The notes under the pieces: model-generated
The model's input: the letters and a program-made list of their open reading frames with translations, nothing else
Told to the model about the DNA's origin: nothing
Databases searched by the model: none
Translations under genes and position numbers: made by a program
Part shown: positions 1 through 38,874 of the stretch, one piece after another
How the letters are laid out: every line of letters begins with the position of its first letter
Position numbering within the stretch: the stretch's first letter is position 1
Source of the DNA: a virus
Strand: one strand, 5' to 3'
Length of the DNA stretch: 38,874 bases
IMG/VR virus record: IMGVR_UViG_3300017963_000147

Positions 1-119
1 ACTGCAAAGAATTACGGTAAACACTGCAAAGAATTACGTAAAGTGTTTTTAAGTACTTTAGGTAAAGTGTTTATTCTATGCTACGTTTACCAAACTGCAA
101 AGAATTACGTAAAGTGTTT
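1..119 (+). repeat. Iteron cluster: ACTGCAAAGAATTACG x3 (1-16, 23-38, 94-109) and GTAAAGTGTTT x3
   Basis: Copies 2 and 3 are identical over 26 nt (23-48 and 94-119). GTAAAGTGTTT also occurs at 62-72. The cluster lies in non-coding DNA upstream of the RBS-supported start at 156. Confidence 0.85.
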
Positions 120-123
120 GGTG
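1..123. repeat. Terminal direct repeat, identical to 38752-38874 (circular-closure overlap or true DTR)
   Basis: Base-by-base comparison of the first and last 123 nt shows identity. The sequence diverges immediately outside both copies. Confidence 0.9.
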
Positions 124-155
124 GAGTTTCTTGGGGCTACCAACAAGGAGTTAAT

Positions 156-392
156 ATGGAAAAAGAAAAGTTTATAAAAGGATTGAAAGATTTTAAAGAT
201 GCAGTTGGGCGTGAGTTTTTAGACAATTGTCTACATGGACTCCCTATTGAGCCAAAACATATAAAGAGAATGTCAGAAATTGAAAACTATAGGCCTTTTA
301 TTGATTCCGTGATCAAGCGCCTAGAAAATGATGAAGAGTTAACAGAAAAAGATAAAAAACGCCTAGATGAAATGTATGTAACGCGAATTTAA
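156..392 (+). CDS. Hypothetical small acidic protein (78 aa)
   Basis: The ATG at 156 is preceded by AAGGAG (145-150). The longer track ORF from 78 would read through the iterons, so it is unlikely to be the real start. Confidence 0.6.
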   Translation: MEKEKFIKGLKDFKDAVGREFLDNCLHGLPIEPKHIKRMSEIENYRPFIDSVIKRLENDEELTEKDKKRLDEMYVTRI

Positions 393-454
393 AAGAGTGG
401 TATGGTATATTGGGGTTTAGATGCCCTGAGGAAGATAGCAGCGCTTAAGGCATT
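393..454. repeat. 62-bp perfect direct repeat, copy A (partner 38615-38676)
   Basis: AAGAGTGGTATGGTATATTGGGGTTTAGATGCCCTGAGGAAGATAGCAGCGCTTAAGGCATT is present at both sites. Copy A is a non-coding relic of the nuclease gene 3' end, and in the same frame it reads SGMVYWGLDALRKIAALKAL followed by a stop. Confidence 0.9.
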
Positions 455-533
455 GTAGAGAGAGTTGTCTTTAAGGCTTTATCTGTTCTACACTGTTTCC
501 GATGGGTTTAATTATAATTCAAAGGATAGTAGT

Positions 534-2615
534 ATGGCGTTGTTTCCGCAGATCGGCCCCGCTTATTACGATGAGAAGCATCGTGGTATATTGGAGCGTA
601 TGGAAAGCTTTTATAGCGAAGCAATTTCAATTAATCAGAGTTTCTGGGCTGAGGCCGATACTGACACGAGGTTCGAAGCGGGCGATCAAACCGTTTGGAA
701 TGATATATATGGTAATGTGCCTATAAATCGTCGACGACAATTCAATTTTAATCGCATACGGCGCGCAAAGAACATGATAAGTGGGCATCAACGCAGAAAT
801 AGAAAGTCGACCACTGTTGTTCCTGTAGAAAATGGCGATGAGGTTACGGCCGACCAGTTTACCAAGATCATGATGTGGCTTAATCAACAGGAAGGTGTTT
901 TAGAAACCATATCTGATGCCTTTGACGGTGCATTAGTTACTGGAATGAACCTTCTGCATGTTTGGGTAGATTATCGCTCAGATCCTGTTTCAGGGAACAT
1001 AAAAGTAGACAATTGCAGCTACAATAGTTTTTTAATTGATCCATTCTTTAGAAAACATGACTTGTCAGATTGCAAAGGCCTTTGGAAGCGCTCATTTTTA
1101 ACTAAATCTGAATGCATATCTCTTTTGCCAGACTATAAAGACGAAATAATAGGGCTTCAAGGCAATGATACACGTGATAATAAGTTCCAGTTTATGCCAG
1201 AGAATTATAATTACGGTCCTAAAAATTTATTAACATATGATGAGTTTTATTATCGCGATTATCGCACTCAAAAAATGCTTATTGACTCGCAAACTGGCGA
1301 GACGATGGAATGGAAAAGCGAGGATCAAGATGCATTAAAAGAGTTTATGCGCATGTATCCTCAAGTAACAATAGCAGATCAAGAAATTCCTACGGTTCGT
1401 GTTGCGATCGTGGTACAAGGAAGGGTGATTTATGATGGGCCAAATCCGATCGGGATCGATAGCTATCCTTTTGTCCCTGTGCTTGCATATTATACTCCTG
1501 AGTTACCTTACTTCCCTTGGCGTGTTCAGGGCGTTGTTAGGGGCCTTAGAGATGCCCAGTACTTATACAACCGTCGTAAGGTTGTTGAGCTCGATATTTT
1601 AGAGAGCCAAATAAACTCTGGGTGGAAGTACAAAGAAAATGCATTAGTTAACCCGGAAGATGTCTTTCTTTCTGGCCAAGGTAAGGGCTTAGCGCTTAAA
1701 GAAGAAGCGTTAATGACAGATGTAGAGAAAATTCCTCCGGCAGGTTTAGATCCTTCTATGATGCAGCTTTCGGAATCCCTAGGACGAGAAATAATGGAGA
1801 TATCTGGGGTTAATGAAGAACTATTAGGCAGCGCAGTGGATGATAAAGCCGGCGTACTGGCTATGCTTCGTCAAGGTGCCGGATTAACTACTTTGCAGAA
1901 TCTTTTTGACCGTTTAGATTATTCGCAAAAGCTGCTAGGCAAGATAATATTAGATATTGTACAAACTAATTTCACTCCTGGTAAGGTTCAGCGAATAATC
2001 GAAGAAGAGCCTTCCCCGCAATTTTATAACAAGGCTTTTGGCACATATGATGCTGCTATAGAAGATGGGCTAAATACTACCACACAGCGACAGATGCAGT
2101 TTGCGCAGCTTATGCAGATGAAAGAATTAGGTATTGAGATACCAGATAAGGTTATTTTTGAAGCTTCTACTGTACAGAATAAGAAAGAGTTGCTCCAAGC
2201 GGTTGAAGAAGCGGCGCAGCAGAAAGCTCAGATGGAACAACAGCAAGTGGAAACTCAGATACGCCTACAAGAAGCGCAAATTAAACTTGCTGAAGCAAGG
2301 GCAATTGCAGATAAAGGCTTAGGCCTAGAGCGCGCTAGCCGTGTTGAAGAGAATGAAGCGTTTGCTACTGAACGATACGCTGAAGCTGAAAAAGATAGAG
2401 CCTTGGCAGATCTAAATATTGCAAAAGCGATGAAGGAGCTTGAAGATGTCGATTTGTCACAGCTAGAGAAGCTTATTCAGCTCTCCCGAGTAGTTTCAGC
2501 TGAAAATATTGTAGATGAAAAGAGACAAAGTGCAGCAAAAAAAGGTACAATGGTTGAAGCCGCCCGAGTTGCAAAAGGGGCTGTTGCCGGTGAGCCGATG
2601 AAAAACAACATTTAA
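534..2615 (+). CDS. Portal protein (about 693 aa from ATG 534; track ORF opens at TTG 465)
   Basis: It is the largest head-module protein and lies upstream of the scaffold and capsid genes. The C-terminus is long and Q/E/A-rich with coiled-coil character, like barrel-bearing podovirus portals. AAGGA lies upstream of ATG 534. Confidence 0.7.
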   Translation: MALFPQIGPAYYDEKHRGILERMESFYSEAISINQSFWAEADTDTRFEAGDQTVWNDIYGNVPINRRRQFNFNRIRRAKNMISGHQRRNRKSTTVVPVENGDEVTADQFTKIMMWLNQQEGVLETISDAFDGALVTGMNLLHVWVDYRSDPVSGNIKVDNCSYNSFLIDPFFRKHDLSDCKGLWKRSFLTKSECISLLPDYKDEIIGLQGNDTRDNKFQFMPENYNYGPKNLLTYDEFYYRDYRTQKMLIDSQTGETMEWKSEDQDALKEFMRMYPQVTIADQEIPTVRVAIVVQGRVIYDGPNPIGIDSYPFVPVLAYYTPELPYFPWRVQGVVRGLRDAQYLYNRRKVVELDILESQINSGWKYKENALVNPEDVFLSGQGKGLALKEEALMTDVEKIPPAGLDPSMMQLSESLGREIMEISGVNEELLGSAVDDKAGVLAMLRQGAGLTTLQNLFDRLDYSQKLLGKIILDIVQTNFTPGKVQRIIEEEPSPQFYNKAFGTYDAAIEDGLNTTTQRQMQFAQLMQMKELGIEIPDKVIFEASTVQNKKELLQAVEEAAQQKAQMEQQQVETQIRLQEAQIKLAEARAIADKGLGLERASRVEENEAFATERYAEAEKDRALADLNIAKAMKELEDVDLSQLEKLIQLSRVVSAENIVDEKRQSAAKKGTMVEAARVAKGAVAGEPMKNNI

Positions 2616-2630
2616 TATGAAAGGATTTTT

Positions 2631-2924
2631 ATGAAAACATTAAAGATTGCAATTGCAGCGCTATTAATAGCTTCTAGTTTCAGTATAAGGCCTCAAAATG
2701 AAATAAAGAGAGGTAGAGTAAGTACTTGTTACCATAAAGTTGTAAATAAATGTTCGAATCATAAAGGTAAAGTTGGCTTAGCGGTAGGTGCCATTGGTAC
2801 GACTGTAGTGACGCGTATTTTTAGAACTGAAATTGATAGCTATGTTAAGCCATTTTTTAAAAGCGTATGGAAGAAGACTACAAACTTTTTCAGACGTATA
2901 TTTAATAGAGAAGAGAAGGCTTAA
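2631..2924 (+). CDS. Small secreted or membrane protein (97 aa)
   Basis: N-terminal signal-like segment MKTLKIAIAALLIASSF, with a second hydrophobic stretch GLAVGAIGTTVV. Confidence 0.55.
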   Translation: MKTLKIAIAALLIASSFSIRPQNEIKRGRVSTCYHKVVNKCSNHKGKVGLAVGAIGTTVVTRIFRTEIDSYVKPFFKSVWKKTTNFFRRIFNREEKA

Positions 2925-2938
2925 CCGGGAATGTATAT

Positions 2939-3109
2939 ATGTTGAATTCAATGAATGACTGGCGAACTGCAGAGGCTATAGAAAAGATTGCTAAAAATAT
3001 GCTAACAGAAGAGCAAGTAAGAGAGCGGCAAGAAGAGAATAAGCTGTTAGCGGCCGAAAGATTAGCGGAATATTCATGCAAGAAAAAAAGTAAGGCCTCT
3101 TTTGGTTAG
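2939..3109 (+). CDS. Possible small protein (56 aa, below track cutoff)
   Basis: Hand translation gives MLNSMNDWRTAEAIEKIAKNMLTEEQVRERQEENKLLAAERLAEYSCKKKSKASFG. It fills an otherwise empty gap, but the RBS is weak. Confidence 0.3.
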   Translation: MLNSMNDWRTAEAIEKIAKNMLTEEQVRERQEENKLLAAERLAEYSCKKKSKASFG

Positions 3110-3159
3110 AGGTTAGTAACCTTATCGGCTTATAAGCCGGTGGTTTCCAAGGAGATAGT

Positions 3160-3414
3160 ATGGCAAAGAAATATTATGACAATGCAATGTATGCGGGCAT
3201 GGATGCACGTAGAGCAATGGAAAGACAGGATGCAGGAATGCTTCCGTCAAAGCGTGGTATTGCAATGATGCCTCAGGGTGTTGTTATAAGAGAATATCCA
3301 AAACAAATGTATACAGCTCCTGAAAATCTAAACGACACAATGCGTGGTATAGATGCTCAGGTTAGAGACGACATGAAAGAAAAGAAGCGTAAATCATATC
3401 CTGAAAAGTATTAG
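3160..3414 (+). CDS. Hypothetical protein (84 aa)
   Basis: A strong RBS, AAGGAGATAG, precedes the ATG. No motif recognised. Confidence 0.6.
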   Translation: MAKKYYDNAMYAGMDARRAMERQDAGMLPSKRGIAMMPQGVVIREYPKQMYTAPENLNDTMRGIDAQVRDDMKEKKRKSYPEKY

Positions 3415-3422
3415 GAAAGCTT

Positions 3423-3572
3423 ATGCCTATAATGCCTAGGGTCAAAGGAAAAGCCAAAACAATAGCATACAAGATACTTGGCACTCCTCCGAATATGCGG
3501 AAAACAAAAGCAGTACGGAATGGTAAGTTGAAGAAACGGCTTCAGTTTGAAGAAACTAGGCTAGTACGGTAA
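3423..3572 (+). CDS. Possible very basic small protein (49 aa, below track cutoff)
   Basis: Hand translation gives MPIMPRVKGKAKTIAYKILGTPPNMRKTKAVRNGKLKKRLQFEETRLVR. AGGAAA lies 5 nt upstream of the ATG, and a terminator follows. Confidence 0.4.
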   Translation: MPIMPRVKGKAKTIAYKILGTPPNMRKTKAVRNGKLKKRLQFEETRLVR

Positions 3573-3589
3573 AAGTGCTTCATTAGGTC

Positions 3590-3630
3590 GGGATCATAGT
3601 TTTTAAACAGTTCTATGGTCCCACCTTTTT
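3590..3630 (+). terminator. Rho-independent terminator
   Basis: A 10-bp stem, GGGATCATAG / CTATGGTCCC with one G.U pair, is followed by ACCTTTTT. Confidence 0.6.
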
Positions 3631-3698
3631 ATCCGTAATGGAAAAATGATTAGGAGAGATTATGGCAAAAAAAAGAAAAAAAAGAAAAAAATAGTCTA

Positions 3699-3775
3699 GG
3701 CCCTGTCGTCTAGTTGGTTAGGACGTTGCCCTTTCACGGCAAAAACAGTAGGTTCAAATCCTCTCAGGGTCGCCA
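3699..3775 (+). tRNA. tRNA-Glu (anticodon UUC at 3733-3735), CCA encoded
   Basis: Hand-folded cloverleaf. Acceptor stem GGCCCTG / CAGGGTC, D arm with TAGTTGGTTAG, anticodon stem TTGCC / GGCAA with loop CTTTCAC, and T loop GGTTCAAATCC. It closely resembles bacterial tRNA-Glu. Confidence 0.85.
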
Positions 3776-3789
3776 CAAAGGAAAAAATG

Positions 3790-4254
3790 TTATAGTCTCC
3801 ATAAAGCGCATAATGCTATAGCTATAGCGTCTGTTATATCATCTCTTTTAGGCTTCTTTATCTTAAAAAATCTCAAAATCATATTAGATACTTGCTCTTT
3901 CGAAGCTTTTCCGTAACCAGTTACGGCTTGTTTTACTACCGATGGCGCATACTCAGATAATTTAAGCTTATTTTGATAGGCTATGAGATATAAGATACCC
4001 CTCACATAGCCCAATTTAAGAAATGTACTAGCGTTTTTATATAGAAATGGAGTTTCTAGAGCCAGATGTGTGACTTGATGTCTTTTCACTTTTTCAGAGA
4101 TTAACCCATACAAATCACCGATTTTATTAATAAGTCCCCCCGATTTATGTACATCAAAGCACCCGGCATCGATAAGACATGTCTTTTGATTAGCTTTTTT
4201 TAGGACTGCGTATCCTGCATACCGAGTGCCTGGATCTATTCCAAGTATAATCAC
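3790..4254 (-). CDS. ruvC: RuvC-type crossover junction endodeoxyribonuclease
   Basis: The N-terminus is MIILGIDPGTRYAGYAV. The acidic motifs LALETPF and DDITDAIAIA are typical of bacterial RuvC. GTG start with AAAGGAGAAA RBS. Confidence 0.8.
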   Translation of the reverse strand: MIILGIDPGTRYAGYAVLKKANQKTCLIDAGCFDVHKSGGLINKIGDLYGLISEKVKRHQVTHLALETPFLYKNASTFLKLGYVRGILYLIAYQNKLKLSEYAPSVVKQAVTGYGKASKEQVSNMILRFFKIKKPKRDDITDAIAIALCALWRL

Positions 4255-4303
4255 ATTTCTCCTTTAAAGGGGGTGGCTAGCAGGGGAGCTACTAGCCACG
4301 GGA

Positions 4304-4588
4304 CTATCTTGCACCAGCCAAAACTATGCCGATGATTGACGCTATAACTGTAACAAATATTTTAGATATATCTAAGCATTTTGTCATTTGACGGTCGCGC
4401 TCTAAACTACGCTCCATGCTTATACTCCGCGCTCTTCTGGCATCCATAGCTTCGTGCGCCCTAGGTTCTCTCGTTTCTATTACTGTGTTTTTATGCACTT
4501 TTCTTTTTGTAAGCAGTTTTTTCATTGGTGTTGTTGATGCAGGTACTCCCACGCAAAAGATTATGAGTAAAAAGACTTTGTATTTCAT
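4304..4588 (-). CDS. Small membrane protein (94 aa)
   Basis: N-terminal signal or TM segment (MKYKVFLLIIFCVGV) and C-terminal TM segment (IFVTVIASIIGIVLAG). Same strand as ruvC. Confidence 0.55.
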   Translation of the reverse strand: MKYKVFLLIIFCVGVPASTTPMKKLLTKRKVHKNTVIETREPRAHEAMDARRARSISMERSLERDRQMTKCLDISKIFVTVIASIIGIVLAGAR

Positions 4589-4682
4589 AGAACCTCCTTC
4601 ATTTAAACGATAAACATTCTTTGTGTTTACTCAGATGTTTATTCATTAGTAATATAGCATAAAATAACGATAGAGGAGAAGC

Positions 4683-5180
4683 ATGAGTAATAAAGAAGTG
4701 ACTACGGGTAAGCTTATTCACGATCATTTAGTTAAAAATTGGGATCGATCAGACGGATCAACAATCAGAGATCAGATCGCTGAAAGATCAAAAAGCTATC
4801 GCGATGAACTAATAAAATGCGTAGAAAACAATAAAGATAAAGTTGACGACGATCTTTGGATTGATGTTCAAAAAAAAGAAGAACGCTTGTTTAAAGGCAA
4901 AACGCATCGGCTTTATTTTATAGCAAAACGCGCATGCCCGTCCCCGACAAACGATCAAGATGTATTTAAATATAATAAAAAAGACGACAAAATCGAGTAT
5001 ATATGGTCCGTACCAGATGTTAATACCTGTCGACAAATGATGGCTGATCCGCTGGGGGTACCTGCAGATCAGAAATGCTTACTTAATTTTGTTATCGATT
5101 TTAAAGAAGGAAAGCTTTTAGAAAGAGCTAAAAAATTAAACGGCGAAACGAAGCCATCGCCAGTAATAATGAAAGGATAG
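4683..5180 (+). CDS. Hypothetical protein (165 aa)
   Basis: GAGGAG RBS. No recognisable motif. The stop abuts the start of the scaffold gene. Confidence 0.6.
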   Translation: MSNKEVTTGKLIHDHLVKNWDRSDGSTIRDQIAERSKSYRDELIKCVENNKDKVDDDLWIDVQKKEERLFKGKTHRLYFIAKRACPSPTNDQDVFKYNKKDDKIEYIWSVPDVNTCRQMMADPLGVPADQKCLLNFVIDFKEGKLLERAKKLNGETKPSPVIMKG

Positions 5181-5181
5181 T

Positions 5182-5931
5182 ATGGAGCAAAATTTAGAAA
5201 ACAGTTTGGAATCAGTACAAGAAGCACCTGCAGCACAAGAACCAGCCGTCGATAATACAGAGGCAACTGCCGACAACCAGTCGACAGTCGAACAAGCACC
5301 CATTGAAGATCCACAAGCAAAAAACATCAGAGAAATGCGCTTAATTAAAGAAAGAGCTGAAAGAGAACGCGATGAAGCTTATGCTATGCTTCAGAAAATG
5401 AAAGAGCAATCTGTCAAAAAATCTGAGTCTTCCGATGAAGATTTAAACATTGGTATTGGCGAAGAGGACCTCGTAGAGGGTAAACATCTAGGTAAAGTAG
5501 CCAAAGAAATAAGAGAGCTAAAAAAAGAACTCAATCAGTATAAGCAAACATCTACTGCAGCTACCACGGAAGCCAGATTAAAAACTAAGTACAATGATTT
5601 TGATAAAGTTGTAAGCAAAGAAAATGTTGAATCTTTAGTGCGTCTTCATCCTGAACTTGGTGATACCTTAAGAGCGAATACTGATTTATACAGTCAAGCT
5701 GTTTCTGCATACACTATGATTAAGCAAATGGGCATATATAAGGAAGATAAGTATGCTAGAGAGAGACAAGTAGCAGAAAAAAATATTGCGAAACCTCGTC
5801 CATTATCGAGCGTTTCTCCACAACAAGGCGAAAGTCCACTTTCTCATGCAAATGCATTTGCAAACGGGTTAACAGAAGAGCTAAAAAGCCAGCTACTTAA
5901 GGAAATGATGGAAGCGCGATCTAGAAGATAG
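5182..5931 (+). CDS. Putative scaffolding protein
   Basis: It lies between the portal and the major capsid gene. The N-terminus is acidic and low-complexity, and the core is K/E-rich helical. Call made from position and composition only. Confidence 0.5.
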   Translation: MEQNLENSLESVQEAPAAQEPAVDNTEATADNQSTVEQAPIEDPQAKNIREMRLIKERAERERDEAYAMLQKMKEQSVKKSESSDEDLNIGIGEEDLVEGKHLGKVAKEIRELKKELNQYKQTSTAATTEARLKTKYNDFDKVVSKENVESLVRLHPELGDTLRANTDLYSQAVSAYTMIKQMGIYKEDKYARERQVAEKNIAKPRPLSSVSPQQGESPLSHANAFANGLTEELKSQLLKEMMEARSRR

Positions 5932-5949
5932 GCTTTATTCATATTCATT

Positions 5950-5988
5950 CTTTCCTTTGCCCCCTAGTTTTTTTGTAATTTTTTCCTA
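5950..5988 (+). terminator. Rho-independent terminator
   Basis: Stem CCCCCTAG (5950-5957) / CTAGGGGG (5976-5983), followed by TTTT. Confidence 0.6.
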
Positions 5989-6031
5989 GGGGGTTTTGCA
6001 TCAGATATTTAATGCGATATAAAATCAAATT

Positions 6032-6107
6032 GGCAGTACGGGAATTCGCCAACCCACGAGCAGTATGGGCATCGCTCACCCAATAGGCTGTAGGGAATCG
6101 CCTCCCC
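6032..6107 (+). repeat. Three tandem imperfect ~25-nt repeats in the capsid-gene leader
   Basis: GGCAGTACGGGAATTCGCCAACCCA / GAGCAGTATGGGCATCGCTCACCCA / AGGCTGTAGGGAATCGCCTCCCC. Confidence 0.7.
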
Positions 6108-6221
6108 GTCGAACATTCGTTCGGTTGATAGTTACCTTATAACAAACCCCTAGCAGGAAAACAATGTAAATTGATATACATAAATAACATGCTAGCGAAA
6201 GGTTAATTTTAGGAGATAGTA

Positions 6222-6485
6222 ATGGCAATAACCACTACAACGATACTTCCGCCCCCAGTCCAGCAAAGCTTTAGCTATAAATTATTGTCGGTACCCGTTC
6301 CCTCAATGATTCACAAGGTACCCGCGATGAAGAAAAGGATGCCGGCAAAAGGCGGTAATACTCTTCGTATGAGAAGATATAATGCACTTGATACTGCAAT
6401 GGTACCACTCGGCAACACCGGAATAACCCCTCCAGCTCAGACACTCACTGCGGTAGACATAGATGCTAAAGTAGATTTCTACGGT
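6222..6485 (+). CDS. Major capsid protein, exon 1 (88 codons)
   Basis: Strong RBS AGGAGATAG. The sequence (GGNTLRMRRYNALDTAMVPLGNTGITPP...VDFYG) resembles the N-terminal region of HK97-fold capsid proteins. The predicted 5' splice site is after U6485. Confidence 0.75.
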
Positions 6486-7191
6486 TTCGCATAGGTGCCG
6501 TAGTAAAACCCGTTCTGATTGCGAGGAACCCTAAACATATGTTATACTTGAGTGGTACATATATAAAAAGACATAGAAAGGATTACATATGCAAGGCAAC
6601 TCGAGGGAAGATTTGATTTACTTCGCAGGTTTATTTGATGGTGAAGGTTCAATTATGATAGTGAGAAACGCTTCAGAGTCATTTATGAAAAACAGAAAGC
6701 ATCCCCATTACGGGCTAGTGTGTAGGATTGGAATGATAGATAAAGACTTAATATATCAATTCCATGCGGCTGTAGGATTAGGGTCTGTTTATGAAGAGAA
6801 ACCTTATCACCACAAGCGCGCTATAACGCGTTGGATGTGTAGAAGAGTTGACGAAGTACCTCTTTTTTTAGAAAAGATGATTCCATTTTTAAGGTCTAAG
6901 AAAAAAAATGCATTATTAGCGCAGGAATTTATAAAAGAGTGTGTTGATAATCGAAGAAGAAAAATCAGCGAAGAAGTGCACAAAAAACAGCATGATTTTT
7001 ATCTTAAGATGAGAATATTGAATGGAATAGTTGAATCGCCCGCAACGACTGAGCGAATGGGCAAGCGTGGTCGAGATAAAGGCATACGCTTGAAGCAACA
7101 GTCTGATCTCATATGAAAGTATGAGAGAGAAATCCGAAGAGGTTTCTCCGCCAAGTAGAGAATATTTGGTCAGAAAAGTAACAGATTATTG
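6486..7191 (+). mobile_element. Group I intron 1 (706 nt) carrying a homing endonuclease ORF
   Basis: P1: exon CUACGGU (6479-6485) pairs with intron GCCGUAG (6497-6503), with U.G at the splice site. The intron ends in G7191. P10: intron AUAGGU pairs with exon 2 start ACAUAU at 5 of 6 positions. The junction is in frame. Confidence 0.75.
6589..7116 (+). CDS. LAGLIDADG homing endonuclease (single-motif, 175 aa)
   Basis: The motif LIYFAGLFDGEGSIMI lies near the N-terminus. The size is typical of homodimeric I-CreI-like enzymes. The ORF is wholly inside the intron. Confidence 0.8.
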   Translation: MQGNSREDLIYFAGLFDGEGSIMIVRNASESFMKNRKHPHYGLVCRIGMIDKDLIYQFHAAVGLGSVYEEKPYHHKRAITRWMCRRVDEVPLFLEKMIPFLRSKKKNALLAQEFIKECVDNRRRKISEEVHKKQHDFYLKMRILNGIVESPATTERMGKRGRDKGIRLKQQSDLI

Positions 7192-7281
7192 ACATATGTT
7201 GAATTAAACGAACAAGTGACTCTGCAGAGCCAAGATCCAACATTAAATGAAGCAGCGGCGAGATTAGGAGTTTCACTCCGT
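7192..7281 (+). CDS. Major capsid protein, exon 2 (30-codon micro-exon, not in the ORF track)
   Basis: Hand translation gives TYVELNEQVTLQSQDPTLNEAAARLGVSLR, which bridges exon 1 (..DFYG) and exon 3 (QTEDQLTRD..) in frame. Confidence 0.7.
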
Positions 7282-7477
7282 TAATTTGGCGGAGTATAAA
7301 TTTCTGGTAATTGACTTGGAAGCCTAAGGCGATAGCTATGGCGACAAGGCGCAAGGGTAAAGCTAGCGTGAGAGACTAAACCCAGAAACCCGTAAGGGAT
7401 GTGATAGTCCGAACAGCACGACGAAAGGTGCTGAGATGCACAGAAATGATGTATCCCCCGTAAGGGAGTAACAAATG
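7282..7477 (+). ncRNA. Group I intron 2 (196 nt, no ORF)
   Basis: P1: exon ACUCCGU (7275-7281) pairs with intron GCGGAGU (7289-7295), with U.G at the splice site. The intron ends in G7477. P10: UUUG pairs with exon 3 CAAA. A GC-rich structured core is visible. Confidence 0.65.
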
Positions 7478-8071
7478 CAAACCGAAGATCAGCTAACACG
7501 TGATATGTTGGCAGCAACCGCTGGTGCGATAAACTGCGTTGGCGGTAACAATGGTGACAACCCAACAAATATTGATCGGTCTGACGTTGATGACGTTGTT
7601 AGAACTCTTCTTTCGAACGATGCGTATACCGTAATGGATAACATCGAAGGTGAAGATAAGTTTGGCACCGGTCCTGTGCGTGATGCGTACTTTGCGCTGT
7701 GTTCAACGCAGCTAACAGGTAACTTAGACGCTGTTGCTGGTTTCTTACATAAAAATCAGTATCCAGCTCCAATGAATGCATTAAGAACAGAGTGGGGTTC
7801 AATTGGTAACCTTAGGTTCTTAGTGTCGTCTATTGGTTCGATTACTGCAAATAGCTCTAACTTGGGTGCAGATGTCTATAATATTTTCTGCGTTGGTATG
7901 GAAGCATATGCTTGTATCGAGCAGGATCAGTATTCTGCGCACTTTATTTATCTGCCTCCTGAATATTCTGGGCCGTTAGCGCTTAACTGTACAGTTGGTT
8001 ATAAGTTTGCAGAAGTGCCAAGAATTACAAACGATCTCTGGGTAATTAATCTACGTGCAACAAGAGCTTAA
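7478..8071 (+). CDS. Major capsid protein, exon 3 (197 codons)
   Basis: It continues QTEDQLTRDMLAATAG... and ends ...NLRATRA. The ATG at 7475 used by the ORF track is probably inside the intron. Confidence 0.75.
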   Translation, partial: QTEDQLTRDMLAATAGAINCVGGNNGDNPTNIDRSDVDDVVRTLLSNDAYTVMDNIEGEDKFGTGPVRDAYFALCSTQLTGNLDAVAGFLHKNQYPAPMNALRTEWGSIGNLRFLVSSIGSITANSSNLGADVYNIFCVGMEAYACIEQDQYSAHFIYLPPEYSGPLALNCTVGYKFAEVPRITNDLWVINLRATRA

Positions 8072-8082
8072 GGGAGATAATT

Positions 8083-9039
8083 ATGTCATATAATACTTAT
8101 ACTCAACAAGGTTCTTTTGTTTCTACTGGCGCAAGAAAAACATTATTGCTTCGTGGCGATATTGATTGGATTCATACATGGAACCTTACGACTCTCGCTG
8201 CGGGCGGTGCTGGTACTGGGGTTGAGTTCAGATGGATGCGTGGATTTGAAGATGATACCGCTATAGAATATACAAAGTTGGCTGCTGATGATTCAATTGC
8301 AATTGATACAATTGCTTCTGGTGGTTTTACACCTATCGATTCGTCAAAAACGCCTAAGTTATCGGCAATTAATTCAACGGTAACAGCTGTTTCAAATGCG
8401 TCGCCTCCGTTAGTTTCTCTAACATCGACAGCTGGTCTAGAAGAAAATGATATTATTCGAATCATTAATGTAACGGGTGCGCAGCAATTGGGTGGTATCG
8501 ATTTTACAATTGATACAATAACAGCAAATACAAGCTTTGAACTAGCTTTTGCGCCAACAATTGTTGCAGGTACAATTGGTTCATTTAGAAGGGTAATTAA
8601 GAATCCGCTTTATTATCCGCGTCATAGATATATTTCTGCGATTACACAGGCTACAAACGCTGTTATAACGCTAACTGTTACCCACGGATTTACTGTTGGC
8701 CAAATAGTTAGATTCCAAGTACCAGCAGCCTTTGATATGACAGAAATGAATAACCTTCAAGGAACAATTACTGCTGTAAGTGCAGTAAATAATACTATCA
8801 CAGTAAATATTGATTCGTCAGGATTTACAGCTTTTGCATGGCCACTAACAACTGACGTTCCATTTACTCCTGCAATGGTTATTCCTCTGGGCGATGAGGC
8901 TACAGTACTTGATGGTGCTACGTATAACCAAGGTTACATTGGAGTTGAATTGGCAGCTGGCGTTGATAGCCCAGCAGGTGTGTTAAATGACGATATATTT
9001 TGGATGGCCGGCAAGGGTTTTTCTGTAAATAATGAATAG
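8083..9039 (+). CDS. Virion structural protein, paralog 1 (318 aa; head decoration or fibre candidate)
   Basis: It immediately follows the capsid gene. The N-terminal (MSYNTY.QQGSF...GDIDW...FRWMRG...AIEYTKLAAD) and C-terminal (W.AGK.FSV.NE) blocks are shared with the next gene. It contains two beta-barrel modules of the ..G..V.......GM.E.N...G.I.......T..V.IDSS.FTAF type. Confidence 0.6.
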   Translation: MSYNTYTQQGSFVSTGARKTLLLRGDIDWIHTWNLTTLAAGGAGTGVEFRWMRGFEDDTAIEYTKLAADDSIAIDTIASGGFTPIDSSKTPKLSAINSTVTAVSNASPPLVSLTSTAGLEENDIIRIINVTGAQQLGGIDFTIDTITANTSFELAFAPTIVAGTIGSFRRVIKNPLYYPRHRYISAITQATNAVITLTVTHGFTVGQIVRFQVPAAFDMTEMNNLQGTITAVSAVNNTITVNIDSSGFTAFAWPLTTDVPFTPAMVIPLGDEATVLDGATYNQGYIGVELAAGVDSPAGVLNDDIFWMAGKGFSVNNE

Positions 9040-9051
9040 GCCATAGTTAAT

Positions 9052-9072
9052 GCCGGGCTTAGCCCGGCTTTT
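9052..9072 (+). terminator. Rho-independent terminator
   Basis: GCCGGGC tta GCCCGGC followed by TTTT. Confidence 0.75.
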
Positions 9073-9085
9073 ATAAGGAGATATC

Positions 9086-10063
9086 ATGTCATATAACACA
9101 TATATTCAACAGGGAAGCTTCCTTGCTGATGGTGAGCGAAAGACCGTTAATCTGCGTGGTGATATTGATTGGATGCATGTATACAATATAACTGTTCTTG
9201 CTGCAGCAGGTGCCGGAACAGGCGCTGAGTTTAGATGGATGCGTGGCCTTACTGACAATACTGCAATTGAATATACAAAATTGGCTGCTGATCAGTCACT
9301 TTCTCCTGATTATGTAACACCAGGTTTTAGGTATTTTAACGATCAGGATGATAGTGAGCTTGGTGCGCCTAATACAACGGTAACTAGAATAACTGCTGCA
9401 GGAGCTGTCTCGTGTACTAGTACTGCAGGACTGCTTGAAGGATCGATTGTACGATTTTTTAACGTAGAGAATGCAAATCAAATCAGTGGAATGGATTTTA
9501 CTGTAAGTACAATTGTAACTAATACTAGCTTCAATATATCTGCTCTTCCATCAAATATGGTCGACACTGGTGCTGGAATTACTGGCACATTTAGGATTGT
9601 TAATAAAGATCCTATGTATAGCCCTACAAAAGGTGTAATTACTGATGTTACTACGGGCGTTAATACGTTTATTACAACCTCTCGCAACGTAAGCGATATA
9701 TTTTCAGAGGGGCAATACGTACGGTTTAATATACCGGCCGGATGTGGGATGCCAGAGCTTAACGGTTTAGTGGGTAGAATTCTAGGCGTATCATCAGGAT
9801 TAAATTTGATAGAGGTAGATATCGATTCATCGGCATTTACAGCATTTGCATTTCCACTGCATGCAGCGGTACCAGTTTCACTTCCGGAAGTTGTTCCGGT
9901 TGGTGATTATGGGTATGATTTGCTAGTTAACAACATTGGCCAAACACAGAATCTATACAACATTGGAATGATTCTAGAGCCGGGTACTGATGCTCCTGCA
10001 GGTTCTGCCGGAGATGAAATCTATTGGATTGCAGGAAAATCTTTCTCTGTGACAAATGAATAA
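9086..10063 (+). CDS. Virion structural protein, paralog 2 (325 aa)
   Basis: Clear paralog of 8083-9039, with the same termini and domain order. It has its own RBS and terminator. Confidence 0.6.
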   Translation: MSYNTYIQQGSFLADGERKTVNLRGDIDWMHVYNITVLAAAGAGTGAEFRWMRGLTDNTAIEYTKLAADQSLSPDYVTPGFRYFNDQDDSELGAPNTTVTRITAAGAVSCTSTAGLLEGSIVRFFNVENANQISGMDFTVSTIVTNTSFNISALPSNMVDTGAGITGTFRIVNKDPMYSPTKGVITDVTTGVNTFITTSRNVSDIFSEGQYVRFNIPAGCGMPELNGLVGRILGVSSGLNLIEVDIDSSAFTAFAFPLHAAVPVSLPEVVPVGDYGYDLLVNNIGQTQNLYNIGMILEPGTDAPAGSAGDEIYWIAGKSFSVTNE

Positions 10064-10069
10064 CAATCT

Positions 10070-10089
10070 GGGGCGTTCGCGCCCCTTTT
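10070..10089 (+). terminator. Rho-independent terminator
   Basis: GGGGCG ttcg CGCCCC followed by TTTT. Confidence 0.75.
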
Positions 10090-10099
10090 ATGAAAGGTA

Positions 10100-10528
10100 G
10101 TGTTAATGATAAAAAAAACAACAGATAATAAAAAGAAAATGCAAGAAAGCTTAAAATATCAACGAGACAAAGATCGTCAAATGGTAAAAGGGATATTTAG
10201 GTTTTATGAAGTACCTGGCGGTTCTATGAGCTTTAATTATAGAAAATACAAAGAGGATCCAATTGAGCGATACGATTTTGTTGATGGCCAAGTCTATACA
10301 ATACCACTTGGTGTTGCTAAACATTTAACCAAAAATTGCAGCTATCCTGTGCATAAGCATTTAAAAGATGAGAGCGGTAAGGTTTCAATGCGTATTGGCC
10401 AAAAGGTGAACAGGGTTGGCTTTGAGAGTTTAGAATTTATGGATATTGACGACTTGCCTAACAACTCTGATAGTATTGTTATTGTAGATGAAGTTACAGA
10501 TGATAGTGCATTTAAAAAAGTAAAGTAG
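10100..10528 (+). CDS. Hypothetical structural-module protein (142 aa; alternative ATG at 10106)
   Basis: Coding-like composition, located in the structural operon. No motif assigned. Confidence 0.55.
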   Translation: MLMIKKTTDNKKKMQESLKYQRDKDRQMVKGIFRFYEVPGGSMSFNYRKYKEDPIERYDFVDGQVYTIPLGVAKHLTKNCSYPVHKHLKDESGKVSMRIGQKVNRVGFESLEFMDIDDLPNNSDSIVIVDEVTDDSAFKKVK

Positions 10529-10534
10529 GTAAAA

Positions 10535-10897
10535 ATGGCAAGATTCACTGCTGAAGAAAACCCAACATTTCAGAGAGCAATGAGGCTAATTAGTGCCATA
10601 ACAAATGATAACCCGGCGCAGGTTACAACCACATTTGATCATGACTATGGAACTGGTGATATTGTACGGCTTAATATTCCAAAATGGTACGGTATGATTC
10701 AAGCGGATAAGCTTGTTGGGACAATTACTGTTACTGGAACAGATACTTTTACAATCGATATTAATACTACTAAATTTGATATATTTTCTGTTCCGGCGCC
10801 TGTTCCATGGTACGTGAATGCATCTGCTAGCGTTACGCCTGTTGGAGAAGTGACAGAAAATTTAGATGGTGCTACTCAAAATACGTTGCCGCATTAG
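10535..10897 (+). CDS. Small structural protein consisting of one beta-barrel module (120 aa)
   Basis: ISAITNDNPAQVTTTFDHDYGTGDIVRLNIPKWYGMIQADKLVGTITVTGTDTFTIDINTTKFDIF matches the module repeated in 8083, 9086 and 12513. Confidence 0.55.
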   Translation: MARFTAEENPTFQRAMRLISAITNDNPAQVTTTFDHDYGTGDIVRLNIPKWYGMIQADKLVGTITVTGTDTFTIDINTTKFDIFSVPAPVPWYVNASASVTPVGEVTENLDGATQNTLPH

Positions 10898-10950
10898 TTT
10901 GAGTTGCTTTAAGCTAATTATGTAGTTTTAATATTTAAATAGGGGATGTA

Positions 10951-11925
10951 ATGGCAGATTCAACCTTAGATGCTATACGTACTAAAGTAAGGAGACTTAC
11001 TCGTAGCCCATCAGAAGCTCAAATTACTACTGATCAGATTGATGAGTATGTAAATACCTTTGTTTTGTATGATTTTCCAGAACAGCTAAGATTGTCTTCG
11101 TTAAAAACCACATTTACTTTTTATACAGAGCCATATATAGATTCATATGATAGTTCTAATACTGCAACTGAGTTAGACAACTTTATTAATACGTATTTAA
11201 CATTTCATGAGCCAGTTTATGTAGATGGCAAGCAAGTACGATTTTACCAAGATAGAGAACGATTTTTCGGTGATTATCCTAAGGTGAGCTCTCGGGTGAC
11301 TATAGCGACTGGCGATGGTGCGACGCTCAATTATACCGGAACTTTAAGCGCTGTTCCTATTTTAAGAAATGAGGTACTGTTTAGCTCGCGAGATTCTAAC
11401 AACGACAGTCTAGAATTGCATGATCAGCCAGTTGACAACTCTGTGGGCCTTCTTAATGGTTCTGGCGGTACGGGCGCTATAGACTATGTGACAGGTGAAT
11501 ATGCGATTGATTTTACTAACGCGCCGGCTGCAAGTGTAGATATAGTTGCGCATACTGTTCCTTATGTGGCAGCTGTGCCAGATGCAATACTCTTTTATGA
11601 TAATACTTTTACAGTGCGCCCAATCCCTCAACAGGCTTATAAAATTGAAATGGATGCATATAAAAGGCCAACAGAATTGCTAGCAAATAACCAGTCCCCT
11701 GAGCTAGAAGAATGGTGGCAATATATATCATACGGCGCCGCAAAGAAGATCCTAGAGGATAGATTGGATATGGAAACCATACAAATTATAATGCCAGAAT
11801 TTAAAACACAAGAGCGCCTTATTTTAAGAAGAAGTATAGTGCAACAAGCAGACAAGCGAGTTGCAACAATTTATACGGATCACTTAGATGGTCAGATTCG
11901 TAATAACTGGAATCGAAGGGGTTAG
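10951..11925 (+). CDS. Putative head-tail adaptor or tail tubular A-like protein (324 aa)
   Basis: Position between the head genes and the large nozzle-like protein. No diagnostic motif, so the assignment is positional only. Confidence 0.35.
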   Translation: MADSTLDAIRTKVRRLTRSPSEAQITTDQIDEYVNTFVLYDFPEQLRLSSLKTTFTFYTEPYIDSYDSSNTATELDNFINTYLTFHEPVYVDGKQVRFYQDRERFFGDYPKVSSRVTIATGDGATLNYTGTLSAVPILRNEVLFSSRDSNNDSLELHDQPVDNSVGLLNGSGGTGAIDYVTGEYAIDFTNAPAASVDIVAHTVPYVAAVPDAILFYDNTFTVRPIPQQAYKIEMDAYKRPTELLANNQSPELEEWWQYISYGAAKKILEDRLDMETIQIIMPEFKTQERLILRRSIVQQADKRVATIYTDHLDGQIRNNWNRRG

Positions 11926-11927
11926 TT

Positions 11928-12512
11928 ATGGCATATCAAGATCAGATTCCACAACCTATTGACGAGCTAAAAACTTCACAGAATGATATACTAAATAATT
12001 TTATAGCAATTAAGGCTGCATGGGATGTAAATCACGTAACTTTTGATCTTGCAAATCAAGGTAAGCATAATTATGTAACATTACCTGAACAAGCAGGAGA
12101 TCCAACTACTAGTACCGATGAGGTTGCTCTATATTCAAAAGAGTCGGCGCTTACTGGAAAAGCAGAGTTATTTATTAAAAAGGAAACGCCTACGGGAGAT
12201 GTGATTGAATTTACTTCTGCTATAAAAGCTACTCCTGGATGGACTAGATTGCCTTCTGGAATATTGCTAAAGTGGGGAGCTGCGACAGCGACTGGAGCAG
12301 GAACAATAATATTTCCTGTAGGAGCGACTATTCCTGCATTTACTACTGTTTTTTCTGCACAACTAACTGTTTTAGATGCTACAGCTGCAGATGCTGATGA
12401 GGCTATTAGGTTAACAGCCTTTACAGCTGCGTCTATAAGTGTGTGGGGATCTCCTAGGTCGACAACCGGTTCAAAGGCGGTTAATTTTGAATATCTAGTA
12501 ATAGGAGAATAA
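11928..12512 (+). CDS. Tail-associated structural protein (194 aa)
   Basis: Start and stop are tightly coupled to the flanking genes. The composition is Thr/Ala-rich and beta-type. Confidence 0.45.
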   Translation: MAYQDQIPQPIDELKTSQNDILNNFIAIKAAWDVNHVTFDLANQGKHNYVTLPEQAGDPTTSTDEVALYSKESALTGKAELFIKKETPTGDVIEFTSAIKATPGWTRLPSGILLKWGAATATGAGTIIFPVGATIPAFTTVFSAQLTVLDATAADADEAIRLTAFTAASISVWGSPRSTTGSKAVNFEYLVIGE

Positions 12513-14702
12513 ATGGCTTTTGATAAGTTCTTATTGGCCCCAATAACTGATGGTGTTAGGGAAGACGTAAAACCATGGTTAATACCAGATAGAGCTTTTG
12601 AAAAGCTTAGTAATGCATATAATTTTCGTGGCAGAATAAAAAAAAGAGTTGGTTCTAGAAATGTTGGTGATATTGATATAAAACCATCTACGCGCTTAAG
12701 AATAAAGTTGTCGGCGGCCTCAGGAACAGTTCCTCTAGGGTCAAGTGTCGCCTCTGTAGGGCAAATGTTTTCGATTGGCGAGCACACATTGACTGCAAAT
12801 ATAGCAGGAAACCCGGCACTTCTTTTGAGCTCAGGAGGAGGACTATCTGGAACCTACGACACTACTACCGGTGCATATGTAATAAATGGTGCTGGCGCAA
12901 CTGATATATATTTTTATCCTGTGTTGCCAGTAATGGGGTTTACAAATTTTGAGCGTGCTGAAGTTAACGAAGAGCGCACTTATGCCTTTGACACGAAATT
13001 TTCATATATTCTTTTAGATTCTGGATGGGAACGTATTGGAGCAGGATTATTGGTTGCTGATCCAGATACATGGAGTGGCTCTGATAGTAAGTTTTTTTGG
13101 AGCGAAAACTACAGAGGAGTAGATGATTATAATTACCTTTTATTTACTACAAACTATAATGTGAAGGATCATATTAAATATTATGATGGTTTTACATGGA
13201 ATTTTTATAGGCCTCAGTATGCCTCTAACGCCGCCGACCTTATTGAGGGATGCAGACTAATAGTTTATTTTCAAAACAGATTGCTTTTATTAAATACTAT
13301 TGAATATAATTCGATCAGCGGAACTACTAATACTATAGTTAATAGGTGTAGATATTCTGCTATAGGAAGCCCTTTCCCTAGCGTTGGACCACCTGCGTAT
13401 TGGCCATTTAGGGAGGATATCGCTGGGAGCGGTAGTTTTATAGATGCGCCGACCAGAGAGGCAATAATTAGCGCAGTAAAACTAAAAAATAGGTTGATTG
13501 TCTTTTTTGAGAGAAGCACTTATGAACTTGTATATACGGGAAATCAAGTGTATCCCTTTATTTGGCAGCAAATTAACTCTACATTAGGTTGCGAATCAAC
13601 TTTTTCGGTGATACCGTTTGATCAAGTTTCTCTTGGGGTAGGGGAAAATGGTATTCATGCATGCAATGGAGCAAATGTACAAAGAATAGATAGTAAAATA
13701 CCCGACGACATATTTAAAATACATAATGAGGATGAAGGTGTCTTTCGGGTGCATGGCATAAGAGACTATTATAATGAAATGACCTATTGGGGAATGCCAT
13801 CAAAAGGACAGCATGAAAAATTTCCGGACACTATCTTAGTGTATAATTATAATAACGATACATGGGCCTATTTTGATGATAGTACTACTGCTTTTGGCTA
13901 TTACTATCGTCATAATGAACAAACTTGGACAGAGTCATCAGGAACTTGGGAAGAAAGCAACTTTGTATGGAATTCTGGCACACAAGAATCAAACTTTAGA
14001 TATGTTATTGCAGGCAATCAACAGGGATATACCTTTTTAATGGATAGAGGTATATCAAAAAATGCTCTATCACAACAAATAACTGATATTACAGAGGCTG
14101 CGGGGGTTGTGACAATCACCTCATATAATCATAACCTTTCTACGGGAGATTGGATCCAAATAGAAAATGCTACAGGGATTACCGAGCTTAATGGAAATAT
14201 ATATAAGATAAAACGTGTAATTGGTGCTGACGCTGCTAATACTTTTACCATAGATAATGCTCCAGTTGTTACGGGAACTTATAGTGGCAGTGGTACAATT
14301 AGATTAGTCTCAATGATTGATATTCGAACAAAAAGATTTAACTTTTATTCAGGAAACGGTTTAAATACTAACATTCAGAAAACAGATTTTCTTGTAGATA
14401 AAGTTGATGGTGGTGAGATTACTATAGACTATTTAACAGGAGCTTCACAGGTCTCTTTGAGGGATGCTGGAGTCGATACTGGTGCAATTCTTGGTTCTGG
14501 AATGCTAGAAACTAGCTCATTTAACGCGTTTGAAGAATCGCAAGCTCGATTTTGGCATGCAGTATATTTGCAGGCTCAAGGCGAATCTATCCAGCTAAGA
14601 ATATATTGGAGTGATTCTCAAATGGCTAAGCCTAATATTTCTCAGAGATGGTTAGAGATACATGGTATTCTGTTTCATGCATCGCCTACTCAAGATCTCT
14701 AG
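12513..14702 (+). CDS. Putative tail tubular B or nozzle-like protein (729 aa)
   Basis: Size and position fit. It is W/Y/N-rich, consistent with a beta-propeller. It contains one inserted beta-barrel module (ITDITEAAGVVTITSYNHNLSTGDWIQIENATGITELNGNIYKIKRV...TFTID). Confidence 0.4.
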   Translation: MAFDKFLLAPITDGVREDVKPWLIPDRAFEKLSNAYNFRGRIKKRVGSRNVGDIDIKPSTRLRIKLSAASGTVPLGSSVASVGQMFSIGEHTLTANIAGNPALLLSSGGGLSGTYDTTTGAYVINGAGATDIYFYPVLPVMGFTNFERAEVNEERTYAFDTKFSYILLDSGWERIGAGLLVADPDTWSGSDSKFFWSENYRGVDDYNYLLFTTNYNVKDHIKYYDGFTWNFYRPQYASNAADLIEGCRLIVYFQNRLLLLNTIEYNSISGTTNTIVNRCRYSAIGSPFPSVGPPAYWPFREDIAGSGSFIDAPTREAIISAVKLKNRLIVFFERSTYELVYTGNQVYPFIWQQINSTLGCESTFSVIPFDQVSLGVGENGIHACNGANVQRIDSKIPDDIFKIHNEDEGVFRVHGIRDYYNEMTYWGMPSKGQHEKFPDTILVYNYNNDTWAYFDDSTTAFGYYYRHNEQTWTESSGTWEESNFVWNSGTQESNFRYVIAGNQQGYTFLMDRGISKNALSQQITDITEAAGVVTITSYNHNLSTGDWIQIENATGITELNGNIYKIKRVIGADAANTFTIDNAPVVTGTYSGSGTIRLVSMIDIRTKRFNFYSGNGLNTNIQKTDFLVDKVDGGEITIDYLTGASQVSLRDAGVDTGAILGSGMLETSSFNAFEESQARFWHAVYLQAQGESIQLRIYWSDSQMAKPNISQRWLEIHGILFHASPTQDL

Positions 14703-15248
14703 TCATTCTTTTATGAACTCAAAAACAACTGAAGACTTTGTGAATGAAGTTCTATCGCTTCCTGTTGTAATAATTATGTTGGTAGCGTCTACGCGTAGCT
14801 CTATGTTGTTTGCAAGCACTGGAGATGCATACGGAAGAGGTATGTTTGTTGAGCTTGTAGGATCTGTAGCTGTCCCATATATTTCTATAGCCTGATACGT
14901 ATCAGGAGATGGGAATGTTATGCCATGAGCAACTGATTTTGTTCCAGTGTTTGGCAGCGATCCAAAATCAATCACTTTTCTGAATCCTTGTCTTTGTATA
15001 GGTTTTTTTGGTGTTTTACTAGTAAGAGCTGGATCTGGAAACCATACTTTTCCACTTACTATTTCAGTAGGATCATATATTGCAGTTTCTTTGATGTTCA
15101 CCATAAGAGATAGATTGTTTACAGATTGACGTAGTCTTATAAGAAAATCTTTAAATTCTGGGCTATTAATTGAAATATTTTGTATGTCTTCTATTTCAAA
15201 TATTGTTGTGGTGGGTAAAAATGCTCCAAATCTATCATTAACTGACAT
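14703..15248 (-). CDS. Hypothetical protein (181 aa), the only minus-strand gene in the tail module
   Basis: AAGGAG lies 8 nt upstream of the ATG at 15248. The composition is beta-rich and structural-like. Its stop directly abuts the stop of 12513-14702. Confidence 0.65.
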   Translation of the reverse strand: MSVNDRFGAFLPTTTIFEIEDIQNISINSPEFKDFLIRLRQSVNNLSLMVNIKETAIYDPTEIVSGKVWFPDPALTSKTPKKPIQRQGFRKVIDFGSLPNTGTKSVAHGITFPSPDTYQAIEIYGTATDPTSSTNIPLPYASPVLANNIELRVDATNIIITTGSDRTSFTKSSVVFEFIKE

Positions 15249-15273
15249 GCATACTACTCCTTAATAAAATTTT

Positions 15274-15302
15274 ATTATAATGCATCGTTAATGCATTATA
15301 AT
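15274..15302. promoter_or_regulatory. Perfect 12-bp inverted repeat with a 5-nt spacer, carrying two opposed TATAAT boxes
   Basis: ATTATAATGCAT cgtta ATGCATTATAAT lies in the 97-bp divergent gap between 15248 (-) and 15346 (+). Confidence 0.6.
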
Positions 15303-15345
15303 ATGTAAGTGGTGTTGGTTGAAAGTCGTAATTATAGGAAACAAT

Positions 15346-16062
15346 ATGAGTGCTTTTTCAAAAATAAAAAATTTAATTAAGAAGGTAGGCTCTCCAGTAG
15401 TTAATTGGGTCAAAGAGAATGTTTTTGGAGTATACACTCCTAGGACAGAAGAGGGGCCAGGAGGAATAAAAACGCATACAACAGCTAAGGGCACAGAGGT
15501 AACGCAAGTTCCTAAGCTTGATCCAAAAATGCAAGCACAATTAGATGCGTTATTGCCTGATCTAATAAATGAGCTGCAGTCTGACCAGACGGCATTTTCT
15601 GACTTCCAAGACTTGATTGGGGAAACGAAAGAAGCTTTTGGTTCTCAGGGTGATATGTTTGCACCCCTTGAACAGTTGGCAACTCAAAAATTTGAACAAC
15701 AAATAATCCCAGGATTAGCGGAAAGATTTACTAGTATGGGGGGAGCAGGGCAGAGAAGCGGTGCTTTTGCAAGGCAGGCTACGCAGGCTGGCCAAAATTT
15801 AGCGACCTCTTTGGCTGCTTTAAAAGGTGAATTGGGAATGAAACAGCAGAGAAATCTTCTAGATCAAACACAATTAGCATTAAAGCATCAAGCGCTTCGT
15901 GGATCGGTTGGTGAATCGCGCAAAGCTCGCTTACAACAATTGCTACAGCAAGGATTAGCGCTTCCGTATGATACAACGGCACGCGGTTCGAAAAGCCTTC
16001 TGCAAACTGGCGCTGAGTCGTTAGGGCAAGCTATTCCATATTTAATTCAAATGAAATTATAA
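15346..16062 (+). CDS. Putative internal virion protein (238 aa from ATG 15346; track ORF opens at TTG 15319)
   Basis: Q/L/A-rich helical protein upstream of the giant ejection-type protein. Positional call. Confidence 0.45.
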   Translation: MSAFSKIKNLIKKVGSPVVNWVKENVFGVYTPRTEEGPGGIKTHTTAKGTEVTQVPKLDPKMQAQLDALLPDLINELQSDQTAFSDFQDLIGETKEAFGSQGDMFAPLEQLATQKFEQQIIPGLAERFTSMGGAGQRSGAFARQATQAGQNLATSLAALKGELGMKQQRNLLDQTQLALKHQALRGSVGESRKARLQQLLQQGLALPYDTTARGSKSLLQTGAESLGQAIPYLIQMKL

Positions 16063-16078
16063 AAGAGAAGGGTTTTTT

Positions 16079-16714
16079 ATGGCATTTATACAGTTGCCTG
16101 ATAGAGAAACGTTTGGTTCTGGATTCGGAAGAGGTCTTTCGACAGGAATAGGAAATCTTATCGATATGAAACTGAAAGACATGGAAAAGCAACAACAGGT
16201 TAAAACAACACAAGAAGGATTGTCTCAATATCTAGGCAAAGAAAAGGCCGAAGCAATTGCTCCTTTAGCGGTTGAAAATCCTCAATTAGCTATGTCTTTA
16301 ATTGATGCAGATATGCGCGGTGTGCAACAAGACACTATTGGAGGAGCATTGAGTCAGTTAGGGTATAATAAAGAAGAATCGGAGGTTTTAGGGGGACTTC
16401 CAAGAAATATATTAAATTCTTTGATTAGAAAAGGTGTTGTTCCTGGAAAAAAGCAGAAAGACCTGTTAGGCCCGCCACCTTTAAAAAGCAGAATGTCACA
16501 CTTAAAAAAAATAAGAAAAGCCCTTTTAAAAAAGAATATTTTAGCAGAAGATGCTATATCTGATCTTAAAAATAAGGGATTTAGCGATTCTGATATAAAA
16601 ATTGCTACAAGTGTAGAAATAACTGATGATATTATTCGGTATTTTTTAGATAAGACAAATAATGATCCTAAGAAAGCCATGAAAATTGCTAAAAGTTTTG
16701 GCTATAAGGTTTAG
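16079..16714 (+). CDS. Putative internal virion protein (211 aa)
   Basis: Position and composition. No motif. Confidence 0.4.
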   Translation: MAFIQLPDRETFGSGFGRGLSTGIGNLIDMKLKDMEKQQQVKTTQEGLSQYLGKEKAEAIAPLAVENPQLAMSLIDADMRGVQQDTIGGALSQLGYNKEESEVLGGLPRNILNSLIRKGVVPGKKQKDLLGPPPLKSRMSHLKKIRKALLKKNILAEDAISDLKNKGFSDSDIKIATSVEITDDIIRYFLDKTNNDPKKAMKIAKSFGYKV

Positions 16715-16716
16715 TT

Positions 16717-19700
16717 ATGGCTAATAGGTTTGAGATATTGGCAGATGAAAAGAGGCCTAATAGGTTTGAAGAACTCGCAAAAGAGCATGAAGTTGTACCT
16801 AAAACAAAAAAAACTATGTTTAAAGACCTTGCAGAAAAAGAGAAGCTGCTAGATCTTTCTAATCCTTGGTCAGAAAATTATGATCCAGTTGCTGCAACAG
16901 ATTTATCAATTAAATTAAAAAAGCCTGCAATAGATGTTACACCTCTTAAAGAAGCGTTCACTAGAGGAGGGAGATCTGGGGTCAGTGGTTTATTGCTTGG
17001 TTATAAGCCAGATGAGGCTCCAAAAGATGAAAATTGGTTAGAGCATATGGCGGCACTTGCAGGAGAATTGATCTCTGACGTTCCTGGTTTTTGGGCAGGT
17101 GGCAAGTTAGGAGCATTGGTTGGTGGAGGAATAGGATCTGTGATACCTGGAGTTGGGACTGCAGGAGGTATTTTAGGAGGGGGCGCAGCTGGTGCTATGG
17201 CCTTCCCGTCACTGATTAAGCATTCATTTCAGGAATATAGAGATTTTGTTGAAAAAGGTAACAACTTATCATTTGGAGAATTTTTAGAGAGAGCTGGTCG
17301 TATATCTAAGGAAACAGGGAAATCTGCTACAGTAGGCCTTGTAACTGCTGGGATGTCTAAATTTTTACCTTTTATGAAAAAAATTCCAAAATTTAATAAG
17401 TTGCTTGATACAAGGCCTGGAAGAGCTGTTGCTGGTACAGCGCTTGAGTATGCTGGACTTACAGGTGGGCAAGCTCTTGTTGAGGGCAAGCTTCCAACAG
17501 CTCAGCAAATGTTTGATAATGCAGCTCAGCTTATGATGCTTAAGTTGACACATGGAGCAAGAGCTAAAACTAGTGAGTTTTTCAAGGAGCTTTCAAAGCC
17601 AACACAGAAATCTAGAACTAAAGCGTTTATGAAGATGCTCCCTAAGAGTGTGCAGGAATCAATAAAACAACGTTTTCCAGATATCGGAAAAGAAACACAG
17701 CAGCAAAAGTTTAAAGAGATATTAAGAGATAATTTAGGAGTAAGAGAGAGAAAAATATATGAAAATCAAATGGAAGTTAAAGAAGCTCTAGAAAGGGCCC
17801 AGGGCAAAAGCAAATTTACATCAAAGCAGTTAGAGGAAATGATTTACTACAAACAAAAAACTGGCAATCCTTTTGTTGAAGGAGATTCATTAGAAAAACT
17901 TGTAAAGAGATTGCCAAAATCAGCGCGTGAGTTTGTTGATAAAGATGTTACTAATCATTTTGCAAAAATGGCAGCAGAATGGAATAAGCATCCGCGCACT
18001 AAAAATATGAATCCTCGTGAAGTGTTGCGTGAAATATATATGCCAGGTCTTTTTGAGTATAATACTAAGCAGTTTAATAAGGCATGGGATCGCGTTACAT
18101 CTAAATTTAAAATAAAAAATCCTTTTTCTAAGCCAAAACAATTCCTTACTTTTTTAGAGGCATTTAGAGAGGCGGGATTAAAACCTAGGTATGATAATAT
18201 TATTGATTTTATAAATAGTTATGACAATAGAATTATAAGAACAATATCTAATATTAATCTTCTTGATGATGTTGCTAAACATCAAAAAAATAATCCTGAG
18301 CCACTCATTGTTAATTCATTTGATGGGGATGCATATAGAGATGCAAAGCTTGCAGGATATGTTCCTATGGATGATGTTTTTTTGAGAACCTATAAATTAG
18401 AGCCTAGTTCTAAAGGGCAGGTTGCGAAAAAGTTATGGAAAACGTCAGATTCTCCAGCGTTGGTACATCCAGCGTTTGCAGAAGCATTCCAGGGTGTCTT
18501 TTCTAAAGAGTCATATAGAGCTCCTACTAAACTTGGTAAAATACTCGAAAAAACTGATCAGCTTAGGGATATTATACGATTTACTCGTGTAGAGTTATCC
18601 CCATTTCATTATTTTTCTCTTTTAGAGTCGCAACTTGGTTCAATGGGGTTTAAAAATCCGCGCTGGTATAGTGAAGGTGGTAGGCTTAAACAGAATAAAG
18701 CAATAATGAAAGATGCTATAGAGCATGGGCTTAAATTAGATTATCGTGCACGTGAATCAGGGCAAAAAGCAACAGGTTTGCTTGCTAAGGGTACAGAGTT
18801 GCTTTCCAAGGGTGTAGAGCAGCTTCCAGAAAATCTAGCTACAAAGGGGGCGAAAAAGAGTCTTCGTGTGATTGAGAAGGGTACAAATCATCTTTTCGAA
18901 GAGTTTCATCCTCGACTAAAGCTTTCAACTTATAATCATTATGTCAATTCAGAAATAATTGAGCGTATTAATAAAGGCGAAAAGTTATCTAATAGAGAAG
19001 TAAAGTTGATCAAGCAAGATATTGCAGATTTATGCAATAATATGTATGGTGGTCAAAATTGGGAATATATGAATTTTTTTAATTCTAAACGAAATTTAAC
19101 AGGTCTTAGAAGGCTAGTTGGATATCCGGATTGGACAATGTCAACTATAAGACAGGCCCTAGATTTTACAGCACCTGGAATAAAGGGAAAGCTTTCTCGT
19201 AATGCTTGGAAGAGATATGGTGTTTTTATGGTAGGCGTTCATGGAGGGTTAAAATTTTTCAATTCAGGATGGAAGCAAACAGATGATAAAGACAAATCTA
19301 TTAAAGGTCTTAAGTTTGATGTTAATAAAGCGCTGCGCGGCTTGATGACAGGTGGTCCAAAATGGGACAACTTTCCGCTTCCTGATATAGATGTAAAAAT
19401 AGCAGGTCAGATATTTAATCCTGGAAGGGATGCAAAAGGCAAAAAGCTTGTTGGTCATTTTGGTAAGCAGGCAAAGGAGATTCTTAGGCACTTTGTGGAT
19501 CCAATAAGCTCATTTTTCAGTAAGACTAATCCATTAATACAGATGGCTACAGATCAAATATTTGGTGGTACTCCTAGAAAAGGAGGGGGGATGTGGCTTG
19601 CTGAACCTGCCTGGAAATATGGAAAATCAGTTCCATGGGAAGGAAAAGAAGGACTAGCACAAATTCCATCTAGGGTTAAGCATCTTCTTAAGGGATTACT

Positions 19701-20091
19701 CCCATATAGTACGTCTACGCTTACAGATAAAGGACTTGCTCCGTATGTAGGATCATTATTTGGAGCCTTTCCAGTTTCTCAGGCAATAACTTCATATTCT
19801 GCTACACCTTATATAGAAGATGCAATTCGTGAACCAAACAATGCTCGAAGTAAGGAGAAGTTAGAGTCAATAAGAAGCTTGATGAAGGATGGTGGGATAC
19901 CACAAGGTGCTATAAATAAACGTATTAATACTGTAAGAAATGCGATAGAAGAAGAAAATGTTATGGATGATATGAAGTCAGCAATACGTTCTAATAATAC
20001 AAAGGAAATTTCTCGCTTGAGAAAACATCTTCTGGACAGAGGGGTTTCTAAGCAAAAGATATCTTGGATAATAAAGAAAGCTAGGCGCTAA
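16717..20091 (+). CDS. Large internal virion or ejection protein (1124 aa)
   Basis: Largest ORF in the genome. It has a Gly-rich hydrophobic segment (GGKLGALVGGGIGSVIPGVGTAGGILGGGAAGAMAF). Its position is analogous to the large ejection or core proteins of podoviruses. No lysozyme or transglycosylase motif recognised. Confidence 0.5.
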   Translation: MANRFEILADEKRPNRFEELAKEHEVVPKTKKTMFKDLAEKEKLLDLSNPWSENYDPVAATDLSIKLKKPAIDVTPLKEAFTRGGRSGVSGLLLGYKPDEAPKDENWLEHMAALAGELISDVPGFWAGGKLGALVGGGIGSVIPGVGTAGGILGGGAAGAMAFPSLIKHSFQEYRDFVEKGNNLSFGEFLERAGRISKETGKSATVGLVTAGMSKFLPFMKKIPKFNKLLDTRPGRAVAGTALEYAGLTGGQALVEGKLPTAQQMFDNAAQLMMLKLTHGARAKTSEFFKELSKPTQKSRTKAFMKMLPKSVQESIKQRFPDIGKETQQQKFKEILRDNLGVRERKIYENQMEVKEALERAQGKSKFTSKQLEEMIYYKQKTGNPFVEGDSLEKLVKRLPKSAREFVDKDVTNHFAKMAAEWNKHPRTKNMNPREVLREIYMPGLFEYNTKQFNKAWDRVTSKFKIKNPFSKPKQFLTFLEAFREAGLKPRYDNIIDFINSYDNRIIRTISNINLLDDVAKHQKNNPEPLIVNSFDGDAYRDAKLAGYVPMDDVFLRTYKLEPSSKGQVAKKLWKTSDSPALVHPAFAEAFQGVFSKESYRAPTKLGKILEKTDQLRDIIRFTRVELSPFHYFSLLESQLGSMGFKNPRWYSEGGRLKQNKAIMKDAIEHGLKLDYRARESGQKATGLLAKGTELLSKGVEQLPENLATKGAKKSLRVIEKGTNHLFEEFHPRLKLSTYNHYVNSEIIERINKGEKLSNREVKLIKQDIADLCNNMYGGQNWEYMNFFNSKRNLTGLRRLVGYPDWTMSTIRQALDFTAPGIKGKLSRNAWKRYGVFMVGVHGGLKFFNSGWKQTDDKDKSIKGLKFDVNKALRGLMTGGPKWDNFPLPDIDVKIAGQIFNPGRDAKGKKLVGHFGKQAKEILRHFVDPISSFFSKTNPLIQMATDQIFGGTPRKGGGMWLAEPAWKYGKSVPWEGKEGLAQIPSRVKHLLKGLLPYSTSTLTDKGLAPYVGSLFGAFPVSQAITSYSATPYIEDAIREPNNARSKEKLESIRSLMKDGGIPQGAINKRINTVRNAIEEENVMDDMKSAIRSNNTKEISRLRKHLLDRGVSKQKISWIIKKARR

Positions 20092-20222
20092 GAGCTTTTA
20101 ATTATTGCTCTTATTACAAGTTTTGTGATTGTTATATTTCGTCCTTTTGCTGCTACTTTTAATTTTTCATGTAGCCATATAGGTATGTCCATAGATAATC
20201 TTTTACGGCCTTTGCGGCTCAT
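20088..20222 (-). CDS. Ribbon-helix-helix (Arc/CopG-like) DNA-binding protein, 44 aa, not in the ORF track
   Basis: Hand translation gives MSRKGRKRLSMDIPIWLHEKLKVAAKGRNITITKLVIRAIIKSS, which has a beta-strand plus two-helix pattern. AAGGAG lies 8 nt upstream of the ATG at 20222. Confidence 0.7.
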   Translation of the reverse strand: MSRKGRKRLSMDIPIWLHEKLKVAAKGRNITITKLVIRAIIKSS

Positions 20223-20253
20223 ATTCTAATCTCCTTGTTAAGAAACATCTACA

Positions 20254-20265
20254 TTGTGTACACAA
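20254..20265. promoter_or_regulatory. 12-bp perfect palindrome TTGTGTACACAA (candidate operator)
   Basis: It lies in the divergent gap between the RHH gene and the first fibre gene. Confidence 0.5.
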
Positions 20266-20349
20266 ATAATCTTAATTGTTTGCATTAGATAATTTCAACA
20301 TATTTCACTTAATATAGTAGATTTTTAATCTTTAATAAGGAGGGCCAGT

Positions 20350-23028
20350 ATGGCTGTTAATCGAATTAGAAAAAATGTGGGTTATGGGCTTGGATCGCCT
20401 TTAATTGATTTAGCTCCAACGCCAATTATAGCTAATAGAGCTCCAACTGCTAATGATATGGCGGAAATAGGTGTCTTATGGGTAGATACTGCAAATGACA
20501 ATGTATACGTATTAGCATCTGTTGCATCCAATGCAGCTTCCTGGCAAATAACCACGGCTGAGGGAACTGGGGGTACGGACGGCCAGTTGCTTATTGGTGA
20601 AACGGGTGCTGACCCATCATGGGCAAATCTCACCTCAAGTGGTGGAACATTAGTTATAACTAATGGCGCAGGTTCCATTAATATGGAAGTATCTGGTGCT
20701 ACAACGAGCTCGTTTCCAACAGATAGTGGCACAGCGAATCCACTTTTAGGGGCTACCAATATAGCTGGTGGTGCCAATATGAACACAACCGGAGTAGGTA
20801 ACACGGTAACGCTTAATCTGGATGCGAACCCGGCTATAACTGGATCTTTGACGGTTGCTGATAGTTTTACCATGTCGGCAGGCACTTGTACCATAACAGC
20901 AGATGATAATACAGCGGATGTAATATATTTACATGCAGATGGCGGTACTACCGAAACTATCAGGCTTCATGCTGACCAGGGAACAGGTGTAGCTTCCGTT
21001 GCGCTTATATCAGATGTCGGAGGAATAACCCTAGATGCAGGAATAGCTAGCGCAGATGCTATTAATATAGATGCGTCAGATGCAGCAGGTGGTATAGACA
21101 TAGATTATGGCACAGGCGGCTGTGCTGTTGATGGTGCAAACGGTGCGTTTACACTTCAAACAGGAACCGGAGCAATTAGCTTGGGGGCTGACGCAGTTGC
21201 TAAAACAATCACTTTAGGCAACGCAACTGGTGCAACGCAGGTGAATGTTGATTGTGGAACTGGTGGAGCATCATTTGGAGCTTCTGCAACTGCGCATACA
21301 ACAACAGTAGGTGGAACAAATACAACTTCGGCGACAGTTATACAGTCTGGTACGGGTGATGTTACAGTTACCTCTACAGATGCTATTCTTTTAGATTCTG
21401 CAGGCGTGCTAGAACTTAACTCTTCTGCAGGTATTATAGGAATTGGTAATGATGCGGTTGCTCAGAATATTAATATTGGTACAGGCGCAGCTGCTCGTGT
21501 GATTGCTATAGGAAATACTACTGGTGCAACAGGCATAGCAATGAGTGCTGGGACAGGCGATATTACAATAGAGGCGCCGGCAAATAGGGTAACAGTAGGA
21601 GATTTAGCTGGTGCAAGTGACACTATTATATATGCTGGTTCAGGCGGAATATTAATACAGTCTCTCGGTGACAATATAATTGATACAACTGGCGATACGT
21701 TCATAAACTGTGCCGGTACAATTAATATTGGCGATGATGCTGATGCGCAACCAATAAACATTGGTACGGGTGCAGCTGCAAGAACAATCACAATAGGAAA
21801 TATTACGGGTGCTACTGCAGTTAATATAAACACTGGTTCAGGTGGTTGCGCGATTACCACAACGGATGCAACGTTAGCGCTAAATTCTGGAACTGGAGCG
21901 GTAAATATTGGAACTGATGCGGCCGCTCATACAGTAACTGTGGGTTCAAACACCGGAGCTGCTGATACTGCGATACAGTCTGGTACTGGCGGTATTGACA
22001 TGAATACTTATACTGGTGACTTTGACCTTAATACTGGTGGTGGAGCTGTTACTATTAATTCTGGTACAGGTGCTATGGATATAGCAGCAGATGCAACAGC
22101 ACATATATTAACACTTGGAAGTACAAACACAACGTCGCAGACAATAGTTCAGTCAGGGACTGGGGATGTTAACATAACATCAACAGATGCGGTTACAGTT
22201 GATGCAGCAGGTGTTCTAGAATTGAACTCAAGTGCAGGTGTAATAGGAATAGGAAATGACGCGGTAGCTCAAAACATTAACATGGGGACTGGGGCAGCCG
22301 CAAGAACTATAACAATCGGTAATATTACTGGTGCGACAGCATTGGCTCTAAACTCAGGAACAGGGCATATAACTCTTACTTCGACAGGTGCTGGTGACAT
22401 TGTCCTTGTTGGAGGCGATGCCATTACATTGGATGCAGTAGGTGTAGTTGAGCTCAACTCCTCTGGTGCAGCAATAGGAATAGGAACTGACGCGGATGCG
22501 TTTGCAATTAACATAGGTACCGGCGCATCAGCTAGAACAATCACTGTAGGAAACGCAACCGGAGCAACTTCTGTTGTGTTAAATGCAGGAACTGGTGCTG
22601 TTAATATTGGTACAAACGCGATTGCTCATACAACAACTGTTGGCACAACAACGGGCGCAGCGGACACAACAATTCAAGCAGGTACAGGTGGGATTACTTT
22701 GTCAGCAGCTGGTATATGCGACGTTGTTCCGGCAACTAATTCGGTAGCAGGTGTAGCGCTTACTATTGATGCAAACGTTGGCGTAGGGACATTTACAGGG
22801 CAAGTAACAGCATCAGGAGCGCAGGTTACGTTTACTATTACTAATAGTGTTGTTACTGTTAATTCTGCCATTTTGTGCACTGTTGCTAATAAGGGTGCAA
22901 ATGACGCAAGGCTTACTATAGAGCGGGTACAACCAGCAGCTGGATCGTTTACAGTTCAGTGTCAGAATAATGGAGCTGCAGCACTTAACGGCGATGTTAT
23001 CATTACATTTTGGGTGCTAGCGGTTTAG
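20350..23028 (+). CDS. Tail fibre or spike, Gly/Thr/Ala-rich beta-helix repeat protein (892 aa)
   Basis: N-terminal anchor motif RAPTANDMAEIGVLWVD. It has at least 8 copies of an IGTGAAARTITIGN.TGAT-type repeat and an internal ~270-aa duplication. GGAGG RBS. Confidence 0.7.
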   Translation: MAVNRIRKNVGYGLGSPLIDLAPTPIIANRAPTANDMAEIGVLWVDTANDNVYVLASVASNAASWQITTAEGTGGTDGQLLIGETGADPSWANLTSSGGTLVITNGAGSINMEVSGATTSSFPTDSGTANPLLGATNIAGGANMNTTGVGNTVTLNLDANPAITGSLTVADSFTMSAGTCTITADDNTADVIYLHADGGTTETIRLHADQGTGVASVALISDVGGITLDAGIASADAINIDASDAAGGIDIDYGTGGCAVDGANGAFTLQTGTGAISLGADAVAKTITLGNATGATQVNVDCGTGGASFGASATAHTTTVGGTNTTSATVIQSGTGDVTVTSTDAILLDSAGVLELNSSAGIIGIGNDAVAQNINIGTGAAARVIAIGNTTGATGIAMSAGTGDITIEAPANRVTVGDLAGASDTIIYAGSGGILIQSLGDNIIDTTGDTFINCAGTINIGDDADAQPINIGTGAAARTITIGNITGATAVNINTGSGGCAITTTDATLALNSGTGAVNIGTDAAAHTVTVGSNTGAADTAIQSGTGGIDMNTYTGDFDLNTGGGAVTINSGTGAMDIAADATAHILTLGSTNTTSQTIVQSGTGDVNITSTDAVTVDAAGVLELNSSAGVIGIGNDAVAQNINMGTGAAARTITIGNITGATALALNSGTGHITLTSTGAGDIVLVGGDAITLDAVGVVELNSSGAAIGIGTDADAFAINIGTGASARTITVGNATGATSVVLNAGTGAVNIGTNAIAHTTTVGTTTGAADTTIQAGTGGITLSAAGICDVVPATNSVAGVALTIDANVGVGTFTGQVTASGAQVTFTITNSVVTVNSAILCTVANKGANDARLTIERVQPAAGSFTVQCQNNGAAALNGDVIITFWVLAV

Positions 23029-23068
23029 GATTGACGCTCCTGGCCGACGATATAAAAAAATCGCTTTT

Positions 23069-23096
23069 CCCCGGCCAATTGGTCGGGGTTTTTTTT
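23069..23096 (+). terminator. Rho-independent terminator
   Basis: CCCCGGCC aatt GGTCGGGG followed by TTTTTTTT. Confidence 0.75.
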
Positions 23097-23163
23097 GCTC
23101 TATATCGTTAAGTAAAGATACGCTTTTACTTGATAACATTATTAACATTTAAAAAGGGTTATT

Positions 23164-23364
23164 ATGACGCAAAAAGCTGTTGTCAAACTTGTAAAAGAAG
23201 TTGACGAAAAAGTATATTCTTTTGAAATGCCTATTGGAGCTCCATTTGGGCAATCTTATGATGTTTTGTTTGAGATGCTGCAAGAGGTGATAGAGATGTC
23301 TAAAACTGCAGCTGAAAAGGCAAAAAGAGAAGAAGCAAAAGGTGATGGAGAAGAGTCTGAGTAG
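23164..23364 (+). CDS. Hypothetical acidic protein (66 aa)
   Basis: ORF with an upstream AAGGG. No motif. Confidence 0.45.
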   Translation: MTQKAVVKLVKEVDEKVYSFEMPIGAPFGQSYDVLFEMLQEVIEMSKTAAEKAKREEAKGDGEESE

Positions 23365-23389
23365 TTGAGCGATACCTTAATAAGGAGGA

Positions 23390-23731
23390 ATGATGTCAAA
23401 AAGTTTTATTTTGCCACTTGAGTTAGACTCAATCGATTCGGCAACATTTACAGGTGCTCTGCAGGCTATTAATCCAGCTGGAAACGCAGAGGCGTGTGTG
23501 ATATTGCGTATTATTAATGATTCTGATGTTGATATTGAAATAAGTTTTGATGGTATTACGGATCATGATTTTCTTGGGGCAGGTGAAACGCTTCAATTGG
23601 ATTTTCAAACAAATTCGTTGCCTAATGGTAATGTTGGAGTGTTAAAAAAGGGTACTGTGGTATGGGTTGCTAGTACAACTGGAGCAGGTACGGGATTGGT
23701 ATATCTTGCAGGATATTATCAACCTGAGTAG
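23390..23731 (+). CDS. Small beta-rich protein, paralog A (113 aa)
   Basis: AAGGAGG RBS. It shares the I.N.SD....SFDG..DH..L....L.LD...N.....GT.V.V......G.VY...Y pattern with the next gene. Confidence 0.55.
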   Translation: MMSKSFILPLELDSIDSATFTGALQAINPAGNAEACVILRIINDSDVDIEISFDGITDHDFLGAGETLQLDFQTNSLPNGNVGVLKKGTVVWVASTTGAGTGLVYLAGYYQPE

Positions 23732-23743
23732 TGAGGGCGTATA

Positions 23744-24088
23744 ATGTATGGAATATTGAGCAGAGCTGCATTTGAACCGGTTAAGTCTTTAGCTTTTGGT
23801 TCTATTGGCGCAGCATATATGGGTGTTGGCACTGCGTTTAGTAAGCCAATACGTATTTTGATTTTACAAAATTTAACAGATGGAATTGTATGGTTCTCAT
23901 TTGATGGTGTTAATGATCATGTGCCACTAGCTAGCATCAGTTATATAATACTTGATCTTACAAGCAATAAAGGTTCTGGTGGTGGATGGTTTATTGATGA
24001 GGGTACTCGAGTATACGTAAAACAGCTTGGTGCAGCGCCTACAAGTGGCTCAGTATATGTTTCAGCATTATATGGTAAGGAGCGCTAA
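23744..24088 (+). CDS. Small beta-rich protein, paralog B (114 aa)
   Basis: Paralog of 23390-23731. Its stop overlaps the start of the next fibre gene. Confidence 0.55.
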   Translation: MYGILSRAAFEPVKSLAFGSIGAAYMGVGTAFSKPIRILILQNLTDGIVWFSFDGVNDHVPLASISYIILDLTSNKGSGGGWFIDEGTRVYVKQLGAAPTSGSVYVSALYGKER

Positions 24089-25879
24089 ATGTCGCAAATG
24101 GGAAAATTCTCCGGAGGTATTCTGGGGATACCAATAAATACAATTACGGGTAATATTGGTGGTGCAGTTGGTCCGGATGCATTTTCGAATGTTGATCTTT
24201 TAGGTTCTTCGCCTATAACAGTTACGGGTAATCCGGCGGCGTGGACATTAACGATAACGGTTGATTCGGCTACTACGACTTCTGAGGGTGTGGTTGAATT
24301 GGCAACTGATGCTGAATCGATAGCGGGAGCTGATACGACGCGTGCTATAGTTCCGAGTTCTTTGGTTGCAAAATTGGGCACTATGACAGCAAATGGTGTG
24401 GCATATGGTGCAGGTACGGCAGCTGCTGTTAATTGGACTGCGGCGGGTACTGATGGCCAGGTGCTTATAGGGGCAACTGGTGCGGCGCCGGCATTTGCAA
24501 CAATGGCTTCTGCGGGAGGCACGATAGTATACACGCCGGGTGCCAATACATTGAATTTAGAAGTCGGTGGTATGTTTGTGCAGTCTTTTGCGACAGATGT
24601 TGCGGGCCCAGTGGTACCATTAGCTGGTACAATCACTATGGCAGGCGGCAGTAACATTAGTACTGATGGCTCTGTAGCGAATACAGTTACGTTTAATCTT
24701 AGTGGTACAACGGATCATGCGGTTCAGATAGGGAATGCTGGTGGTAGTTTAACGTCGGTAGCTGTTGGAACGGATGGCCAGGTGCTTATAGGGGCAACTG
24801 GTGCGGATCCTGCTTTTGCTACTATAGCGTCCGCAGGAGGAACGATAGCATTTACACCTGGCGCTAATACTCTAAATATGGAAACTGGCGGCACAGTGGC
24901 AATTTCGTTTGCTACAGACGCAGCTGGGCCTCAATCTCCGCTGGCGGGTACTATAACGATTGCTGGTGGTAATAATATAACTACTGATGGTAGTACGGCT
25001 AATACGGTTACTATAGATTTAACTGGAACTACTCAGTATGCATTACAAGTTGGAGATGCTACGGGCAGTTTAGATTCTTTGGCTATAGGTACAGCAAATC
25101 AAGTTTTAATGTCAGGTGGTGCTGGAGCAAATCCTGCATGGAGTACGGCGACATATCCAGCTACAGCAGCTACGGGAGACGTGTTATATGGGTCTGCTGC
25201 TAATACCATAACTGCCTTGGCATTTGATAATACAGCTACGCGTTATTTGGCTAATACTGGTGGTGGTGCGACAATTCCGGCCTGGGATCAGATTAATTTA
25301 ACGAACGGGGTAACGGGCATTTTGCCGGTTGCTAATGGTGGTACTGGAGTTGCTAATCCGACAGATCATTCCTTGCTCGTTGGGTCGGGTGCTGGAGCTA
25401 TGACAGAATTGGGAGCTGCAACTAATGGCCAGATTCCAATTGGCTCGACTGGTGCGGATCCAGTCTTGGCTACTATCACGCAGGGTGCGAATATTACCGT
25501 AACGAATGGTGCAGGTTCTATAACAATAGCATCTACGGCTTCAGGCGGTATTTCGTGGTCGGAGGTCACAGGAACATCGCAAGCTGCAGCTGTTGATTCT
25601 GGCTATATATGTAACAACGCGGCGTTAGTTACCGTTACATTGCCTGACACTGCAGCAGTTGGCTCTATAGTCGCGGTAACTGGAAAAGGTGCTGGCGGTT
25701 GGCGTATAGCACAGAATGCAGGTGAAACAATTTATTGGGATGAAAGTAATGCAACTACAACTGGTGTAGGTGGAAGGTTAGACTCTACTGACGATTATGA
25801 TTCAGTAAGGCTGATTTGTATAACGGCAGATACTGATTGGGGAGTTTTGAGCTCTAAGGGAAATATTAGTATTACGTAG
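24089..25879 (+). CDS. Tail fibre protein with 107-aa tandem repeats (596 aa)
   Basis: GTDGQVLIGATGA.PAFAT.ASAGGTI..TPGANTLN.E repeats have a 321-nt period. The Gly-rich C-terminal tip is of the ..LP......G..V.V.GKGAGGWRI.Q type. Confidence 0.7.
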   Translation: MSQMGKFSGGILGIPINTITGNIGGAVGPDAFSNVDLLGSSPITVTGNPAAWTLTITVDSATTTSEGVVELATDAESIAGADTTRAIVPSSLVAKLGTMTANGVAYGAGTAAAVNWTAAGTDGQVLIGATGAAPAFATMASAGGTIVYTPGANTLNLEVGGMFVQSFATDVAGPVVPLAGTITMAGGSNISTDGSVANTVTFNLSGTTDHAVQIGNAGGSLTSVAVGTDGQVLIGATGADPAFATIASAGGTIAFTPGANTLNMETGGTVAISFATDAAGPQSPLAGTITIAGGNNITTDGSTANTVTIDLTGTTQYALQVGDATGSLDSLAIGTANQVLMSGGAGANPAWSTATYPATAATGDVLYGSAANTITALAFDNTATRYLANTGGGATIPAWDQINLTNGVTGILPVANGGTGVANPTDHSLLVGSGAGAMTELGAATNGQIPIGSTGADPVLATITQGANITVTNGAGSITIASTASGGISWSEVTGTSQAAAVDSGYICNNAALVTVTLPDTAAVGSIVAVTGKGAGGWRIAQNAGETIYWDESNATTTGVGGRLDSTDDYDSVRLICITADTDWGVLSSKGNISIT

Positions 25880-25888
25880 GAGATAGAT

Positions 25889-26041
25889 ATGCCTTGGAAA
25901 TTAGGATCAAAAAAAGCTAAAGGGTGGCCCATTTTAAAGAATGAAAATGGGCGCTGGAAGGTTGTTGGATATTCAAATTCAAAAGCTAAGGCAGAGGCTA
26001 GTATTAGGGCTCGATATGCTTCTGAAAATAAGAAGGGATAG
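25889..26041 (+). CDS. Possible small basic protein (50 aa, below track cutoff)
   Basis: AGGAGATAG RBS. Hand translation gives MPWKLGSKKAKGWPILKNENGRWKVVGYSNSKAKAEASIRARYASENKKG. Confidence 0.45.
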   Translation: MPWKLGSKKAKGWPILKNENGRWKVVGYSNSKAKAEASIRARYASENKKG

Positions 26042-26045
26042 TTGT

Positions 26046-26249
26046 ATGATTAAGTTAGTTGGAATAATTGTAGTTGCTTCGGCAGTGGTAGTTGGGGTAG
26101 CGTCTCGTTTTCTTTTTAAGAAGTCTGACAATGTTGTTGAAGAGATAGCAGAGAAGGTTATTAAAGAGAAGACTGGTTATGATGTAGATTTAAGTCCAGA
26201 TACACCAGAAAAGGAAAAGCATGGCAAAGATAAACGCAATAGGAAATAA
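26046..26249 (+). CDS. Small single-pass membrane protein (67 aa; holin-like topology only)
   Basis: It begins MIKLVGIIVVASAVVVGVASRFLF and has a charged C-terminus. The track ORF from 25941 overlaps the previous small gene in another frame. Confidence 0.45.
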   Translation: MIKLVGIIVVASAVVVGVASRFLFKKSDNVVEEIAEKVIKEKTGYDVDLSPDTPEKEKHGKDKRNRK

Positions 26250-26877
26250 GTCTGCTGAGTTGACGATTGATCCTGGTGCTTCTGGAGATAGCTTTGTACA
26301 ATTTGATATTAATGGAACTGGAGAATTTAGAATTGGTGTAGACGATGACGATTCAGATAAGTTTAAAATATCAGCAGGGTCGGCTCTTGGGTCTAGTGAT
26401 ACATTTGTTATAACAGCATCTGGTGAAATCACTAAGCCGTTACAGCCGGCATTTTTGGCTATCGTGACGTCGCAAATTGATAATGTCACTGGTGATAATA
26501 CTACATATGCTGTTGCATATGATACAGAGGTTTTTGATGTTGGTGGTGATTTTAGCTCGACAACATTTATAGCTCCGATAACTGGAAAATATCTGTTGAC
26601 GACGATAATAGGTTTTGGAGATATATCTTCTCATACAGGAGCGCTAGCATATTTCAATACTAGCAATCGAAATTATCTATTTATGCAAACTGATCCTGAG
26701 GCAGTAGACAACTCATCTGATCAGTATTCTACTAGTTGTTCAATGATTTGTGATATGGATGCGTCTGATACAGCAGTAGTGCAAGTTAATATTTCTGGTG
26801 GTGCTAAAACTGTAGATATGATATCGAATGGGTCAACGGATCCTTATAATGCCTTTGCTGGGTCGCTGCTTGTGTAG
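26221..26877 (+). CDS. Fibre tip protein with C1q/TNF-like C-terminal domain, paralog A (218 aa)
   Basis: The C-terminal half reads ..NVTGD....V.YDTEVFDVGGDF...TFIAPITGKYLL....S.S.ICDMDASDT..V....FAGSLL, which fits the C1q jelly-roll signature. The N-terminal half is nearly identical to 26886. Confidence 0.6.
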   Translation: MAKINAIGNKSAELTIDPGASGDSFVQFDINGTGEFRIGVDDDDSDKFKISAGSALGSSDTFVITASGEITKPLQPAFLAIVTSQIDNVTGDNTTYAVAYDTEVFDVGGDFSSTTFIAPITGKYLLTTIIGFGDISSHTGALAYFNTSNRNYLFMQTDPEAVDNSSDQYSTSCSMICDMDASDTAVVQVNISGGAKTVDMISNGSTDPYNAFAGSLLV

Positions 26878-26885
26878 GGGGAGGT

Positions 26886-27551
26886 ATGAGTAAAGTAAAT
26901 GCAATAAATAATAAGTCTGCAGAGTTGACGATTGATCCTGGGGCGTCAGGAGATAGCTTTGTGCAGTTTGATATAAATGGAACGGGTGAGTTTCGTATTG
27001 GTGTTGATGATGATGCGTCTGATTCGTTTAAGATAAGTCAAGGTTCGGCTCTTGGGAGTAATGATACATTTGTTATAACAGCATCTGGTGAAATCACTAA
27101 GCCGTTACAGCCGACTTTCTTTGGAGAGGTTGGGGCGGCTTTTTTAACGAATGTTACGGGTGACGGGACGGCTTTTAATGTTACGTATGGTCAGGAAAGA
27201 TTTGATCTTGGAGGTGATTTTTCTAGTCCGACGTTTATTGCGCCTGTAACTGGTAAGTATTTGTTGAATGCGTTTGTACTTCGAAATGATTTAACATCTT
27301 CTCATGTAGATGAAGAAATGTATATTACCACCTCAAATAGGGTGTATAAGTTATTTTGTAATCCCTATGCGCAAATTTTTGGTGGGAGTGATCAGTGGAA
27401 TGGAACTAAAATATCGATATTGTGTGATATGGATGCGTCTGATACTGCTACTTTATATATTGATATATCTGGTGGAACAAAGGTGGTTGATATTGGTTAT
27501 TATGATGGTTCAACATGTAGGGGAACTTTAAACGGATCTTTAATTTGTTAG
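26886..27551 (+). CDS. Fibre tip protein with C1q/TNF-like C-terminal domain, paralog B (221 aa)
   Basis: The N-terminal ~80 aa are about 90 percent identical by eye to 26221. The C-terminal domain has diverged but keeps FDLGGDFSSPTFIAPVTGKYLL and CDMDASDT. Confidence 0.6.
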   Translation: MSKVNAINNKSAELTIDPGASGDSFVQFDINGTGEFRIGVDDDASDSFKISQGSALGSNDTFVITASGEITKPLQPTFFGEVGAAFLTNVTGDGTAFNVTYGQERFDLGGDFSSPTFIAPVTGKYLLNAFVLRNDLTSSHVDEEMYITTSNRVYKLFCNPYAQIFGGSDQWNGTKISILCDMDASDTATLYIDISGGTKVVDIGYYDGSTCRGTLNGSLIC

Positions 27552-27560
27552 AAGGATATA

Positions 27561-27863
27561 GTGATGATAGTGAAAGTTGGCGATAAAGTGTTGTTCACAC
27601 TAACGGACATACAAAAGAAGGTTCTAAAGAATGACATTAAGTCAGAGATATTTGAAGAAGATATGAAGCGTCGTTTGTTTTATATTATTAATCACAAGTA
27701 TGAGCAGTGTTATAAGCGTTTAAAGCAGGAGTGGGAGCCTAAGTTGGCGGCTCGTGGTGTTCAGTCTATTCCTACTGACAAGGATGCCTTTGCGCAGTTG
27801 GTATTTTCTCAGGAAGATTATAAGGATAGGGCTGCAAGGGATGCAGAGGTGTTGAAGGTTTAG
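27561..27863 (+). CDS. Hypothetical protein (100 aa)
   Basis: Coding-like, K/E-rich. No motif. Confidence 0.5.
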   Translation: MMIVKVGDKVLFTLTDIQKKVLKNDIKSEIFEEDMKRRLFYIINHKYEQCYKRLKQEWEPKLAARGVQSIPTDKDAFAQLVFSQEDYKDRAARDAEVLKV

Positions 27864-27878
27864 TTAAAGGAGAGTGTA

Positions 27879-28883
27879 ATGGCATCAAGAAGGGATAGTA
27901 GAAGGACGGGTTTGAATCCGTTGGCCTATTTGGGTGTAGAGCCTGTGTCTCCGCCTTTATTGTTGACTATGGATAGGGCGCCTACGGCAAATGATTATGC
28001 TAACTATAATGTTGGAACAATTTGGGTTGATAGGAGTACGGCTCCGACAGAAGATATTTGGATGTTGGTTAACAAAGATAATAATGTGGCTCGGTGGATT
28101 CATTTTGATACTGGTACTGAGAATATAAGAACATTGACGGGAGATGTTGGTGGAGCTGTTGGGCCAGATGTTCTTGGTAATATTGATATTACTGGTGGGA
28201 ATAGTATTACTATCACTGGGGCTCCAGCATCAAATAGTATGAATGTTAGTGTATCTGGTACTACGCAGTATATTTTACAGATTGGAGATGCTAGTGGGGC
28301 ATTGGATAATTTGCCAGCTGGGACTGGTACGGATGGTCAGAGGTTGACGTCGAATGGTCCTGGATTAGCGCCTACATGGCAGGATACGACTATACGTTTG
28401 AATGGTTTTCAGGCATATATGGGGTCTAGTGTGAATAATGTGACTGGAGACAGTACATATTTTACTCTTACTTTAGATACAACAGAGTTTAATTTTGGAG
28501 GGAATTTTGACGTCTCTAATTATTGGTATGTAGCGCCATCGGATGGTTATTATCAGTTTGTGCATACGGTATTTTTTCGGGGTATAGATCCTGCTGGGGG
28601 CTTTACGGATTGTGCAATATTTTTAACTAGGTTTAGGCCCAGTACGGGTGTCACTAGGAGGTATACTCATACTAATATTAATCCATCGCCAATTACTGAC
28701 AATACTACTCCTCCGTCATATGAGTTTGATATGTGTAATATAGATATTATTGAGTTGCAGGCTGGTGATCAAGTTAGGTTAGATGCTTTGGTTGGAGGTG
28801 GGGCAAAAACAACGGGCTTTACAGGATTGTTTTCTGGTGAAATAAGAACGAGGTTGGCAGGTTGGTTGTTGACTGAAATTTAA
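27879..28883 (+). CDS. Tail fibre with shared N-terminal anchor and C1q/TNF-like tip (334 aa)
   Basis: RAPTANDYANYNVGTIWVD matches the N-terminus of 20350. TGDVGGAVGPD..GNIDI and SGTTQYILQIGDASGALD match 24089. The C-terminus (NVTGDSTYFTLTLDTTEFNFGGNFDVSNYWYVAPSDGYYQF) is C1q-like. Confidence 0.65.
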   Translation: MASRRDSRRTGLNPLAYLGVEPVSPPLLLTMDRAPTANDYANYNVGTIWVDRSTAPTEDIWMLVNKDNNVARWIHFDTGTENIRTLTGDVGGAVGPDVLGNIDITGGNSITITGAPASNSMNVSVSGTTQYILQIGDASGALDNLPAGTGTDGQRLTSNGPGLAPTWQDTTIRLNGFQAYMGSSVNNVTGDSTYFTLTLDTTEFNFGGNFDVSNYWYVAPSDGYYQFVHTVFFRGIDPAGGFTDCAIFLTRFRPSTGVTRRYTHTNINPSPITDNTTPPSYEFDMCNIDIIELQAGDQVRLDALVGGGAKTTGFTGLFSGEIRTRLAGWLLTEI

Positions 28884-28938
28884 AAAGTCTCATCAACTCT
28901 CTTTTCATTTTCTTATTTTTTCTCCTTTTTTGGTTAAG

Positions 28939-28958
28939 GAGGGGCCACGTGGCCCCTC
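28939..28958. terminator. Palindromic GC hairpin between convergent operons (possible bidirectional terminator)
   Basis: GAGGGGCCAC / GTGGCCCCTC. No clean U-tract on either side. Confidence 0.45.
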
Positions 28959-28999
28959 TTAAGCAAGCAGTTCTCCCATATAAGGAGAAAAAATAATAT

Positions 29000-29755
29000 C
29001 TATTTACCGTCTCTTAGTTGTACTATTTGTCTGATTCTTTGGATTGCCGTGAGAAATTTTGACTTAGGGATATCGCTCAAGCTTTGTATTTTCATTTTAT
29101 CTAGGATTTCTTCGGCTAGGTCGGTATGTGATTTTAGTTCGTATCTGATTTCTTCTAGTTGTTCTTTGGTGATGGTTTCGTATGATTGTTCTTTGGGGTT
29201 GTATTTGTGGTTTAGTTTTTTGCCTTCGTTGAAGTCTTTACGTTGTTGGTGTACGGCTACTTCGCCGTCATCGTCTTCGTCTGAGGATACTACGCCTACG
29301 AGTGATGCGTATGCGTATCGTTTTAGGTATGTTATGTAGCTGCCTAGAGATTGTACGTCATTTTTGGGTGGTACTATTCTCATTCTGGACTCTATCCATT
29401 GTCCTGAGCTGTGTAGTAGTATTGTGTTTAGGATGTTTGCTCCGTCTTCGTTTTGTACTATTTGTTGTAGGACGGATAGTCCGTTTTTGGCTAGTGCTGG
29501 GCGTGATACTTTGACTATTTCGGCTAAGTCTGAGTATTTGGATTTGAAGTAAGGGTTTTCTTTTGTAAGGCCGGCAATTTTGAATTCTGCTTGCGCTTTT
29601 GCTAGTGCAGTGCTCAAGTCTTTGATTGACTCAGAGCGTGCGGGAGCGATGATTTTTGGCGCCCTGTCATTGACGTTGTCTCCTATTAGGGATATTTGTT
29701 TTGATAGTTTTGCTATTGCTTCTAGCATGGTTGTTAGTAGTTCTTTATTTTCCAT
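29000..29755 (-). CDS. erf: ERF-family single-strand annealing protein
   Basis: AKAQAEFKIAGLTKENPYFKSKYSDLAEIVKVSRPALAKNGLSV...GSYITYLKRYAYASLVGV is the hallmark ERF core. Confidence 0.8.
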   Translation of the reverse strand: MENKELLTTMLEAIAKLSKQISLIGDNVNDRAPKIIAPARSESIKDLSTALAKAQAEFKIAGLTKENPYFKSKYSDLAEIVKVSRPALAKNGLSVLQQIVQNEDGANILNTILLHSSGQWIESRMRIVPPKNDVQSLGSYITYLKRYAYASLVGVVSSDEDDDGEVAVHQQRKDFNEGKKLNHKYNPKEQSYETITKEQLEEIRYELKSHTDLAEEILDKMKIQSLSDIPKSKFLTAIQRIRQIVQLRDGK

Positions 29756-29960
29756 AGTTTAGTTTTCCGTTGTTAACTATTAGTAGTTCTAGTTCGTACA
29801 TAGATACTTTATGTGCTGTTTTAGGCCCAGCTAAGTTCATGAATAAATCTCGGCATTTTTTGCAGCAAAACATTGTTTGCCTATCTCTTGGTTCAGTCTT
29901 TCTGCACTGTAGACACTTCATAGTTTTACTACTGCTTCTAGAATTGTTGTTAATAGCCAT
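29745..29960 (-). CDS. Small zinc-ribbon protein (71 aa)
   Basis: CLQC...CCKKC cysteine pairs. It overlaps the erf start by 11 nt. Confidence 0.5.
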   Translation of the reverse strand: MAINNNSRSSSKTMKCLQCRKTEPRDRQTMFCCKKCRDLFMNLAGPKTAHKVSMYELELLIVNNGKLNYGK

Positions 29961-29968
29961 GATTATCC

Positions 29969-30208
29969 TTATTCATTATTAGGTTCCTGCAATTCTTTTA
30001 GTGCGTCAAATAATTGTACCTTATCTGGATGCTGCGCTCTAATAAGTGCATCGACTGGTTCTAGTTCTTTTAGTATGTCTGCCATTTTTAGGTGTGTTTT
30101 GTCTAGTTGTTCTCGTAGTTTTTTGGCTTCTTTGCCTAGGGCTGTAAATAGTTCTAGTGGTTTGTCTATGAGTTTTTGTAGCTCTGCTGCTTTTTGTTTA
30201 ATTGTCAT
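29969..30208 (-). CDS. Small coiled-coil protein (79 aa)
   Basis: K/E/L heptad-like sequence, same operon. Confidence 0.5.
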   Translation of the reverse strand: MTIKQKAAELQKLIDKPLELFTALGKEAKKLREQLDKTHLKMADILKELEPVDALIRAQHPDKVQLFDALKELQEPNNE

Positions 30209-30410
30209 CGTTTTGGTCCTCTAGTGCGCCTTCTTTTATTGTGTGTTCTGTGTCTAGGCGTGCATTTTCTATTTTATTTTTGCAGTGATCGCATAGTGTT
30301 ACTTTTAGTGTGTTTTCTAAAAGCCATTCGGCATGCTCCAATTGTATGTTTAATTCTTGTATTAATGCCTCAGCCTTGGATGGTATTTTAAATATGTTTT
30401 TTTTACTCAT
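30198..30410 (-). CDS. Small protein with LCDHC motif, paralog 1 (70 aa from ATG 30410)
   Basis: MSKKNIFKIP...VTLCDHCKNKIE. The shorter start removes the overlap with the upstream gene (stop at 30412). Confidence 0.5.
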   Translation of the reverse strand: MSKKNIFKIPSKAEALIQELNIQLEHAEWLLENTLKVTLCDHCKNKIENARLDTEHTIKEGALEDQNDDN

Positions 30411-30411
30411 A

Positions 30412-30606
30412 TTATTTAATCCTTTCTCTTCTTTCTGCGAGTGTATCGTATTCGCTTTCTTTGATGTGTTGTTTTTCTCTTTCATATCCGTCTATTATTT
30501 CGTTTATGCAGTGATCGCATAGGTGATGTTTTAGCACGTGTTCTATGAAGTGCATTGTGTTTTCGTATTGATCATCTAGTTCTTTTAGGGGTGTTTTGTT
30601 TGACAT
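30412..30606 (-). CDS. Small protein with LCDHC motif, paralog 2 (64 aa from ATG 30606)
   Basis: MSNKTPLKELDD...HHLCDHCINEII. A GAGGAG RBS precedes 30606. Confidence 0.5.
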   Translation of the reverse strand: MSNKTPLKELDDQYENTMHFIEHVLKHHLCDHCINEIIDGYEREKQHIKESEYDTLAERRERIK

Positions 30607-30647
30607 AATATACTCCTCTATAGGGGTTAAACTGATTACTTGGTTAT

Positions 30648-30676
30648 ATAGTAACATTAAGTATACAAAGCGTCAA
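30648..30676 (-). promoter_or_regulatory. Sigma70-like leftward promoter TTGACG-N17-TACTAT
   Basis: Minus-strand read. The -35 is at 30671-30676 and the -10 at 30648-30653, about 40 nt upstream of the ATG at 30606. Confidence 0.6.
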
Positions 30677-30698
30677 GTAATTTAAATAATAAAAGTGC

Positions 30699-30727
30699 TT
30701 GTCATTATAATATAAGTTTGTTATGAT
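30699..30727 (+). promoter_or_regulatory. Sigma70-like promoter TTGTCA-N17-TATGAT
   Basis: The -35 is at 30699-30704 and the -10 at 30722-30727. It faces rightward into a region with no long ORF. Confidence 0.45.
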
Positions 30728-30733
30728 ATTGTT

Positions 30734-30858
30734 AAGAGTAAAAAGCTACTACGGGTTCCTTCTTAGCTCAGGGCTAAGTGATTCTTAGCTTATTTTTGAA
30801 GAACTGTAGATGTTTTTGATTAGGGTGTCCCTCTAGAGGATTGGGGGTCACCCTTTTT
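30734..30858 (+). ncRNA. Candidate ~125-nt small RNA (promoter to terminator)
   Basis: It is bounded by the promoter above and an intrinsic terminator (AGGGTGTCCC..GGGGTCACCCT followed by TTTTT, 30822-30858). There is an internal hairpin CTTAGC tcagg GCTAAG. No ORF with an RBS. Confidence 0.35.
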
Positions 30859-31099
30859 ATGTGTGGAGTATAAAGATGAGAGAGATTCTATATAATATAA
30901 ATAAAAAATTATTAGCCCTATTGTATGAAAAATTGAGCCTTTGGTTTGCAGAGCTAGTACTTCTGTTTAAATTGTGGTTTCAGAAAGAAAAGTTTTCTAC
31001 AGTAGGGTTATTCTGTTCTGCCTGAGTAGCTCTAGGAGCTACATTGCAGTATGCTCCCTGTTGCTATTTGTAACCCTGCTTTATCAAAGAAAAAAAAGC

Positions 31100-31129
31100 T
31101 TGACAGAGCAAAAATACTATGATTATACT
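31100..31129 (+). promoter_or_regulatory. Sigma70-like rightward promoter TTGACA-N18-TATACT
   Basis: Consensus -35 preceded by an A-tract. About 430 nt upstream of the ATG at 31564. Confidence 0.6.
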
Positions 31130-31563
31130 GTATTACATCCTTACGAGGCATGCGCATGCTTGAATCAATTCTTCCTTAACAGTCAGAATAGATTAAAGGC
31201 TTGCTTATGCCTATTCTCTATGCGATACAACGATACATTATGTTTCGACTTGTTGTTGTATATCCTCTGTGAATCTTTCTTCCTCTATTTTTTGAAAAAA
31301 ATATCAGATGCGATGACTTCCCAAGATTATCCGCTAGTTGGATATCAAATGACTTTAGATAACTTCTCTCCGAGTGATTATCTAAATCATTCAAAAGCAA
31401 CAAGCAAAAAAACATTCCCGCTTGCCTTAAGCAGGGGTCTAAGGGCTAGCTCTTTTCTTTTCAATCAGTGTTTTAATGTCGTCCAGTTGGAATAATCTTC
31501 TATTCATATAGTATCTTAAAGCAGTGTCAAAAAAAGATAGTAATAAAGAATAGAAGGACAATA

Positions 31564-32652
31564 ATGAGCGAAGCATTCCACAGTGTAATAGAACACAAAC
31601 TTAAGTTTCTTAAACTTACCAGAAACGGTAAAATCAAACTCACACCCTTTGCAGTCAAAGTACTATACAAAGCATACAGCCGTATGCTACAGACATACGA
31701 CAAAACCCCCGAATACCCATTCAACCACTTCTACGCACTCTCCCTTTTAGAAACAAAACGAATGCAACTCGAACCAGACTGGAACATGCTAACCCAATTT
31801 GCCAACTATAACGATAAAGCCGCAGCGACAGCTGACGGCGAAACACTAGACATGAAAAAATGCCACACGGTTATCGATAACCTTAACTCATACAACAAAA
31901 ACAAAAACAAATACAAAAAAGTATACCACTCCGCTAAAGGAACCCTCGGACCAACATTCAACGAAAACGTAACCTACTGGAAACACGGCCGAACATACCA
32001 ATACCCCGACCAAGCCCTAGACGAAAACTCAGCCCCAACACAACCAATAAGCAACTACAAAAAACCATTACCACAAGACGACCCATACCGATACACCATA
32101 AACCCCCACGACGAACTAAAAAAAGCCATTCGATCAAACAAAATAAATACACAAGGACTCTCCATTTTAAGAGAAACCTTCCAAAAAGAACCAGAACTAT
32201 TGCAAATCATAGACGCATATCTCCAAAATAATGTTGCTGGGCTTTGCCCAGCCAATAAAGAAATTACTCCTGAAAAGGGAGCCTGCGATGACGACCCAAC
32301 CGATGAACCACATACCCACATACACACACTCTTGAAGGTTGAAAAAATAGGTGATACCATACCTTATAACCATCCACTCAAGAAGGAGACCGATATTGAA
32401 ATACCTCAAAGACCCAAATACCGTATTTCATTACGTAGCCCCCGGCGAACCAATACCACTATGCAAAGTTGTCGAAACCCCAGAACCACGAGAGTGGAGC
32501 CACTACAAACAACGACGATTCCATTTCGCCCAAACAATAAAGAACCAACACGAAAAATACTTTGTAAACTGCTGCTTCGAGGAAGGCGCCACAAACCACC
32601 GCCAATTCATTCCAGGACCAATACAACTAGAGGTAACATTCTTTATGCCTAA
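31564..32652 (+). CDS. Hypothetical early protein (362 aa as an open frame; the last ~85 codons overlap the next gene out of frame)
   Basis: AGAAGGA RBS. The first ~275 aa look like a real protein. The tail is R/P/T-rich and low-complexity, consistent with read-through in T-poor DNA. Confidence 0.55.
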   Translation: MSEAFHSVIEHKLKFLKLTRNGKIKLTPFAVKVLYKAYSRMLQTYDKTPEYPFNHFYALSLLETKRMQLEPDWNMLTQFANYNDKAAATADGETLDMKKCHTVIDNLNSYNKNKNKYKKVYHSAKGTLGPTFNENVTYWKHGRTYQYPDQALDENSAPTQPISNYKKPLPQDDPYRYTINPHDELKKAIRSNKINTQGLSILRETFQKEPELLQIIDAYLQNNVAGLCPANKEITPEKGACDDDPTDEPHTHIHTLLKVEKIGDTIPYNHPLKKETDIEIPQRPKYRISLRSPRRTNTTMQSCRNPRTTRVEPLQTTTIPFRPNNKEPTRKILCKLLLRGRRHKPPPIHSRTNTTRGNILYA

Positions 32653-32839
32653 ACCAAAAACACGCAAACGAAAAGAACCTCACACCGAAACACCACCAGC
32701 ATACGTACTCTACAACTTCGTAGACCATACCCTTCAAGGCATACTATACAAAAAAGATGTAACCATCTCGATAGCAAAAATGAAAAAACTATACGACACC
32801 AAACCACGAACCGAAATTACCATTACGAGGCTTAAATGA
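32396..32839 (+). CDS. RusA-like protein (147 aa from TTG 32396; track ORF opens at GTG 32351)
   Basis: AAGGAG lies 7 nt upstream of the TTG. The C-terminal block LEVTFFMPKPK...H....VLYNFVDHTLQGILYKKDVTISIAKMKKLY....PRTEITITRL parallels the RusA core, but the canonical PD.DN aspartates appear to be replaced. Confidence 0.45.
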   Translation: MKYLKDPNTVFHYVAPGEPIPLCKVVETPEPREWSHYKQRRFHFAQTIKNQHEKYFVNCCFEEGATNHRQFIPGPIQLEVTFFMPKPKTRKRKEPHTETPPAYVLYNFVDHTLQGILYKKDVTISIAKMKKLYDTKPRTEITITRLK

Positions 32840-33369
32840 AAAAGAAAACAACCAAAACTAAAACCCCTAAGCCTATCAAGCACAAAATGCCAGGTAAAAA
32901 ACAGGCACCGCTTTACAAGATAGAAAACATGAACTACTACCTATCTAATGGAAACGCAACCGCAGTAAGCATCGAGCGATTCGCCGACGAACAACTAGAA
33001 TATATCCTCCAAAACGAACATGTGCTGCACATTAATAAATTCTACCTCTCCAAAGGCTTAAGGCGAGACCTGTATTATAGATGGACCCAGAAAAGCGCGT
33101 ACCTCAAAAAAATACACGACTTATGCATGGAAATCCTAGGACTAAGACGCGAAGAAAAAATGGCCCAGGACAACTCAACCACACTTAAACATACACTGCA
33201 TATGTATAGCCATGACTGGGCAATTGCCGACAAATACCACGACCAACGTAAACAAGCCGAAGAAGATAAAACCGCCAACATTAAAGTAATCGTCCAAAAA
33301 CCAGAAGAAGTAATCGATAGAAACAAATACAAACCAATCAAACCAAAGGAAAACAATGAACCCAAATAA
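32836..33369 (+). CDS. Putative small terminase subunit (177 aa)
   Basis: Basic N-terminus, an HTH-like segment, then ..YYRWTQKSAYLKKIHDLCMEILGLRREEKMAQDN.TTLKHTL.MYSHDW, which resembles TerS families. It lies 0.6 kb upstream of TerL. Confidence 0.4.
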   Translation: MKKKTTKTKTPKPIKHKMPGKKQAPLYKIENMNYYLSNGNATAVSIERFADEQLEYILQNEHVLHINKFYLSKGLRRDLYYRWTQKSAYLKKIHDLCMEILGLRREEKMAQDNSTTLKHTLHMYSHDWAIADKYHDQRKQAEEDKTANIKVIVQKPEEVIDRNKYKPIKPKENNEPK

Positions 33370-33682
33370 TGTAGTACTCCTAGCCGTAACCCTATTAATT
33401 ATCGCCGACATCATAATCACATACGTATCATACATACAATCCTCCAAAGATATTACCAAACTAGACAAGAAACTTAAGGACCTAGTTTACGACGTAGCAG
33501 AACAACAAGGCGCACTGCGCAACACCTTTGAAGAATTAGAAAAACAAACATCCCGAATAGGCACTCTGCGCAGACAACATAATACACTTAAGAAAGAATT
33601 TGACTCGCTTGTACTTAAGAATGCGCACGCTGTTAAGGGGGAGCAGGACAAGCCTAAAGTATTGCCAAAGAAGGATAAGTGA
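33356..33682 (+). CDS. Membrane-anchored coiled-coil protein (108 aa)
   Basis: N-terminal TM segment VVLLAVTLLIIADIIITYV followed by a K/E/L helix. Confidence 0.5.
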   Translation: MNPNNVVLLAVTLLIIADIIITYVSYIQSSKDITKLDKKLKDLVYDVAEQQGALRNTFEELEKQTSRIGTLRRQHNTLKKEFDSLVLKNAHAVKGEQDKPKVLPKKDK

Positions 33683-33964
33683 GTGATAGACGATCCGGAC
33701 TTGAGCGAAGAAGGGCTACTTGCAGTCGGGGACACTATTGTGAAGGAATATAAGGTCCCGCGCATACGTCAACGCGCAACGCTTACTCCCCCTATACCGC
33801 ATGCGCCTCCAGCTGGGTTTGGGTGGAAATGGGTGCAAGCGGTGCACGATGACGGCTATTGGGAGCTCTTTGATATCGCAGAGAAAAGGCGCGAAAAGGC
33901 GCGTATTGCAGAGTTGTACAAAAAATTATATGCCGCAGAAAAAGAGAATTCGTCAGCAGACTGA
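33683..33964 (+). CDS. Hypothetical protein (93 aa)
   Basis: GTG start abutting the previous stop. No motif. Confidence 0.45.
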   Translation: MIDDPDLSEEGLLAVGDTIVKEYKVPRIRQRATLTPPIPHAPPAGFGWKWVQAVHDDGYWELFDIAEKRREKARIAELYKKLYAAEKENSSAD

Positions 33965-33985
33965 CGCGACGTCACAGGAGAATAT

Positions 33986-35359
33986 ATGCAACTAACCCCC
34001 GAAACAGAAGTACATCTAAATAAGTTTAAACCACGTGAGTATCAGAAAGCCGCTTTTGATGCCATAATCAACATGGGCTATAAGAAAGTCATGTGCATTT
34101 GGCCGCGCCGCGCAGGGAAAGATTTGACAGCTTGGAACATATGCATCCATGAAATGATACGAAAAGTACAAACAATTTATTATGTATTTCCGACATACTC
34201 TTCGGGCCGTCGTATACTGTGGGACGCTATAAGTAACGACGGCTTTCGCATACTTAACTACTTGCCAGAAGAATTAATTGAGTCTAAGAACGAACAACTT
34301 ATGCGTATTAGGCTCAAGAATGGCTCCCTTTTTCAGGTGATTGGTTCCGACAACTATGATAATGCTCTAGTCGGAACCAATCCCCAAGGTGTAGTCTTTA
34401 GCGAATTTGCAATAAGTAATCCAAACGCTTACTCCTTTGTGAGGCCCATCCTGTCCGCAAATGACGGGTGGGCTTTAATTGTTAGCACTCCACGTGGCCG
34501 TAACTTCCTTTGGGAGATGTACAACGTAGGACTAGAAAACCCACAGTCGTGGTTTGTGTCTAAGTTAACAGTTGATGACACACTACACATTCCCTTTGAG
34601 GTAATTGAACGTGAACGCATAGAAGGCGAGATGTCCGAAGATTTACAGCTTCAAGAATACTGGACGTCGTTTGAGATGGGCGTAGAAGGTGCATATTATA
34701 CAAAATATATTGATAGGGCTCGGCTAGATGGCAGGATAGCAGATGTACCTTGGGAGCCCGGATTACCTGTGCATACCAGCTGGGACATAGGCTGCAGGGA
34801 TATGACTTCCATCATCTTCTTTCAGGTTGCGAATAATGTAATACGAATAATTGATTGCTATGAGAAGAACAAAGAGGGCTTAGAGCATTACATTAATGTG
34901 CTTAAATCCAAAGATTATACGTATGGTAAGCACATAGGGCCGCATGATATAAGAAACATGGATTTTAGTACTGGTATCACAAGATGGGAAAAGGCGCGTA
35001 GGCTGGGCTTTACGTTCGTTGTGGCTGATAAGATAAGCATTGTCGATGGTATTGAGGCTGTTCGCTCGAAGTTGCCTACCATGTGGTTCGACCAAAAGAA
35101 GTGTGCGCCATTAATAAAAGCTTTGGAGAATTATAGACAGGAGTTTGATGCCAAGAAAAAAGTGTACAAGGATAAGCCGCTCCACGATGTTTTTTCTAAT
35201 TTCGCTGATTCCATGCGCTATTTATGCATATCTCTTCATAAGGTGCGTATGGGAAGTAGTCCTGAGGATATAAACAAGCGCTATAGGCGCGCCATGTATG
35301 GTGATGAAGCGAATATTCCTCCCATTTTTAGGGATCATCAAAAAAATCCTTATCGATAA
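33986..35359 (+). CDS. terL: Terminase large subunit
   Basis: Walker A-like WPRRAGKDLT, Walker B-like GVVFSEF, coupling motif STPRG, and a C-terminal nuclease half with D-rich motifs (WDIG, HD). AGGAG RBS. Confidence 0.8.
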   Translation: MQLTPETEVHLNKFKPREYQKAAFDAIINMGYKKVMCIWPRRAGKDLTAWNICIHEMIRKVQTIYYVFPTYSSGRRILWDAISNDGFRILNYLPEELIESKNEQLMRIRLKNGSLFQVIGSDNYDNALVGTNPQGVVFSEFAISNPNAYSFVRPILSANDGWALIVSTPRGRNFLWEMYNVGLENPQSWFVSKLTVDDTLHIPFEVIERERIEGEMSEDLQLQEYWTSFEMGVEGAYYTKYIDRARLDGRIADVPWEPGLPVHTSWDIGCRDMTSIIFFQVANNVIRIIDCYEKNKEGLEHYINVLKSKDYTYGKHIGPHDIRNMDFSTGITRWEKARRLGFTFVVADKISIVDGIEAVRSKLPTMWFDQKKCAPLIKALENYRQEFDAKKKVYKDKPLHDVFSNFADSMRYLCISLHKVRMGSSPEDINKRYRRAMYGDEANIPPIFRDHQKNPYR

Positions 35360-35365
35360 ATATAC

Positions 35366-35394
35366 TTGACGTTACGGCTGTAATATGGCATTAT
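35366..35394 (+). promoter_or_regulatory. Sigma70-like promoter TTGACG-N17-CATTAT
   Basis: Immediately after the terL stop and upstream of 35449. Confidence 0.45.
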
Positions 35395-35448
35395 GATTGT
35401 GTGATAAGTCAGTGTTTTATTAATAACCATTATACGAGGGAGTAAAAT

Positions 35449-35682
35449 ATGGTTAAACGCACAGTTTTGGTGCTTATGTTGTTGTTGAGTTTTAGTTCAT
35501 CTTATGCAGTGGGCAATAAGACGAGTACGGCTATTGTACTTCGAAGTAGTCGTTCATTGGCGGGAACGTTGTTAGCGGTGATTGTTGGGTTGCTTAAGCA
35601 TAAAAACAAAAAAGAACGTCAAAAGAAGTTGGTAGTGGGAATGGCCAAGACGTTAAGGGATATTCCTTGTTGTATATTATAG
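35449..35682 (+). CDS. Small secreted or membrane protein (77 aa)
   Basis: Signal-like MVKRTVLVLMLLLSFSSSYA, a second hydrophobic segment and a basic tail. Confidence 0.5.
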   Translation: MVKRTVLVLMLLLSFSSSYAVGNKTSTAIVLRSSRSLAGTLLAVIVGLLKHKNKKERQKKLVVGMAKTLRDIPCCIL

Positions 35683-35693
35683 TGATCGTCGTA

Positions 35694-35722
35694 TAGGGCA
35701 TCTTCGGATGCCCTATTTTTTT
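35694..35722 (+). terminator. Rho-independent terminator
   Basis: TAGGGCATC ttcg GATGCCCTA followed by TTTTTTT. Confidence 0.8.
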
Positions 35723-35732
35723 AGGAGTTATT

Positions 35733-35990
35733 ATGTACATAAAAAAAATGCTATATGTTTCATTGTTTTTAGTTAGTTTTAATGCGTTAACTCTTATAAG
35801 AACGCAGGAGTTTGACGAAGAGTCATTCGACCGTGCACGTGACATTCCGCATGAGTTAACTAAAGAAGAGCTACAAGAAGCGCTTGATCTATTAGAAACG
35901 CAGATTGAGTGTAATCAAGAGCTTTTAGATGCGATAGAGAAACAAATTGAGGATAACGAGCACAAGCCGGAGTCCGATCAAAAAAGTTGA
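35733..35990 (+). CDS. Small secreted acidic coiled-coil protein (85 aa)
   Basis: Signal-like MYIKKMLYVSLFLVSFNALT followed by an E/L/Q-rich helix. AGGAG RBS. Confidence 0.5.
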   Translation: MYIKKMLYVSLFLVSFNALTLIRTQEFDEESFDRARDIPHELTKEELQEALDLLETQIECNQELLDAIEKQIEDNEHKPESDQKS

Positions 35991-36015
35991 CGCTGTGTTG
36001 ACGTAGCGCTATACT
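35987..36015 (+). promoter_or_regulatory. Sigma70-like promoter TTGACG-N17-TATACT with candidate operators
   Basis: The -35 is at 35987-35992 and the -10 at 36010-36015. GTTGACG occurs twice, 11 bp apart. The palindrome TAGCGCTA overlaps the -10. Confidence 0.6.
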
Positions 36016-36053
36016 GATACAAAATGACAATTCTATGCCAAGAAAGTAGAGAG

Positions 36054-36248
36054 ATGGAAAATCAAAAAAAAACAAGGTCCTATGAAGGCAAGTTAAGATT
36101 TACTGTTTATTTAGATCCGGACGTCGAAAAGATGTTTAACGAGCTTTACGCTTTCCGGATTGTTTCTGGCCTTAGTGGTACAAAGTCTAGTATCATCTGT
36201 GAGGCGCTACGTCAATATTATACGCGGGAGATGAAGTCTTTTAATTAA
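36054..36248 (+). CDS. Ribbon-helix-helix DNA-binding protein (64 aa from ATG 36054)
   Basis: KLRFTVYLDPDVEKMFNELYAFRIVSG....KSSIICEALRQYY has a beta-strand plus two-helix pattern. It is the first gene after the promoter. Confidence 0.6.
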   Translation: MENQKKTRSYEGKLRFTVYLDPDVEKMFNELYAFRIVSGLSGTKSSIICEALRQYYTREMKSFN

Positions 36249-36254
36249 AGGAAA

Positions 36255-36500
36255 ATGAGTATGGAACAAGAAAAAAACTATATAGAATGGGATGGTCAAT
36301 ATATTGGGGGTTCGATACCTTTATTCAAAGCAGTAACGTTTGCGCACCATATGCTGTGTGAGGGAAGAACTCGCAAAGAGGCAATTGGTATCGCAAGTTC
36401 GCATTATAAGCTCGAGGCATCTCAGGTTGCTATAGAGTTGATGGTAAGAGATTATCTTATGGAAGATGAGATTCCTGAAAGTGAAGCTGAGGAGAAATAA
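36255..36500 (+). CDS. Hypothetical protein (81 aa)
   Basis: AAGGAAAA RBS. No motif. Confidence 0.5.
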   Translation: MSMEQEKNYIEWDGQYIGGSIPLFKAVTFAHHMLCEGRTRKEAIGIASSHYKLEASQVAIELMVRDYLMEDEIPESEAEEK

Positions 36501-36504
36501 TAGT

Positions 36505-36924
36505 ATGGAAAATTATGATGATCGCCGTACAAGGATCGTTAAAAGTTATAAACCGGGTACCCGCGAGTATAAGGTGCGTCTAGGGAAAATGCTAGGCAAA
36601 ACGTTTCCTCCTTTTAAGATCTTAGAATTTAACGATGTCTACGCTTCGAATTATCGTTTTAAAGCGGAGTGTCTTAATTGTGGTTATCTAGGGGTATATC
36701 TAGGAAGCAAGATTAAGCATGGGGACGTCGCGTGCCAATCCTGCGGAGCGGACGCAAAGAATTATACCGATCGCCGACAACTCTCTTCTGCGGATACTTC
36801 ATCCGCCTCGGTGACAATATCGCAACAGTTACCATCTGAGGCTTATATAGCTGAGTTTAAAAAAATGAATGAACATTTAAGCGATATTGTCAAAGAGTTA
36901 AGAGAGATTAGCTTTAGATTGTGA
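36505..36924 (+). CDS. Zinc-ribbon protein (139 aa from ATG 36505)
   Basis: CLNCGY...CQSCGAD four-cysteine motif. GAGGAG lies upstream of 36505. Confidence 0.5.
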   Translation: MENYDDRRTRIVKSYKPGTREYKVRLGKMLGKTFPPFKILEFNDVYASNYRFKAECLNCGYLGVYLGSKIKHGDVACQSCGADAKNYTDRRQLSSADTSSASVTISQQLPSEAYIAEFKKMNEHLSDIVKELREISFRL

Positions 36925-36942
36925 GAATGAATAAGGAGAATT

Positions 36943-37140
36943 ATGGATCGCAATGAGAGTTTAGATGAGTTAATTAAAGGCATAATTAGCGAACATTCTT
37001 ATTACATAGTTAATTTATTGGAGCCGTTTAAGGACTACTTGCAAGAGTTTCACCCGGCAGAATTCGAAGTGTATCAGTCAATGGATAGTATGCTAAGCTA
37101 TCTGAGGAAAAGTGCGGAAGAGAGAAAAGCGGCAAACTAG
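36943..37140 (+). CDS. Hypothetical protein (65 aa)
   Basis: AAGGAG RBS. Acidic and helical. Confidence 0.5.
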   Translation: MDRNESLDELIKGIISEHSYYIVNLLEPFKDYLQEFHPAEFEVYQSMDSMLSYLRKSAEERKAAN

Positions 37141-37148
37141 GAGATGTT

Positions 37149-38171
37149 GTGGTGATAGTAAGAGAAGTATTTCAGAAGCTCATTCCACCTCTGAGTGAGG
37201 AAGAGTTTAAACTTTTAGAGCAATCGATTTTAGAAGAAGGGTGTCGAGACCCACTAATATTGTGGGGCGAAATACTAGTCGACGGGCATAATAGATATCA
37301 AATTTGCAAAAACCATGATATTCCCTATGAAACAACACAAATAGAATTTGATGATGAGAGCGATGCTACACTTTGGATAATACGCAATCAATTGGGACGG
37401 CGTAATATAAACAAGTTTGTGAGGGGTGAGCTAGCTCTTAAGATGAAACCGTTATTAACTGAAAAAGGCAAAAGGCATATGGCGGAAGGTTTGCAGAATT
37501 CTGCAAACCTAGATACGCGTGAAGAATTAGCAAAACAAGCGGACATTTCCCACGATACCATCCACAAAGTAGAGAAAATACTCGAAGAGGCACCTCCAGA
37601 GATTATTGAAGAAGTGCGTAGTGGCGAAAAAAGCATTCATAGAGCATATCAAGAAGTCAAAAAGCCTCATGTGTCGCATAACAGTGGCAACAATGAATGG
37701 TATACGCCCAAGCCATATATTGACGCTGCGCATAGGGTTATGGGTCGAATTGATTTAGATCCGGCTTCTAGTGCCATGGCAAATGAAACAGTTGGGGCTC
37801 TTAAGTATCATACAATAGAAGACGACGGCTTGACGCATGCATGGTTAGGAAAAATATGGATGAATCCACCATATTCATCGGATAAGATAGAAGCGTTCTG
37901 TACGAAGCTTGTTAGTCATGTTAATGATTGCCTCGTAGAAGAGGCGATTGTGTTGGTTAACAACGCAACAGAAACGCAATGGTTTCAGAGCCTTATAGAC
38001 GTATCTTCCGCTGCTGTGTTTCCAAGCAAGCGTATTCGGTTTGTAACTCCGGATGGCGCGCACGGTTCCCCGCTTCAAGGACAAGCAATAATATATATAG
38101 GTAACAATGTCGCTGCCTTTCTAAAGGAGTTTTTATCCTTTGGTTGGGGAGCATCGATATGCAAAATGTAG
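37149..38171 (+). CDS. ParB-like N-terminal domain fused to a phage Dam-type N6-adenine DNA methyltransferase
   Basis: The N-terminus reads ...EGCRDPLILW...VDGHNRYQIC, which is ParB/Srx-like. The C-terminus has EWYTPKPYIDAA...IDLDPASS and the catalytic NPPYS motif. Confidence 0.75.
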   Translation: MVIVREVFQKLIPPLSEEEFKLLEQSILEEGCRDPLILWGEILVDGHNRYQICKNHDIPYETTQIEFDDESDATLWIIRNQLGRRNINKFVRGELALKMKPLLTEKGKRHMAEGLQNSANLDTREELAKQADISHDTIHKVEKILEEAPPEIIEEVRSGEKSIHRAYQEVKKPHVSHNSGNNEWYTPKPYIDAAHRVMGRIDLDPASSAMANETVGALKYHTIEDDGLTHAWLGKIWMNPPYSSDKIEAFCTKLVSHVNDCLVEEAIVLVNNATETQWFQSLIDVSSAAVFPSKRIRFVTPDGAHGSPLQGQAIIYIGNNVAAFLKEFLSFGWGASICKM

Positions 38172-38689
38172 CGTTTTCGAAGTCTCTTAAGTACGGACAG
38201 ATTGGGGAAGGTAGAATTGCTAATTGGCTCAGAGGGAAGGGCTACAGTGTTCTTCCTGTTTATGATGTTCAAATAAATAGTGGGAAAGGCCCCCAGTTAT
38301 TTACTCCAACAGAAAGCCTAGTTGCTCCGGACATGCAGATATATCGCGAAAAGGATGTGTTGTGGGTTGAAGCTAAGAGAAAAACGGCTTTTGCATGGCA
38401 TAGAATTACTAGATCATGGACGACCGGAATCGATTTGCGACACTATAAAGACTATTGCAAGATTGATACAGAATCCCCATTTCGTGTATATATGTTGTTT
38501 TTGCACGGAGGAGGCCAAGCAAAAGACAGCCCTCCTAACTCCCCTTCCGGATTATACGGCAATTGGTTATCATATTTACGCGAGCATGAACACCATAGGC
38601 ATATGAATTGGGGCAAGAGTGGTATGGTATATTGGGGTTTAGATGCCCTGAGGAAGATAGCAGCGCTTAAGGCATTAGAGATCTCATAA
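38159..38689 (+). CDS. PD-(D/E)xK superfamily nuclease (176 aa from ATG 38159)
   Basis: GEGRIANWLRGKGYSV....APDMQIY....LWVEAKRK gives an E...PD...E.K arrangement. Its 3' end contains repeat copy B. Confidence 0.55.
   Translation: MQNVAFSKSLKYGQIGEGRIANWLRGKGYSVLPVYDVQINSGKGPQLFTPTESLVAPDMQIYREKDVLWVEAKRKTAFAWHRITRSWTTGIDLRHYKDYCKIDTESPFRVYMLFLHGGGQAKDSPPNSPSGLYGNWLSYLREHEHHRHMNWGKSGMVYWGLDALRKIAALKALEIS
38615..38676. repeat. 62-bp perfect direct repeat, copy B (inside the nuclease gene 3' end)
   Basis: Identical to 393-454. Confidence 0.9.
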
Positions 38690-38733
38690 GAATCTCACAA
38701 AAATTTTAGCCTCTGAAAAGAGCCTCTCAGAGA

Positions 38734-38750
38734 AGCAAATTGAATTTGCT
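38734..38750. promoter_or_regulatory. 17-bp palindrome AGCAAATT g AATTTGCT abutting the terminal repeat
   Basis: It ends 1 nt before the repeat boundary at 38752. It is preceded by the direct repeats AGCCTCTGAAAAG / AGCCTCTCAGAGAAG (38708-38735). Confidence 0.5.
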
Positions 38751-38751
38751 C

Positions 38752-38874
38752 ACTGCAAAGAATTACGGTAAACACTGCAAAGAATTACGTAAAGTGTTTT
38801 TAAGTACTTTAGGTAAAGTGTTTATTCTATGCTACGTTTACCAAACTGCAAAGAATTACGTAAAGTGTTTGGTG
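38752..38874. repeat. Terminal direct repeat, identical to 1-123
   Basis: See the first feature. Confidence 0.9.

Follow-up and report, generated by a model that had tools for sequence, protein, structure and literature searches.

Two closely spaced group I introns probably divide the major capsid gene of an uncultured phage into three exons

Results

We conclude with high confidence that two group I ribozyme introns split a major capsid gene into three pieces in the viral contig IMGVR_UViG_3300017963_000147 (38,874 nt; "the window" refers to this whole stretch of DNA), this being the best explanation for the interruptions found in the gene. It is a real instance of a known phenomenon, as multi-intron phage capsid genes have already been described. 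The coordinates of all features are collected in Table 1. A cultured relative was not found in a phage genome collection of 50,697 GenBank records, in which capsid tblastn identities were at most 25.6%.

Table 1. Predicted features of the interrupted capsid gene and its introns (slashes separate the two strands of a helix or mark a junction).
Feature	Coordinates	Strand	Description
Capsid exon 1	6222..6485	+	codons 1-88, ends ...VDFYG, last base U6485
Group I intron 1	6486..7191	+	706 nt, putative homing endonuclease ORF in P6a loop
Intron 1 P1	6479-6485/6497-6503	+	CUACGGU pairs with GCCGUAG
Intron 1 P3	6509-6515/7055-7061	+	
Intron 1 P4	6522-6525/6600-6603	+	
Intron 1 P5	6530-6532/6594-6596	+	
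Intron 1 P5a	6536-6541/6586-6591	+	
Intron 1 P6	6605-6607/7039-7041	+	
Intron 1 P6a	6610-6613/7034-7037	+	
Intron 1 P7	7047-7051/7099-7103	+	
Intron 1 P8	7062-7068/7086-7092	+	
Intron 1 P9	7107-7114/7119-7126	+	
Intron 1 P9.1	7127-7134/7141-7148	+	
Intron 1 P9.2	7151-7154/7166-7169	+	
Intron 1 catalytic core, 3' half	7037..7127	+	P6', P7, P3', P8, J8/7, P7', P9; R1 match
LAGLIDADG homing endonuclease ORF (putative)	6589..7116	+	175 aa, single motif LIYFAGLFDGEGSI
Capsid micro-exon 2	7192..7281	+	90 nt, codons 89-118, TYVELNEQ...GVSLR
Group I intron 2	7282..7477	+	196 nt, no ORF
Intron 2 P1	7275-7281/7289-7295	+	ACUCCGU pairs with GCGGAGU
Intron 2 P3	7301-7307/7382-7388	+	
Intron 2 P4	7315-7318/7345-7348	+	
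Intron 2 P5	7322-7324/7340-7342	+	
Intron 2 P6	7349-7352/7366-7369	+	
Intron 2 P7	7374-7378/7405-7409	+	
Intron 2 P8	7389-7391/7396-7398	+	
Intron 2 P9	7414-7419/7428-7433	+	
Intron 2, two additional 3' hairpins			
Capsid exon 3	7478..8071	+	codons 119-315 + stop, starts QTEDQL...
Predicted spliced junction, exon 1/exon 2			...GATTTCTACGGT/ACATATGTTGAA..., GGU/ACA
Predicted spliced junction, exon 2/exon 3			...GTTTCACTCCGT/CAAACCGAAGAT..., CGU/CAA
Intron-less L002 allele, around insertion site			...TTCTACGGNAC...

Capsid exons and the predicted spliced product

Gene callers see the capsid gene only as pieces, namely the ORF fragments 6222-6494 and 7475-8071, between which an open stretch of 30 codons (7192-7281) encodes TYVELNEQVTLQSQDPTLNEAAARLGVSLR. 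This stretch, absent from the ORF list, had been proposed as a micro-exon in the original prediction, and it corresponded to a conserved segment both in protein homologues and in intron-less DNA. Joining 6222-6485, 7192-7281 and 7478-8071 (264, 90, and 594 nt) gave 948 nt, that is 315 aa plus a stop codon, so that removal of both inserts restored an intact conserved gene. The ATG at 7475, where the third ORF fragment starts, is located within the tail of intron 2 and is not the true start of the exon.

The joined protein aligned without gaps to more than 100 uninterrupted homologues of 315 aa (best identity 97%), and in a 12-sequence alignment the residues surrounding the junctions were invariant (F86, Y87, G88, T89, and Y90 at the first; L117, R118, Q119, T120, E121, and D122 at the second). 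At the DNA level, an intron-less allele (L002:10001-10948) encoding a 97%-identical capsid matched the three exons with nothing in between, exon 1 being that of the intron-less gene as far as ...TTCTACGG. The three exons, the two junctions and the 315-aa product put forward originally agree with both the gap-free homologues and the L002 DNA. The product matched Pfam PF25209 over residues 45-215 (33.1 bits, cut-off 27) and phrog_1357 (major head protein) over residues 2-283 in one stretch (E 2.2e-29), the capsid profile thus running unbroken across the junctions as had been anticipated. Homologues bear the source name "N4-gp56 family major capsid protein," and the spliced product accordingly belongs to the N4-gp56-type major capsid proteins, as judged from these profiles and homologues.

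Phage genes can also be split by free-standing endonuclease genes, and the fragmented appearance of the capsid gene to gene callers would suit an insertion of an endonuclease cassette plus junk, without splicing, in a genome that is defective or whose capsid fragments act separately. We consider this very improbable, given that the insertions are base-exact relative to intron-less alleles and that the middle piece, which lacks a start codon and a ribosome-binding site of its own, has nevertheless retained 22 invariant residues in the 12-sequence alignment. Each insert moreover folds into a covarying ribozyme core, and against a defective genome the contig is complete, with a 123-bp terminal repeat.

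Splice sites

Both 5' splice sites had been placed after a U held in a 7-bp P1 helix with a U.G pair, and these pairings were found as described, with six Watson-Crick pairs each besides the junction U.G. When T positions were drawn randomly from the window, a U.G-closed 7-bp pairing within 40 nt occurred at 1.8-3.3% of the sites, even with wobble pairs permitted anywhere in the pairing; the location of both P1 helices exactly at junctions that protein homology had fixed independently is therefore well beyond chance. Both introns end in G (G7191 in intron 1 and G7477 in intron 2), as had been stated. With respect to the proposed P10 pairings, that of intron 2 was complete (UUUG 7285-7288 with CAAA 7478-7481, 4/4) whereas that of intron 1 reached 5/6, with a single G-A mismatch (AUAGGU 6491-6496 with ACAUAU 7192-7197). 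Protein comparison alone left an ambiguity of 1 nt per junction, because GGT/ACA and GG/GACA both encode Gly-Thr; the rules for group I introns (U at position -1, G closing the intron) led us to retain the splice sites chosen originally.

Architecture of the two introns

Both inserts are predicted to form a P3-P9 core with a P3/P7 pseudoknot, whose helices are backed by covariation within the respective intron families, both of them large and drawn from viral contigs. For the family of intron 1 (25 sequences) 93.5% were paired, vs. at most 46% with the partners slid, and changes on both sides of the helix were found in P3 (6/7), P4 (4/4), P6 (4/4), and P8 (4/4). P6 had just three good pairs in this family alignment, made with MAFFT and left uncorrected, in which P4 of the window was off by one base with respect to most members. 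In the family of intron 2 (35 sequences, MAFFT) 87.6% of the cells paired in contrast with 43% or less after sliding, with both-sided changes in 7/7 pairs of P3, 3/3 of P5, 3/3 of P8, and 5/6 of P9. P7 was invariant in both families and is thus informative neither way. The minimum-energy fold of intron 2 recovered its nested helices (z = -2.98), and conserved elements were present near its P7, GAGACUAA upstream and GAUAGUCC downstream. A crude script search for the P3 5' strand within 1.6 kb, used solely to choose compact introns for proper alignment, was positive in 65/104 real loci vs. 44/104 in the reversed-sequence control.

A close homologue of intron 1, also a LAGLIDADG intron, is inserted elsewhere in the capsid gene of locus L306, following codon 97. 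Its guide sequence is altered to fit the new exon (GCAGGU/GCCUGC), in agreement with what the P1 model predicts.

A covariance model (R1) of the family of intron 1 was built from a seed of 31 other viral-contig introns, leaving out the window and Staphylococcus phage Twort. R1 detected intron 1 at 7037-7127 (62.6 bits, E 2.2e-15) and intron 2 at 7364-7435 (21.2 bits, E 8e-4), and it also matched the three introns of Twort orf142 (AF132670) with 32.1, 30.1, and 14.1 bits, the last of these being weak (E 0.075), as well as an intron that interrupts ribonucleotide reductase in phage CRP-118. From these matches the introns of the window are homologous to the Twort introns, for which self-splicing is proven. 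The Rfam scan of both intervals suggested in the original prediction turned out negative, as the group I model RF00028, run at a permissive E-value, gave a single match of 27.1 bits (E 1.6e-4) for intron 1, below the gathering score of 50 bits, and no match for intron 2. At gathering scores Rfam reported only a tRNA in the whole window, and nothing in 14 loci holding relatives of the window introns; since these loci were missed too, the outcome reflects a limited sensitivity of the model and does not speak against group I, for which reaching the gathering score is no defining biological property. Independent support for assigning both inserts to group I comes from the covariation-backed cores, the I-CreI-like endonuclease of intron 1, homologous introns at the same two sites in other contigs and a model that matches the Twort introns.

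Group II introns, inteins, translational bypass and assembly chimeras were considered because such elements also interrupt phage genes; nothing specific points to any of them here, and we regard their joint probability as practically negligible. Inteins are excluded by in-frame stops after the exon ends (TAG 6492-6494 and TAA 7282-7284). A group II intron was rejected for want of a reverse transcriptase ORF, the sole long ORF in either insert being the LAGLIDADG one, and bypass because the inserts (706 and 196 nt) are far above known bypass gaps. Against a chimera, contigs of other samples have homologous introns in the same positions.

The ORF within intron 1

The ORF of intron 1 most probably encodes an I-CreI-like LAGLIDADG homing endonuclease. 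It contains one LAGLIDADG motif with its terminal acidic residue (LIYFAGLFDGEGSI, residues 9-22), which aligns to the motif of I-CreI, and its 175 aa are in keeping with single-motif proteins of about 160-180 aa. A PDB sequence search retrieved I-CreI variants (E 1.8e-7 to 0.02) with similarity over residues 5-118, the E-value being 1.8e-7 for the single-chain variant 3mx9 and about 0.005 for I-CreI itself; phrog_5046 was matched with E 2.4e-16, and the score against Pfam LAGLIDADG_1 (PF00961) was 18.9 bits, missing the cut-off of 23.1 bits. The reading frame is interlaced with the ribozyme, the start codon lying inside the 3' strand of P5a and the stop codon running from the last part of the 5' strand of P9 into its loop. 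The arrangement resembles that of I-CreI in the Chlamydomonas chloroplast 23S rRNA group I intron, likewise a single-motif LAGLIDADG protein of about 160-175 aa within an intron, but the likeness to native I-CreI is weak (E ~0.005) and target gene and host are unrelated. Among intron endonucleases in phages, those of the GIY-YIG or HNH type are commoner.

Insertion sites and mini-introns in related capsid genes

When relatives were searched with the capsid protein, the best 80 loci were all uninterrupted; interrupted relatives were located through intron DNA motifs instead. Independent contigs had introns at the same two sites: from the sequence of the exon junctions, site 118 was also occupied in L106 and L186, by homologues of intron 2, and site 88 in L303. 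Break points at the protein level were found at or near 88 in L135 and at or near 118 in L098. Introns have invaded this capsid family repeatedly, and with a dozen or more insertion sites it is a hot spot for them.

Relatives also carry guide-only "mini-introns" of 28-42 nt that seem to depend on the ribozyme of a neighbouring intron. At site 88, the intron is reduced to 28-32 nt in 27 or more of the related capsid genes, retaining only the guide sequence, which is homologous to window positions 6491-6503. This mini-intron keeps P1 as well as P10, the latter with perfect four-way covariation, and by a third helix it is paired with a 26-nt micro-exon. The insert is too short for a catalytic core, and a full intron is always located directly downstream. 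Translational bypass as in T4 gene 60 was rejected for the mini-introns, as matching take-off and landing codons are absent, and so were dead deletion remnants, as many diverged contigs keep the inserts and their pairings covary. We found no description of an element of this kind.

The position of these mini-introns, always directly upstream of a full intron, suggests borrowed catalysis, and raises the question of whether intron 2 is itself reduced and non-autonomous, its removal needing the RNA of the neighbouring intron 1 or a protein. It is small (196 nt), without an ORF or a P2; R1 gave only 21.2 bits and Rfam no match even at E 10. Such dependence nevertheless appears improbable, considering that its P3-P9 core is complete, includes the P3/P7 pseudoknot as well as the conserved elements around P7 and is supported by covariation, and considering further its homologue in L186 without any intron at site 88, and a further homologue with a compensatory P3 in another gene, the ribonucleotide reductase of Roseobacter phage CRP-118.

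The CRP-118 intron (OR420741), unannotated between gp44 and gp45, was the sole BLAST match of the locus in the phage genome collection (70 nt, 81% identity, window 7310-7379), and the region matched is the core of intron 2 from P4 to P7. The core of intron 1 had no BLAST match in the same collection. Alignment of CRP-118 to window 7262-7495 covers P3, where UUUCUGG/CCAGAAA vs. CCUUUCC/GGAAAGG is compensatory. Apart from the gene, it differs from intron 2 in its length (about 400 nt) and in a larger 3' part.

Discussion

Among the closest known arrangements is orf142 of Staphylococcus phage Twort, where three group I introns separated by short exons interrupt one late gene, as in the window. 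The record AF132670 is annotated "contains group 1 introns," and a newer Twort record gives a tail tube protein for the region. The P7-P8-J8/7-P9 core is similar enough for R1 to find all three, the third weakly, but gene, host and phage type are different and there is no DNA-level BLAST similarity. The window introns pass from P1 straight to P3 without a P2, and intron 1 has a LAGLIDADG gene.

Capsid genes split by several group I introns, some of them encoding endonucleases, were reported in crAss-like phages of the Delta and Zeta groups, with one capsid ORF in five fragments (PMC7886860); those introns were inferred from protein domains, without RNA structures, and the window phage represents a different, 38.7-kb lineage. 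Mycobacteriophage LittleE and lactococcal Tuc2009 each have a single group I-like capsid intron with a U before the 5' site and a G at the end; the LittleE intron contains an endonuclease gene, and RT-PCR together with sequencing of the protein demonstrated that it is spliced (PMC3706429). Both differ from the window in having one intron instead of two and an unrelated capsid family, and the LittleE endonuclease is an HNH protein encoded on the opposite strand whereas that of the window is a LAGLIDADG protein on the same strand as the intron. The original remark that two introns only 90 nt apart are unusual is thus only partly justified: introns in capsid genes, in some cases several per gene, have been published (PMC3706429; PMC7886860), and the same capsid family shows further cases of introns lying close together, separated by micro-exons of 26-50 nt.

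As regards the mechanism, we infer that the late capsid transcript would carry both group I ribozyme introns, each of which must splice to give the mRNA of 315 codons. In both cases P1, with its U.G at the cleavage site, would form between the final 7 nt of the preceding exon and the internal guide sequence that lies shortly after the intron start, free guanosine in the P7 pocket would attack after the P1 U, and the terminal G of the intron would then replace this guanosine. The freed exon end would attack after the terminal G, with a short P10 pairing holding the downstream exon. During co-infection, the endonuclease of intron 1 may cut intron-less capsid alleles at the conserved FYG/TY, and repair would copy the intron in. 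Intron 2 might spread with help from HNH-bearing relatives, or by co-conversion, proposed because the cut site of intron 1 is no more than 90 bp away. A further suggestion, which in our judgment falls somewhat short of an even chance, is that the capsid introns are not independent of one another but form a crowded, interacting set in which intron 2 co-converts, one core can splice two introns, and the window preserves, at full length, the ancestor of a mini group I intron that depends on a helper.

Given that standard pipelines call this essential gene in pieces and that Rfam raises no flag, a widespread group of uncultured phages has its capsid genes mis-annotated, and capsid-based phylogenies and abundance estimates can lose such genomes. 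The locus provides a clean natural case in which the late gene with the highest expression contains two tandem group I introns around an in-frame exon of 90 nt, suited to work on splicing order, exon skipping and homing between co-infecting phages. Both intron families are common in viral contigs and clustered in one capsid gene, which is a useful model for the targeting of conserved sites by mobile introns, and the guide-only mini-introns may represent dependent ribozyme substrates of a new kind.

Capsid gene and its exons

The major capsid gene of this uncultured phage consists of three in-frame pieces of one gene on the + strand (6222-8071), and joining the exons yielded 948 nt coding for 315 amino acids. 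The spliced product scored above the Pfam cut-off for Phage_capsid_4 (PF25209; 33.1 bits vs. 27), and the comparison with capsid families proposed in the original prediction gave an unbroken match to the PHROGs major head protein phrog_1357 over residues 2-283 (E = 2.2e-29). A search among 5.8 billion proteins returned 2393 relatives; the best 120 of these reached up to 97% identity and were 314-317 amino acids long, with a single exception of 363, and several capsid relatives carried the source name "N4-gp56 family major capsid protein". Both junctions were gap-free in an alignment of 12 sequences and were flanked by invariant residues (FYG/TY and LR/QTED, the slash marking the junction). L002, the viral contig encoding the 97%-identical protein, harbors an uninterrupted capsid gene (10001-10948) whose DNA aligned with the three exons of the window only. 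The predicted three-exon gene was thus confirmed to the base by this DNA alignment and the gap-free protein junctions; exon coordinates stood with a sole correction, the ATG at 7475 that opens the third ORF fragment being part of the intron tail. Skipping of the 90-nt exon keeps the frame and removes 22 invariant residues; exon skipping is known for tandem group I introns (PMC10136302).

Table. Coordinates of exons, introns and inserts in the window and in comparison loci (L-numbers, viral contigs; L001 is phage CRP-118).
Feature	Position	Strand	Description
Capsid exon 1	6222-6485	+	ends ...AKVDFYG
Group I intron 1	6486-7191	+	706 nt
LAGLIDADG endonuclease ORF	6589-7116	+	175 aa, inside P6a loop of intron 1
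Capsid exon 2	7192-7281	+	encodes TYVELNEQ...GVSLR
Group I intron 2	7282-7477	+	196 nt
Capsid exon 3	7478-8071	+	starts QTEDQL..., runs to stop
L306 intron	about 200-1250	minus	close homologue of intron 1, endonuclease in same LAGLIDADG protein family
CRP-118 intron, unannotated	L001:2970-3370 (OR420741 about 35056-35455)		400-nt gap gp44/gp45; homologous to intron 2
Codon 88/89 inserts	L088, L103, L106, L328-L380; e.g., L334:8467-8530	minus (L334)	same site as window 6485/6486
Codon 81/82 insert	L113:4672-4723		
Codon 81/82 insert	L156:3377-3425		
Codon 81/82 insert	L176:7289-7340		
Codon 81/82 insert	L324:2296-2347		
Codon 81/82 insert	L325:11269-11317		
Codon 81/82 insert	L326:7078-7129		
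Codon 81/82 insert	L327:4246-4298		

Intron families and covariation

A scan of viral contigs with the pattern CAACGACTGA...CAGTCTGA, taken from both P7 strands of intron 1, found more than 119 loci among the matches listed, which have in common with intron 1 the P8, P9, P9.1 and P9.2 layout and the ...GUAACAG..G tail. In the family alignment (23 compact relatives plus the window and L306, the ORF being removed from the last two), 93.5% of cells were paired, compared with at most 46% when the partners were slid, and both-side changes occurred in P3 (6/7 pairs), P4 (4/4), P6 (4/4) and P8 (4/4). Intron 1 of the window agreed with its family at P3, P5, P6 (3/4 pairs), P7 and P8; its P4 (CGAG/CUCG) was off by one base in register with respect to most members.

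The minimum-energy fold of intron 2 (z = -2.98) gave P1, P3, P4, P5, P6, P8, P9 and two further 3′ hairpins, and the conserved elements forming P7 were readily seen (GAGACUAA upstream and GAUAGUCC downstream). The 14-mer GCGTGAGAGACTAA, from the upstream P7 element, also retrieved more than 119 viral loci among the matches listed, about 70 of them with a matching downstream element. A MAFFT alignment of 35 of these loci showed 87.6% of cells paired vs. 36-43% with partners slid; both-side changes were found in P3 (7/7), P5 (3/3), P8 (3/3) and P9 (5/6), and P4, P6 and P7 were invariant. This alignment supports a group I architecture for intron 2.

The only match of intron 2 in the phage genome collection was Roseobacter phage CRP-118 (OR420741), between two annotated "ribonucleotide reductase" CDS. 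Its core is like that of intron 2, with a fully compensatory P3. The published genome lists gp44 and gp45 as separate CDS, the intron between them not being annotated.

The Rfam scan proposed in the original prediction did not yield accepted hits: intron 1 gave a sub-threshold group I match (6991-7125; 27.1 bits, E = 1.6e-4) and intron 2 no match to Rfam. RF00028 at its gathering score found nothing in 14 loci with members of the two intron families (L216, L235, L246, L252, L303, L306, L096, L097, L106, L135, L186, L088, L225, and L274); therefore, routine annotation misses these abundant families. The failure on the window is down to seed composition and does not argue against the introns. 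A covariance model of P7-P8-J8/7-P9 (R1), whose seed of 31 family members excluded the window, matched intron 1 (62.6 bits, E = 2e-15) and intron 2 (21.2 bits, E = 8e-4), with no further match within the window. It also matched the CRP-118 intron and the three Twort orf142 introns (AF132670, whose annotation mentions group I introns) at 32.1, 30.1 and 14.1 bits, the last being weak (E = 0.075).

Endonuclease and proposed intron mobility

The 175-aa protein of intron 1 has a single LAGLIDADG motif (LIYFAGLFDGEGSI), is similar to I-CreI over residues 5-118 and fell slightly under the Pfam cut-off. Its AUG lies within the 3′ strand of P5a, and its stop codon runs from the end of the 5′ strand of P9 into its loop. 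P5a pairing sequesters the start codon in both the window and L306, with different bases in each. In L306 the homologous intron and endonuclease follow capsid codon 97 instead of 88, and the guide sequence beside P3 is altered to fit the new exon (GCAGGU/GCCUGC), which amounts to a naturally occurring test of the P1 model.

The proposed mechanism builds on the observed junctions, guide pairings, covarying catalytic core and endonuclease family. Each intron would be removed by two-step splicing begun by guanosine, and intron 1 would home by cutting intron-less alleles at the invariant FYG/TY site. Intron 2 would spread without an enzyme of its own; it may be helped by relatives, many of which have HNH genes in the P6a loop, and a cut made for intron 1 only 90 bp away could plausibly also carry it along by co-conversion. 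The two introns are independent elements, since L303 has an intron after codon 88 and none after codon 118, and L186 has one after codon 118 and no break at 88. Intron 2 is present at the same capsid site in L106 as well as L186.

Other features of the window

Positions 1-123 and 38752-38874 are identical, and because of this terminal direct repeat the contig probably represents an entire genome of about 38.75 kb that is either circularly closed or has redundant ends. A tRNA gene (3699-3772, +; 57.1 bits) was the only Rfam family in the window at gathering score. Directly 3′ of the capsid gene lie tandem paralogous genes (8083-9039 and 9086-10063, +; 318 and 325 aa), both starting with MSYNTY.QQGSF and ending with FSV.NE; the pair also occurs in the intron-less relative L002. 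Upstream, most of the non-coding stretch (5901-6107) was 94% identical to L002 over 207 nt, compared with 87-89% for the exons; repeated GGGAATCGCC motifs occur there together with a strong hairpin (CCCCTAG-T-rich-CTAGGGG), and a terminator combined with a late promoter or leader is a possible role.

Intron hot spot and putative mini-introns in relatives

Documented examples of a phage capsid gene with a group I intron include LittleE, with RT-PCR proof (PMC3706429), and Tuc2009, as cited in the LittleE paper (PMC3706429); capsid genes of crAss-like phages occur in up to five pieces (PMC7886860), and Twort has several introns within one late gene. With these precedents, the window's case is an already known phenomenon: a further instance of documented capsid-gene introns, in a lineage for which the phage genome collection contains no cultured relative (capsid identity at most 25.6%).

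Introns cluster in this capsid family, which is a hot spot for their insertion. Loci fetched by intron motifs alone very often have this gene in two to four pieces (about 35 loci among L085-L322), with a dozen or more recurrent break sites, near codons 73-84, 88, 97, 103-107, 118, 140-146, 162, 181, and 258-282. L098 and L135 contain three ribozyme cores each, and L364 has five in about 2.1 kb beside its capsid mini-intron.

An insert of 28-32 nt at codon 88/89, the exact site of intron 1, is present in no fewer than 27 different related capsid genes. This insert starts after U, has G as its final base, retains a guide homologous to window 6491-6503 and is too short for a catalytic core. Its P1 was 98% paired, and in P10 the partner of the Thr89 wobble base was Watson-Crick in 27/27, with all four pair types seen; in a third helix, formed with the following 26-nt micro-exon, both bases co-changed in 5/8 pairs. 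In all 26 loci whose downstream sequence was long enough, a full intron core followed. A second insert family, unrelated and similar in style (38-42 nt, codon 81/82, seven contigs), is exact against intron-less homologues (VDVD/CRVRVY) and has a P1 with U.G at the junction and a compensatory change, a final G, and a full intron about 60 nt downstream of each insert. No description of guide-only mini-inserts of either family was found in the literature. On the simplest reading, the short inserts may be guide-only mini-introns removed by the ribozyme of the neighboring intron. These putative mini-introns, located outside the window, are the most interesting lead arising from its introns.
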